Part shown: in pieces, positions 1 to 27,324 of the stretch
How the letters are laid out: the number at the start of each line of letters is the position of its first letter
How positions within the stretch are numbered: position 1 is the stretch's first letter
DNA from: Candidatus Freyarchaeota archaeon
GTDB lineage: Archaea > Asgardarchaeota > Jordiarchaeia > Jordiarchaeales > Jordiarchaeaceae
Length of the DNA stretch: 27,324 bases
Reading direction: 5' to 3'
Assembly (NCBI GenBank): GCA_030587365.2
Contig: JAUQZE020000364.1
Location: 1 to 27,324, forward strand
Position numbers and translations under genes: made by a program
The notes under the pieces: model-generated
Told to the model about the DNA's origin: nothing
The model's database searches: none
The model's input: the letters and a program-made list of their open reading frames with translations, nothing else

Positions 1-1
1 C

Positions 2-187
2 CTCGAAGGCTGTTAGAGGTAACTCAACCCTTCTTTCTATAGCTCGTTTTTCTACGGCTTCCTTCCTGTTATTGACAGATTGTTTTAGCGCAATCATGCA
101 ACACACCACCAATATCGAGAGCACTAAGTAAAGGATGACTTCCTCCAAAGTCTCTTCGACCCCTACTCCTGGAGCTGGAAACTCCAA
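2..187 (-). CDS. Partial ORF running off the left edge. Hypothetical protein with an N-terminal hydrophobic (membrane-anchor-like) segment. Start codon uncertain (TTG 187, TTG 148 or ATG 97).
   Basis: My own translation of the minus frame shows it open from the upstream stop (230-232) down to position 2. It reads ...GLEFPAPGVGVEETLEEVILYLVLSILVVCCMIALKQSVNNRKEAVEKRAIERRVELPLTAFE. It is absent from the supplied track, presumably because it is truncated by the window edge. Confidence 0.3.
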   Translation of the reverse strand, partial: MEFPAPGVGVEETLEEVILYLVLSILVVCCMIALKQSVNNRKEAVEKRAIERRVELPLTAFE

Positions 188-570
188 TCCAAGTAGTAGT
201 GCCCAGTTTCGATTCCTCAGCCAGTTAGTTTATATAAACTATTTTTAATATTTAAACGTTATCTCTGAAGACAAAATCACATTTTTCTTAGCATTTACTA
301 TTGTGGGGTGTTGTTTTATGGCTTTCCTCGTCTTCTACGCCTTAAAATTTGTGTTTCCCCCTCTTTAAACGCCGATTCTGGGATCTAAACCCAGAAATTT
401 CCAAAAAAATGCACTAATCCACAATAAGTTACTCCAGTTAATAGTGTTGTGATAAAAAACCACTTATTTTAATACAACCTTTTTTTGACACTTCTGTTTA
501 CCTTTTTATAGGTTCTGCAAACTGATAGAATTTCCAGCTTATGCCAGATCGCCCTTTACACAAATGATAA

Positions 571-1032
571 TCATTCTTTTAAGCCCAGATAGTTTAGTAG
601 TCTACTGAAACCCAGTAGTGCTTCCTTTCTTGTTTTGTCCATTATCTCCTCGTCAAACTTCATAACTGTTTCAGATATTATTTCTAATAGATCATTCACT
701 AGTTTTTGCCTCCACTTGGAGGGGCTGTCTAAATGTTCTTCTATCATTTCGAAGAATAACTTTGGTTTTTTAATGAAAATTTCTTCGACCCCATCACGGA
801 TGTATGTGATTTCTAGCTTTTCTTGATGCTTCTGGATTAGATGCTGTATTATGCGTTGTCCCCATTCAGGCTTTCTGTGGCAAATGAATTTTAGCATGCT
901 ACTTCTAACCACTTTGCTTTCTTGGGCTGTGCTGTCAAAGTATTCAATTATTTTGGACTCATTTTTTTCTAAAAAATCTATTAGTTCTGCTCCGTAGAAC
1001 TCAGCCTTGTTTGCTTTTTCAGATTCGCCCAT
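571..1032 (-). CDS. Hypothetical protein (153 aa, helical, Glu/Lys-rich); no family recognised.
   Basis: Track ORF 571..1095. I prefer the internal ATG at 1032 (MGESEKANK...) because GGTGAT lies 4 nt upstream on the minus strand (plus 1037-1042 atcacc). Confidence 0.6.
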   Translation of the reverse strand: MGESEKANKAEFYGAELIDFLEKNESKIIEYFDSTAQESKVVRSSMLKFICHRKPEWGQRIIQHLIQKHQEKLEITYIRDGVEEIFIKKPKLFFEMIEEHLDSPSKWRQKLVNDLLEIISETVMKFDEEIMDKTRKEALLGFSRLLNYLGLKE

Positions 1033-1329
1033 GATAATCACCACCAATATTTTAGATATTTTATTCCATCCATCTAAAGCATAAAATCCTAACACGTTTA
1101 GCCAATTATAATCAACGCACGATTTTTATAAATTTAGGAAGTGTTAGAGCTTTAAAAACTAGATATTAACATATCTCTATAAAGGTGTTAGTTGTGTTAA
1201 TTTGAGAAATGTGCCTGTGAAAATGTCAATATACACTTCAAAAAATTCCTTAAATTAGTGGAGTTTTTAAGATAGATTCAGATATAAATAGTACCCCCCT
1301 TCCAAGAGTTCTTGCTTAGGGTCTAGTAA

Positions 1330-1386
1330 GGAGCCAGGTAGTGTGAACCGCATCCACCCCCCTGTTTTTTCTTTTTTCCTGGCTCC
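1330..1386. repeat. Perfect 9-bp inverted repeat GGAGCCAGG (1330-1338) / CCTGGCTCC (1378-1386) in a GC-rich island. Possible small structured RNA of unknown class.
   Basis: Read directly from the sequence. A TATA-like GATATAAATA lies at 1281-1290 (+), and T6-C-T6 lies at 1365-1377 inside the loop. Confidence 0.3.
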
Positions 1387-1461
1387 TTCCCTCCTCCCTT
1401 TTAAGTCAGCAAACTAAGGTGTTTCAATTCTTAACTAGTTTATTTTTTAAAAGCGATATTT

Positions 1462-1740
1462 TTATCGGTACCTAATACTAAAATTTTTAAACTCGCCGGT
1501 GTAGTCTTCGAAGATAACTTTTATGTCGGCCACTTTAGCAGATGGGGGCCCCTGCTTGCAAAATTTAATCATTTCTTCGACTTTTTCTTTCTCTCCTTCG
1601 AATACGGCTTCTACTCTTCCATCGCTGAGATTTCTCACCCATCCCGTTACTCCCCTACTATCAGCTTCATCTTTTGTGTACGACCTAAAAAAGACGCCTT
1701 GCACTCTTCCGCTGACAAATACATGGGCTCTAACTTTCAT
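1462..1740 (-). CDS. acyP: Acylphosphatase
   Basis: The sequence VRAHVFVSGRVQGVFFRSYTKDEADSRGVTGWVRNLSDGRVEAVFEG...FSIRY is the classic acylphosphatase fold signature, and the length (~92 aa) fits. The start is moved to ATG 1740, where GGTGAT lies 4 nt upstream. Confidence 0.9.
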   Translation of the reverse strand: MKVRAHVFVSGRVQGVFFRSYTKDEADSRGVTGWVRNLSDGRVEAVFEGEKEKVEEMIKFCKQGPPSAKVADIKVIFEDYTGEFKNFSIRYR

Positions 1741-1957
1741 ACTCATCACCGACGGTAAATAAGAAGCCTTTTTGATATGTTTGAATAATCAATTATAAAT
1801 TTTAAACGTATATTGGATTTATTTCTAACTGTTTTACTACCCTCTTTGTGATATTTTTGCTCTGGTTTCTATTCTTGCCTTTTCTATTTTTTTCAAGTAT
1901 TTTCTCAAAATTCTTAGATAAAATCTTTTTTATATATGTTAGTTCTTAATATTAGTT

Positions 1958-2164
1958 ATGAAACCAATATCTGTCAAGCTTCCTATAGAATATATAGAGG
2001 GTTTAGAAACATTAGTGAGAAACGGCTACTATGCAAACCTTCGCGAAGCTATAAGATTTGCTATTCGAGACCTTTTGGTAAAGGAGGGATACCCCGAGTT
2101 CAATCAAGGGATAAAACGAGGTCGGGCTTATACTCAAATACCTCTTACATATCCGGGAAGATAA
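1958..2164 (+). CDS. Ribbon-helix-helix (CopG/NikR-like) DNA-binding protein.
   Basis: The N-terminus MKPISVKLPIEYIEGLETLVRNGYYANLREAIRFAIRDLL matches the RHH beta-strand/helix/helix pattern. The overlapping ORF 1936..2217 in another frame is disregarded. Confidence 0.65.
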   Translation: MKPISVKLPIEYIEGLETLVRNGYYANLREAIRFAIRDLLVKEGYPEFNQGIKRGRAYTQIPLTYPGR

Positions 2165-2317
2165 CCATATCTCCAGAAAATACTCCAGCGACTAGGTTCA
2201 AAATAAATAAGTTCTAGAAAAATTTTTGCTCTTTTTCAAAGTATTTAGTAGTTATATTGAAAAATATAAATGGTTGTGTTAATCACAGAGCGCCTTTAGC
2301 ATAGTTGGTGTATCCTA

Positions 2318-3016
2318 GTGGTTTCAATATGTGTTCCTGTAGCGGCTGAAAATCCAAAAATATTGCTGGAAAAGATTACTTCGACTGTGGAAAAGGCTCC
2401 TGATTTCATTGAGGTTAGAGTAGATTATCTTAAAGACCTGAATATTGACTTTTTAGAACTAGTCTCTAAAACCTCCATTCCCCTAATATTAACTGTGAGG
2501 AAAAAGAGTGAAGGAGGATTGTTTAAGTTCGGAGAGAAGAAGAGGATTGAGATTTTAGAAAAATGTATTGAAGCTAAACCGAGATTTGTAGATTTAGAGT
2601 TAAGTACAAGTAGACCCTCCTTAGGGCGGTTGTTAAAAACTGCGGAGCACAATTCAGTGGGCGTCATTCTATCGTTTCATTCATTTAAAAACACGCCTAA
2701 AAGGGAAAAACTGGTAGAGAAAATTCGTCAAGCGGCCCAAATAGGAGTAGACCTGGTGAAAATCGTGACTTTCGCCAGGGAGATAAAAGATAACCTCACC
2801 ACACTTTCCCTCCCTCAAGAGGCCCATGATTTGGGAATCAAGATAATCTCATTTTGCATGGGAGAAAAAGGTATAATCTCCAGGGTTTTATGTCCCTTCT
2901 TCGGCTCTTATCTAACTTACGCTTCACTGGAAACAAGTACTGCTCCAGGCCAAATAGATTTAGAGGTTATGAGAAAAATACACAAGATTTTCTATTCCCT
3001 TATGAAGTTTAACTAG
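2318..3016 (+). CDS. aroD: 3-dehydroquinate dehydratase, type I
   Basis: Motifs IEVRVDYL, ILSFHSF (catalytic His region), VKIVTFA (Schiff-base Lys region) and CMGEKG. GTG start with GGTG 7 nt upstream. First gene of the aro cluster. Confidence 0.88.
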   Translation: MVSICVPVAAENPKILLEKITSTVEKAPDFIEVRVDYLKDLNIDFLELVSKTSIPLILTVRKKSEGGLFKFGEKKRIEILEKCIEAKPRFVDLELSTSRPSLGRLLKTAEHNSVGVILSFHSFKNTPKREKLVEKIRQAAQIGVDLVKIVTFAREIKDNLTTLSLPQEAHDLGIKIISFCMGEKGIISRVLCPFFGSYLTYASLETSTAPGQIDLEVMRKIHKIFYSLMKFN

Positions 3017-3067
3017 CCAATGTTCTAAATGTTGCTAGATAAAAGTATAAAATTGGAGGCTCATAGG

Positions 3068-3919
3068 ATGTGGAGCGGCACCAAAGTTATCTGCGTGATT
3101 GGTGATCCTATTGATCACTCATTATCTCCCAGAATGCACAATGCTGCCTTCAAACACTTGGGTCTTAACTACGTGTATGTTCCTTTTAGGGTTCTGAAAG
3201 CAGATTTGAAATATGCTGTGAGAGGGATAAGGGCCTTAAACATAAGGGGGTTTAATGTCACAATTCCGCATAAGGTTTCGATAATGAAGTTTTTGGATGA
3301 GGTTGACTCCACAGCTCTGAAAATAGGGTCAGTTAATACAGTGGTAAATGAGGATGGGAAACTCTTGGGATATAATACTGACGGTCTGGGTTTTTCAGAA
3401 GCTTTACGAGAGGAAGGAGTAAATCCAGAAGGGAAAAAAGTAGTGCTTATCGGGGCTGGAGGGGCTTCGAGAGCAATCTCTTTTTACCTTGCTGGTGTGT
3501 GTTCAAAATTAACTATCTTGAACCGTACGAGGAGTAAGGCTGTAAGGCTGGCTAGAGAGTTAACAAGCCTTGGTTGCAAAGTTTATGGGAAAGGTTTAAC
3601 AACAAAATCCTTGGAGAAGGAGCTAGCTGATTGTGACTTGCTAGTTAACACGACTTCTGTGGGTATGTATCCTAATGTGGGAGAGTCACCTGTCCCCAAA
3701 AATTTCTTGCGCAAGGATTTGGTGGTTTTTGATATTGTTTACAATCCTTTAGAAACCCTGCTTTTAAGTTATGCCCGGGAAATCGGCGCAAAAGCTGTGG
3801 ATGGAGTTGGGATGCTAATCAATCAAGGTGCAATTGGTTTTAAAATGTGGACAGGAGTTGAGGCCCCTAAAGACGTTATGAGAAGAGCAGTAATTGATAG
3901 TTTGCGTGGAAGGGATTAA
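3068..3919 (+). CDS. aroE: Shikimate 5-dehydrogenase
   Basis: Motifs GDPIDHSLSPRMHNAAF, NVTIPHK, YNTDG and GAGGASRA. Start moved from 3029 to ATG 3068, which has GGAGG (3055-3059) upstream. Confidence 0.92.
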   Translation: MWSGTKVICVIGDPIDHSLSPRMHNAAFKHLGLNYVYVPFRVLKADLKYAVRGIRALNIRGFNVTIPHKVSIMKFLDEVDSTALKIGSVNTVVNEDGKLLGYNTDGLGFSEALREEGVNPEGKKVVLIGAGGASRAISFYLAGVCSKLTILNRTRSKAVRLARELTSLGCKVYGKGLTTKSLEKELADCDLLVNTTSVGMYPNVGESPVPKNFLRKDLVVFDIVYNPLETLLLSYAREIGAKAVDGVGMLINQGAIGFKMWTGVEAPKDVMRRAVIDSLRGRD

Positions 3920-3922
3920 GGA

Positions 3923-4783
3923 TTGAAAGGTAGAGCTTTAGCTTTCGGAGCGGGAACAGTTGTAAATGCTATTGCTACTGGTTTTGGCGCTGCTTTTGGA
4001 ATCGCTCTTTGGACAAAGGCAGAAGTGGAACTTTTGAATGAACCAGGATTTTTCGAGGGAAAAATTCTAAATGAGCCCTCCGAGAATACTAGGCTAATAT
4101 GTACCACTGTTAAACATGTCTTGAATCACTTCAAACTGAGCCGGGAATATGGTGCTCGAGTGATTACTGATTCCATAATTCCTATCTCTAAGGGGCTTAA
4201 GAGTAGTAGTGTAGCCGCCAACGCAGTTGCCTTAGCCACTGTTGCGGCTCTGAAAGAAAACTTAGAGGATCTGGAAATCATTCGTATAGGCGTTGAGGCG
4301 GCTCTAGAGTCGGGAGTAACTATAACGGGAGCTTTTGACGACGCTTGTGCATCATATTTTGGTGGGTATGTAGTCACAGATAATCTAAAGAGAATATTGA
4401 TTAGTAGACAGCAACTTAAGGAAGATTTGGCAGTAATGATTCAGGTGCCACCCGGAAAGAGCCACAGAGAGGGTAACATTAAAAGAATGAAATCCATTAA
4501 AAACTATGTAGAACACGTTTTTAACCTCGCTCTGAATGGAGAATACAAAACTGCAATAACTCTAAACGGCCTGCTCTACTCTGCAGCCTTGGGTTACGAC
4601 GCAGAAGCTACAGTCAGAGCCCTTGAAGCTGGAGCGGTTTCAGCGGGATTAACAGGAACTGGGCCCGCGACAATTGCGCTATGCCCTAGAGACGTTTGTG
4701 ACGATATCGAAACTTCCTGGAAAGAGTTAGAAGGTAGAATTATTCGCACCGAATTTAATAACGAAAAGGCCAAAGTACTCTAG
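3923..4783 (+). CDS. aroK: Archaeal-type (GHMP-kinase family) shikimate kinase
   Basis: The N-terminus GAGTVVNAIATGFGAAFGI and the GHMP motif PISKGLKSSSVAANA resemble the Methanocaldococcus-type shikimate kinase. The gene starts 3 nt after the aroE stop. Confidence 0.87.
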   Translation: MKGRALAFGAGTVVNAIATGFGAAFGIALWTKAEVELLNEPGFFEGKILNEPSENTRLICTTVKHVLNHFKLSREYGARVITDSIIPISKGLKSSSVAANAVALATVAALKENLEDLEIIRIGVEAALESGVTITGAFDDACASYFGGYVVTDNLKRILISRQQLKEDLAVMIQVPPGKSHREGNIKRMKSIKNYVEHVFNLALNGEYKTAITLNGLLYSAALGYDAEATVRALEAGAVSAGLTGTGPATIALCPRDVCDDIETSWKELEGRIIRTEFNNEKAKVL

Positions 4784-4796
4784 AGAGGTAATTTTC

Positions 4797-6095
4797 ATGA
4801 ATCTAGTAGTTAATGGTGGAGGTAGTCTGCAAGGAGCTGTTTCTGCCCCTCCCTCAAAAAGTTATACTCACAGAGCTTTTATTATATCAACTCTTGCTGA
4901 GGGGAAGTCTGAAATTTTTGAGCCCCTAATTAGTAGAGACACTCTCGCATCCATAAGGGCTTGTGAAGCCTTAGGCGCGGTTATTGAGAGGAGAGGCGAA
5001 AAGGTATGGTGCGTTTCAGGTTCTCCGTCACCCAAAACACCAGAAGATGTTATAAATGTTGATAATTCAGGAACCACAATTCGTATTATGACTGCTGTCT
5101 CCTCCTTAGCTCCAGGATTTACTGTACTTACAGGCGACTCCTCAATCAGGCAGAGGCCAATGGGCCCACTTATTAAATCTTTGGGAGATTTAGGAGTGAG
5201 ATGTTTTTCTACAAAGGGTGATGACAAACCTCCCATTGTGGTGGAGGGCGGAGGTATTAAAGGAGGAAAAACAAATATTCCTGGACATATCAGCTCCCAA
5301 TTTATTTCAGCTCTACTTATTGCCTGTCCTTTAGCTAAAAACGAAACAAGAATAAGTTTTACCTCCGAACTAAAATCAGAGCCCTATCTTGAAATGACCA
5401 TGGAGGTTCTAAGCCTTTTCAAGGGAAATATAAAATACTTACCAAATATGGGTGTGGTTATACCCCCAAAACAGACATACTCACCAGCCAGCGTTAGGAT
5501 TCCAGGGGACTTCTCTTCGGCTGCATTTATTCTTTCAGCCGCGGCTATAACTGATTCCGATGTAAAAATCCATAATTTGGACATGGGTTCCAAGCAGGGC
5601 GATAAGAAAATTGTCGATATACTTATCAAAATGGGTGCTGAGGTCGAATTGGGAGAAAATTATGTTAGGATAATTGGAGGTCATAAACTAAAGGGCATCT
5701 CTTTTGATTGTGGTAATAACCCTGATTTGCTGCCCATTCTTGCTGTTTTAGGGTCAGTTGCAGAGGGTAAAACCGATATCTTTAATGCACAACATGTTCG
5801 CTACAAAGAGAGCGATCGCGTATCTGCCATGGCTAAAGAACTATCCAAAATGGGCATTCGCATAGATGAAAAGATAGATGGTCTTACCATTCATGGTGGG
5901 AAATTAAAAGGGGCTCATGTTGAAACTTATAATGACCATAGGATACTCATGGCCCTTGCAGTAGCTGCTCTAGCGGCAGAAGGGGAAACTATTATTTCGG
6001 GAGTGGAGTCTGTAGATGTTTCTTACCCCTCCTTTCTTGAGGATATGAATTTCCTAGGTGCGAATTTTAGGAGAATGAATAAAAATGACGGGTAA
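4797..6095 (+). CDS. aroA: 3-phosphoshikimate 1-carboxyvinyltransferase (EPSP synthase)
   Basis: Motifs PPSKSYTHRA, NSGTTIRIM, RQRPMGPL and NDHRILMA. GAGGT Shine-Dalgarno upstream. Confidence 0.95.
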   Translation: MNLVVNGGGSLQGAVSAPPSKSYTHRAFIISTLAEGKSEIFEPLISRDTLASIRACEALGAVIERRGEKVWCVSGSPSPKTPEDVINVDNSGTTIRIMTAVSSLAPGFTVLTGDSSIRQRPMGPLIKSLGDLGVRCFSTKGDDKPPIVVEGGGIKGGKTNIPGHISSQFISALLIACPLAKNETRISFTSELKSEPYLEMTMEVLSLFKGNIKYLPNMGVVIPPKQTYSPASVRIPGDFSSAAFILSAAAITDSDVKIHNLDMGSKQGDKKIVDILIKMGAEVELGENYVRIIGGHKLKGISFDCGNNPDLLPILAVLGSVAEGKTDIFNAQHVRYKESDRVSAMAKELSKMGIRIDEKIDGLTIHGGKLKGAHVETYNDHRILMALAVAALAAEGETIISGVESVDVSYPSFLEDMNFLGANFRRMNKNDG

Positions 6096-7188
6096 TATAT
6101 TTGGTGACAGGTTTGTTTTAGTGTCATTTGGCGAAAGTCATGGGAGATGTGTGGGCGCCGTTATAGACGGGTGCCCCGCAGGACTAATGCTTTCCGAGAA
6201 AGATATACAGAGAGAGTTGGACAGACGAAAACCTGGACAAAGCGGGATAACCACTACTCGAAGTGAGGCCGACGAAGTTGAAATCCTCTCGGGATTATTT
6301 GAGGGATACACTACAGGCGCTCCAATATGTATGGTTGTTTGGAATAAGGATGTAGACTCTACAAAATATGAAACTGTTAAGTATGAACCACGACCTGGGC
6401 ATGCCGACTACACCGCGTTTGTCAGATATGGCGGTTTCAATGATCCTCGTGGGGGAGGAAGACTATCAGGGAGAACTACAATCTCTTATATTATGGGAGG
6501 CGCTGTAGCTAAAAAATTGCTCCGGGAAACTCTTAATGTTGAAATTCTGGCGCACACCACTGAAATCGGAGGAGTAAAGGCGGAAAGTAAATCATTAGAG
6601 GAAATAAGACAAGCTGACAGTAATCCCGTGAGGTGTGCTGACACCGAAGCGGCAAAGCAAATGATAGCACGCATAAATGAAGCGCAGAAACAAAAAGATA
6701 GTGTGGGAGGAACTATTCAATGCATAGCATTAAACGTCCCAGCGGGATTGGGTGACCCTGTTTTCAACACTCTTGAAGGTGACATAAGTAAGGCGCTCTA
6801 CTCTATACCCGCAGTTAAAAGCGTCGAGTTCGGAAGCGGGGTAGACTCAGCTAAAATGACTGGTTCCCAGCACAACGATCCCTTTGCTCTGCGTGAGGGC
6901 AAAATAATTACACTTTCAAACTATGCGGGAGGAATTCTGGGTGGAATAAGCAATGGAATGCCCATAACCTGTAGAGTTACCATAAAGCCCACGCCATCAA
7001 TCCGCAAAAAGCAACAAACAGTAAATCTGTTAAAAATGAAGGAAACCACAATAGAAGTCGAGGGAAGACATGACCCTTGCATAGTGCCCAGAGCCATTCC
7101 CGTTGTGGAAGCAATGGTTGCAATGGTTATTCTGGATCACGCGATTTCAGCCCACCTTATTCCAAGAGTTTTAGGGAAAAAAATTTGA
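6085..7188 (+). CDS. aroC: Chorismate synthase
   Basis: Motifs FGESHG, RPGHADY and EGRHDPCIVPRA. Overlaps aroA by 11 nt, which suggests translational coupling. Confidence 0.95.
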   Translation: MTGNIFGDRFVLVSFGESHGRCVGAVIDGCPAGLMLSEKDIQRELDRRKPGQSGITTTRSEADEVEILSGLFEGYTTGAPICMVVWNKDVDSTKYETVKYEPRPGHADYTAFVRYGGFNDPRGGGRLSGRTTISYIMGGAVAKKLLRETLNVEILAHTTEIGGVKAESKSLEEIRQADSNPVRCADTEAAKQMIARINEAQKQKDSVGGTIQCIALNVPAGLGDPVFNTLEGDISKALYSIPAVKSVEFGSGVDSAKMTGSQHNDPFALREGKIITLSNYAGGILGGISNGMPITCRVTIKPTPSIRKKQQTVNLLKMKETTIEVEGRHDPCIVPRAIPVVEAMVAMVILDHAISAHLIPRVLGKKI

Positions 7189-7385
7189 GAGAATAAACCG
7201 CCCGCAAGTTCTAGGTTCAAAATTACATATTTTATTCCGAATAGATGTAGCTAAAATAGTAAATGATTACTTGTTTGTGGTGAGAATAACCCATAAAAGC
7301 TACTAGAAAGTTTTAAACAATAACCGCTTTATGAGAAAATTAAATCAGTAGATTAGTGGTGTGAAAATTTTTTGAGGTAAACACT

Positions 7386-7655
7386 TTGGAGGACCTAGAA
7401 GCTCTTAGATTGAAAATCGTTGATGTTACAATTGAAATTTTAAAACTAGTAAAGAAACGCCTAGAACTAGCAAGAGAGGCAAAAAGAATAAAGGCACAAA
7501 AAGGACTTCCCATAAAAGACGAATACGCCGAGAGGAGACTTCTATCCAAAGTGCTAGAGACCTGCGAAGAACTAAATATTTTTCCTGAACTCGGCGAAGA
7601 GTTAACTAAACTGCTAATAAAATATTCAATAAAAATTCAGGAAGAAGACGAATAA
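7386..7655 (+). CDS. Chorismate mutase (AroQ class, monofunctional)
   Basis: All-helical 89 aa protein with LEALRLKIVDVTIEILKLVKKRLELAREAKRIKAQKGLPIKDEYAE, typical of AroQ. TTG start with GAGGT (7374-7378) 7 nt upstream. Confidence 0.82.
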   Translation: MEDLEALRLKIVDVTIEILKLVKKRLELAREAKRIKAQKGLPIKDEYAERRLLSKVLETCEELNIFPELGEELTKLLIKYSIKIQEEDE

Positions 7656-7696
7656 TTAAGTATAGACTACCACTCTGTGTAATAAGAGGGATAAGG

Positions 7697-8611
7697 ATGA
7701 AGACTTCTAGGGTTGCAATTGTGGGTGGATCTGGACGTATGGGTTCATGGTTTTCTCAATACTTCAAAGATAAAAAATACTCAGTAGTTCTGAGTGCAAG
7801 GAACCGTGAGAAATTAATTGCCGCAGCAAAGAAACTTGGAGTGAGCTACGCAGAAAACAATGCGGAAGCTGTGAAAAACGCGGACCTAGTAATGGTTTCT
7901 GTGCCCATTTCTAGCACGGTAAGCATTATAAAAGAGATAGCTCCCTTCTTAAAACCCAAAACAATACTCTTTGATATAGCTTCCGTTAAAGGGGATATAC
8001 CCAAAACTTTAGAGGAACAGAGTTTGAAGTACGGATTCAAAGCGGTTAGTGTTCACCCAATGTTTGGGCCAGGCGCAACAAGCCTAAAAGGTCACATCGT
8101 GGCAATTATACCAATTCCCGGCTCGGAGGATGCGGCCGCAAAACTGGAGCAACTGTTTAGTGATGATGGTGCCCGGGTAGTGGTAACTGATGGTAAGACT
8201 CACGATAGAATGATTAGTGTCGTACTTGGTTTACCTCACTTTTTGAATATACTATTCGGAGCAGCGTTATTAGAAGTTCCGGAAGCTATTTCCCAGATTA
8301 GAGAGTTCTCAGGAACCACATTCGAATTACAGCTTCTTTTAGCCGAATGCGTTTTTGGAGAAGACCCAGAACTATACTCCGAAATACAAATGGTTAACAA
8401 AGATTTCGTAAACTTTCTGGGAAAGCTGGAAAAAGTGTTCAGCGATTTAAAAAAAACCATAGAACAAAATAATGAGGCAGTATTCTTCAAAAACTTTGAA
8501 AGGGTAAGAGAAAAACTAGCTCAGGACACCAAATATGCAAGCGCCTATAATAACTTATATAAGATAATCAAAATTTTGAAAAATAGCGAAGGTTATACAA
8601 AAGAAAATTAA
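7697..8611 (+). CDS. tyrA: Prephenate dehydrogenase
   Basis: N-terminal Rossmann motif VAIVGGSGRMGSWF, plus HPMFGP and THDRMISVVLGLPHF. Confidence 0.85.
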   Translation: MKTSRVAIVGGSGRMGSWFSQYFKDKKYSVVLSARNREKLIAAAKKLGVSYAENNAEAVKNADLVMVSVPISSTVSIIKEIAPFLKPKTILFDIASVKGDIPKTLEEQSLKYGFKAVSVHPMFGPGATSLKGHIVAIIPIPGSEDAAAKLEQLFSDDGARVVVTDGKTHDRMISVVLGLPHFLNILFGAALLEVPEAISQIREFSGTTFELQLLLAECVFGEDPELYSEIQMVNKDFVNFLGKLEKVFSDLKKTIEQNNEAVFFKNFERVREKLAQDTKYASAYNNLYKIIKILKNSEGYTKEN

Positions 8612-8804
8612 ATTGTTATCCAACCCGCGACGGTGAGGGGGACAAACCTAAAAAATACCAGCGTATTCCCACTGGCACTCAAACACTTACCCGCTAAACG
8701 TTCCAGATAAAATAGGAAAACTAAGTTTTTCCATAGAAGATCCTATACGCTGAAGATTTTATGAACGTGCTTCTCATAGTGATAGTTGTGCGAATCTAAT
8801 TGTC

Positions 8805-9101
8805 CTATATTTTTCCATCTTTAATCAAATCTAGCGCCTTTTCGACTTTTTTGTTATACTTTAAAACCTTATTCCTAACCTCTTCTTTGCTGGGAGCTGC
8901 TACAATTTTTCCGTTCTCAGCGTTCACTATTATTTCTCCCACATCCCCAATGTATTTTCCAAGGGCGATATGTTGATAGCCAAATATGGCTTTCCAGTAC
9001 CCCTCATCTAAGTAGAGTTTGCGTAACTTGAAAACGAGACCATAATTATCAACTATATACGTTCCAATGATTTTCTTAACATCAGATGCTTCAATGGGCA
9101 T
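8805..9101 (-). CDS. Hypothetical protein (98 aa)
   Basis: Track ORF 8805..9110. Start moved to ATG 9101 (MPIEASDV...), with GGTGAT 4 nt upstream (plus 9106-9111 atcacc). No family recognised. Confidence 0.55.
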   Translation of the reverse strand: MPIEASDVKKIIGTYIVDNYGLVFKLRKLYLDEGYWKAIFGYQHIALGKYIGDVGEIIVNAENGKIVAAPSKEEVRNKVLKYNKKVEKALDLIKDGKI

Positions 9102-9457
9102 AATAATCACCGTCTCTCTGCAAATAATTAGCTAGTCAACATTAAATCTGTTTTGTTGCCACTCATTTTCCATAATTTTTCTTCTAAGCATGCGGAGAAA
9201 TATCCTTTTTCTCTATTTTTCGATTTTTGGTGAGTGCCGAAAAGAAAATCAACTTATTTGAACACTATTGAGTAATTTCTTGGAAAAAAATGAGCTTTAA
9301 AAAATTGTTCCATATTTTTTTTACCGCTTCCCAATAACTATGTTTTAGCATTCTGTTTGTGTTATAATTGAATCATTCTGGAAAACGTTTGTTCTTTTTG
9401 ATACACTATTTTAAAATATCCTTATGGAAATATGTTCGTCCAAAAGGTGAAAAGGGA

Positions 9458-9619
9458 ATGGTAGCAGTTTGTGAAACAATGACAAAAAAGCCCTTGTGTT
9501 ATTTCTGCAAGGGCGAAACAGACCATTATTGTGAAGACTGTGGGCGTCCGGTATGTGGAGCTCATAGCGTAACCTGCGAGTTTTGCGGCAAACATTTGTG
9601 TTTAAACTGTGATTCTTAA
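9458..9619 (+). CDS. Small Cys-rich (multi CxxC/CxxH) putative zinc-binding protein, 53 aa
   Basis: MVAVCETMTKKPLCYFCKGETDHYCEDCGRPVCGAHSVTCEFCGKHLCLNCDS contains five CxxC/CxxH pairs. Start moved from 9368 to ATG 9458, with GGTGA upstream. Confidence 0.55.
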   Translation: MVAVCETMTKKPLCYFCKGETDHYCEDCGRPVCGAHSVTCEFCGKHLCLNCDS

Positions 9620-9657
9620 ACTGTTACCAAGCAACCTAATAAGTAACCGTCCAATTT

Positions 9658-11661
9658 TTAAGTTAGATGTTTACTGACGTATACCATATTATCTTCTACT
9701 TTTACCATTCCTGCTCTTTCAAGCCAAGCAAGATTGGCGCGTACTTGGACTGGAGCTATTCCCGTCGCTTTAATCAGGCTATCTATGCTGATTTTTTTGA
9801 GGCTTTCAATTATAAAGTATATTTTGAACCGAGGATCAAGTACCATGGCCTCCCTGTATTTCTCTAATTGTTCTTCGCGAATCTTCTTTTCTCTTTCAAG
9901 TTCTTCTTTCATTTTTTCCATTTCTTTAGCTTTAGTCTCAAGCTCCTTAACTTTGGCTTCTATCTCATCCTTCCTAACAAATATTTGCTTCTGGATTATT
10001 TGCATCTCGTCTTTTAGCGCTTTTATTTCTTCTTCCTTCAAGCGCAATTGGCTTTCCTTTTGTCTGATTAAAGCTGCGTTGCCCTCAATGTCACTTTTCA
10101 AGTTTTCGATTTCAGAGCGCAGTCCTGCAGCGTCACTCTCAAGTTGCTCTAAGAGCTTTTGGGCGTCTCTAAGCCTATCTTCCTTAAGTTCCAAGTCTTT
10201 GCGGCTATCCTCAATTAGGCTTTTTAGCCTTTCTACTTCTCTTTCTTTCAGTTTGAGCATATTTGCCCCTTCGGCTATGAAGGCGTCTCTCTCTTTAACC
10301 ATGCTCTCCAGGTTTTTGATTTGCTGGTTAAATTTGGACAGCTCAAGCTGTGCACCCTCCAATTTCTCCTCTAGTTCCGCTGCTCTCCCTCTTTCAGTTT
10401 CAAGTGTCATCTGAAGTCTTGACAGCTCTTTGCTTGTGGACTCCAACTCAAATCTTACTTTTTCCAGCTCCTCCCTCTTTGCGGTTAACTCTTTTTCTTT
10501 TTCTTGAAGTTCTTTGCTCTTTGCCGCAAGCTGGGTGTTAGTTACTTCTAAGGCCTTCTCCCTCTCTAAAAGATATTTGGTTCTCTCATCCAGCATCTTC
10601 TCTTTTTCTTTAAGTTGGGAGTTAAGTTCCTGTATGCGGGCTCTAGCTTCTGCTTCCTCCTCCTCAAGTTTTTTAGCCTCTAACCGTGCCTTTTCATATT
10701 TTTCTAACAGATCTCCCGAGCGACTTTTTTCTTCGTCCAACAATTTCTTTAGATTATTATACTCCTGCCGCGCGTTCTCAAGTTCTTTTTCGATTTTTTC
10801 TAGGCTGACTCGTTTTTGGTCCAGTTCACGGGTTTTTTCTTCTAATAATTTTTCTCTCTCTTTGAGCTTTTCACTAGTTTCTTCGAAAATTTTCTCTCTT
10901 TCAAGAAGCTGGCTGTTTAGCTCCTCCACTCTCTGTCTAACTTCCTTCTCCTTACTCTCAAGTTTTTTAATTTCTTGCTCCGCGTTTTCGAGTTTTTCAA
11001 GAAGCGTTCGGGACTTCAGTTTTTCCTCCTCATATTTCTCTAAAGCAGACTTCATTTGGGATTCTACAGAATCCAACTCTGCTCTTTTCTGTTCTAGGCT
11101 GCTCTTTACCTCTTCTAATTCTCTTCTCCTAGTTTCCAGCTCTCTGTCTTTTTCTTCGAGTTCCTTTACCTTTTCTACTAAGGCTAGAGTGTTCTTTTTC
11201 AAAAGGGCTTCTCGCTCCGCGAGTTGCTTATCAAACTGTCTAATTGTTTCATTAACTTTTTCCCTCTCTCCTTCAAGAACGGTAGAAAAATTTTTGGCGA
11301 ACTTGTTTATAGCTTCTCTAAAGACTTGCATTTCACCTTCAATAGCATTGGAGAGATTTTGCATGGCTTGTTCTCTAACTTCATCAACGACTTCTGATAC
11401 CGTGTCAACAAATGTGTATTTTATTAGTTCTGAAGCAAATCGAATGTGAACCTTAGCAACTAAACGCTCACTCACTAAATCCTTCATATTAAGGATATTC
11501 TCCTTTAAATTCTCCAAACTTCCTGAAATCGCAGCATCCAACCCAAGTCTTACATCGTCTACCGCAGATTCCAAGTCGCTAAGGTTTTTACGCAGCAAAT
11601 CAGCAGAATAGAAACCCTCAACCTTTAAATCACCTGCTTTTGAACGATTTTCTTCCTGCAT
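9658..11661 (-). CDS. Large coiled-coil protein (667 aa) with internal ~100-aa tandem repeats and a C-terminal winged-helix-like domain
   Basis: About 450 aa of heptad-like E/K/L-rich sequence. Repeat units share ...EKYEEEKLKSRTLLEKLENAEQEIKKLESKEKEVRQRVEELNSQLLEREKIFEE... versus ...EKSRSGDLLEKYEKARLEAKKLEEEEAEARARIQELNSQLKEKEKMLDE.... The C-terminus ISIDSLIKATGIAPVQVRANLAWLERAGMVKVEDNMVYV looks like a wHTH. AGGAG Shine-Dalgarno upstream. Confidence 0.8.
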   Translation of the reverse strand: MQEENRSKAGDLKVEGFYSADLLRKNLSDLESAVDDVRLGLDAAISGSLENLKENILNMKDLVSERLVAKVHIRFASELIKYTFVDTVSEVVDEVREQAMQNLSNAIEGEMQVFREAINKFAKNFSTVLEGEREKVNETIRQFDKQLAEREALLKKNTLALVEKVKELEEKDRELETRRRELEEVKSSLEQKRAELDSVESQMKSALEKYEEEKLKSRTLLEKLENAEQEIKKLESKEKEVRQRVEELNSQLLEREKIFEETSEKLKEREKLLEEKTRELDQKRVSLEKIEKELENARQEYNNLKKLLDEEKSRSGDLLEKYEKARLEAKKLEEEEAEARARIQELNSQLKEKEKMLDERTKYLLEREKALEVTNTQLAAKSKELQEKEKELTAKREELEKVRFELESTSKELSRLQMTLETERGRAAELEEKLEGAQLELSKFNQQIKNLESMVKERDAFIAEGANMLKLKEREVERLKSLIEDSRKDLELKEDRLRDAQKLLEQLESDAAGLRSEIENLKSDIEGNAALIRQKESQLRLKEEEIKALKDEMQIIQKQIFVRKDEIEAKVKELETKAKEMEKMKEELEREKKIREEQLEKYREAMVLDPRFKIYFIIESLKKISIDSLIKATGIAPVQVRANLAWLERAGMVKVEDNMVYVSKHLT

Positions 11662-11775
11662 CCCGCTATCTCCTAGAAGTAGTATTTATTATAAATATGG
11701 GGTTCTAGACCATTTAAAGTTTTATAAAAAATTACGTGGACGTCGCATTTTCAGAAGAATTATGAAAAGCCCCTA

Positions 11776-11818
11776 TTTTTCCGCCGCATTTTATGGCATG
11801 AGCTTACCGGCGGAAAAA
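11776..11818. repeat. 11-bp perfect inverted repeat TTTTTCCGCCG / CGGCGGAAAAA with a 21-nt loop, in a 550-bp ORF-free divergent intergenic region
   Basis: Read directly: 11776-11786 pairs with 11808-11818. GGCGG at 11858-11862 offers an alternative partner for CCGCC. Confidence 0.35.
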
Positions 11819-12085
11819 CGTCCTTATTTTGGGATTTTTGCCCCTTTGACAAAAAAGGCGGAGCTTTGCCCCTTGATGGTAGATTATTGGGTGTGGAAGC
11901 GACGATAACAAACCTTAATACCCTGAAGCGTTTTATACGGTAGTTAACTATTAGAATTGCAATGTTTATACTGTGAAAAATTGAAAAATTCCTAATTATT
12001 TGAAGATTGCCATCAGAAAAAGTTTAATCCCTTCTAAAACATTGTAATATGAGAAAATTTTGTTAATCAAAAAGAGAAAAGGATA

Positions 12086-12156
12086 CCCGAAATCGATGAA
12101 GCAAACCGGCAAGAATGACCTATGGGGATGATTGATTATAGTTACGCTGAGACGGG
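12086..12156 (+). ncRNA. Box C/D sRNA candidate; the D-guide is complementary to the 23S rRNA helix-69 sequence
   Basis: Terminal stem CCCG (12086-89) / CGGG (12153-56). C box UCGAUGA (12093-99). D' AUGA (12115-18). C' AUGAUUGA (12128-35). Guide TTATAGTTACG (12136-46). D box CUGA (12147-50). The guide is the exact reverse complement of CGUAACUAUAA. Confidence 0.5.
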
Positions 12157-12210
12157 AAATACTCCTAATAAATTCAAAATATCTGTTTTCACTCCATTAA
12201 TCATAGATTA

Positions 12211-12687
12211 GTGACGATAATGATTACTAGATCTGACACAAGGGGTGTTTACTCCCTAATAATAGAAATCACTAGTGGAACGCGAATTCAGGTAGGCAGC
12301 TTGGGGGTAATCAAACTTCCAGCTGGGTTTTATGTGTATACTGGATCTGCCATGGGTAAGGGATCCAGTGGTTTGGAGGGTAGAATAAAGAGGCATCTTT
12401 CAGATAAGAAGAATAATTTTTGGCACATTGATTATCTTCTTGCAGATAACGACTCAAAAATTGTTGGTGTAATTTTTGCTGAAGCTCTAAAAAACAGAGA
12501 GCATGATGTGGTGAGGGAGCTTAAGAAATATGGAGAAGTGATTTGTAAAAAATTCGGTGCAAGTGACTGCAAAAGGAGTTGTGTAAGCCATTTACTTTAT
12601 GTGAGCCGAAACCTAAGCGAAATTTTAGATATCCTAAGGGAAACCTACAAAAAACTTGACCTAGAACCCATGACCATAATATTTTAA
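12211..12687 (+). CDS. DUF123-type protein (GIY-YIG/Uri nuclease superfamily-like)
   Basis: GVYSLII...GFYVYTGSAMG...LEGRIKRHLS...NFWHIDYLL matches the remembered DUF123 signature (GxYxYxGSA ... RxxRH ... HWHIDY). The start is either GTG 12211 or ATG 12220. Confidence 0.75.
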   Translation: MTIMITRSDTRGVYSLIIEITSGTRIQVGSLGVIKLPAGFYVYTGSAMGKGSSGLEGRIKRHLSDKKNNFWHIDYLLADNDSKIVGVIFAEALKNREHDVVRELKKYGEVICKKFGASDCKRSCVSHLLYVSRNLSEILDILRETYKKLDLEPMTIIF

Positions 12688-12912
12688 AGAGGAGCTTGGT
12701 AAAGATTAAAGGACGGCTTTTATGGCTTCTCCTGTTAGAACTGGTGTCGTTGAGAATCCTTCTCCCCACTTCCGTTGCCGAAAAATAGAGATATACCCTC
12801 ACTTAGCACTGGTTTTAAGCTCAAACCACAGGACTTTTTATGTACTTTTGAGTACACATTAAAGGAAATACTCGGTTGACTAAGCCACAAGTGCTGTGTT
12901 TTCGTTATAGTT

Positions 12913-13992
12913 TCATTTTTCTATAATTGTCTCCTCTATGGATTTTCCAAAGTGTCGCCCGCCTGTAATGGTGTAAATCAGAATTTCGTCCCCCTTTTTT
13001 AGTTTTGCAACAGAAACAGGTTTTCCGTCCTTGTCCACTAAGTTTACTGTTTCAGCGTTTTGAACCAGCGTTTTAAAACTCTTTCTATCTAATTCCACCT
13101 TAACAATTAGTAGGGGCCTCTTTTCTATCTTTACACGTCCCACAACAACTTCTCGGCAATTTCCCTGATAGTCAACTGCAAGTACGTTGTCCCCTGCTTC
13201 AAGTTCCGAAAGATACTTTGTTTTTCCGTCCGCCATCAATACATATGCGTGAACCGCTCCTGCATTCACTCTGAAGGGTCTGGGTGTTGCGAATTCTGTT
13301 TGAAGGGTCTCGCTATGGATGAGGAACAAGCCTTGGGATTGGCTTCCTACCAGCATGCCTTCACCTTCTTTGAGAAGTGAACAGGTATCTATGCAGACGC
13401 GGTCCCCCGATCCTACCTCATTTACCTCCACAACTTTTGCTGCGGTCAATTCCAGTCTTTTGGGCATCTCAATTATCTTCTTTAGTTCAGTTATTTCTTT
13501 GGCAGTTTTGGGTGTGAAGACCACCCCGTCGACTCCGATTTCCAGAGTTTGGAAAAGGGTTTTCGCTTCCTCCAAGTTTCTGGCCTCAGCATATAGCTCT
13601 GTGGCGGATTTGTGGAGTTCTGCAATCAAGTTTTCTATGGGAATTATTTTCCAGTCTTCAGTTTCCACAATAATATATGGGACCCCCATTTTAGAAAGTT
13701 CAGAGACTTTTTCTTCGTCCTTCTTAGTTTTTATGTTTACCCAACACGCTACTCTTTTTTCACGCTCCATGATTCTTAGAACCTTTTCGGGACTGGTCTC
13801 TGTAACAATTAGTACATCTGGTTTGGGATTCTCGGAGGGGGAAAAAACAGTCACCGAACCTAGTTGCTTGAGTTGAGGCATGACTGATTTGTCTGCTACG
13901 AAGGCGTTTATCCCGCTGGTCATTGAAGTTACAGCTAGCTCCTTAATGTTCTCCCAGCTACCATTTAGTCGTATTATTATCCTCTTCATCAC
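12913..13992 (-). CDS. aroB': 3-dehydroquinate synthase II (archaeal, DKFP pathway)
   Basis: 359 aa with GVDGVVF and RPFRVNAGAVHAYV, as in archaeal DHQ synthase II. There is a 4-nt GTGA start/stop overlap with aroA'. Confidence 0.88.
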   Translation of the reverse strand: MMKRIIIRLNGSWENIKELAVTSMTSGINAFVADKSVMPQLKQLGSVTVFSPSENPKPDVLIVTETSPEKVLRIMEREKRVACWVNIKTKKDEEKVSELSKMGVPYIIVETEDWKIIPIENLIAELHKSATELYAEARNLEEAKTLFQTLEIGVDGVVFTPKTAKEITELKKIIEMPKRLELTAAKVVEVNEVGSGDRVCIDTCSLLKEGEGMLVGSQSQGLFLIHSETLQTEFATPRPFRVNAGAVHAYVLMADGKTKYLSELEAGDNVLAVDYQGNCREVVVGRVKIEKRPLLIVKVELDRKSFKTLVQNAETVNLVDKDGKPVSVAKLKKGDEILIYTITGGRHFGKSIEETIIEK

Positions 13993-14771
13993 TTTGACCC
14001 CAAGATTTCTAGTGCTTCCTCCACCGAGATTCCCTTTTTAACTATTTCTGATACCGCTCTTACAAAGGCTGTGGGGTTCGAGTGTTGGAATGCGTTTCTC
14101 CCCATAGCCACGCCTATGGCTCCTGCTTCCATGGAATCCTTAACCATTTGAAGCGCTTCACGGTCAGTCTCTGTTTTAGGTCCTCCCGCAATAATAATAG
14201 GCACTGGGCACCCCTCAACCACCTTTGAAAAGGTGTCTACTTTTCCTGTGAACGGCGTTTTTATAATGTCTGCTCCTAGCTCCGCTCCTATTCTTGAAGC
14301 GTGGGCGATTACCTTTGGATCAAATGCATCAATATTTTTCCCCCGGGGATACATCATGGCAATGAGGGGCATTTGCCAATCCTCACACTCCGTTGATATC
14401 TGACCTAGATCCTTTAGCATCTCTGGTTCCCTTTCACTTCCAATGTTAACATGTATGGAAACTGCATCTACGCCAAGTTTTACTGCCTCCTCCACTGTAC
14501 CTACAATCACTTTCCAGTTAGGATCCGGTCCTAAAGCGGTGCTCCCCGAAATATGCATTATTAGCCCACAATTGGGTGCTTTCTCTAGCTGTTTGATAAT
14601 ACCTTTGTGAAGCAAAACTGCTGTTGCTCCACCTTTCGAAACTAGTTCCACCATGCCCCTAATATTTTCAAGTCCCTTAATTGGCCCATTGGTAACTCCA
14701 TGATCCATGGGAATTATGACAGATCTGTTGTTTTCCATTATTCGCCTCAATCTAAGTTCTTTTCCTTTCAT
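13989..14771 (-). CDS. aroA': 2-amino-3,7-dideoxy-D-threo-hept-6-ulosonate (ADH) synthase, class I aldolase (DhnA) family
   Basis: Motifs VIIPMDHGVTNGP, ADIIKTPF (Schiff-base Lys region) and GRNAFQH. Operon context with aroB'. Confidence 0.85.
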   Translation of the reverse strand: MKGKELRLRRIMENNRSVIIPMDHGVTNGPIKGLENIRGMVELVSKGGATAVLLHKGIIKQLEKAPNCGLIMHISGSTALGPDPNWKVIVGTVEEAVKLGVDAVSIHVNIGSEREPEMLKDLGQISTECEDWQMPLIAMMYPRGKNIDAFDPKVIAHASRIGAELGADIIKTPFTGKVDTFSKVVEGCPVPIIIAGGPKTETDREALQMVKDSMEAGAIGVAMGRNAFQHSNPTAFVRAVSEIVKKGISVEEALEILGSK

Positions 14772-14782
14772 TTTTTATCATC

Positions 14783-15844
14783 TCACAAAAGTTTTTTTGC
14801 GTATAAAAGTTCAGCATTAAGAACTACGGCTCCAGCTGCGCCTCTAATAGTGTTATGGCTAATTAGAGTCAAAAGTAGATGATTCTCATCGAATCCCTGC
14901 CTTACTCTTCCTACTGTAACACTCATTCCTGGAACTGTACCTGCCATACGATCCAATCTTGGCTGAGGTCTATCTTCCTCTTCTCTAACTATTATGGGCT
15001 TTTTGGGAGCCGAGGGTAAATTCAGTTTTTGGGGTTCGCCTTTAAATTCACTGAGAACTTTTTTGGCTTCTTCAACATCTACTGGCTCCTTAGTTTTGAT
15101 GAAGACGGTTTCTGTGTGCCCATCAATTACTGGTACCCTGTTACACGAAACCGCTATTTTGAAATCTGCAAATTTAACCTCTCCATCCTTGAGTTTACCC
15201 AAAATTTTTAGGTTTTCAGTCATCACTTTTTTCTCTTCATCTTTGATATATGGAATTATGTTATCCGTGATTAGTAATCCAGGGACGCCGGGGAGGCCCG
15301 CTCCGGAAATGGCCTGCATGGTACTTACATATACTGTATCGAGTCCGAAGCGGTCATAAATGGGTTTAAGAACCATAGCCAAACCAATGGTCGTGCAGTT
15401 GGGGTCAGTTACTATGTAACCATCCCACTCTCTATTTTCTTTCTGGACTTCTATTAATTGAAGATGGTCCGGGTTTACCTCTGGAATAACTAGGGGCACA
15501 TCTTTTTCCATCCTGTAGGCGCTGGCGTTGCTGGCAACTACACAACCTGCCTCCGCAAAGTTCTTCTCAACCTCTTTTGCTATTTCTGAAGGCAGGGCTG
15601 AGAAAACTAGGTGCGCCTCTGTTTCTCGGGGGTCGGTATTTACAACTGTCATATCTTTTATTTCCTCAGGAATGTCTATGGGGAGGTGCCAGTTTACAGC
15701 CGCCTCCTTGTATTTTTTACTAGCTGATCTTTCCGAAGCTGCGATGGAGACAATGTTAAACCACGGATGGTTGTAAACCATTTCTATTAGTCTTTGGCCC
15801 ACGGTGCCTGTGCAGCCCAAAATTGAGACATCTATCTTTTTCAA
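14783..15844 (-). CDS. asd: Aspartate-semialdehyde dehydrogenase
   Basis: Motifs [20 protein letters not shown] (catalytic Cys) and AISGAG. The TTG start overlaps the lysC stop (TTGA). GGAGGT Shine-Dalgarno upstream. Confidence 0.92.
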
Positions 15845-17076
15845 TCTTTAACCTCCAGATTTGTTTTTATTAGTTCAGCTGCCTTTTCTTTTTCTTTTTG
15901 ATTCACAAAAATTCTCACACTTGAGCTGATGGTCAGAATTCCAAAAATGTTGATTTTCGCTTTTCCGAGGAGACTCGCAACTGTATCAACTATGCCGGGT
16001 GAGGTTTCCAAATTTCCGCCCTTAACAGTAATCATTGAAAGATTCTCGAAGAGGGAAATCGCCTTACCTAACCCTTTTTCTCTAATTGTCCTGTGGATTG
16101 CGTTTACTACTTTTTTAGTATTTTCGCCAGATATGTATAATATTAGAGATAAAGGCTCTAAAGCTGCGGATAAAATTTTTCCTCCCGCCTCTCTCACCGC
16201 TGAGAGGATGGAGAATAATGCTTCGGGTTTAACAGCCTCTTCTCCAACTACTGTTACCATGGAAACATTGGTATCGCTGGCTAAAACTTCCAGTTCTGGG
16301 AAACCTGAACCTGTTATTACTGTTCCGGTAGCTGCTAGGTCTCCATTTTGAAAACCGACAATTCTTATCAGCATATCTCGAGGCTTGAACCATAAGGCCT
16401 TGGGGTGAATTATTTTGGCTCCCGCTGAGGTGAGTCTAACCACCTCCTCTGTGTCTAGTGACTTTATGAGGGCAGTGCTTTCAATAAAGTCGGGGTCTCC
16501 CGTGAGAACGCCTTCCACATCCTTAACCAAAATTACTTCTTTGGCCGCCAAACAGTTTCCAATCAGTACTGCAGACGTATCACTTCCACCACGTCCCAGT
16601 GTGGTGATTTGGCCTTGAAGAGTCTTCCCCAGAAATCCACATACAACTGGAACGACCTGATTCTCTATCAAAGGAGTTAATTTTTCTACTACTGCCTTTT
16701 TTGTTTCCTTAACAAGGGGGTCTGCGTCTCCGAAGCGGTCGTTTGTAAAAATAGGCCAATACTCGGAGTAAGGATCTATAGAAATACTCTTGACTCCTGC
16801 AGATCTCAGCGCCGAGGCCATTAGGCGGGCCGCCACCCTTTCACCCATAGAAAGTATCTCATCCAGTTCCGCTGAGCTTATATTTCCCTCAGTAGATCCT
16901 TCTGCTAACCTTAATAACTGGTCGGTGGTTCCCTTCAGAGCAGATACAACCACCACTACGTTCCTACCTTTACTGGTTTCCGCAACTACCATCTTAGCTG
17001 CTCTCACTAAGTCCTCACTGGTGGACAAACAAGAACCGCCAAATTTAACCACGATGGTATTGTCTGTATTCAACAT
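15841..17076 (-). CDS. lysC: Aspartate kinase with a C-terminal ACT-type regulatory region
   Basis: Motifs [11 protein letters not shown] and [14 protein letters not shown]. The C-terminal ~130 aa has the ACT-like pattern (VSMVTVVG..., LSMITVKG...). Confidence 0.9.
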
Positions 17077-17142
17077 AAAATCCCTCTAAAAACAGTTTTC
17101 GTTTGAATTTTTCAGAAATCAAATCTAAACTAAAAACAGCAT

Positions 17143-17233
17143 GTTGGCAAGGGCTTAGAGCTAAATAAATTGGCAGGGCATCACCGCGCCACCACGTCCA
17201 AGTTCGCTCCATAGATATTGGCAGGGCATCACC
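17143..17233. repeat. Direct repeats upstream of the lysC operon. ATTGGCAGGGCATCACC occurs twice (17169-17185 and 17217-17233), with a degenerate third copy GTTGGCAAGGGCT (17143-17155). Candidate operator or cis-element.
   Basis: Read directly. The perfect 17-mers are 48 bp apart, and the set lies 67-157 nt upstream of the lysC ATG (17076). Confidence 0.5.
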
Positions 17234-17680
17234 AATTCAAACCACCTAAATGATAGTGGTTCATCTTTATATTATACAAGGTATTAAATGTTTCGCAAAC
17301 ACATCGTAATTCTATAAATCTAAAGCATAATATTGAATATTCATCTTTAATTTTTCATATCGTCTTTTAGTTAAACTATTCCAAATTGGATTTGCAGAAA
17401 ATCTCTTTGCATAGATACTCTTGGGGGACGCTATCCGTACTTTTAATCACAACCCGCAGTTTTGTGGTACTATTTTAAGTTGGAGGCAGCCTTTTCTCTC
17501 CTATTTTTTAACACCCATGTGTAATAATAAATGGAGCATTTGGAGACGCAAAAAGGTTGAGCAACGGAATTCAACTCCGCAATAGGCCAACATCTTTGGA
17601 GGCGTTGTTTAAATATGATGAGCACCAAAACGCTTTTTAAAGAATAATTTCAATTTATTCACGAACCTTGCTAATAAGAG

Positions 17681-17974
17681 GTGCCTAAAATGTCTGAGAG
17701 CACTACGACTGTAAGCAGAAAATGTGTTATCATAAACTATATCCGCAGAGCAGATGACCAAAAAAACAAATTCATGGCAGTTAAAATACAAGGGGTTGAT
17801 TCAGATAAAGAAGCTGCTAGATTCATTGGCAGATGGGTGGTATGGCAAACTGTTTCTGGGAAAAAATTGAGAGGAAAAATCGTCAAAGTCCACGGTAAAA
17901 ACGGTTTAGTGAAAGTTAGATTCCAAAAAGGCTTACCAGGACAAGCTATCGGAAAAGAAGCGGAGTTAGCTTAG
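17681..17974 (+). CDS. rpl35ae: Ribosomal protein eL33 (L35Ae)
   Basis: ARFIGRWVVWQTVSGKKLRGKIVKVHGKNGLVKVRFQKGLPGQAIG is the L35Ae signature. Strong GAGGTG Shine-Dalgarno upstream. Confidence 0.88.
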   Translation: MPKMSESTTTVSRKCVIINYIRRADDQKNKFMAVKIQGVDSDKEAARFIGRWVVWQTVSGKKLRGKIVKVHGKNGLVKVRFQKGLPGQAIGKEAELA

Positions 17975-18151
17975 GTGCCCCCTTCTTTTGAAATTTATTC
18001 TCTAAACTCATTTTTATCAGTGCCATTCTTCCCTCTTAGAATTAATGCAACCAGAAAAAGGTTAAGAATTTCTAGTCTTCTCACCCTATTAGAAAAAATC
18101 AGCTCCTCTTTACCAAAATAGAGTAAGAATCTATGCTAAAATGGATAGGGA

Positions 18152-18916
18152 GTGACACAAGTGTTAGCAGTTCCTTTTTTGGGACCCGCTGGTTCAGGTA
18201 AAACCTCTCTTGCAGGAAGTTTTGGTGAGTTTTTAGCCGAAAAGAACTACAATGTAAAAATTTTCAATCTAGATGCAGGAGCAGAGTACCTGCCCTACAC
18301 TCCAGATTTTGATATACGGAATTTTTTCAATGTTTACGAAATAATGAAAACTGAACACATTGGTCCAAATGCTTCTATAATAAGGGCAAGTCAGAAAATA
18401 TACGAAATGTCAGAGCAGATTTTAGAACAAATGAAAAAAACCCTAGCTGACTTCATACTCATAGATTTTCCGGGTCAACTGGAAGTTTTTGCCTTCAAAC
18501 CTACTGGAAGCCTGTTTATGGAAAAACTTCAACGCAATATGCGAGTTTGCGGGGTATTCCTGTTGGGCGCAGACACCTCTCCTTCTGTTTCGGGATTCGT
18601 TGTAGCTCTCCTTATGAGTATGGCTGTTCAAATACAACTTGGCGTGAGTCTAATAACAGTACTGCATAAGTCAGATATGCTAAAATCTAAAGAATTTTTG
18701 GGAATGCTTAATAATCCAGCACTGCTCAGAAAAAGAATTGCAGATACGGAGCAGGGTGGAGTAATAAATGACCTTGCGCTGGACTCTCTTAAAATAATAA
18801 ATAAGGTAAGACCCGCGGTGAGAGTAATTGCTACTTCGATAATAAATCGCGAAGGATACGAAGATCTCTTCGATCTTCTTCACGAAATTTTCTGCAGCTG
18901 TGGAGACAACCTATAA
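18152..18916 (+). CDS. GPN-loop GTPase (PAB0955/Npa3-like)
   Basis: P-loop GPAGSGKTS, GPN motif HIGPNASI, DFPGQLE and HKSD. Confidence 0.87.
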   Translation: MTQVLAVPFLGPAGSGKTSLAGSFGEFLAEKNYNVKIFNLDAGAEYLPYTPDFDIRNFFNVYEIMKTEHIGPNASIIRASQKIYEMSEQILEQMKKTLADFILIDFPGQLEVFAFKPTGSLFMEKLQRNMRVCGVFLLGADTSPSVSGFVVALLMSMAVQIQLGVSLITVLHKSDMLKSKEFLGMLNNPALLRKRIADTEQGGVINDLALDSLKIINKVRPAVRVIATSIINREGYEDLFDLLHEIFCSCGDNL

Positions 18917-19066
18917 CTTGAAAGCCTATTTTTAGAGCAATCCCACCGCGTTAAAGTTATTTCTGACATTCTGTCGCCTTATGGATTTTCTAGTAAGATT
19001 TTTATTAACCTCCGCCATAACCTTCTTTAGTCATTATATCATTGGAGGTTTCTGTGACCTGATTTA

Positions 19067-19486
19067 TTGGCTTTGTGGGGGCTTAACTTGTTACTGGTAG
19101 CAGATTCCTCTTTTCTTTACAGCCTTATTGATGGAAATTCAAAAGCCACCGAATATTGGGGAAAAGCAAAGGCCGAAGGAAGCCGAATATTTGTGCCTAC
19201 CACATCAATAACTTTCTTTGTTTCGAAATGTTTTCGGGAAGGAAGGGGCGAATACGTCGACTTGATGCTTGCAGTTTTGAGACAAACCCTAAATGTTAGC
19301 ATAATTGTGTGCGATGTTGGTGTTGCCATTGATGCGGGCCGGATTCTAAACAATCTGGGCACTGGCTTAGAGGAGGCCTTTGTACTTGCCGTTGCAAGCC
19401 TAAAGAAGGCTGAAGGTGTGCTAACCCTTCTAAAAGACAACTACGCCAAAGCCATCCAGGAAGGTCTCATAAGCACGCTACCATAA
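19067..19486 (+). CDS. Hypothetical protein, possibly a degenerate PIN-like domain
   Basis: N-terminal LLLVADSSFLYSLI resembles the first PIN acidic motif, but the later acidic residues are not clearly conserved. TTG start. No adjacent antitoxin-like gene was recognised. Confidence 0.35.
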   Translation: MALWGLNLLLVADSSFLYSLIDGNSKATEYWGKAKAEGSRIFVPTTSITFFVSKCFREGRGEYVDLMLAVLRQTLNVSIIVCDVGVAIDAGRILNNLGTGLEEAFVLAVASLKKAEGVLTLLKDNYAKAIQEGLISTLP

Positions 19487-19708
19487 AATTCTCCCTAAAA
19501 CTCAACACCTTCCCATCCACAGACAAAACAATTTGGCGCCCACAATTTAAATTATCTTTATGGTTTTTTAATTTTAAATCGAAATTACGTTCCTACCGTT
19601 GAAAAGCCTCTAATAATAAGTGTTTGCGAAGAGCAACTTTTGAAGAACATCACCATCAAACTTATATGCTCTATTAACAATTTTTTAGTTAACATAGGGG
19701 GTTAAAGC

Positions 19709-20143
19709 TTGAAAACAGTGGATAACTTAGACCGAAAAATACTGGAGGCACTCGAAAAAGACTCCCGACTCTCCCTGAAAGAAATAGCTATGAAAACGGG
19801 GGTAAGCGTAGGAACAGTAAATAACAGGCTCAAAAAATTGATAGACCTAAAAGTAATAAAACAATTCATGATTTCAATAGACTGGAGAAAGCTCGACTTT
19901 GACATTCTAGCTATACTGCTGATTGAAACTAAATATCAAAAGACCGCAGAAGTTGCAAAAAAAATCGCAAAATATCCTGAAGTCATCAAACTATATACTT
20001 GCACTGGCGGCATCTTCGACATCATAGCTCTGGTAAAAAGCAAGAATATGGAGAGCTATTCCCTCTTCAAACAGAAGAAAGTCGACCAACTTCCCGAAAT
20101 AGAAAAAGTGAGAGACCTAATGGTCACAGATGAATACGTCTAA
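19709..20143 (+). CDS. Lrp/AsnC-family transcriptional regulator
   Basis: HTH LDRKILEALEKDSRLSLKEIAMKTGVSVGTVNNRLKKL followed by a RAM/ACT-like C-terminal half. TTG start. Confidence 0.87.
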   Translation: MKTVDNLDRKILEALEKDSRLSLKEIAMKTGVSVGTVNNRLKKLIDLKVIKQFMISIDWRKLDFDILAILLIETKYQKTAEVAKKIAKYPEVIKLYTCTGGIFDIIALVKSKNMESYSLFKQKKVDQLPEIEKVRDLMVTDEYV

Positions 20144-20194
20144 CAAAAAATTAAAGAAAAAATACTATAAACCTTCTTAAAAAATTGGGAAAGT

Positions 20195-23100
20195 TTAGGT
20201 CTTCTCCGCGAGCTTAAGGCGCGGAACAATACCTAAGGCCATAAGTTCCTGTAATAAAAGTTTGAAAGCGTAGCTCATATTGACCTTAGCCACACGAGTG
20301 TCCTCGCCACAAAGTGGGCAATAATAGCGGCCCTTGTTCTTATCGTAGACTGCGAGCATACCACATTCTTCGCACACAAGAGTGGTGGTCTTGTCCGACT
20401 CCTCAACCAGCTTCTCCTTCAGAAGAAGGGCTGCCCCGTGGCCAATTAGGCAGTCTCGTTCCATTTCTCCAAATCTGAGCCCTCCTTCTCGCGCTCGTCC
20501 TTCTGTGGGTTGTCTTGTGAGTATTTGTACCGGTCCCCTTGCTCTTGCATGTATTTTATCTGCCACCATGTGGTGTAGTTTTTGGTAATAGACTACCCCT
20601 ATGAATATGTCTGCTTCGTATTTTCTTCCAGTTATCCCATTGTACATTACTTCTCTTCCGTTATATTTGTAGCCCCTTTGAATTAGCTCTTGGTATAGTT
20701 TTTTGATGGGTTCACCGCTGAATGCAGTTCCATCAACTTTTCTTCCACCGAGTGCCCCTACTTTTCCGGCTATCGATTCTATTACTTGTCCAAGGGTCAT
20801 CCTGGAGGGTATAGCATGAGGGTTGACTATAAGGTCTGGTACTATGCCTTCCTCTGTAAAGGGCATGTCTTCTTGGGGTACTATTAGCCCAATTATTCCC
20901 TTTTGTCCATGTCTTGTGGCGAATTTATCTCCGAGTTCCGGGATGCGTTGGTCCCTGATTTTTACTTTGACTAGAGTGTTCCCATCTATAGTTTCAGTTA
21001 TTGATACAGTGTCTACTATTCCTGTTTCTCCGTGGCGCATGCTGGTTGATGTTTCTCTTCGGATTTGGGTGGGCATTTCAAATCCTGCTTCTTCCTCCAG
21101 GAATCGGGGTGGGCTTGTTCTCCCAATTATTATTTCGCCACCTTGGACTTCAACTTCGGGCTCGATTATGCCATCATCAGATAGGTGGCGATAGGCTTCT
21201 GCGGCGCGGTACCCTCTAACGCTTTTGTCGGGTATTTCAAATTTATCTTCCTGCCCTCCGGGGTATTTTCTCTCCTCGGCTTCGTAGCTTCTGAAGAATG
21301 TGCTTCTTCCGAGTCCTCTCTCTATGGAGGCCTTGTTAATTATTATGGCGTCTTCTATGTTGTACCCTTCGTAGGATAGCACTGCTACTATGAAGTTTTG
21401 TCCCGCGGGTCTTTTATCGAATCCAGTAGGCATAGTGGCTTTAGTGTTTACTATGGGTACTTGTGGATAATGCAGTAGGTGGGCTCTCGTGTCTGCCCGC
21501 GTTCTGTAGTTCGCAGCGTAGAGTCCTAGAGCTTGTTTAACCATCCCTGCTTCATAAGTATTTCTGGGGCTTTGGTTATGTTCAGGATAGGGAATTATGC
21601 TGGCAGAGATTCCCAATATTGCGCTTGGCGCGATTTCTAGGTGGGTAGTTTTCTCGTTTATATCTTTAGGATACATTGCAATGTGTGAATTCTCCTCTTC
21701 TTCTGCGTCTAAGAACTCTACGATACCTCTACGGATGAGGTCGCTGAACTTCCATTCTTTGCTTCTGAGTTTTGCAATATGTTCAGAGGTGAGTTTCGGC
21801 ACTCCGTTTTCCACTATTATCAGGGGGCGTCGGGCACGTCCAGCGTCGCAGTTAGCCTGTATCTCGTTGGTGTCGGGGTAGTAAGCGATATTAACTTCGT
21901 TGGTTATTTGGCCGCTTCTCCTTCTCTTCTTAACTTCTGCAATAAAGGCTAATGGTTGTTGATGCACTCCTATTAGTCGACCGTTAAGGTAGACTTGAGC
22001 TCCCTTAACTCCCTTCATTCCCTCTAGTTCCTCTACGGGCTGAACGCCAAGGTCTACGAAAATGCTTTCCACTTCCGCCTCATCTGCACCTACTGATATG
22101 TAGGCTAGTAGCGCCAAGTTTTTGACCAGCCCACAGTTAGGCCCTTCCGGAGTCTCATTTGGGCATATTTTGCCCCAGTGGGTAGGATGTAGGTCACGCG
22201 CTTCAAAGTGGGGTTGGCTTCTGCTAAGAGGTGATACCACTCTCCGTAGGTGGCTTAATGCAGACATGTAGTTGGTTCTATCTAGGAGTTGACTCACCCC
22301 CGCTTTTCCCCCGACCCAGTTGCCAGTTGCAAGTGCATGGTGTAATCGATCTGTAATCACATCTGCACGAACCGCGGTCTTAATGTTTCTACGTCTGCCC
22401 CTAACAGCGTTTCTCTCCAACTGGTATTTTATATCCCTGCAGAGGCTGAGAAAGGCCACCCGGAACAAACTCATTAAAAGGTCTCCCGCGAGCTTCAACC
22501 TCTTATTAGAATAGTGGTCTTTGTCATCCTCGCTTCTTCTACCAAGAGCCAACTCTATAATACGTGAGGCCATCTGGCCCAGGTAGAATGCCTTTCTTAA
22601 TCGATCCTTAGGTGTGGTGCCGATGTGGGGGAGAAGGTAACGGTCTAACACTTGTTCCGCTCTCTTCAAACGATAGTCCCTAGTCTGGCCCACAGCCACA
22701 CGTTTACCAATAAAGTCCAGTGCATCATCACGAGAAATAATGGGGGCCGCCATCTCAATCGAGGGAATAAGCTCCCGAATTATCTCTTCATCGTCAGAAA
22801 TAATGTCTACAATTTGCTTATCGGTTTCCAGTCCAAGGGCGCGAATCAAAACAAATAGTGGAATCTTCCCCGGAACAGAGGGGAATGAAACTCTTAGAGA
22901 ACCGTCACGCCGCCGCTCCATGGTCACAGGTGCTCTGAAACCCTGAGCTGTACTAAACACTTTAGCTACATGTGTAGATGAGCTACTCTTATTGGCCACC
23001 TCAATGAGAATACGGTTAGGCGCCAGATCCTCCTGAGTAACCAGAACCCTTTCACTGCCATTAATAATGAAGTAGCCTCCCGGATCATCTGGATCCTCGC

Positions 23101-23536
23101 CTAGAGTGATGAGCTCCTCTCTACTTAACTGGGAAAGAGGACACTTTTCGGACTTGAGCATAATAGGAAGGCGACCAATATAAACTTCGGTTGTCGCATC
23201 CTCAGTCCCACCTCCCCTATCATCGTTATAAACTATGGTCATTTCCAAATGTAAATTAGACGCGTAGGTCAAATTGCGGATTCTAGCCTCGTTGGGAAAA
23301 ACGGGCATAGTGGAGCCGTCAGCCTCTTTTATGGTAGGCTTACCCACATCAATCTTACCTAGTTTAACGTAGTAGTTCTCGCCCTCAGGCTCAATTTTGC
23401 CAACTTCATCCACAATCTGCTGCAGGCCATGTTTAATGAACTCATTGTAAGAATCTAAATGTTGACGAACCAGGCCATTCTCCTCAATAAAAGCCTCAAT
23501 AACACGCCAACAATCAATCTGCTCAACATCAGACAT
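20195..23536 (-). CDS. rpoB: DNA-directed RNA polymerase subunit B (unsplit, ~1113 aa)
   Basis: Motifs GDKFATRHGQKGI, PSRMTLGQ, FGEMERDCLIGHGAA and the C-terminal Zn ribbon CEECG...CPLCG. The start is probably ATG 23536 (MSDVEQ) rather than GTG 23545. Confidence 0.97.
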   Translation of the reverse strand: MSDVEQIDCWRVIEAFIEENGLVRQHLDSYNEFIKHGLQQIVDEVGKIEPEGENYYVKLGKIDVGKPTIKEADGSTMPVFPNEARIRNLTYASNLHLEMTIVYNDDRGGGTEDATTEVYIGRLPIMLKSEKCPLSQLSREELITLGEDPDDPGGYFIINGSERVLVTQEDLAPNRILIEVANKSSSSTHVAKVFSTAQGFRAPVTMERRRDGSLRVSFPSVPGKIPLFVLIRALGLETDKQIVDIISDDEEIIRELIPSIEMAAPIISRDDALDFIGKRVAVGQTRDYRLKRAEQVLDRYLLPHIGTTPKDRLRKAFYLGQMASRIIELALGRRSEDDKDHYSNKRLKLAGDLLMSLFRVAFLSLCRDIKYQLERNAVRGRRRNIKTAVRADVITDRLHHALATGNWVGGKAGVSQLLDRTNYMSALSHLRRVVSPLSRSQPHFEARDLHPTHWGKICPNETPEGPNCGLVKNLALLAYISVGADEAEVESIFVDLGVQPVEELEGMKGVKGAQVYLNGRLIGVHQQPLAFIAEVKKRRRSGQITNEVNIAYYPDTNEIQANCDAGRARRPLIIVENGVPKLTSEHIAKLRSKEWKFSDLIRRGIVEFLDAEEEENSHIAMYPKDINEKTTHLEIAPSAILGISASIIPYPEHNQSPRNTYEAGMVKQALGLYAANYRTRADTRAHLLHYPQVPIVNTKATMPTGFDKRPAGQNFIVAVLSYEGYNIEDAIIINKASIERGLGRSTFFRSYEAEERKYPGGQEDKFEIPDKSVRGYRAAEAYRHLSDDGIIEPEVEVQGGEIIIGRTSPPRFLEEEAGFEMPTQIRRETSTSMRHGETGIVDTVSITETIDGNTLVKVKIRDQRIPELGDKFATRHGQKGIIGLIVPQEDMPFTEEGIVPDLIVNPHAIPSRMTLGQVIESIAGKVGALGGRKVDGTAFSGEPIKKLYQELIQRGYKYNGREVMYNGITGRKYEADIFIGVVYYQKLHHMVADKIHARARGPVQILTRQPTEGRAREGGLRFGEMERDCLIGHGAALLLKEKLVEESDKTTTLVCEECGMLAVYDKNKGRYYCPLCGEDTRVAKVNMSYAFKLLLQELMALGIVPRLKLAEKT

Positions 23537-23716
23537 AATAACCACTTCTCAAAAGTAAAAACTACAAATCAATAGACGAACAGCATTCAGACAACCACAG
23601 AGACCAACGGATAACACTAACAAACTTTTGAACGAAATACTTTATATTTTTTATTCCTACCTACCCTCATCCGACACTATTTTAAGTCCAAATCCATCAG
23701 AATTATAGCAAGGTAG

Positions 23717-23882
23717 TGGCGGGCTGCGCGAGATTTGAATTCGCAAGCCCTGACAAGGGTCAAGGGCTACTCGCGACCACCTGGTTAAAAGCATCACCCT
23801 TCGGAGGAAAACCTGCGAAGTCAGGCGCTCTACCTAGCTCCTCGGCTAAACGTTTTCCGTCGCGCCTCTGAGCTAGCAGCCC
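23717..23882 (-). tRNA. tRNA-Lys(UUU) interrupted by three BHB introns, at 23838-23867 (D-loop, 30 nt), 23793-23821 (anticodon stem 30/31, 29 nt) and 23740-23769 (T-arm 53/54, 30 nt). CCA is encoded.
   Basis: Spliced product: GGGCTGC TA GCTC AGCTAGGTA GAGC G CCTGG CTTTTAA CCAGG TGGTC GCGAG TTCAAAT CTCGC GCAGCCC G CCA (77 nt, canonical cloverleaf). Each intron is bounded by two 3-nt bulges separated by a 4-bp helix, for example CGCC/GGTG for the 30/31 intron and CGCG/TGCG for the 53/54 intron. Confidence 0.85.
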
Positions 23883-24048
23883 GCACATTCAGAGCAAAGT
23901 AAAATAATCTTTAGTAACTTATATTCTTTATCCTTTTAATATTCTAAAGCGTTATTTCTGAGTTTCTGTTTCGTCCTAGAACCATTGAAATAGTCCTCAT
24001 TCTAAAAAATAATTTTTTGTCAGTTTTTTCTTAAGGAGAATTAAGTAT

Positions 24049-24184
24049 TGGCGCCCAAGCCGAGATTTGAATTCCCGCCACAATACACGTATTGTTGAGG
24101 TCTCGGGTTCCCGCCATAAAACGACCCGTTTTATGTCCACGACGTGACAGGCCGCGATGATAGGCCGGGCTACACCACTTGGGC
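24049..24184 (-). tRNA. tRNA-Asp(GUC) interrupted by two BHB introns, at 24109-24136 (variable loop 45/46, 28 nt) and 24072-24101 (T-arm 53/54, 30 nt). CCA is encoded.
   Basis: Spliced product: GCCCAAG TG GTGT AGCCCGGCCTA TCAT C GCGGC CTGTCAC GTCGT GGAC CCGAG TTCAAAT CTCGG CTTGGGC G CCA (78 nt). It has the G73 discriminator and 4-nt variable loop typical of tRNA-Asp. The 4-bp BHB helices are TCGT/GCGG and CCCG/CGGG. Confidence 0.83.
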
Positions 24185-24448
24185 GCTCGCGTGATTGACT
24201 AGTTTTAGTGTAAAAATATAAATTTTTCTATCGCATTGTCCCCTTACAATAAAAAACATGCCTAAAATTTCGTGCATTTTTGAGTTATCCCCATTAATTC
24301 TTGGAAATTTTAAAGAAATCGTGTATCAAACGTCAAAAATTCGTCAGGTTAGAGAGCTCTAGTAAAAAATTTATGTGGCGCAAACATATCTGCTTGATAA
24401 ATTCCTTTTTACTTTTGTGAATGTAGGTTAAGTCTTGCTAGAAGTTAG

Positions 24449-24461
24449 AAATATTTATATT
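24449..24461 (+). promoter_or_regulatory. TATA-box-like element (AAATATTTATATT) for the permuted 5S transcript
   Basis: It lies ~25-30 nt upstream of the first base of the processing helix (24483/24484). Similar TTTATAT-type elements precede the tRNA-Asp and tRNA-Lys genes on the other strand. Confidence 0.5.
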
Positions 24462-24483
24462 TCGGCACTGCGTGTGGGTTCTT

Positions 24484-24633
24484 GGCGTCGCTGCGTGAAA
24501 GTCAAATCTATACACGATTCGGTGAGTACTGCTCTCCGCGAGGGACCGGGAAAACCGAATACTGGCATCTCGGTGCCGGTCATAGTGTATAGTGAACTAC
24601 CCGTTCTCATCCCGAACACGGAACAGCGACGCC
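24484..24633 (+). other. Precursor of the permuted 5S rRNA, including the BHB processing helix
   Basis: GGCGTCGCTG (24484-93) pairs perfectly with CAGCGACGCC (24624-33). CGTG (24494-97) pairs with CACG (24617-20). The 3-nt bulges AAA (24498-500) and GAA (24621-23) lie on opposite strands. Confidence 0.8.
24500..24622 (+). rRNA. Circularly permuted 5S rRNA. The gene order is 3' two-thirds, then hexaloop, then 5' third.
   Basis: Rotating the sequence gives TGCCGGTCATAGTGTATAGTGAACTACCCGTTCTCATCCCGAACACGGAAGTCAAATCTATACACGATTCGGTGAGTACTGCTCTCCGCGAGGGACCGGGAAAACCGAATACTGGCA. This aligns block by block with archaeal 5S consensus strings (GGTCATAG, CCCG..CATCCCGAAC.CGGAAGT.AA, GTACTG, GCGAG, GGGAA). 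Helix I (ACTGGCA/TGCCGGT) is capped by TCTCGG at 24568-73. Confidence 0.82.
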
Positions 24634-24647
24634 ACTCCTCCCTTTGC

Positions 24648-24660
24648 TTTTTTAATTTTT
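24648..24660 (+). terminator. Oligo-T terminator (T6 AA T5) downstream of the 5S precursor
   Basis: TTTTTTAATTTTT begins 15 nt after the processing helix ends. Archaeal RNA polymerase terminates at T-runs. Confidence 0.5.
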
Positions 24661-24781
24661 ATGGCATTCTCTATCTATGTTCCCTTATTGTGGCTTGAGA
24701 GAAATGGAAACAAAAACTTTATGTAACTCTTGTGTATAATTTTCTATACACTCCAAATAGTTTACCGTTTCCCATTTAGGT

Positions 24782-24989
24782 GGGGACGTAGTGTAGTCAG
24801 TGTTGTTCAAAACATGTTTGTGGTTTTGAACGCGACTAGGCAGCACGGCAGGCTCCAGAGGCTGTGAATATTGGCTGAGCTGACCAGAAGATGATGAACT
24901 TCTGGAGCAGTGAGCCAGAGAGACTTGCTAGTCGTGAGTTCAAAGTGGAGAAACAATGTTTCTCTATGGAAATCTCACCGTCCCCACCA
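24782..24989 (+). tRNA. tRNA-Trp(CCA) interrupted by three BHB introns, at 24801-24839 (D-loop, 39 nt), 24859-24922 (canonical 37/38, 64 nt) and 24945-24972 (T-loop 59/60, 28 nt). CCA is encoded.
   Basis: Spliced product: GGGGACG TA GTGT AGTCAGGCA GCAC G GCAGG CTCCAGA CTTGC TAGTC GTGAG TTCAAAT CTCAC CGTCCCC A CCA (77 nt). BHB central helices are AGTC/GACT (D-loop), CTCC/AGAG with one C-A mismatch (37/38) and TTCA/TGGA (59/60). Each is flanked by 3-nt bulges and an intron hairpin. Confidence 0.87.
24859..24922 (+). ncRNA. Box C/D guide RNA embedded in the tRNA-Trp 37/38 intron; predicted to guide 2'-O-methylation of C34 of its own tRNA
   Basis: D' CUGA (24880-83) is followed by a 7-nt spacer and C' AUGAUGA (24891-97). 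The 12-nt guide ACTTCTGGAGCA (24898-909) precedes a D-like GUGA (24910-13). A degenerate C box, GUGAAUA (24864-70), could covary with GUGA. TCTGGAGC is the reverse complement of tRNA positions 31-38 (GCTCCAGA), and the N+5 rule lands on C34. Confidence 0.65.
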
Positions 24990-25113
24990 ATTCTAATTTT
25001 TAAACTCCGTGAATCTTCTGTGTGGACTGCACAAAAGAAATTTTAGTTTGGCTTGGTACTTAAAGGCTTAATATTTTGTTTTTGGAGCTTTGAGGCTGGC
25101 TGGGTTGAGTGTC

Positions 25114-25968
25114 ATGGAGATTAGCCTTGTTCTTCCCGGTTCCTTGGTGGTTGACGCTCCCGATTTGAGACTTAAGACTTTGAAGGTGGGGCAGATAGGT
25201 CGTTTAGCCGCCATTTATAGAGTGTCGGAGGTGTTACTTTATGCTGATTATTCTTTCGATAAGCAGAGAAAAGATCTAGTTCTTGTTAAGGAGATTTTGG
25301 ACTACATGGAAATGCCTCAGTATTTGAGGAAGCGTCTTATTCCTTCTTCTCCTCGTTTGAGGTATGCTGGAATTCTTCCGCCTCTAGCATCGCCTCACCA
25401 TCCTCTTCAAAGTAGGAAGAGCCGGCTGCAGGATGGGGAGTTCCGAGAAGGTGTGGTTGTTAGGAGTGATCCTCGGAGATGTTTGGTGGATATTGGAGTA
25501 GAGCAGCCTCAAAGGCTTCTTGGGGCAAGTTTGCCTGAGGGTACTCGGGTTACTGTGAGAGTAGTTATGAAAGATAATAAACTGTACCTAGAGAGGGTTA
25601 ACCGTAGTGAGGTTAAAACTTATTGGGGTTATGAGGTTAGAATTTTGAAGGGTTCTTTAGCTTCGATTCTCAAGCATCTTCGTCCCGGATTGATTGTCTT
25701 GACCTCCAGGTATGGGGTTACGTTTAGGAGTGTTTCGGAGCAGATTTTGGATGGGTGGAGGCGTGTGGGAAGACTTTTCTTAATTTTTGGGGGGCCCCAT
25801 CGGGGTTTGAGAGAAATTCTTGAGGATGAGGGAGTAACTCCAGAGGAGGTGGGGGATTTTATGGTAAACTTCATACCTCATCAGGGGACAAGAACTGTTA
25901 GGACTGAGGAAGCGGCGGCTGCAGCCCTTGCAGTTTTAAATCTATGCCGAGGGGATGTTTCAAAATAA
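25114..25968 (+). CDS. SPOUT-superfamily putative RNA methyltransferase (DUF171 / Methyltrn_RNA_3-like)
   Basis: MEISLVLPGSLVVDAPDLRLKTLKVGQIGRLAAIYRVSEVLLY matches the remembered N-terminal signature of this family. The C-terminus TVRTEEAAAAALAVLN is also typical. The ATG at 25114 is preferred over TTG 25090. Confidence 0.75.
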   Translation: MEISLVLPGSLVVDAPDLRLKTLKVGQIGRLAAIYRVSEVLLYADYSFDKQRKDLVLVKEILDYMEMPQYLRKRLIPSSPRLRYAGILPPLASPHHPLQSRKSRLQDGEFREGVVVRSDPRRCLVDIGVEQPQRLLGASLPEGTRVTVRVVMKDNKLYLERVNRSEVKTYWGYEVRILKGSLASILKHLRPGLIVLTSRYGVTFRSVSEQILDGWRRVGRLFLIFGGPHRGLREILEDEGVTPEEVGDFMVNFIPHQGTRTVRTEEAAAAALAVLNLCRGDVSK

Positions 25969-26195
25969 AATCCCGCATAACACATGGATTATGGATGTGG
26001 GATTTATCCAAACACTTTGTAATATGTTGGGGTTTCTTTGGAAATTGCAAATTTGTTTTCTTATACGTTGGGGGCTTTATCCTGATTGTTAATTCGGGAG
26101 GTTCGATAGGTTCTGGTGAATTATTTAATAAGAAAATTTAATTAGGAACGGTGTATTCCTCTACAAAGCAGTGGATACTATAAGGTGATGGTTAA

Positions 26196-26462
26196 ATGAG
26201 TTTCAATCCTTACAAGGTAATAATTAGGCCTGTGACTACAGAATCAGCACTGGAGTTAATAGAGTCCGAAAACAAGTTGGTTTTCCTTGTAGATCGAAAA
26301 TTTAATAAGGCGAGCATAAAGAAAGCTGTGGAAGAACTTTATGATGTGAAGGTTGATAAAGTGACTACTCTGATTCTGCCTAATGGTAAGAAAAAGGCCT
26401 ACGTGAAGCTTTCACCTGAATATGATGCCATGGATATTGCGACTAAAATCGGCATATTCTAG
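26196..26462 (+). CDS. rpl23: Ribosomal protein uL23 (L23)
   Basis: [67 protein letters not shown] is the L23/L25 family signature. AAGGTGAT Shine-Dalgarno upstream. Confidence 0.92.
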
Positions 26463-26545
26463 GTAAAACTCTTTTTTCAAATTTGTGTGGACTTGTTTTT
26501 ATTATGCCAATGGGGGTATTTCTTTTCCCAACATTTTGGTAGGTT

Positions 26546-27187
26546 GTGGCTTTGAAGATAAAAGATTTGGTTATGGAAATTAATAAGCTGAAGGCCAGTC
26601 CGGTAGCAGAGGAAATCTCTAGAAGAATGAGAGAGTTTGAGGAACTTCACGAGAAAAGTGATTATGAATGGTTTTCGGAGCTTTGTTTCTGTATTCTGAC
26701 TTCCTATTCCAGTGCTGAGTTGGGGTTGAAAATTCAGAAGGAACTAGGCTATGAGAATTTTTTAAGGCTTCCTCTGGAAACATTGTGCGACAAGCTCAGA
26801 AAAGGAGGACATAGATTTTGGGAAAAAAGAGCAAACTTTATTGTTTGTGCCAGAAACTTTCGTAATATAAAAGAAATTGTGACAAGTTTCTCCGATGAGC
26901 GGAAGGCTAGAGAATGGTTAGTTAGAAATATCAAAGGGCTGGGTTACAAGGAGGCTAGCCACTTTCTGAGGAATGTGGGTTACCGTAATGTTGCAATACT
27001 TGATAGACATGTTATTCGGGTTATGGTTGAATATGGGCTGATCAATGAGGTACCTAAAACTGTGACTAGAAAAAAATATCTAGAATTCGAACAAAAATTG
27101 GAGAAGTTGGCTGAAGAGCTAAATTTATCCCTTGGAGAGTTAGACCTCTACATGTGGTTTATGAAAACAGGTAAAGTTCTGAAATAA
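26546..27187 (+). CDS. ogg: N-glycosylase/DNA lyase (archaeal Ogg2-type 8-oxoguanine glycosylase, HhH-GPD)
   Basis: HhH-GPD block IKGLGYKEASHFLRNVGYRNVAILDRHV, containing the catalytic Lys and Asp positions. The ~205-213 aa length matches the Methanocaldococcus-type Ogg. The start is GTG 26546 or ATG 26573. Confidence 0.83.
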   Translation: MALKIKDLVMEINKLKASPVAEEISRRMREFEELHEKSDYEWFSELCFCILTSYSSAELGLKIQKELGYENFLRLPLETLCDKLRKGGHRFWEKRANFIVCARNFRNIKEIVTSFSDERKAREWLVRNIKGLGYKEASHFLRNVGYRNVAILDRHVIRVMVEYGLINEVPKTVTRKKYLEFEQKLEKLAEELNLSLGELDLYMWFMKTGKVLK

Positions 27188-27199
27188 CATTATTTTTGG

Positions 27200-27322
27200 C
27201 TAAATTAGAGAAGCGTAAACTGCTAGAAAGACTAACATTATTGCATAGGATGAAATGAGTGCCACTGCTGTTTTTAGCTGATTAAGCTGTCTGATTCCTA
27301 AGGCTATTAGAAAAGCCGCCCA
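27200..27322 (-). CDS. C-terminal end of an ORF entering from the right edge; hydrophobic (membrane protein-like)
   Basis: My own translation of the minus frame gives WAAFLIALGIRQLNQLKTAVALISSYAIMLVFLAVYASLI*, with the stop at 27200-27202. Confidence 0.3.
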   Translation of the reverse strand, partial: WAAFLIALGIRQLNQLKTAVALISSYAIMLVFLAVYASLI

Positions 27323-27324
27323 TA

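What the first reader, a model, noticed from the sequence alone, without database searches (positions are those of the whole stretch)
23717..24989. Nine BHB substrates in 1.3 kb: every stable-RNA gene in the island needs the splicing endonuclease
Three tRNA genes carry 8 introns in total, 7 of them at non-canonical positions: D-loop twice, 30/31, 45/46, 53/54 twice and 59/60. The 5S gene adds one further BHB.

For each intron I could draw two 3-nt bulges on opposite strands separated by a 4-bp helix. Cutting after the second bulge nucleotide yields a canonical 77-78 nt cloverleaf in every case. This internal consistency across nine independent sites argues that the motif calls are real.

Such density implies a broad-specificity endonuclease, as non-canonical positions require in Crenarchaeota-type systems. 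It also suggests that BHB processing has been co-opted beyond tRNA in this lineage.

The two 53/54 introns are both exactly 30 nt, and each ends in a mimic of the 5' T-stem strand (GCGAA versus GCGAG; GGGAA versus the exon CCGAG). They share no other sequence, so they are probably shaped by the structural constraint rather than by recent duplication.
Basis: partly seen in the sequence, partly recalled or inferred. Interest (0 to 1): 0.65.

Follow-up and report, generated by a model that had tools for sequence, protein, structure and literature searches.

The report
Permuted 5S gene, intron-rich tRNAs
In this Asgard archaeon three tRNA genes are broken by eight introns (already known for the lineage), and the neighbouring 5S ribosomal RNA gene is encoded back-to-front, so the tRNA-splicing machinery must cut it out and join its ends into a 123-nt circle, which I could not find reported for any archaeon.

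Summary
Window 23717-24989 carries tRNA-Lys(UUU) with 3 introns, tRNA-Asp(GUC) with 2, tRNA-Trp(CCA) with 3, and a 5S gene, and all nine junctions have bulge-helix-bulge (BHB) geometry. Standard tools find none of the four genes.

Splicing at the BHB cuts gives 77-78 nt cloverleaves. They align colinearly with intron-less tRNA-Asp and tRNA-Lys at the same place upstream of rpoB in other archaea.

The organism is a hot-spring Jordarchaeia/Freyarchaeia (Asgard) archaeon. Extreme tRNA-intron density is already published for this group.

The new part is the 5S. It is not intron-bearing but circularly permuted: the 3' two-thirds come first, then a tetraloop closing helix I, then the 5' third. A 10-bp leader/trailer helix builds the BHB.

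Metatranscriptome contigs show the predicted back-splice junction as closed circles: 123 nt for this species (2 runs) and 122 nt for the Freyarchaeia orthologue (4 runs, zero flank coverage). Seven DNA runs lack it.

A metagenome scan found four diverged permuted 5S genes, including a Njordarchaeales-like lineage, with strong covariation. Hermodarchaeota keep a normal 5S.

Whether the ribosomal form stays circular is inferred, not shown.

The parts
23717..23882 (-). tRNA-Lys(UUU) gene, CCA encoded. Exons 23882-23868, 23837-23822, 23792-23770, 23739-23717.
   Evidence: The spliced 77-nt product is called tRNA-Lys(ttt) by ARAGORN. It aligns colinearly with intron-less tRNA-Lys genes of the syntenic loci. 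The L001 orthologue has the same 3 introns.
23838..23867 (-). Lys intron 1, D-loop (15/16), 30 nt, relaxed BHB (H 3/4, inner helix 3 bp, outer helix 3 bp)
23793..23821 (-). Lys intron 2, 30/31, 29 nt, strict BHB with both flanking helices (H 4/4, inner 5 bp, outer 4 bp)
23740..23769 (-). Lys intron 3, 53/54, 30 nt, BHB with inner helix only (H CGCG/UGCG 4/4, inner 6 bp)
24049..24184 (-). tRNA-Asp(GUC) gene, CCA encoded. Exons 24184-24137, 24108-24102, 24071-24049.
   Evidence: The spliced 78-nt product is called tRNA-Asp(gtc). It aligns colinearly with intron-less orthologues. The spliced product differs from L001's at 1 of 78 positions.
24109..24136 (-). Asp intron 1, 45/46, 28 nt (H 4/4 including two G-U pairs, inner helix 9 bp)
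24072..24101 (-). Asp intron 2, 53/54, 30 nt (H CCCG/CGGG 4/4)
24454..24461 (+). TATA-like box TTTATATT, 23 nt upstream of the 5S leader helix, conserved in L001
   Evidence: Read directly from the sequence; conserved in the window/L001 alignment. That it is a promoter is inferred.
24484..24633 (+). Precursor of the circularly permuted 5S rRNA (leader helix, permuted 5S body, trailer helix)
   Evidence: Rfam 5S model positions 1-51 map to 24572-24623 and positions about 46-120 map to 24495-24570. The MFE fold has z = -4.2 and contains the leader/trailer helix and the closed helix I. The covariance model R1 scores 162 bits.
24484..24493 (+). Leader strand GGCGUCGCUG of the outer BHB helix. It pairs with 24624-24633 (CAGCGACGCC).
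   Evidence: Across the family 9 of 11 pairs of this helix show changes on both sides.
24494..24500 (+). BHB, upstream half: central-helix strand CGUG (24494-24497) and bulge AA|A (cut after 24499)
   Evidence: The cut position agrees with the RNA contigs.
24500..24622 (+). 5S rRNA body, 123 nt. Order: helix II 3' strand, helices V/IV with loop E, helix I 3' strand, cap, helix I 5' strand, helix II 5' strand, helix III with loop C. The ends are joined 24622 to 24500, giving ...CACGGA|AGUCAAAU...
   Evidence: X8 has a 125-nt contig equal to 24499-24623 and a 58-nt junction contig. X25 has a 153-nt contig, which is a 123-nt circle plus the k-1 overlap. The de-permuted sequence folds into the 5S Y shape.
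24568..24573 (+). Cap closing helix I: a U-G pair around tetraloop CUCG, at the place where the 5' and 3' ends of an ordinary 5S lie
   Evidence: The closing pair changes from U-G to C-G in L001. The caps in L082, L084, L085 and L086 differ in length and loop but always form a hairpin.
24617..24633 (+). BHB, downstream half: central-helix strand CACG (24617-24620), bulge GA|A (cut after 24622), and the trailer helix strand (24624-24633)
24782..24989 (+). tRNA-Trp(CCA) gene, CCA encoded. Exons 24782-24800, 24840-24858, 24923-24944, 24973-24989.
   Evidence: The spliced 77-nt product is called tRNA-Trp(cca). The L001 orthologue has the same 3 introns.
24801..24839 (+). Trp intron 1, D-loop (18/19), 39 nt (H AGUC/GACU 4/4). 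The 3' bulge is effectively 5 nt next to the D-stem, and a competing register exists.
   Evidence: Derived by hand from the register scan. H and flanking-helix counts. The spliced 77-nt product is accepted by ARAGORN.
24859..24922 (+). Trp intron 2, canonical 37/38, 64 nt (H 3/4, outer helix 6 bp, inner helix 4 bp). It carries a box C/D sRNA-like element: C-like box 24863-24869, D' 24880-24883, C' 24891-24897, D guide 24898-24909, D (GUGA) 24910-24913.
   Evidence: Rfam sR3 gives 22.9 bits, E = 0.003. The guide pairs with G31-A38 and puts C34 at N+5. The orthologous 67-nt intron is seen as a closed circle in RNA run X30.
24945..24972 (+). Trp intron 3, 59/60 in the T-loop, 28 nt, strict BHB with both flanking helices (H 4/4, inner 9 bp, outer 5 bp)

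Best explanation
This is the conserved archaeal 5S / tRNA-Asp / tRNA-Lys cluster upstream of rpoB, plus a tRNA-Trp gene, in a hot-spring Jordarchaeia/Freyarchaeia (Asgard) archaeon. None of its RNA genes can give a functional RNA without the tRNA-splicing endonuclease and ligase.

tRNAs. The three genes carry 8 BHB introns. These are cut after the second nucleotide of each 3-nt bulge and the exons are joined into 77-78 nt tRNAs. The Trp 37/38 intron is released as a circle and carries a box C/D guide for 2'-O-methylation of C34.

5S. The gene is circularly permuted.
- The transcript starts with a leader. Then come the 3' two-thirds of 5S, a tetraloop that closes helix I, the 5' third of 5S, and a trailer.
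- Leader and trailer pair over 10 bp. Together with a 4-bp helix (CGUG/CACG) and two 3-nt bulges they form a BHB.
- The endonuclease cuts at 24499/24500 and 24622/24623.
- A ligase (RtcB is inferred) joins 24622 to 24500. This restores the continuous strand ...GGAAGUCAAAU... between helix III and helix II and gives a 123-nt covalently closed 5S.

Shown: the gene order, the BHB, the covariation, the joined ends in RNA and their absence from DNA.
Inferred: which enzymes act, and that the circle with its intact helix-I cap, rather than a re-opened linear form, is what sits in the ribosome.
For: tRNAs:
- Spliced products are accepted as tRNAs.
- Central helix 4/4 at 6 of 8 junctions against 0.56 expected.
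- Exons are 93% and introns 74% identical to the L001 orthologues, with the same intron sites.
- Spliced Asp and Lys align colinearly with intron-less orthologues in the syntenic cluster tRNA-Asp / tRNA-Lys / rpoB, preceded by a normal 5S, in six Hadarchaeota, Hydrothermarchaeota and Methanobacteriota loci.
- A 67-nt circle identical in position to the predicted L001 Trp intron appears in RNA run X30.

5S gene:
- The Rfam 5S model halves map in swapped order.
- The de-permuted sequence folds into the canonical 5S shape; the precursor fold has z = -4.2.
- One BHB register per gene restores GGAAG.

5S RNA:
- Window species: a junction contig (24594-24621 joined to 24499-24528) plus a contig spanning exactly 24499-24623 in X8, and a 153-nt closed-circle contig in X25.
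- No joint and one unbranched contig in 7 DNA runs.
- L001 type: a 'goes back 122' joint at the predicted sites in 4 metatranscriptomes from 4 studies, contigs of 151-152 nt, and zero depth in both flanks.

5S family:
- 4 further diverged permuted genes came from a metagenome scan.
- RNAalifold finds 26 of 51 pairs with compensatory changes.
- 95% of cells are paired against 40-50% when partners are slid; 25 pairs are double-changed against 4-9; 0 of 500 shuffles reach this.
- Model R1 gives 159-183 bits for permuted genes and 32 bits or less for normal 5S genes.
- Published (alpha-beta)2 EndA with the L1 loop in Asgard (PMC5829648).
Against: - All RNA evidence comes from assembled contigs, not raw reads. 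The ratio of junction-spanning to cap-spanning to linear molecules cannot be measured, so circle and re-opened forms cannot be quantified.
- The only raw-read RNA run (X26) held no reads of this organism.
- No mature tRNA junction was seen in any run. tRNAs are poorly captured by such libraries, so seven of the eight tRNA introns rest on sequence and comparison only.
- I could not scan a whole genome of the lineage for a second, normal-order 5S gene. The Jordarchaeum MAG paper lists 'a 5S rRNA gene' without details (PMC9723677).
- In the four diverged 5S genes (L082, L084, L085, L086) the central BHB helix is only 3/4.
- The central helix competes with the base of helix III, so the BHB is not in the MFE fold.
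- endA, rtcB and archease are not in the window.
Confidence: 0.85

Rival explanations
1. The circle is only an intermediate. As with permuted tRNA genes, the joined RNA is later opened at the helix-I cap, and the ribosome carries an ordinary linear 5S with conventional ends.
For: This is how the known permuted tRNA genes mature (Soma 2007, cited in PMC4267664). [quoted passage not shown] Contig data cannot quantify molecules.
Against: - The cap is a conserved, covarying hairpin with stable loops (CUCG, CACG, GCAA, UUCG), not a spacer.
- Complete circles containing both the cap and the junction assemble even at mean depth 3.4-3.7, with no flank coverage. That is unlikely if cap-spanning molecules were rare intermediates.
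- No contig ends at the cap.
Confidence: 0.25
2. The 5S RNA is permuted but linear. It is cut at the BHB and mostly left unligated, as in the permuted mitochondrial 5S of brown algae. The observed junction would then be a minor ligated fraction.
For: Brown-algal mitochondrial 5S is permuted in the final product with a closed helix I (PMC4267664). Contig depth gives no stoichiometry.
Against: - The break would interrupt the conserved strand between helix III and helix II.
- The junction is assembled in all 6 RNA runs that hold the gene, including runs at about 3.5x depth, where a minor species would drop out.
- Archaeal BHB cleavage products are normally ligated (established knowledge of the EndA/RtcB pathway).
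Confidence: 0.08
3. The loci are decaying pseudogenes, or the back-splice signal comes from tandem DNA copies or a reverse-transcription artefact. Functional intact copies would lie elsewhere.
For: Standard tools find no gene here. The whole genome was not available to search.
Against: - Exons are far better conserved than introns, stems show compensatory changes, and TATA-like boxes are conserved.
- The position is orthologous to the normal genes of other archaea.
- Seven DNA runs show a single unbranched path.
- The same junction appears at the BHB-predicted nucleotide in two species and six RNA runs from six studies.
- In this lineage 92-95% of tRNA genes are interrupted, so intact spares are not the rule (PMC11291895).
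Confidence: 0.03

Closest known systems
Circularly permuted tRNA genes (Cyanidioschyzon merolae, Soma et al. 2007, cited in PMC4267664; Thermofilum pendens, from my own knowledge of Chan, Cozen and Lowe 2011)
   Same: The 3' part is encoded upstream of the 5' part. Leader and trailer form a BHB. The splicing endonuclease and a ligase give a circular RNA with the natural strand restored.
   Different: Here the RNA is 5S rRNA, not a tRNA. The linker is a conserved structured cap on helix I, with no RNase P or tRNase Z sites, and there is no sign that it is opened.
BHB-dependent circular pre-16S/23S rRNA, circularly permuted 23S of Pyrococcus/Thermococcus, and circular 23S in ribosomes (PMC7758197, PMC12918454, bioRxiv 10.64898/2026.03.23.713588)
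   Same: A processing stem with a BHB flanks an rRNA, and cutting plus ligation yields a circle. Recent work argues that circular 23S is the mature form.
   Different: Those genes are in normal order, and the circle joins the natural 5' and 3' ends. Here the gene itself is permuted, so ligation is needed to create an internal strand of the molecule. PMC12918454 states that circularisation applies to 16S and 23S 'but not 5S'.
Permuted mitochondrial 5S rRNA of brown algae and other stramenopiles (Rfam mtPerm-5S; PMC4267664)
   Same: Helix I is closed by a hairpin instead of holding the termini. Standard 5S models miss the gene.
   Different: There the ends lie at the junction of the alpha and gamma domains and the product stays linear, with no BHB and no ligation. 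It is organellar, not archaeal.
Multi-intron, non-canonical-position tRNA genes of Thermoproteales and of Atabeyarchaeia/Freyarchaeia (PMC11291895; Sugahara 2008, cited there)
   Same: Several BHB introns per gene in the D-loop, anticodon stem, variable loop and T-arm. They depend on a broad-specificity (alpha-beta)2 endonuclease.
   Different: Nothing essential. The three genes here are new members, from a hot-spring relative, of an already described phenomenon.
Heterogeneous circular 5S species in Halobacterium and Sulfolobus (PMC12558985, citing Danan 2012)
   Same: Circular RNA molecules containing 5S sequence exist in archaea.
   Different: Those arise from normal-order genes, have variable ends and no BHB, and are interpreted as degradation products. 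Here one exact, gene-encoded junction is conserved across species.
Box C/D guide in the tRNA-Trp intron of Haloferax and other Euryarchaeota (my own knowledge: Clouet d'Orval 2001; Singh 2004)
   Same: The 37/38 intron of tRNA-Trp carries C/D' and C'/D boxes. A guide places C34 at N+5, and in L001 the D' guide places position 39 at N+5. The intron is released as a circle.
   Different: It is found here in an Asgard archaeon. Boxes C and D are degenerate (UGUGAAU, GUGA), and the D' guide has diverged in the window species.

Membership tests
Archaeal BHB tRNA introns | Two 3-nt bulges on opposite strands separated by a 4-bp helix at the exon-intron borders | tested here: met
   The central helix is 4/4 at 6 of 8 junctions and 3/4 at 2 (relaxed forms), each with at least one flanking helix. 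Chance expectation is 0.56 of 8.
Archaeal BHB tRNA introns | Removal at the bulge cuts restores a canonical cloverleaf tRNA | tested here: met
   ARAGORN calls Lys, Asp and Trp of 77-78 nt in both species. Spliced Asp and Lys are colinear with intron-less orthologues.
Archaeal BHB tRNA introns | Cleavage and ligation occur in vivo (spliced tRNA or circular intron detectable) | tested here: inconclusive
   Only the Trp 37/38 intron of the L001-type orthologue is seen, as a 67-nt circle. No mature tRNA contigs appear in any run.
Archaeal BHB tRNA introns | The genome encodes a splicing endonuclease able to cut relaxed or non-canonical BHBs, plus RtcB | not tested
   Not in the window. The literature reports (alpha-beta)2 EndA with the L1 loop in Asgard archaea (PMC5829648).
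5S rRNA (Rfam RF00001) | Contiguous match to the 5S covariance model above the gathering score (38 bits) | tested here: not met
   No hit at gathering score. There are two partial hits of 22.2 and 13.8 bits in swapped order. None of the seven permuted genes passes.
5S rRNA (Rfam RF00001) | Helices I-V and conserved loops C and E are present and foldable as a three-way junction | tested here: met
   The de-permuted sequence folds into the canonical shape by MFE. Helices I, II, IV and V are supported by covariation. Loop C and loop E motifs are invariant.
5S rRNA (Rfam RF00001) | Orthologous genomic position | tested here: met
   A normal 5S (77-102 bits) sits next to tRNA-Asp, tRNA-Lys and rpoB in six other archaeal loci. 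Here the 5S lies on the opposite strand.
Circularly permuted RNA genes expressed through a BHB | The 3' segment is encoded upstream of the 5' segment, joined by a linker | tested here: met
Circularly permuted RNA genes expressed through a BHB | Leader and trailer form a BHB whose cuts restore the natural sequence | tested here: met
   The leader/trailer helix covaries at 9 of 11 pairs.
Circularly permuted RNA genes expressed through a BHB | RNA with joined ends exists, and the joint is absent from DNA | tested here: met
   6 RNA runs are positive. 7 DNA runs are negative.
Circularly permuted RNA genes expressed through a BHB | The circle is re-opened at the linker to give the conventional termini | tested here: inconclusive
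   There is no contig end at the cap and closed circles assemble at low depth. Contigs cannot exclude a processed fraction.
Box C/D sRNA | C, D', C' and D boxes, and a match to a curated family | tested here: inconclusive
   C' (AUGAUGA) and D' (CUGA) are canonical. C and D are degenerate. Rfam sR3 gives 22.9 bits against a gathering score of 41.
Box C/D sRNA | A guide of 8 or more bp complementary to a target, with the modified nucleotide at N+5 | tested here: met
   The D guide pairs with G31-A38 (8 bp; 10 bp on the precursor) and puts C34 at N+5. It is identical in both species.

The most novel reading that the evidence does not exclude
In Jordarchaeia/Freyarchaeia and a Njordarchaeales-like Asgard lineage, the only 5S rRNA gene is circularly permuted. 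The mature ribosomal 5S would then be a covalently closed circle that can be made only by the tRNA-splicing endonuclease and ligase. This would be the first permuted rRNA gene in a cellular (non-organellar) genome and the first ribosome whose 5S depends on RNA splicing enzymes. A likely origin is tandem duplication of a 5S gene that carried a BHB intron.
Probability: 0.55. Interest if true: 0.9.

Novelty: new variant of a known kind. Interest (0 to 1): 0.8.

Why it matters
- It ties ribosome biogenesis to the tRNA-splicing machinery for 5S. That link was thought not to exist: circularisation has been described for 16S and 23S 'but not 5S'.
- It adds a third class of permuted stable-RNA gene, after tRNA and tmRNA, and does so in the archaeal group closest to eukaryotes.
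- It gives a clean natural test of whether a ribosome tolerates, or benefits from, a circular 5S.
- It has a practical consequence. Rfam, ARAGORN and therefore standard annotation pipelines miss these 5S and tRNA genes. Genomes of these lineages will look as if they lack 5S and most tRNAs, and MAG quality standards that require 5S and 18 or more tRNAs will be misapplied. The Jordarchaeum MAG was reported with only 6 tRNAs.
- The covariance model built here separates permuted from normal 5S genes by more than 120 bits and could be used for annotation.

Tried and rejected
- ARAGORN and Rfam at gathering thresholds on the window gave nothing.
- My first guess for tRNA-Asp, a 27-nt 45/46 intron with a 5-nt variable loop, was replaced by the 28-nt BHB solution.
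- An unbiased scan for BHB geometry returned dozens of chance hits per gene, so the geometry alone is not evidence.
- Taking the top-scoring BHB in each neighbourhood mis-spliced Lys and Trp, because helices slide. The cloverleaf constraint is needed as well.
- The apparent joint 23884 to 24043 in RNA run X8 is not a splice. It comes from one 308-nt contig that shares only 20-29 nt stretches with the locus.
- The raw-read RNA run X26 holds no reads of this organism.
- Runs X8, X25 and X27 show no spliced tRNA contigs.
- No RNA run is indexed for the L082-type 5S.
- Metagenome hit L081 is a chance match in GC-rich DNA.
- Njordarchaeales contigs L087-L091, fetched through ribosomal protein S2, have no 5S nearby.
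- The intermediate R1 hit in L016 (28 bits) is a normal-order 5S that scores 77 bits against Rfam.
- Placing L082, L084 and L085 by tblastn against the rpoB loci was biased by which genes those loci happen to hold. It was superseded by the S2 search.
- A regex screen of the window for further hidden tRNA 3' ends found only the three known genes.


Full report
**What is there**

Between 23717 and 24989 the usual tools see nothing. ARAGORN reports no tRNA and Rfam at gathering thresholds reports no RNA family. Reading the sense strands by hand gives three interrupted tRNA genes and a 5S-like gene.

After in-silico splicing ARAGORN accepts all three tRNAs:

| Gene | Strand | Window coordinates | Introns | Spliced length |
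|---|---|---|---|---|
| tRNA-Lys(UUU) | - | 23882-23717 | D-loop 15/16, 30/31, 53/54 | 77 nt |
| tRNA-Asp(GUC) | - | 24184-24049 | 45/46, 53/54 | 78 nt |
| tRNA-Trp(CCA) | + | 24782-24989 | D-loop 18/19, 37/38, 59/60 | 77 nt |

All three encode their CCA end.

**Is the BHB claim more than chance?**

I scored the strict geometry: a 4-bp central helix H, 3-nt bulges lying 3' of each H strand, and the cut after the second bulge nucleotide.

- An unbiased scan shows that this geometry alone, with G-U pairs allowed, occurs dozens of times per gene.
- Restricted to the registers that restore a cloverleaf, H is 4/4 at six of the eight junctions and 3/4 at the other two (Lys D-loop, Trp 37/38).
- The background rate of 4/4 is 2.7%. 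After allowing for equivalent registers, 0.56 of 8 are expected, P about 3e-6.
- Strict motifs with both flanking helices occur at Lys 30/31 and Trp 59/60. Motifs with H and a long inner helix occur at Lys 53/54 and Asp 45/46. Asp 53/54 and the Trp D-loop intron have a perfect H but only 2-bp flanking helices.

The Trp D-loop intron is the least clean. H (AGUC/GACU) is perfect and gives D-loop AGUCAGGCA. However, the 3' bulge is effectively 5 nt, and a competing register carries one covarying pair.

**Organism and comparative evidence**

The neighbouring gene is an unsplit RpoB. It is 89% identical to that of a complete Freyarchaeia chromosome (L001, CP147778.1), 88% to Ca. Jordarchaeum, and 75% to a Jordarchaeales MAG. 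The DNA itself occurs in hot-spring metagenomes.

L001 carries the whole island in the same order, with all eight introns at the same sites and the same 5S architecture. Exons are 93% identical and introns 74%, and the stems show compensatory changes.

Independent support comes from synteny. Hadarchaeota, Hydrothermarchaeota, Methanobacteriota and Methanofastidiosa loci have intron-less tRNA-Asp(GUC) and tRNA-Lys(UUU) directly upstream of rpoB. In six of those loci a normal 5S scoring 77-102 bits precedes them. The spliced products from the window align colinearly with these orthologues; the only gap is 1 nt in the length-variable D-loop of tRNA-Lys. The window therefore holds the orthologous, functional cluster, with every RNA gene interrupted.

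**What is already known**

Valentin-Alvarado et al. 2024 (PMC11291895) reported that 92-95% of tRNA genes in Atabeyarchaeia and Freyarchaeia contain introns, often at non-canonical positions, and that more than half have several. Asgard archaea are reported to have the (alpha-beta)2 endonuclease with the L1 loop that confers broad specificity (PMC5829648). The tRNA part of the finding and the enzyme inference are thus correct but not new.

**The 5S gene is circularly permuted**

A permissive cmscan maps Rfam 5S model positions 1-51 to 24572-24623 and positions about 46-120 to 24495-24570, so the 3' part of 5S comes first. The order on the + strand is:

1. Leader helix, 24484-24493.
2. CGUG, then bulge AA|A.
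3. Helix II 3' strand.
4. Helices V/IV with loop E.
5. Helix I 3' strand.
6. Cap U(CUCG)G, 24568-24573.
7. Helix I 5' strand.
8. Helix II 5' strand.
9. Helix III with loop C.
10. CACG, then bulge GA|A.
11. Trailer helix, 24624-24633.

Only one register gives both a BHB (H 4/4, outer helix 10 bp) and the canonical sequence ...CACGGA|AGUCAAAU.... The de-permuted sequence folds by energy alone into the 5S Y shape. The precursor folds with z = -4.2 and contains the leader/trailer helix and the closed helix I. The 4-bp H competes with the base of helix III, so the BHB and the mature fold are alternative structures.

**RNA evidence**

For the window species:
- Metatranscriptome X8 contains a contig spanning exactly 24499-24623. 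It also contains a 58-nt contig that joins 24594-24621 directly to 24499-24528.
- Metatranscriptome X25 contains a 153-nt contig that reads 24499-24621 and then 24499-24528 again. That is a closed 123-nt circle plus the assembler's k-1 overlap.
- Seven DNA runs of the same organism, three of them from the study that produced X8 and X25, show a single unbranched contig through the gene and no joint.

For the Freyarchaeia orthologue:
- Four soil and peat metatranscriptomes from four studies show a 'goes back 122' joint at 8993/8872. This equals the predicted cuts within the 2-nt A/A ambiguity.
- The contigs are 151-152 nt, and depth in both flanks is zero.
- Complete circles containing both the junction and the cap assemble even at mean depth 3.4-3.7. 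This is my main argument that the circle is the abundant form and not a rare intermediate. It remains an inference from contigs.

For the tRNAs:
- Run X30 holds a closed 67-nt circle that coincides with the predicted L001 tRNA-Trp 37/38 intron. This verifies those two splice sites in vivo.
- No run contained mature tRNA junctions. That says nothing either way, because such libraries capture tRNAs poorly.

**A family of permuted 5S genes**

I scanned metagenome contigs with a pattern that demands loop E before the 5' end and loop C. It returned six loci:
- L081 is a chance hit.
- L083 is the same species as the window.
- L082, L084, L085 and L086 are diverged permuted 5S genes.

Each diverged gene has an 11-16 bp leader/trailer helix, A-rich 3-nt bulges, a junction that restores GGAAG(C/U)(U/C)AAGC, and a helix I closed by a hairpin. 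The caps differ: CACG, an extension closed by GCAA, an extension closed by UUCG, and a longer stem with loop UUUAU. Predicted circles are 122-134 nt. In these four genes the BHB register is shifted by one nucleotide and H is 3/4, but the product is the same.

Covariation is strong:
- RNAalifold on the six genes finds 26 of 51 pairs with compensatory changes.
- On 41 pairs, 95% of cells are paired against 40-50% when the partners are slid.
- 25 pairs have changes on both sides against 4-9 when slid, and 0 of 500 shuffles reach the observed values.
- The leader/trailer helix has 9 of 11 pairs changed on both sides.
- One caveat: the structure tested was derived from the same alignment.

The covariance model R1 scores the seven permuted genes at 159-183 bits and normal 5S genes at 32 bits or less.

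Taxonomic spread:
- L086 is a close relative of the Jordarchaeales locus L003.
- L082 carries an Arf-like GTPase, and its S2 protein is 79% identical to Ca. Njordarchaeales proteins.
- L084 and L085 are unplaced; their 5S genes resemble that of L082.
- A Hermodarchaeota locus (L016) has an ordinary 5S.

The trait is therefore lineage-specific within Asgard and present in at least two lineages.

**Literature on 5S**

Full-text searches for permuted or circular 5S found only two kinds of report. One is the permuted mitochondrial 5S of brown algae, which is linear and has no BHB (PMC4267664). The other is heterogeneous circular 5S fragments in Halobacterium and Sulfolobus, which lack a BHB and are interpreted as degradation products (PMC12558985). 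A 2026 paper states that circularisation applies to 16S and 23S 'but not 5S' (PMC12918454). Within the limits of that library, a BHB-flanked permuted 5S gene is unreported.

**Mechanism and origin**

- Shown: the gene order, the BHB, the covariation, and exact joined ends in RNA that are absent from DNA.
- Inferred from established knowledge of the archaeal splicing pathway: EndA cuts and RtcB ligates.
- Inferred from cap conservation and low-depth circles: the closed circle is the mature form.
- Speculative origin: tandem duplication of a 5S gene that carried a BHB intron at the GGAA|G site, followed by loss of the outer halves. The intron halves would become leader and trailer, and the spacer would become the cap. 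This is the model proposed for permuted tRNA genes.

**Other observations**

The Trp 37/38 intron carries a box C/D element (Rfam sR3, 22.9 bits). Its D guide is identical in both species and places C34 at N+5. In L001 the D' guide places position 39 at N+5; in the window that guide has diverged. Each RNA gene is preceded by a conserved TATA-like box.

**Verdict**

The permuted 5S gene, with its RNA ends joined into a circle, is the valuable result.

Noticed in passing
window 24859-24922 (boxes at 24863-24869, 24880-24883, 24891-24897, 24910-24913): The canonical tRNA-Trp intron contains a box C/D sRNA-like element. Its D guide (ACUUCUGGAGCA) is identical in L001 and puts C34 of tRNA-Trp at N+5, as in haloarchaeal tRNA-Trp introns. 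In L001 the D' guide targets position 39, but in the window it has diverged.
   Followed up: yes
L001 8463-8529 (orthologue of window 24859-24922): Peat metatranscriptome X30 holds a 97-nt contig that is a closed 67-nt circle of exactly the predicted tRNA-Trp intron. The C/D-box intron therefore persists as a circular RNA.
   Followed up: partly
window 24043-24071 and 23865-23884: RNA run X8 has a 308-nt contig at the highest depth of the region (83x). Its two ends repeat 24043-24071 (tRNA-Asp 3' exon plus 6 nt of trailer), which suggests a 278-nt circle or repeat. It also contains 20 nt identical to the start of tRNA-Lys. The rest matches nothing here, and it is not seen in the DNA runs. Unexplained.
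   Followed up: partly
window 24514-24586: X8 also holds a 124-nt contig (depth 57, 7 mismatches) from a third Jordarchaeia/Freyarchaeia-type organism. Its 5S has the same permuted order, and helix II carries compensatory changes (CCCAUGU / ACAUGGG).
   Followed up: partly
L022, L024, L026, L029, L049, L071 (5S, Asp, Lys) and L039 (Asp, Lys), all upstream of rpoB: A cluster of tRNA-Asp(GUC) and tRNA-Lys(UUU) directly upstream of rpoB is conserved across distant archaeal phyla with intron-less genes. Six of the seven loci also have a normal 5S just upstream. In the window the 5S lies on the opposite strand, and no rpoH-sized ORF fits between tRNA-Lys and rpoB.
   Followed up: partly
window 24782-24840: The tRNA-Trp D-loop intron has two competing BHB registers. 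Cuts after sense positions 18 and 57 give a canonical 9-nt D-loop. Cuts after 22 and 54 have a pair that covaries with L001 (U-G to A-U) but would leave a 16-nt D-loop. This may reflect an extended intron helix rather than alternative splicing.
   Followed up: partly
L082, L084, L085, L086 compared with window and L001: The BHB cut sites of the permuted 5S are shifted by one nucleotide between the two groups (GA|A and AA|A versus AA|N and AA|G), yet the ligated product is the same GGAAG. This is an example of splice-site sliding without any change in the product.
   Followed up: yes
window 23640-23648, 23908-23925, 24212-24228, 24454-24461, 24716-24725: A/T-rich TATA-like boxes are conserved between the window and L001 upstream of rpoB and of each of the four RNA genes, which suggests separate transcription units. 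T-runs follow the 5S trailer (24645-24660) and tRNA-Trp.
   Followed up: no
whole island and L001, L082-L086: None of the seven permuted 5S genes reaches Rfam's gathering score, and ARAGORN misses all three tRNAs in the window. Automated annotation of these lineages will under-report 5S and tRNAs. The Jordarchaeum MAG was published with only 6 tRNAs (PMC9723677).
   Followed up: yes
window 9658-11661 (- strand): A 667-aa ORF has no Pfam match at E <= 0.001. The surrounding genes are shikimate-pathway enzymes and aspartate kinase.
   Followed up: no

Follow-up and report, generated by a model that had tools for sequence, protein, structure and literature searches.

A conserved, functional-looking tRNA-Lys(UUU) gene with three predicted BHB-type introns in a Jordarchaeia genome

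Results

Organization of the locus and in-silico splicing

The DNA under study (the window, meaning the whole stretch of 27,324 nucleotides that was analyzed) belongs to the MAG Candidatus Freyarchaeota archaeon (genome G000), a member of the Jordarchaeia/Freyarchaeia (Asgard) with 3.5 Mb, 42% G+C and a completeness of 87.7%. Read on the minus strand, positions 23882-23717 start with GGGCTGC and end with GCAGCCC-G-CCA. The features of this region are listed below; the gene as a whole was assigned by in-silico splicing and by orthology to CP147778.1:1427332-1427497.

23891-23929, minus strand: upstream blocks AAAGAATATAAGT (-47 to -35), TATYTTA (-24 to -18) and TGCTCT (-14 to -9), conserved in the alignment of 6/6 orthologues
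23717-23882, minus strand: tRNA-Lys(UUU) gene, a 166-nt precursor with four exons, three introns and an encoded CCA
23868-23882, minus strand: exon 1, tRNA positions 1-15 (acceptor 5' strand, U8 and A9, D-stem 5' strand GCTC, A14 and G15)
23838-23867, minus strand: intron 1, 30 nt, D-loop 15/16, relaxed BHB
23822-23837, minus strand: exon 2, positions 16-30 (remainder of the D-loop with G18 and G19, D-stem 3' strand GAGC, G26, and CCTG as 27-30)
23793-23821, minus strand: intron 2, 29 nt, anticodon stem 30/31, strict hBHBh'
23770-23792, minus strand: exon 3, positions 31-53 (G31, loop CTTTTAA, CCAGG, variable region TGGTC, T-stem 5' strand GCGAG)
23740-23769, minus strand: intron 3, 30 nt, T arm 53/54, HBh'
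23717-23739, minus strand: exon 4, positions 54-76 (T-loop TTCAAAT, CTCGC, acceptor 3' strand GCAGCCC, discriminator G, CCA)

The upstream blocks are the probable archaeal BRE/TATA promoter and 5' leader. Excision of 23867-23838, 23821-23793 and 23769-23740 gave a 77-nt product that ARAGORN called as tRNA-Lys(ttt). The cloverleaf of this product has a 7-bp acceptor stem, the D stem GCTC/GAGC, the T stem GCGAG/CTCGC, the T loop TTCAAAT, discriminator G and CCA; the anticodon UUU lies in the 7-nt loop CTTTTAA, which is closed by the 5-bp stem CCTGG/CCAGG. Reading of the spliced sequence located U8, A14, G18, G19, A21, U33, G53, T54, C56, A58 and C61. The predicted junctions read CCTG^GCTTTTAA, GCTCAG^CTAGG and GCGAG^TTCAAAT (the caret marks the bond).

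All sequence elements quoted in the initial annotation were found at their coordinates on the minus strand, and ARAGORN, applied to the product of all three excisions, confirmed that removal of the 29 nt at 23793-23821 yields the Lys(UUU) arm CCTGG-CTTTTAA-CCAGG. The idea that splicing creates the anticodon has to be corrected: UUU is contiguous in exon 3, and it is the anticodon stem which is completed by joining G30 to G31. Judged by its predicted anticodon arm and by orthology, 23717-23882 is a tRNA-Lys(UUU) isoacceptor gene. It also qualifies, from the predicted junctions (strict in one intron, relaxed in two), for the multi-intron class of archaeal tRNA genes with BHB introns. Two other kinds of gene organization were ruled out. 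The four exons are collinear, on the same strand and within 166 nt, which is not the arrangement of a split or permuted tRNA gene; and inserts of only 29-30 nt, with no Rfam match, are not group I or group II introns, in which the ribozyme core has hundreds of nucleotides.

ARAGORN made no tRNA call for the unspliced 166-nt precursor and recognized no tRNA in the window. Rfam/Infernal detected no tRNA in the window at gathering thresholds and none at the locus alone at E<=10, where the single match was a spurious miRNA. These results bear on another reading of the locus, namely that the pseudo-arm CCTG-ACTTCG-CAGG serves without splicing and that the RNA is not a Lys tRNA. It is indeed possible to draw a stem of 4 bp whose loop contains UCG; the 3' strand of this stem, which had been described as missing, is present as CAGG. 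However, the loop has 6 nt, as had been noted, and neither program recognized a cloverleaf in the unspliced sequence. Moreover, the letters of the loop lie within the inner helix of intron 2 and are conserved as a helix, and an entirely different sequence is found there in unrelated 30/31 introns. We consider a role for the unspliced arm close to inconceivable.

Geometry of the splice sites

The BHB layout was scored with a script as an outer helix h, a 4-bp central helix H, two 3-nt bulges on opposite strands and an inner helix h'. Each 3-nt bulge was taken to be cut between its second and third nucleotides. This rule, attributed to Marck and Grosjean 2003, reproduces the canonical 37/38 case.

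The site at 30/31 has a central helix CGCC/GGTG with 4/4 pairs, bulges TG^A and AT^G, an inner helix CTTCG/CGAAG of 5 bp and an outer helix (A)GAG/CTT(T) of 4 bp, in which A21-G24 pair with C32-U35. The description of this motif as a perfect hBHBh' thus holds, and it is the sole strict motif among the three. At 53/54 the central helix CGCG/TGCG (4/4 pairs) and the inner helix AGCCCT/AGGGCT (6 bp) of the intron 23740-23769 were likewise as annotated, with bulges AG^T and AA^T, but the outer helix is absent (0 bp). The D-loop site at 15/16 has GCTC/GAGG with 3/4 pairs, bulges AG^A and AG^C, an inner helix GGC/GCC of 3 bp followed by a GAAAA-capped hairpin, and an outer helix that was scored as 3 bp and contains TA/TA. 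The central helix of this intron carries a G.G or G.A mismatch in every orthologue; G10 is never paired. The mismatch in the D-loop motif and the missing outer helix at 53/54 imply that both sites would need an enzyme with relaxed specificity.

BHB-like patterns ("H=4, h'>=3") are frequent in shuffled sequences, with about 10 per 166 nt, and an enumeration of strict BHB motifs was therefore rejected as uninformative when taken as stand-alone proof. The situation is different at junctions that are fixed by the cloverleaf. The pairs formed there number 13 at 30/31, 10 at 53/54 and 9 in the D-loop, which by our own arithmetic (0.375 per pair) corresponds to a chance per junction of about 3e-6, 5e-5 and 4e-4, respectively. 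BHB motifs located exactly at three junctions that the cloverleaf sets independently are far beyond chance.

Folding of the precursor, which the initial annotation had proposed as a check, did not favor the motifs. A conformer with all BHBs and the acceptor stem had -46.4 kcal/mol, as compared with -71.9 kcal/mol for the unconstrained MFE, and is thus 25 kcal/mol less stable. In the RNAfold MFE structures, computed for the whole precursor and for the individual introns with their flanks, symmetric 3x3 internal loops are present and offset bulges are not. The MFE is consequently unusable to confirm BHBs, and it is for this reason that the geometry was scored explicitly.

Conservation in the genus

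The Lys(UUU) gene is kept in 5/5 genomes of the same genus. A pattern scan of the named genomes identified it in "Candidatus Freyarchaeota SRVP19_Freyarchaeia-1" (CP147778.1, G005), in Ca. Jordarchaeum madagascariense (G001) and in three "Jordarchaeia" MAGs (G002, G003 and G004). When the introns are removed in silico, all six copies, i.e. the host gene and those of its five congeners, give a Lys(ttt) of 77 nt according to ARAGORN. The mature tRNA is identical in G000, G002, G003 and G004, and all differences among these four copies are intronic. The G005 gene at CP147778.1:1427332-1427497 has 80% identity to the host gene over the precursor; both are 166 nt long with the same anticodon and three introns, the coordinates of the second and third introns are in the same register, and the Asp(GTC) and Trp(CCA) neighbors are shared. 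Differences between G000 and G005 affect 10/77 exon positions, 8/47 paired intron positions and 17/43 unpaired intron positions.

Covariation was analyzed in a set of five collinear sequences, four of which are nearly identical. In these five sequences the cloverleaf pairs are kept to 100%, as compared with 32-52% in slid controls, and three pairs (5-68, 7-66 and 52-62) show compensatory changes in the diverged G005. The three BHBs are paired to 99.4% in the same set (26-53% in slid controls), with one compensatory and several one-sided changes. The compensatory change, from U-A to C-G, is in the 53/54 inner helix of G005. A shuffle control of the BHB covariation was not significant (116/500) with five sequences, four of them near-identical, because the sample is too small.

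Boundary of the D-loop intron

The 30-nt D-loop intron at 23838-23867 was confirmed in so far as its excision yields Lys(ttt); its boundary is ambiguous over three registers, which give the same product because AG is repeated at both junctions. Among these registers only 15/16 provides a usable BHB. The published annotation of the orthologue is different again. Valentin-Alvarado et al. 2024 (Nat Commun; PMC11291895) list it in Supplementary Data 4 as gene 5, CP147778.1:1427332-1427497, Lys TTT, with three introns, an Infernal score of 66.1 and the remark "possible pseudo", and the first intron is given as 10 nt (1427358-1427367).

The gene could thus be functional with its D-loop insert processed in some other manner, such as a 10-nt intron, a 34-nt excision that leaves a 6-nt D-loop, or a route that does not involve a BHB. 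The incomplete central helix (3/4 pairs), the three equivalent registers and the deviating tRNAscan call are in line with this view, as is the MFE structure of G000, which uses the perfect palindrome TAGCTC/GAGCTA with GCTC/GAGC pairing. In addition, the preprint of Goswami et al. (10.64898/2026.10.13.758758) gives canonical motifs in only about one third of D-arm inserts. However, G001, G002, G004 and G005 lack the GCTC/GAGC alternative, whereas a 3-bp H with a TA/TA outer helix occurs in all. With the published boundaries, the G005 gene yields a product of 96 nt in which ARAGORN finds no tRNA, while the BHB-guided excision of 29 nt gives a normal tRNA of 77 nt.

Further support for 15/16 comes from tRNA-Lys(CUU). 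The D-loop AGCTAGGTA of the 15/16 product is also uninterrupted at the same point in the Lys(CUU) of genome G006. The Lys(CUU) paralogue of the host (G000:C2:16775-16912, plus strand) has introns at 15/16 and 53/54 and none at 30/31; by reading, its 15/16 intron forms a perfect BHB with a GCTC/GAGC helix at the same site. This paralogue has no encoded CCA, and the sequence there is GCCT. BHB geometry, paralogue and orthologues together support an intron of 29-30 nt at 15/16, and processing of the insert with other boundaries or by another route appears quite improbable. The mature D-loop predicted from the 15/16 model is GCTCAGCTAGGTAGAGC.

An intron of 29-30 nt instead of 10 nt means that the pseudogene flag is probably an artefact. 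The remark "possible pseudo" on what is apparently the sole Lys(UUU) gene of a closed genome would then probably result from the mis-set D-loop intron. We nevertheless considered that the gene may be a decaying pseudogene and that AAA is read by another tRNA which is still to be found. This view draws on the published flag, on the modest Infernal score of 66.1 for the orthologue and on the incompleteness of the MAG (87.7%). The low score is explained by the mis-set intron, however, and the published table of the closed Freyarchaeia genome (PMC11291895), with one Lys TTT and one Lys CTT, holds no other Lys TTT. The identity of the mature sequence in four species despite diverging introns, the three compensatory stem changes in G005, the intact universal tRNA positions and the conserved promoter-like upstream blocks also argue against decay, which we regard as highly improbable. 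The comparative evidence points to a real, conserved and functional-looking three-intron tRNA-Lys(UUU) gene.

Detection by annotation programs

The expectation that automated annotation would miss the gene was correct for ARAGORN and for Rfam/Infernal, even at E<=10. It was not correct for tRNAscan-SE 2, which called the orthologue as Lys TTT with three introns, albeit with the first intron mis-set and the "possible pseudo" remark. According to Goswami et al. (preprint 10.64898/2026.10.13.758758), the D-arm inserts of Asgard tRNA genes are systematically overlooked or wrongly delimited by tRNAscan-SE.

In the 3.5 Mb of the host genome we obtained 7 Rfam tRNA matches (all 78-107 nt) and about 8 ARAGORN candidates, several of which are spurious with introns of 1-3 kb. 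Since these programs detect a small part of the tRNA set of this MAG, inferences on completeness or decoding that are based on tRNAs are unreliable for such MAGs. The practical value of the present analysis lies in annotation; as a discovery it carries little weight.

Two other hidden tRNA genes were observed in the window, and both were missed by ARAGORN and Rfam. A tRNA-Asp(GTC) with two introns at 24049-24184 (minus strand) is 87% identical to the Freyarchaeia Asp GTC at 1426998-1427132, and a tRNA-Trp(CCA) with several introns at 24782-24989 (plus strand) is 83% identical to the Freyarchaeia Trp CCA at 1426291-1426079.

Splicing enzymes and decoding

The genome encodes two EndA paralogues, which are 31% identical (L013 1204-1782, plus strand; L014 1474-2067, minus strand). 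The best matches of EndA 1 (192 aa, L013), in which the catalytic His is kept, are 3p1z_B, 3ajv_B and 2zyz_B, all of them catalytic subunits from heterotetrameric enzymes. EndA 2 (197 aa, L014) has a Thr at the column of the "KEHS" His of the M. jannaschii EndA. The catalytic EndA contains a 9-residue insert with RK (GIRKPTSPQ region) that is absent from the non-catalytic paralogue, and this insert is possibly the L1/Crenarchaea-specific loop. Kaneta et al. 2018 (PMC5829648) describe an (alpha-beta)2 EndA with an L1 loop in Asgard archaea and link it to broad substrate specificity. The EndA pair would fit this broad-specificity architecture, with a heteromeric state that we infer from the two sequences. 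An RtcB ligase is also encoded (577 bits). The predicted machinery, i.e. a relaxed-motif EndA together with RtcB, is thus present in the genome.

A BLAST search of the mature sequence against the 87.7% complete assembly, a check suggested in the initial annotation, found no second Lys(UUU) gene; only the Lys(CUU) paralogue matched. AAA codons are common: a neighboring ORF of 1117 codons contains 34 AAA and 28 AAG.

An insert in the rtcB gene

The rtcB gene of the host (G000:C483:124-1614, minus strand; L015 121-1614, minus strand) lies outside the window and carries a 30-nt insert between LPD and AHQGYGFPIGG. The insert has BHB geometry, with the central helix CCCG/CGGG, bulges AC^A and AA^G and a structured inner stem. 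It is common to the host and all five congeners (L021-L025), with a length of 29 nt in G005 and 30 nt elsewhere. Each copy contains an in-frame stop, which is TAA in G001 and G003 and TGA in G000, G002 and G004; the first in-frame stop of the G005 insert is likewise TGA. Removal of the insert restores the RtcB motif LPDAHQGYGFPIGG in 6/6 genomes. We rejected a reading of the TGA as selenocysteine because congeners have TAA at this place and the insert in G005 has 29 nt. The mRNA of the ligase itself probably contains a BHB intron at this place. rtcB is not mentioned in the passages on tRNA introns of Valentin-Alvarado et al. 2024 (PMC11291895), and the term has 0 occurrences in the preprint 10.64898/2026.10.13.758758.

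Intron turnover and recurrence at 30/31

The copy in G001 (L006 = G001:C222, DXJA01000363.1, about 1425-1599, minus strand) keeps the D-loop and 30/31 introns, and its T arm is uninterrupted. Its third insert of 38 nt adjoins the anticodon loop and forms a helix of 10-11 bp that is one nucleotide off the ideal BHB register. This intron is best placed at the canonical position 37/38, an assignment less secure than the rest. Brute-force excision combined with ARAGORN was rejected for siting it, since ARAGORN accepts many excision products, including some with long variable arms; the placement rests for this reason on stem pairing and BHB scores. With the third intron at 53/54 in five species and, as predicted, at 37/38 in Ca. 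Jordarchaeum madagascariense, there is turnover within one genus.

The sister family was searched with two exon patterns. The 5'-exon pattern returned Lys(CUU) genes only, while the 3'-exon pattern returned one Lys(UUU), in genome G009 (L020). This gene is interrupted at 30/31 by an intron of 12 nt (H CGCC/GGCG) and at the same D-loop site by an insert of 16 nt; its T arm is intact. A scan of metagenomes with exon 3 gave 126 Lys(UUU) matches, 104 of which are without interruption at 30/31 and in the T arm. In eight distinct metagenomic Lys(UUU) genes, an insert is located precisely at the 30/31 junction; these inserts are unrelated and 13-71 nt long, and every one of them has an H of 4/4 pairs and 4 bp or more in the outer helix. 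As an addition to what was known, we report from these sequence comparisons that predicted 30/31 introns recur in unrelated Lys(UUU) genes.

A BLAST search of the three introns against their own genome found no further copies; hence there is no evidence for intron transposition. The comparative data, with 15/16 and 30/31 interruptions common to the sister family, contribute modestly to the understanding of tRNA intron gain and loss in Asgard archaea.

Discussion

The initial proposal, namely that BHB-type introns interrupt this tRNA-Lys(UUU) gene at three places (D-loop, 30/31 and 53/54), is supported by in-silico splicing, by conservation and covariation of the orthologues and by the splicing enzymes encoded in the genome. 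Taken together, these data make it very probable that the minus strand at 23882-23717 encodes the tRNA-Lys(UUU) of this archaeon, in the sole Lys(UUU) gene found in the assembly, and that this gene contains three BHB introns, which would be spliced by a two-subunit EndA and RtcB.

In the maturation pathway that we propose, a precursor of about 166 nt would be transcribed with introns at 15/16, 30/31 and 53/54. Base pairs would link the D-stem 5' strand to the 3' end of intron 1, and C48-G51 to that of intron 3. The partners of the D-stem 3' strand, together with G26, C27 and C28, would be the 3' end of intron 2 and C32-U35. Formation of the D, anticodon and T arms would have to await splicing, since one strand of a mature stem is taken up by each BHB (the D-stem 5' strand, the D-stem 3' strand plus 26-28, and 48-51). 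An EndA composed of one catalytic and one non-catalytic paralogue would cut after the second nucleotide of each bulge. RtcB would join the four exons to the canonical 77-nt tRNA with its encoded CCA.

The recurrence of unrelated introns at one bond raises the question of what determines their position. We tentatively suggest, as a view somewhat less likely than not, that the 30/31 junction of tRNA-Lys is intrinsically "pre-adapted" as a BHB site, such that the positions of introns and splits are set by the sequence of the host tRNA and not by shared ancestry among the introns. The exon bases A21-G24, being complementary to C32-U35, would provide the outer helix; any insert that ends with GGYG-NN would then complete the central helix with C25-R26-C27-C28. 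If true, this would explain the unrelated introns of 12-71 nt at 30/31 in two Jordarchaeales families and at least 8 other metagenomic variants. It would likewise explain why the split tRNA-Lys genes of Nanoarchaeum and Staphylothermus are broken at the same bond.

The gene itself is not new. The orthologue, the phenomenon and the intron positions have been published, and the gene is ordinary for its lineage. In the closed Freyarchaeia and Atabeyarchaeia genomes, introns occur in 92-95% of the tRNA genes, often several per gene and at non-canonical positions (PMC11291895). The locus is one example of the intron-rich tRNA genes that Valentin-Alvarado et al. 2024 and the preprint by Goswami et al. 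describe from Asgard archaea, of which more than half have multiple introns and in which inserts are located preferentially at BHB boundaries. The gene is unnamed in this preprint, where "Lys" has 0 occurrences.

Outside the Asgard archaea, tRNA genes with up to three BHB introns are known from the Thermoproteales/Crenarchaeota (Sugahara 2007, 2008, in Yoshihisa 2014; PMC4090602). The positions 30/31 and 53/54 are among the known non-canonical ones, and the relaxed hBH/HBh' motifs depend on an alpha2beta2 EndA (PMC4090602). The number of introns, their positions and the relaxed motifs are shared between the multi-intron genes of the Thermoproteales and the gene described here; the host, in contrast, is an Asgard archaeon. 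Intron transposition, which has been described in the Thermoproteales, left no sign here, where the introns are without other copies in the genome. Finally, the split tRNA-Lys(CUU) genes of Nanoarchaeum equitans and Staphylothermus, which are broken at 30/31 (PMC4090602), represent the same tRNA family with the same BHB site. There, two genes are joined in trans, whereas the exons of the Jordarchaeia gene are collinear.

What the first reader, a model, noticed from the sequence alone, without database searches (positions are those of the whole stretch)
24484..24633. Circularly permuted 5S rRNA gene bracketed by a bulge-helix-bulge excision/circularisation motif
On the + strand, 24501-24567 is GTCAAATCTATACACGATTCGGTGAGTACTGCTCTCCGCGAGGGACCGGGAAAACCGAATACTGGCA. 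This is the 3' two-thirds of a 5S rRNA. It contains the helix II 3' strand CTATACAC, helix V ATTCGGT/ACCGAAT, the loop-E-like GAGTACTG, a GNRA-capped helix IV TCC-GCGA-GGG, and the helix I 3' strand ACTGGCA.

It is followed, not preceded, by 24574-24622, TGCCGGTCATAGTGTATAGTGAACTACCCGTTCTCATCCCGAACACGGA. This is the 5' third, with the helix I 5' strand TGCCGGT, the helix II 5' strand GTGTATAG and the loop C region CCCGTTCTCATCCCGAACACGG. The native 3' and 5' termini are covalently joined by a hexaloop, TCTCGG (24568-73).

The new termini sit in a motif with exact BHB geometry. A 10-bp helix 24484-93/24624-33 runs directly into the 4-bp helix CGTG/CACG. Two 3-nt bulges, AAA 24498-500 and GAA 24621-23, lie on opposite strands.

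Cleaving in both bulges and ligating the excised piece gives ...CACGGAAGTCAAATC.... This recreates the conserved CGGAAGUnAA segment between helices III and II. The result is predicted to be a 123-nt covalently closed 5S rRNA, or a permuted linear one if no ligation occurs.

A TATA element (24449-61) and a T-run (24648-60) frame the unit as an independent gene. The precedents I recall are permuted tRNA genes (Cyanidioschyzon, Thermofilum), a permuted SRP RNA gene in Thermoproteus, and circular rRNA processing intermediates. I do not know of a gene-level permuted 5S rRNA. Standard rRNA finders would report two out-of-order fragments or nothing.
Basis: partly seen in the sequence, partly recalled or inferred. 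Interest (0 to 1): 0.93.

Follow-up and report, generated by a model that had tools for sequence, protein, structure and literature searches.

The report
Circularly permuted 5S rRNA gene
This Asgard archaeon encodes its 5S ribosomal RNA back to front, flanked by a tRNA-intron-type splice signal that should cut it out and join its ends, probably into a circle; the arrangement is conserved in several Asgard lineages, standard rRNA finders miss it, and I found no earlier description.

Summary
Window 24500-24622 (+) is a complete 5S rRNA in rotated order. Rfam positions 51-120 come first, then a capped helix I, then positions 1-50.

- Rfam's 5S model finds only a 25-nt fragment.
- A covariance model built solely from canonical 5S genes of haloarchaea and Firmicutes, rotated by hand, hits the window once, full length, at exactly 24500-24622 (43.3 bits, E about 1e-9).
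- The same architecture occurs in 11 distinct sequences from independent assemblies, including a complete, long-read-validated Freyarchaeum chromosome.
- It has its own conserved BRE/TATA promoter and a T-run.
- 21 of 40 pairs in the 5S fold show compensatory changes.
- The leader-trailer stem differs in sequence between clades but stays complementary.
- In every homologue a 4-nt central helix with two 3-nt bulges places the cuts so that ligation recreates ...CCGAACNCGGAAGYYAAG....

Two caveats apply. The motif is a relaxed bulge-helix-bulge (BHB), with no inner helix. Its central helix also competes with 5S helix III.

Not shown: RNA-level processing, whether the product is circular or nicked, and the absence of a canonical 5S elsewhere in these genomes. 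Ten literature searches found no description of an archaeal permuted or circular 5S.

The parts
24445..24461 (+). BRE/TATA promoter element (TTAGAAATATTTATATT). Its centre lies about 26 nt upstream of the first base of the leader helix.
   Evidence: TTAGAAAT(A/G)TTTATAT is nearly invariant in four Jord/Frey genomes while the sequence around it drifts (alignment A1). TATA-like boxes also precede the stem in L006, L008, L009 and L012.
24483..24493 (+). Leader: 5' strand of the outer (processing) helix.
   Evidence: 11 contiguous pairs with 24624-24634. There are compensatory changes in L003 and a wobble change in L004. Other clades have entirely different but still complementary sequences.
24494..24497 (+). 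5' strand of the 4-bp central helix H of the BHB-like motif (CGTG).
   Evidence: Pairs with CACG 24617-24620. H has 4 bp in Jord/Frey and L006. It has 3 bp plus a mismatch in L008, L009, L012 and L013.
24498..24500 (+). 5' three-nucleotide 'bulge' AAA. The predicted cut is 24499|24500, and A24500 becomes 5S position 51.
   Evidence: The R1 hit starts exactly at 24500. The rule that cutting falls between bulge nt 2 and 3 follows from tRNA 37/38 geometry (PMC4090602). There is no inner helix next to this bulge, so the motif is relaxed.
24500..24567 (+). 5S rRNA segment equivalent to Rfam positions 51-120. It holds the helix II 3' strand (24507-15), helix V (24517-23 with 24554-60), the loop E GAGUAC, helix IV (24529-37 with 24542-49, GCGA loop) and the helix I 3' strand (24561-67).
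   Evidence: R1 alignment; RNAalifold consensus and pair counts.
24568..24573 (+). Cap that joins the native 3' and 5' ends of 5S: U.G closing pair plus CUCG tetraloop.
   Evidence: Relatives carry UUCG, CUCG, GCAA or GUUA tetraloops at the same place, with helix I lengthened by about 5 bp in L008, L009 and L013.
24574..24622 (+). 5S rRNA segment equivalent to Rfam positions 1-50. It holds the helix I 5' strand (24574-80), the helix II 5' strand (24585-94) and helix III/loop C (24601-06 with 24614-21).
   Evidence: Rfam RF00001 partial hit 24599-24623 to model positions 27-51. nhmmer hit 24579-24623 to model positions 8-51. R1 hit ends at 24622.
24617..24620 (+). 3' strand of central helix H (CACG). 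It overlaps the 3' strand of 5S helix III (24618-21), so the BHB and helix III are alternative foldings.
   Evidence: Forcing the BHB costs 0.2 kcal/mol relative to the MFE in the window, and 0.2-5.6 kcal/mol across 10 homologues.
24621..24623 (+). 3' three-nucleotide bulge GAA, flanked by H and the outer helix. The predicted cut is 24622|24623.
   Evidence: The discarded third bulge nucleotide varies (A to T in L014 and L009), while the two retained nucleotides do not.
24624..24634 (+). Trailer: 3' strand of the outer helix.
24648..24661 (+). T-runs (CTTTTTTAATTTTTAT), the likely archaeal terminator.
   Evidence: Sequence. T-runs follow the trailer in all relatives. Function is inferred.

Best explanation
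24483 to about 24655 is a stand-alone transcription unit for a functional, circularly permuted 5S rRNA.

Proposed pathway:
1. The primary transcript reads leader, 5S positions 51-120, tetraloop cap over helix I, 5S positions 1-50, trailer.
2. Leader and trailer pair into an 11-bp stem that continues into a 4-bp helix flanked by two 3-nt bulges. This is a relaxed bulge-helix-bulge motif, and it forms at the expense of the base of 5S helix III.
3. The archaeal tRNA-splicing endonuclease (EndA) cuts after the second nucleotide of each bulge, at 24499|24500 and 24622|24623.
4. The RtcB ligase joins A24622 to A24500. This restores the conserved ...CCGAACACGGA-AGUCAA... strand and lets helix III form.
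5. The product is a 123-nt 5S rRNA whose classical ends are permanently closed by a tetraloop. It is most likely a covalent circle, and it enters the large subunit in that form.

Shown here: the sequence architecture, 5S identity, conservation, covariation, and the geometry and register of the motif.

Inferred: transcription limits, EndA cleavage, RtcB ligation, circular end state, and use in ribosomes.
For: 5S identity in rotated order:
- R1 was built only from rotated canonical 5S of Haladaptatus and Firmicutes. It hits 24500-24622 full length, 43.3 bits, E 1.4e-9, and is the only hit in the window.
- BLAST of the rotated sequence runs colinearly across the junction against canonical Haladaptatus 5S, query positions 26-108.
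- ViennaRNA gives the three-way junction.

Conservation:
- The gene is syntenic (rpoB, 5S, tRNA-Trp, SPOUT methyltransferase, L23, Ogg) in four Jord/Frey genomes.
- It is also present in Njordarchaeota and other Asgard MAGs.
- All four JGI metagenome contigs that carry an order-independent helix IV motif are permuted.

Structure: 94% of cells pair, 21 of 40 pairs have double changes, 0 of 500 shuffles reach this, and slid controls give 36-46%.

Processing motif:
- It is present in 11 of 11 sequences.
- The stem sequence differs between clades but stays complementary (9.4 of 10 positions paired within a sequence against 4.8 of 10 across clades).
- The motif register differs by 1 nt between clades, yet the ligated junction is always CCGAACNCGGAAG(Y)(Y)AAG.
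- The discarded bulge base varies.

Accessibility: the BHB conformer lies within 0.2-5.6 kcal/mol of the MFE.

Lineage context:
- 92-95% of Freyarchaeia and Atabeyarchaeia tRNA genes carry introns, many at non-canonical positions (PMC11291895).
- The very next gene is a tRNA-Trp with three introns.

Precedents:
- The Thermoproteus permuted SRP RNA is cut at a leader-trailer BHB by recombinant endonuclease and circularised (PMC4731332).
- E. coli ribosomes tolerate a 5S whose native ends are closed by a tetraloop (PMC7283268).
Against: - There are no RNA data: no junction reads, and no evidence for cleavage or ligation.
- The 5' cut site lacks the inner flanking helix of a strict BHB. In four homologues the central helix has only 3 bp.
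- The subunit type and substrate range of the Asgard endonuclease were not examined.
- The central helix must compete with 5S helix III.
- I could not scan any whole genome for a conventional 5S gene. The description of Jordarchaeum madagascariense lists 'a 5S rRNA gene' without saying how it was found (PMC9723677). A partial HMM hit such as that could explain it, but that is a guess.
- R1 scores for the Jord/Frey clade (40-43 bits) are modest, and R1 E-values are only roughly calibrated.
Confidence: 0.75

Rival explanations
1. Cut but not ligated. The endonuclease (or another nuclease) removes leader and trailer, and the mature 5S is a linear, permuted 123-nt RNA. Its ends lie in the internal loop between helix III and helix II, and helix II holds the molecule together.
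For: The nick would sit between two adjacent nucleotides of an internal loop inside a stably folded RNA. Brown-algal mitochondrial 5S works with relocated ends (PMC4267664). Nothing in the sequence requires ligation.
Against: Products of the archaeal splicing endonuclease that have been studied are ligated by RtcB. These include introns, pre-16S and pre-23S rRNA and the permuted SRP RNA (PMC4731332, PMC12918454). Here the two ends are held next to each other, which is the ideal ligation substrate.
Confidence: 0.15
2. Circular intermediate that is reopened. After circularisation, the helix I cap is cut away to regenerate conventional 5' and 3' ends. This is how permuted tRNAs of Cyanidioschyzon gain their true ends through RNase P and tRNase Z.
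For: This is the established route for permuted tRNAs (PMC4090602). Helix I is about 5 bp longer than usual in L008, L009 and L013, which could be a removable extension.
Against: The caps are short, very stable tetraloops (UUCG, CUCG, GCAA) directly on helix I. This looks like a permanent closure rather than a spacer. No known archaeal 5S end-maturation signal is evident. E. coli tolerates a tetraloop-closed helix I (PMC7283268).
Confidence: 0.1
3. The leader-trailer stem is an ordinary processing stem cut by other nucleases, not by the splicing endonuclease. The resemblance to a BHB is incidental.
For: The motif is relaxed. It has no inner helix, and in four homologues the central helix has only 3 bp.
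Against: The pattern of a 4-nt helix plus 3-nt bulges on both strands recurs in 11 of 11 sequences. A 1-nt shift in register is compensated so that the product stays the same. That is hard to explain without BHB-type symmetric cutting.
Confidence: 0.07
4. Non-functional relic or assembly artefact. This would be a rearranged 5S pseudogene, or collapsed tandem copies, with the real 5S gene elsewhere.
For: A whole-genome search for a canonical 5S could not be run. One related MAG is reported to have 'a 5S rRNA gene' (PMC9723677).
Against: The arrangement is the same in 11 distinct sequences from independent assemblies, including a complete, long-read-validated chromosome (PMC11291895). The promoter is conserved. 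Compensatory changes occur in all 5S helices and in the processing stem. No canonical-order copy turned up among metagenome contigs sharing the helix IV motif.
Confidence: 0.03

Closest known systems
Circularly permuted SRP RNA gene of Thermoproteus (Plagens et al. 2015, PMC4731332)
   Same: A universal structured ncRNA is encoded with its 3' part before its 5' part. A short leader pairs with the trailer into a BHB. The tRNA-splicing endonuclease and RtcB are proposed, and for SRP RNA shown, to excise and circularise the RNA. The host lineage has an exceptional load of tRNA introns. Standard gene finders miss the gene.
   Different: The RNA here is 5S rRNA, a ribosome component, rather than SRP RNA. 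The lineage is Asgard rather than Thermoproteales. The native ends are closed by a minimal tetraloop. The BHB central helix is made from, and competes with, a helix of the mature RNA. There is no experimental evidence here.
Permuted tRNA genes (Cyanidioschyzon merolae; Thermofilum pendens), reviewed in PMC4090602
   Same: The 3' half lies upstream of the 5' half. The native ends are bridged by a short loop. Leader and trailer form a BHB. The splicing machinery produces a circular intermediate.
   Different: tRNAs are reopened by RNase P and tRNase Z to give normal ends. No such step is evident for the 5S, whose cap looks permanent.
BHB-dependent circular pre-16S/pre-23S rRNAs, and circular or permuted 23S in archaeal ribosomes (PMC7758197, PMC12918454)
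   Same: EndA cuts at a BHB in a leader-trailer processing stem, and ligation gives a circular rRNA. For 23S the circular or permuted form is the one in the ribosome.
   Different: Those genes are colinear with the mature RNA, and the BHB lies outside the mature domain. PMC12918454 states explicitly that this pathway applies to 16S and 23S 'but not 5S rRNAs'.
Permuted mitochondrial 5S rRNA of brown algae (Valach et al. 2014, PMC4267664; Rfam mtPerm-5S)
   Same: A 5S rRNA whose helix I is a closed hairpin and whose ends lie elsewhere.
   Different: It is an organellar RNA. Its ends are at the three-way junction. Its beta and gamma domains are not reordered. It has no BHB, no leader-trailer stem and no proposed ligation. 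No separate Rfam match to such a family appears in the window.
Engineered E. coli cp5S rRNA (Huang et al. 2020, PMC7283268)
   Same: The native 5S ends are linked by a tetraloop, new ends are opened elsewhere, and the ribosomes work.
   Different: It is artificial. The new ends are at apical loops and are fused into 23S rRNA.

Membership tests
5S rRNA (Rfam RF00001) | Three-way junction with helices I-V in the consensus positions | tested here: met
   This holds after rotation. The R1 alignment covers model positions 1-120. RNAalifold on 10 homologues recovers helices I, II, III, IV and V with 94% of cells paired and 21 covarying pairs.
5S rRNA (Rfam RF00001) | Conserved loop C / helix III sequence (CCCAUCCCGAACNCGGAAGU) and the loop E GAGUAC...GGGAA motif | tested here: met
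   24599-24623 matches model positions 27-51 almost base for base. GAGTACTG and GGGAA are present. The GGAAGU strand exists only after the predicted ligation.
5S rRNA (Rfam RF00001) | Gene colinear with the RNA and scoring above the Rfam gathering score (38 bits) | tested here: not met
   No hit at the gathering score in the window or in 12 related loci. Canonical controls score 86-103 bits. The failure is due to the order of the segments, not their content.
5S rRNA (Rfam RF00001) | [quoted passage not shown] | not testable with these tools
   Needs RNA or ribosome data.
Substrates of the archaeal splicing endonuclease (BHB motif) | Central 4-bp helix | tested here: met
   CGTG/CACG in the window. 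It has 4 bp in 7 of 11 homologues and 3 bp plus a mismatch in 4.
Substrates of the archaeal splicing endonuclease (BHB motif) | Two 3-nt bulges on opposite strands, each flanked by helices (strict hBHBh') | tested here: inconclusive
   The 3' bulge is strict, lying between H and the 11-bp outer helix. The 5' AAA is bounded by H on one side only, and no conserved inner helix exists. This corresponds to the relaxed HBh'/hBH class that lenient endonucleases accept (PMC4090602).
Substrates of the archaeal splicing endonuclease (BHB motif) | Cleavage by EndA at the two bulges | not testable with these tools
   Needs an enzyme assay or end mapping. Indirect support: the R1 hit ends coincide with the cut between bulge nt 2 and 3, and the product junction is conserved across a 1-nt register shift.
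Circularly permuted ncRNA genes restored by the splicing machinery (permuted tRNAs, Thermoproteus SRP RNA) | 3' segment upstream of the 5' segment, with native termini bridged by a short linker | tested here: met
   The linker is a tetraloop in all homologues.
Circularly permuted ncRNA genes restored by the splicing machinery (permuted tRNAs, Thermoproteus SRP RNA) | Leader and trailer pair into a BHB at the new termini | tested here: met
   with the caveat that the motif is relaxed.
Circularly permuted ncRNA genes restored by the splicing machinery (permuted tRNAs, Thermoproteus SRP RNA) | Circular RNA with the predicted junction detected in vivo | not testable with these tools
   No transcriptome access.
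Brown-algal mtPerm-5S | Ends at the three-way junction, helix I replaced by a terminal hairpin, and the other domains in normal order | tested here: not met
   The break here is between Rfam positions 50 and 51, inside the helix II/III arm. There is no separate Rfam match at E up to 10.

The most novel reading that the evidence does not exclude
In Jordarchaeia/Freyarchaeia, Njordarchaeota and some other Asgard archaea, the only 5S rRNA is made from a permuted gene by the tRNA-splicing machinery. It sits in the ribosome as a covalently closed circle with no free ends. That would be the first cytoplasmic ribosome known to use an end-less 5S rRNA, and the first rRNA whose gene order must be corrected by splicing.
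Probability: 0.45. Interest if true: 0.95.

Novelty: new variant of a known kind. Interest (0 to 1): 0.88.

Why it matters
5S rRNA is usually treated as the most uniform and most easily annotated rRNA. Current reviews and a 2026 survey state that BHB-dependent excision and circularisation concerns archaeal 16S and 23S but not 5S.

If this reading is right, several things follow.
- A permuted, splice-dependent 5S would extend the splicing endonuclease/RtcB pathway to the third rRNA.
- It would give a natural counterpart to the engineered tetraloop-closed 5S of E. coli.
- It would explain why 5S is missed or called 'partial' in Asgard MAGs. That matters for MIMAG 'high-quality' calls, which require a 5S.
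- It would add a ribosome-biogenesis peculiarity to the archaeal group closest to eukaryotes.
- The competition between the BHB and helix III suggests a built-in folding switch that can be tested.
- Rfam and rRNA finders would need a permuted-5S model.

Tried and rejected
- Rfam at the gathering score on the window and on 12 related loci gave no 5S. At the E-value threshold it gave only a 25-nt fragment.
- ARAGORN on the window found no tRNAs, although a three-intron tRNA-Trp is present.
- An exact-sequence look-up of the neighbouring methyltransferase failed, probably because the start codon was called differently.
- Assembly artefact or collapsed tandem repeat was rejected (see the rival explanations).
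- Pseudogene was rejected on covariation and promoter conservation.
- I looked for an inner helix that would complete a strict hBHBh' motif. Only 2-3 non-conserved pairs are possible (GUU/AAC in L006, UC/GA in the window), so I treat the motif as relaxed.
- Two of the nine hits in the genome scan (L007 Thermoguttaceae, L010 Wenzhouxiangellaceae) show no 5S features or flanking stem when read and get no R1 hit. I treat them as chance matches.
- A brute-force ARAGORN search over intron borders of the tRNA gave nothing, probably because of how I parsed the output. A hand-spliced version was then called as tRNA-Trp.
- No call found a canonical 5S.
- Ten literature searches (one rejected by the tool because a term was too short) found no archaeal permuted or circular 5S. 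Marck & Grosjean 2003 is not held in the library.

Full report
**1. The observation.**
- GGCGTCGCTG (24484-93) and CAGCGACGCC (24624-33) are perfect reverse complements. The helix is 11 bp with T24483-A24634.
- CGTG (24494-97) pairs with CACG (24617-20).
- AAA (24498-500) and GAA (24621-23) are left unpaired on opposite strands.
- Standard tools do not see a 5S gene. Rfam at its gathering scores finds nothing in the whole window. With permissive settings only 24599-24623 matches RF00001, model positions 27-51 (21.7 bits). A sequence HMM of canonical 5S finds only model positions 8-51.

**2. Is it a 5S rRNA in rotated order?**
- The rotated sequence (24574-24622 followed by 24500-24567) folds on its own into a three-way junction.
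- BLAST of the rotated sequence against plasmid records aligns it colinearly, across the proposed ligation junction, with the canonical 5S of Haladaptatus (query positions 26-108).
- For a formal test I took seven canonical 5S genes, two haloarchaeal and five from Firmicutes. Each scores 86-103 bits against RF00001.
- I rotated them at Rfam position 50|51, closed helix I with arbitrary tetraloops and projected the Rfam structure onto the alignment. From this I built covariance model R1.
- R1 contains no information from the window or its relatives. It hits the window once, at 24500-24622, over model positions 1-120, with 43.3 bits and E 1.4e-9. These are exactly the ends predicted from the bulges.
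- All related permuted loci are also hit full length (39.6-69.9 bits). The canonical controls are hit as two out-of-order halves.

**3. Source organism and relatives.**
- The window is archaeal. It has an unsplit rpoB, DHQS-II, a shikimate-pathway operon and L23.
- The neighbouring SPOUT methyltransferase is 97% identical to a Candidatus Freyarchaeota protein. It is 66-70% identical to proteins of Jordarchaeaceae, Freyarchaeum deiterrae and a MAG labelled Lokiarchaeia.
- In three such genomes the same gene neighbourhood holds a homologous permuted 5S at the same place. One of them is the complete 3.58-Mb chromosome CP147778.1, which its authors validated with long reads (PMC11291895).
- I scanned GTDB species genomes for 'loop E before loop C within 40-70 nt'. 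This found seven permuted 5S loci and two bacterial loci with no 5S features, which I take as chance matches.
- Those seven loci are Jordarchaeia (L004, L011), Freyarchaeia (L005), Njordarchaeota (L009), a 'Promethearchaeati' MAG (L008), an unclassified archaeon (L006) and a MAG labelled Thermoproteota (L012).
- The TrpRS of L012 is 99% identical to a Freyarchaeota protein, so the label is probably wrong.
- The nearest named relatives of an L006 protein are Heimdall-group Asgard, at 33-35% identity.
- A metagenome scan with an order-independent helix IV/loop E motif returned four contigs. All four are permuted and none is canonical.

**4. Conservation and covariation.**
- RNAalifold on ten distinct permuted bodies was given no structure. 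It returns the 5S fold in permuted order.
- 94% of cells form standard pairs and 21 of 40 pairs show changes on both sides. None of 500 shuffles reaches the observed values, and sliding the partners by 1-3 columns drops pairing to 36-46%.
- The BRE/TATA element TTAGAAAT(A/G)TTTATAT is almost invariant about 26 nt upstream of the leader helix in the Jord/Frey group. TATA-like boxes and T-runs frame the unit in the other lineages too.
- This is a functional, selected gene. It is neither a relic nor an assembly artefact.

**5. The processing motif.**
All 11 distinct homologues share one layout.
- A leader-trailer stem of 5-16 bp continues on the 5' strand into a 4-nt helix H.
- A 3-nt bulge on the 3' strand lies between H and the stem. 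Three unpaired nucleotides follow H on the 5' strand.
- The stem sequences are unrelated between clades but always complementary. Within a sequence 9.4 of 10 positions pair, against 4.8 of 10 for cross-clade combinations. There are also compensatory and wobble changes within clades.

The cut rule follows from tRNA geometry. Anticodon nucleotides 34 and 35 are the last two of the central helix and the splice site is 37/38 (PMC4090602). So the endonuclease cuts between bulge nucleotides 2 and 3. Applying this gives three results.
- The excised piece is 24500-24622 (123 nt).
- The ligated junction reads CCGAACACGGA-AGUCAA. The same canonical 5S strand, CCGAACNCGGAAG(Y)(Y)AAG, is recreated in every homologue.
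- The motif sits one nucleotide further 3' in L006, L008, L009, L012 and L013 (cut at 51|52) than in the Jord/Frey group (cut at 50|51).

The discarded third nucleotide of the 3' bulge varies (A or U), but the retained ones do not. A register shift that leaves the product unchanged is what selection on a BHB-excised, ligated product predicts.

**6. Deviations from a strict BHB.**
- There is no conserved inner helix beside the 5' cut site. The motif therefore belongs to the relaxed hBH/HBh' class, which lenient endonucleases such as the alpha2beta2 type accept (PMC4090602, PMC4731332). I did not determine the endonuclease type of this lineage.
- Four homologues have only 3 bp plus a mismatch in H.
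- H uses 5S positions 45-48 (46-49 in the other clades). It is therefore mutually exclusive with the 3' strand of helix III.
- The BHB conformer lies 0.2 kcal/mol above the MFE in the window and 0.2-5.6 kcal/mol above it across homologues. It is thus accessible. Removing the leader would then commit the RNA to the mature fold.

**7. End state.**
- Helix I is closed by UUCG, CUCG, GCAA or GUUA tetraloops directly on the helix. This looks like a permanent cap.
- E. coli ribosomes work with a 5S whose native ends are joined by a tetraloop (PMC7283268).
- RtcB ligates the known endonuclease products, including the permuted SRP RNA of Thermoproteus (PMC4731332).
- My estimates for the mature form are: covalently closed circle about 0.55; nicked, linear permuted form about 0.2; reopening at the cap, as in permuted tRNAs, about 0.15.
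- None of this is shown here.

**8. Lineage context.**
- Freyarchaeia and Atabeyarchaeia carry introns in 92-95% of their tRNA genes, often several per gene and at non-canonical sites (PMC11291895).
- The gene directly downstream, 24782-24989, is a tRNA-Trp(CCA) with three inserts. ARAGORN recognises it only after I remove them.
- This parallels Thermoproteus, where a record intron load accompanies the permuted SRP RNA (PMC4731332).

**9. Novelty.**
- Ten full-text searches (one rejected by the tool) found no report of an archaeal permuted or circular 5S.
- A January 2026 paper on archaeal rRNA circularisation, which includes Asgard transcripts from the same wetland site as CP147778.1, states that the pathway concerns 16S and 23S 'but not 5S rRNAs' (PMC12918454).
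- The brown-algal mitochondrial 'permuted' 5S is of a different kind (PMC4267664).
- The mechanism class is known from permuted tRNAs and SRP RNA. Its application to 5S rRNA, with a BHB built from a helix of the mature RNA and a probable end-less product, is a new variant.
- The library covers open-access papers only, so an earlier description elsewhere cannot be excluded.

**10. What remains open.**
- Whether these genomes also hold a conventional 5S. I could not scan a whole genome. The Jordarchaeum madagascariense description mentions 'a 5S rRNA gene' without giving the method (PMC9723677).
- Whether cleavage and ligation actually occur.
- Whether the circle is the form present in the ribosome.
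- The full phylogenetic distribution.

Noticed in passing
window 24782-24989 (+): An unannotated tRNA-Trp(CCA) gene with three inserts: in the D-loop (24799-24837), at the anticodon-loop 37/38 position (24859-24922) and in the T-loop (24945-24972). ARAGORN misses it in the genomic sequence but calls tRNA-Trp once the three inserts are removed by hand. The 208-nt gene, inserts included, is conserved downstream of the 5S in L001-L003 at 76-83% identity. Insert borders are ambiguous by 1-2 nt.
   Followed up: yes
window 24860-24915 (+), inside the 37/38 insert of the tRNA-Trp: C/D-box sRNA-like element with a weak Rfam hit to sR3 (22.9 bits, E 0.0032, below the gathering score). TGATGA and CTGA boxes are visible. 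The stretch TCTGGAG is complementary to the tRNA's own anticodon loop CTCCAGA. It resembles the known archaeal tRNA-Trp intron that nests a box C/D guide RNA (PMC4090602).
   Followed up: partly
window 24435-24698 (+); L002 3279-3443; L003 3234-3398: Spurious ORFs lie over the permuted 5S: 87 aa in the window's ORF list and 54-aa called 'genes' in two public assemblies. The RNA gene is being mis-annotated as a hypothetical protein.
   Followed up: partly
L012 (JAPDJY010000015.1, labelled 'Thermoproteota archaeon S9B3_HD70'): Its TrpRS is 99% identical to a protein named Candidatus Freyarchaeota. Its next-best named hits are Freyarchaeota and Jordarchaeaceae. The NCBI organism label is probably wrong and the MAG is an Asgard of the Jord/Frey class.
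   Followed up: partly
L006 about 4575-4810 (+): The 5-bp stem next to the BHB is enclosed by a second 10-bp helix (GAGACGCGTG ... CACGCGTCTC). There is also an extra small hairpin (AGGT/ACCT) in the trailer. This is a two-tier processing stem not seen in the other lineages.
   Followed up: no
L008 1795-1923, L013 7357-7485, L009 3375-3505: In the Njordarchaeota-type genes helix I is about 5 bp longer before its tetraloop. The excised body is 129-131 nt instead of 121-123 nt.
   Followed up: no
window 24579-24623: A canonical-order nhmmer profile reports a partial 5S here (model positions 8-51, E 1.4e-6). HMM-based rRNA finders may therefore score such genomes as having a (partial) 5S. This could lie behind the '5S rRNA gene' listed for Jordarchaeum madagascariense (PMC9723677), but that is a guess.
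   Followed up: partly
window 9658-11661 (-): A 667-aa ORF with no Pfam match at E up to 0.001, sitting among well-annotated housekeeping genes.
   Followed up: no
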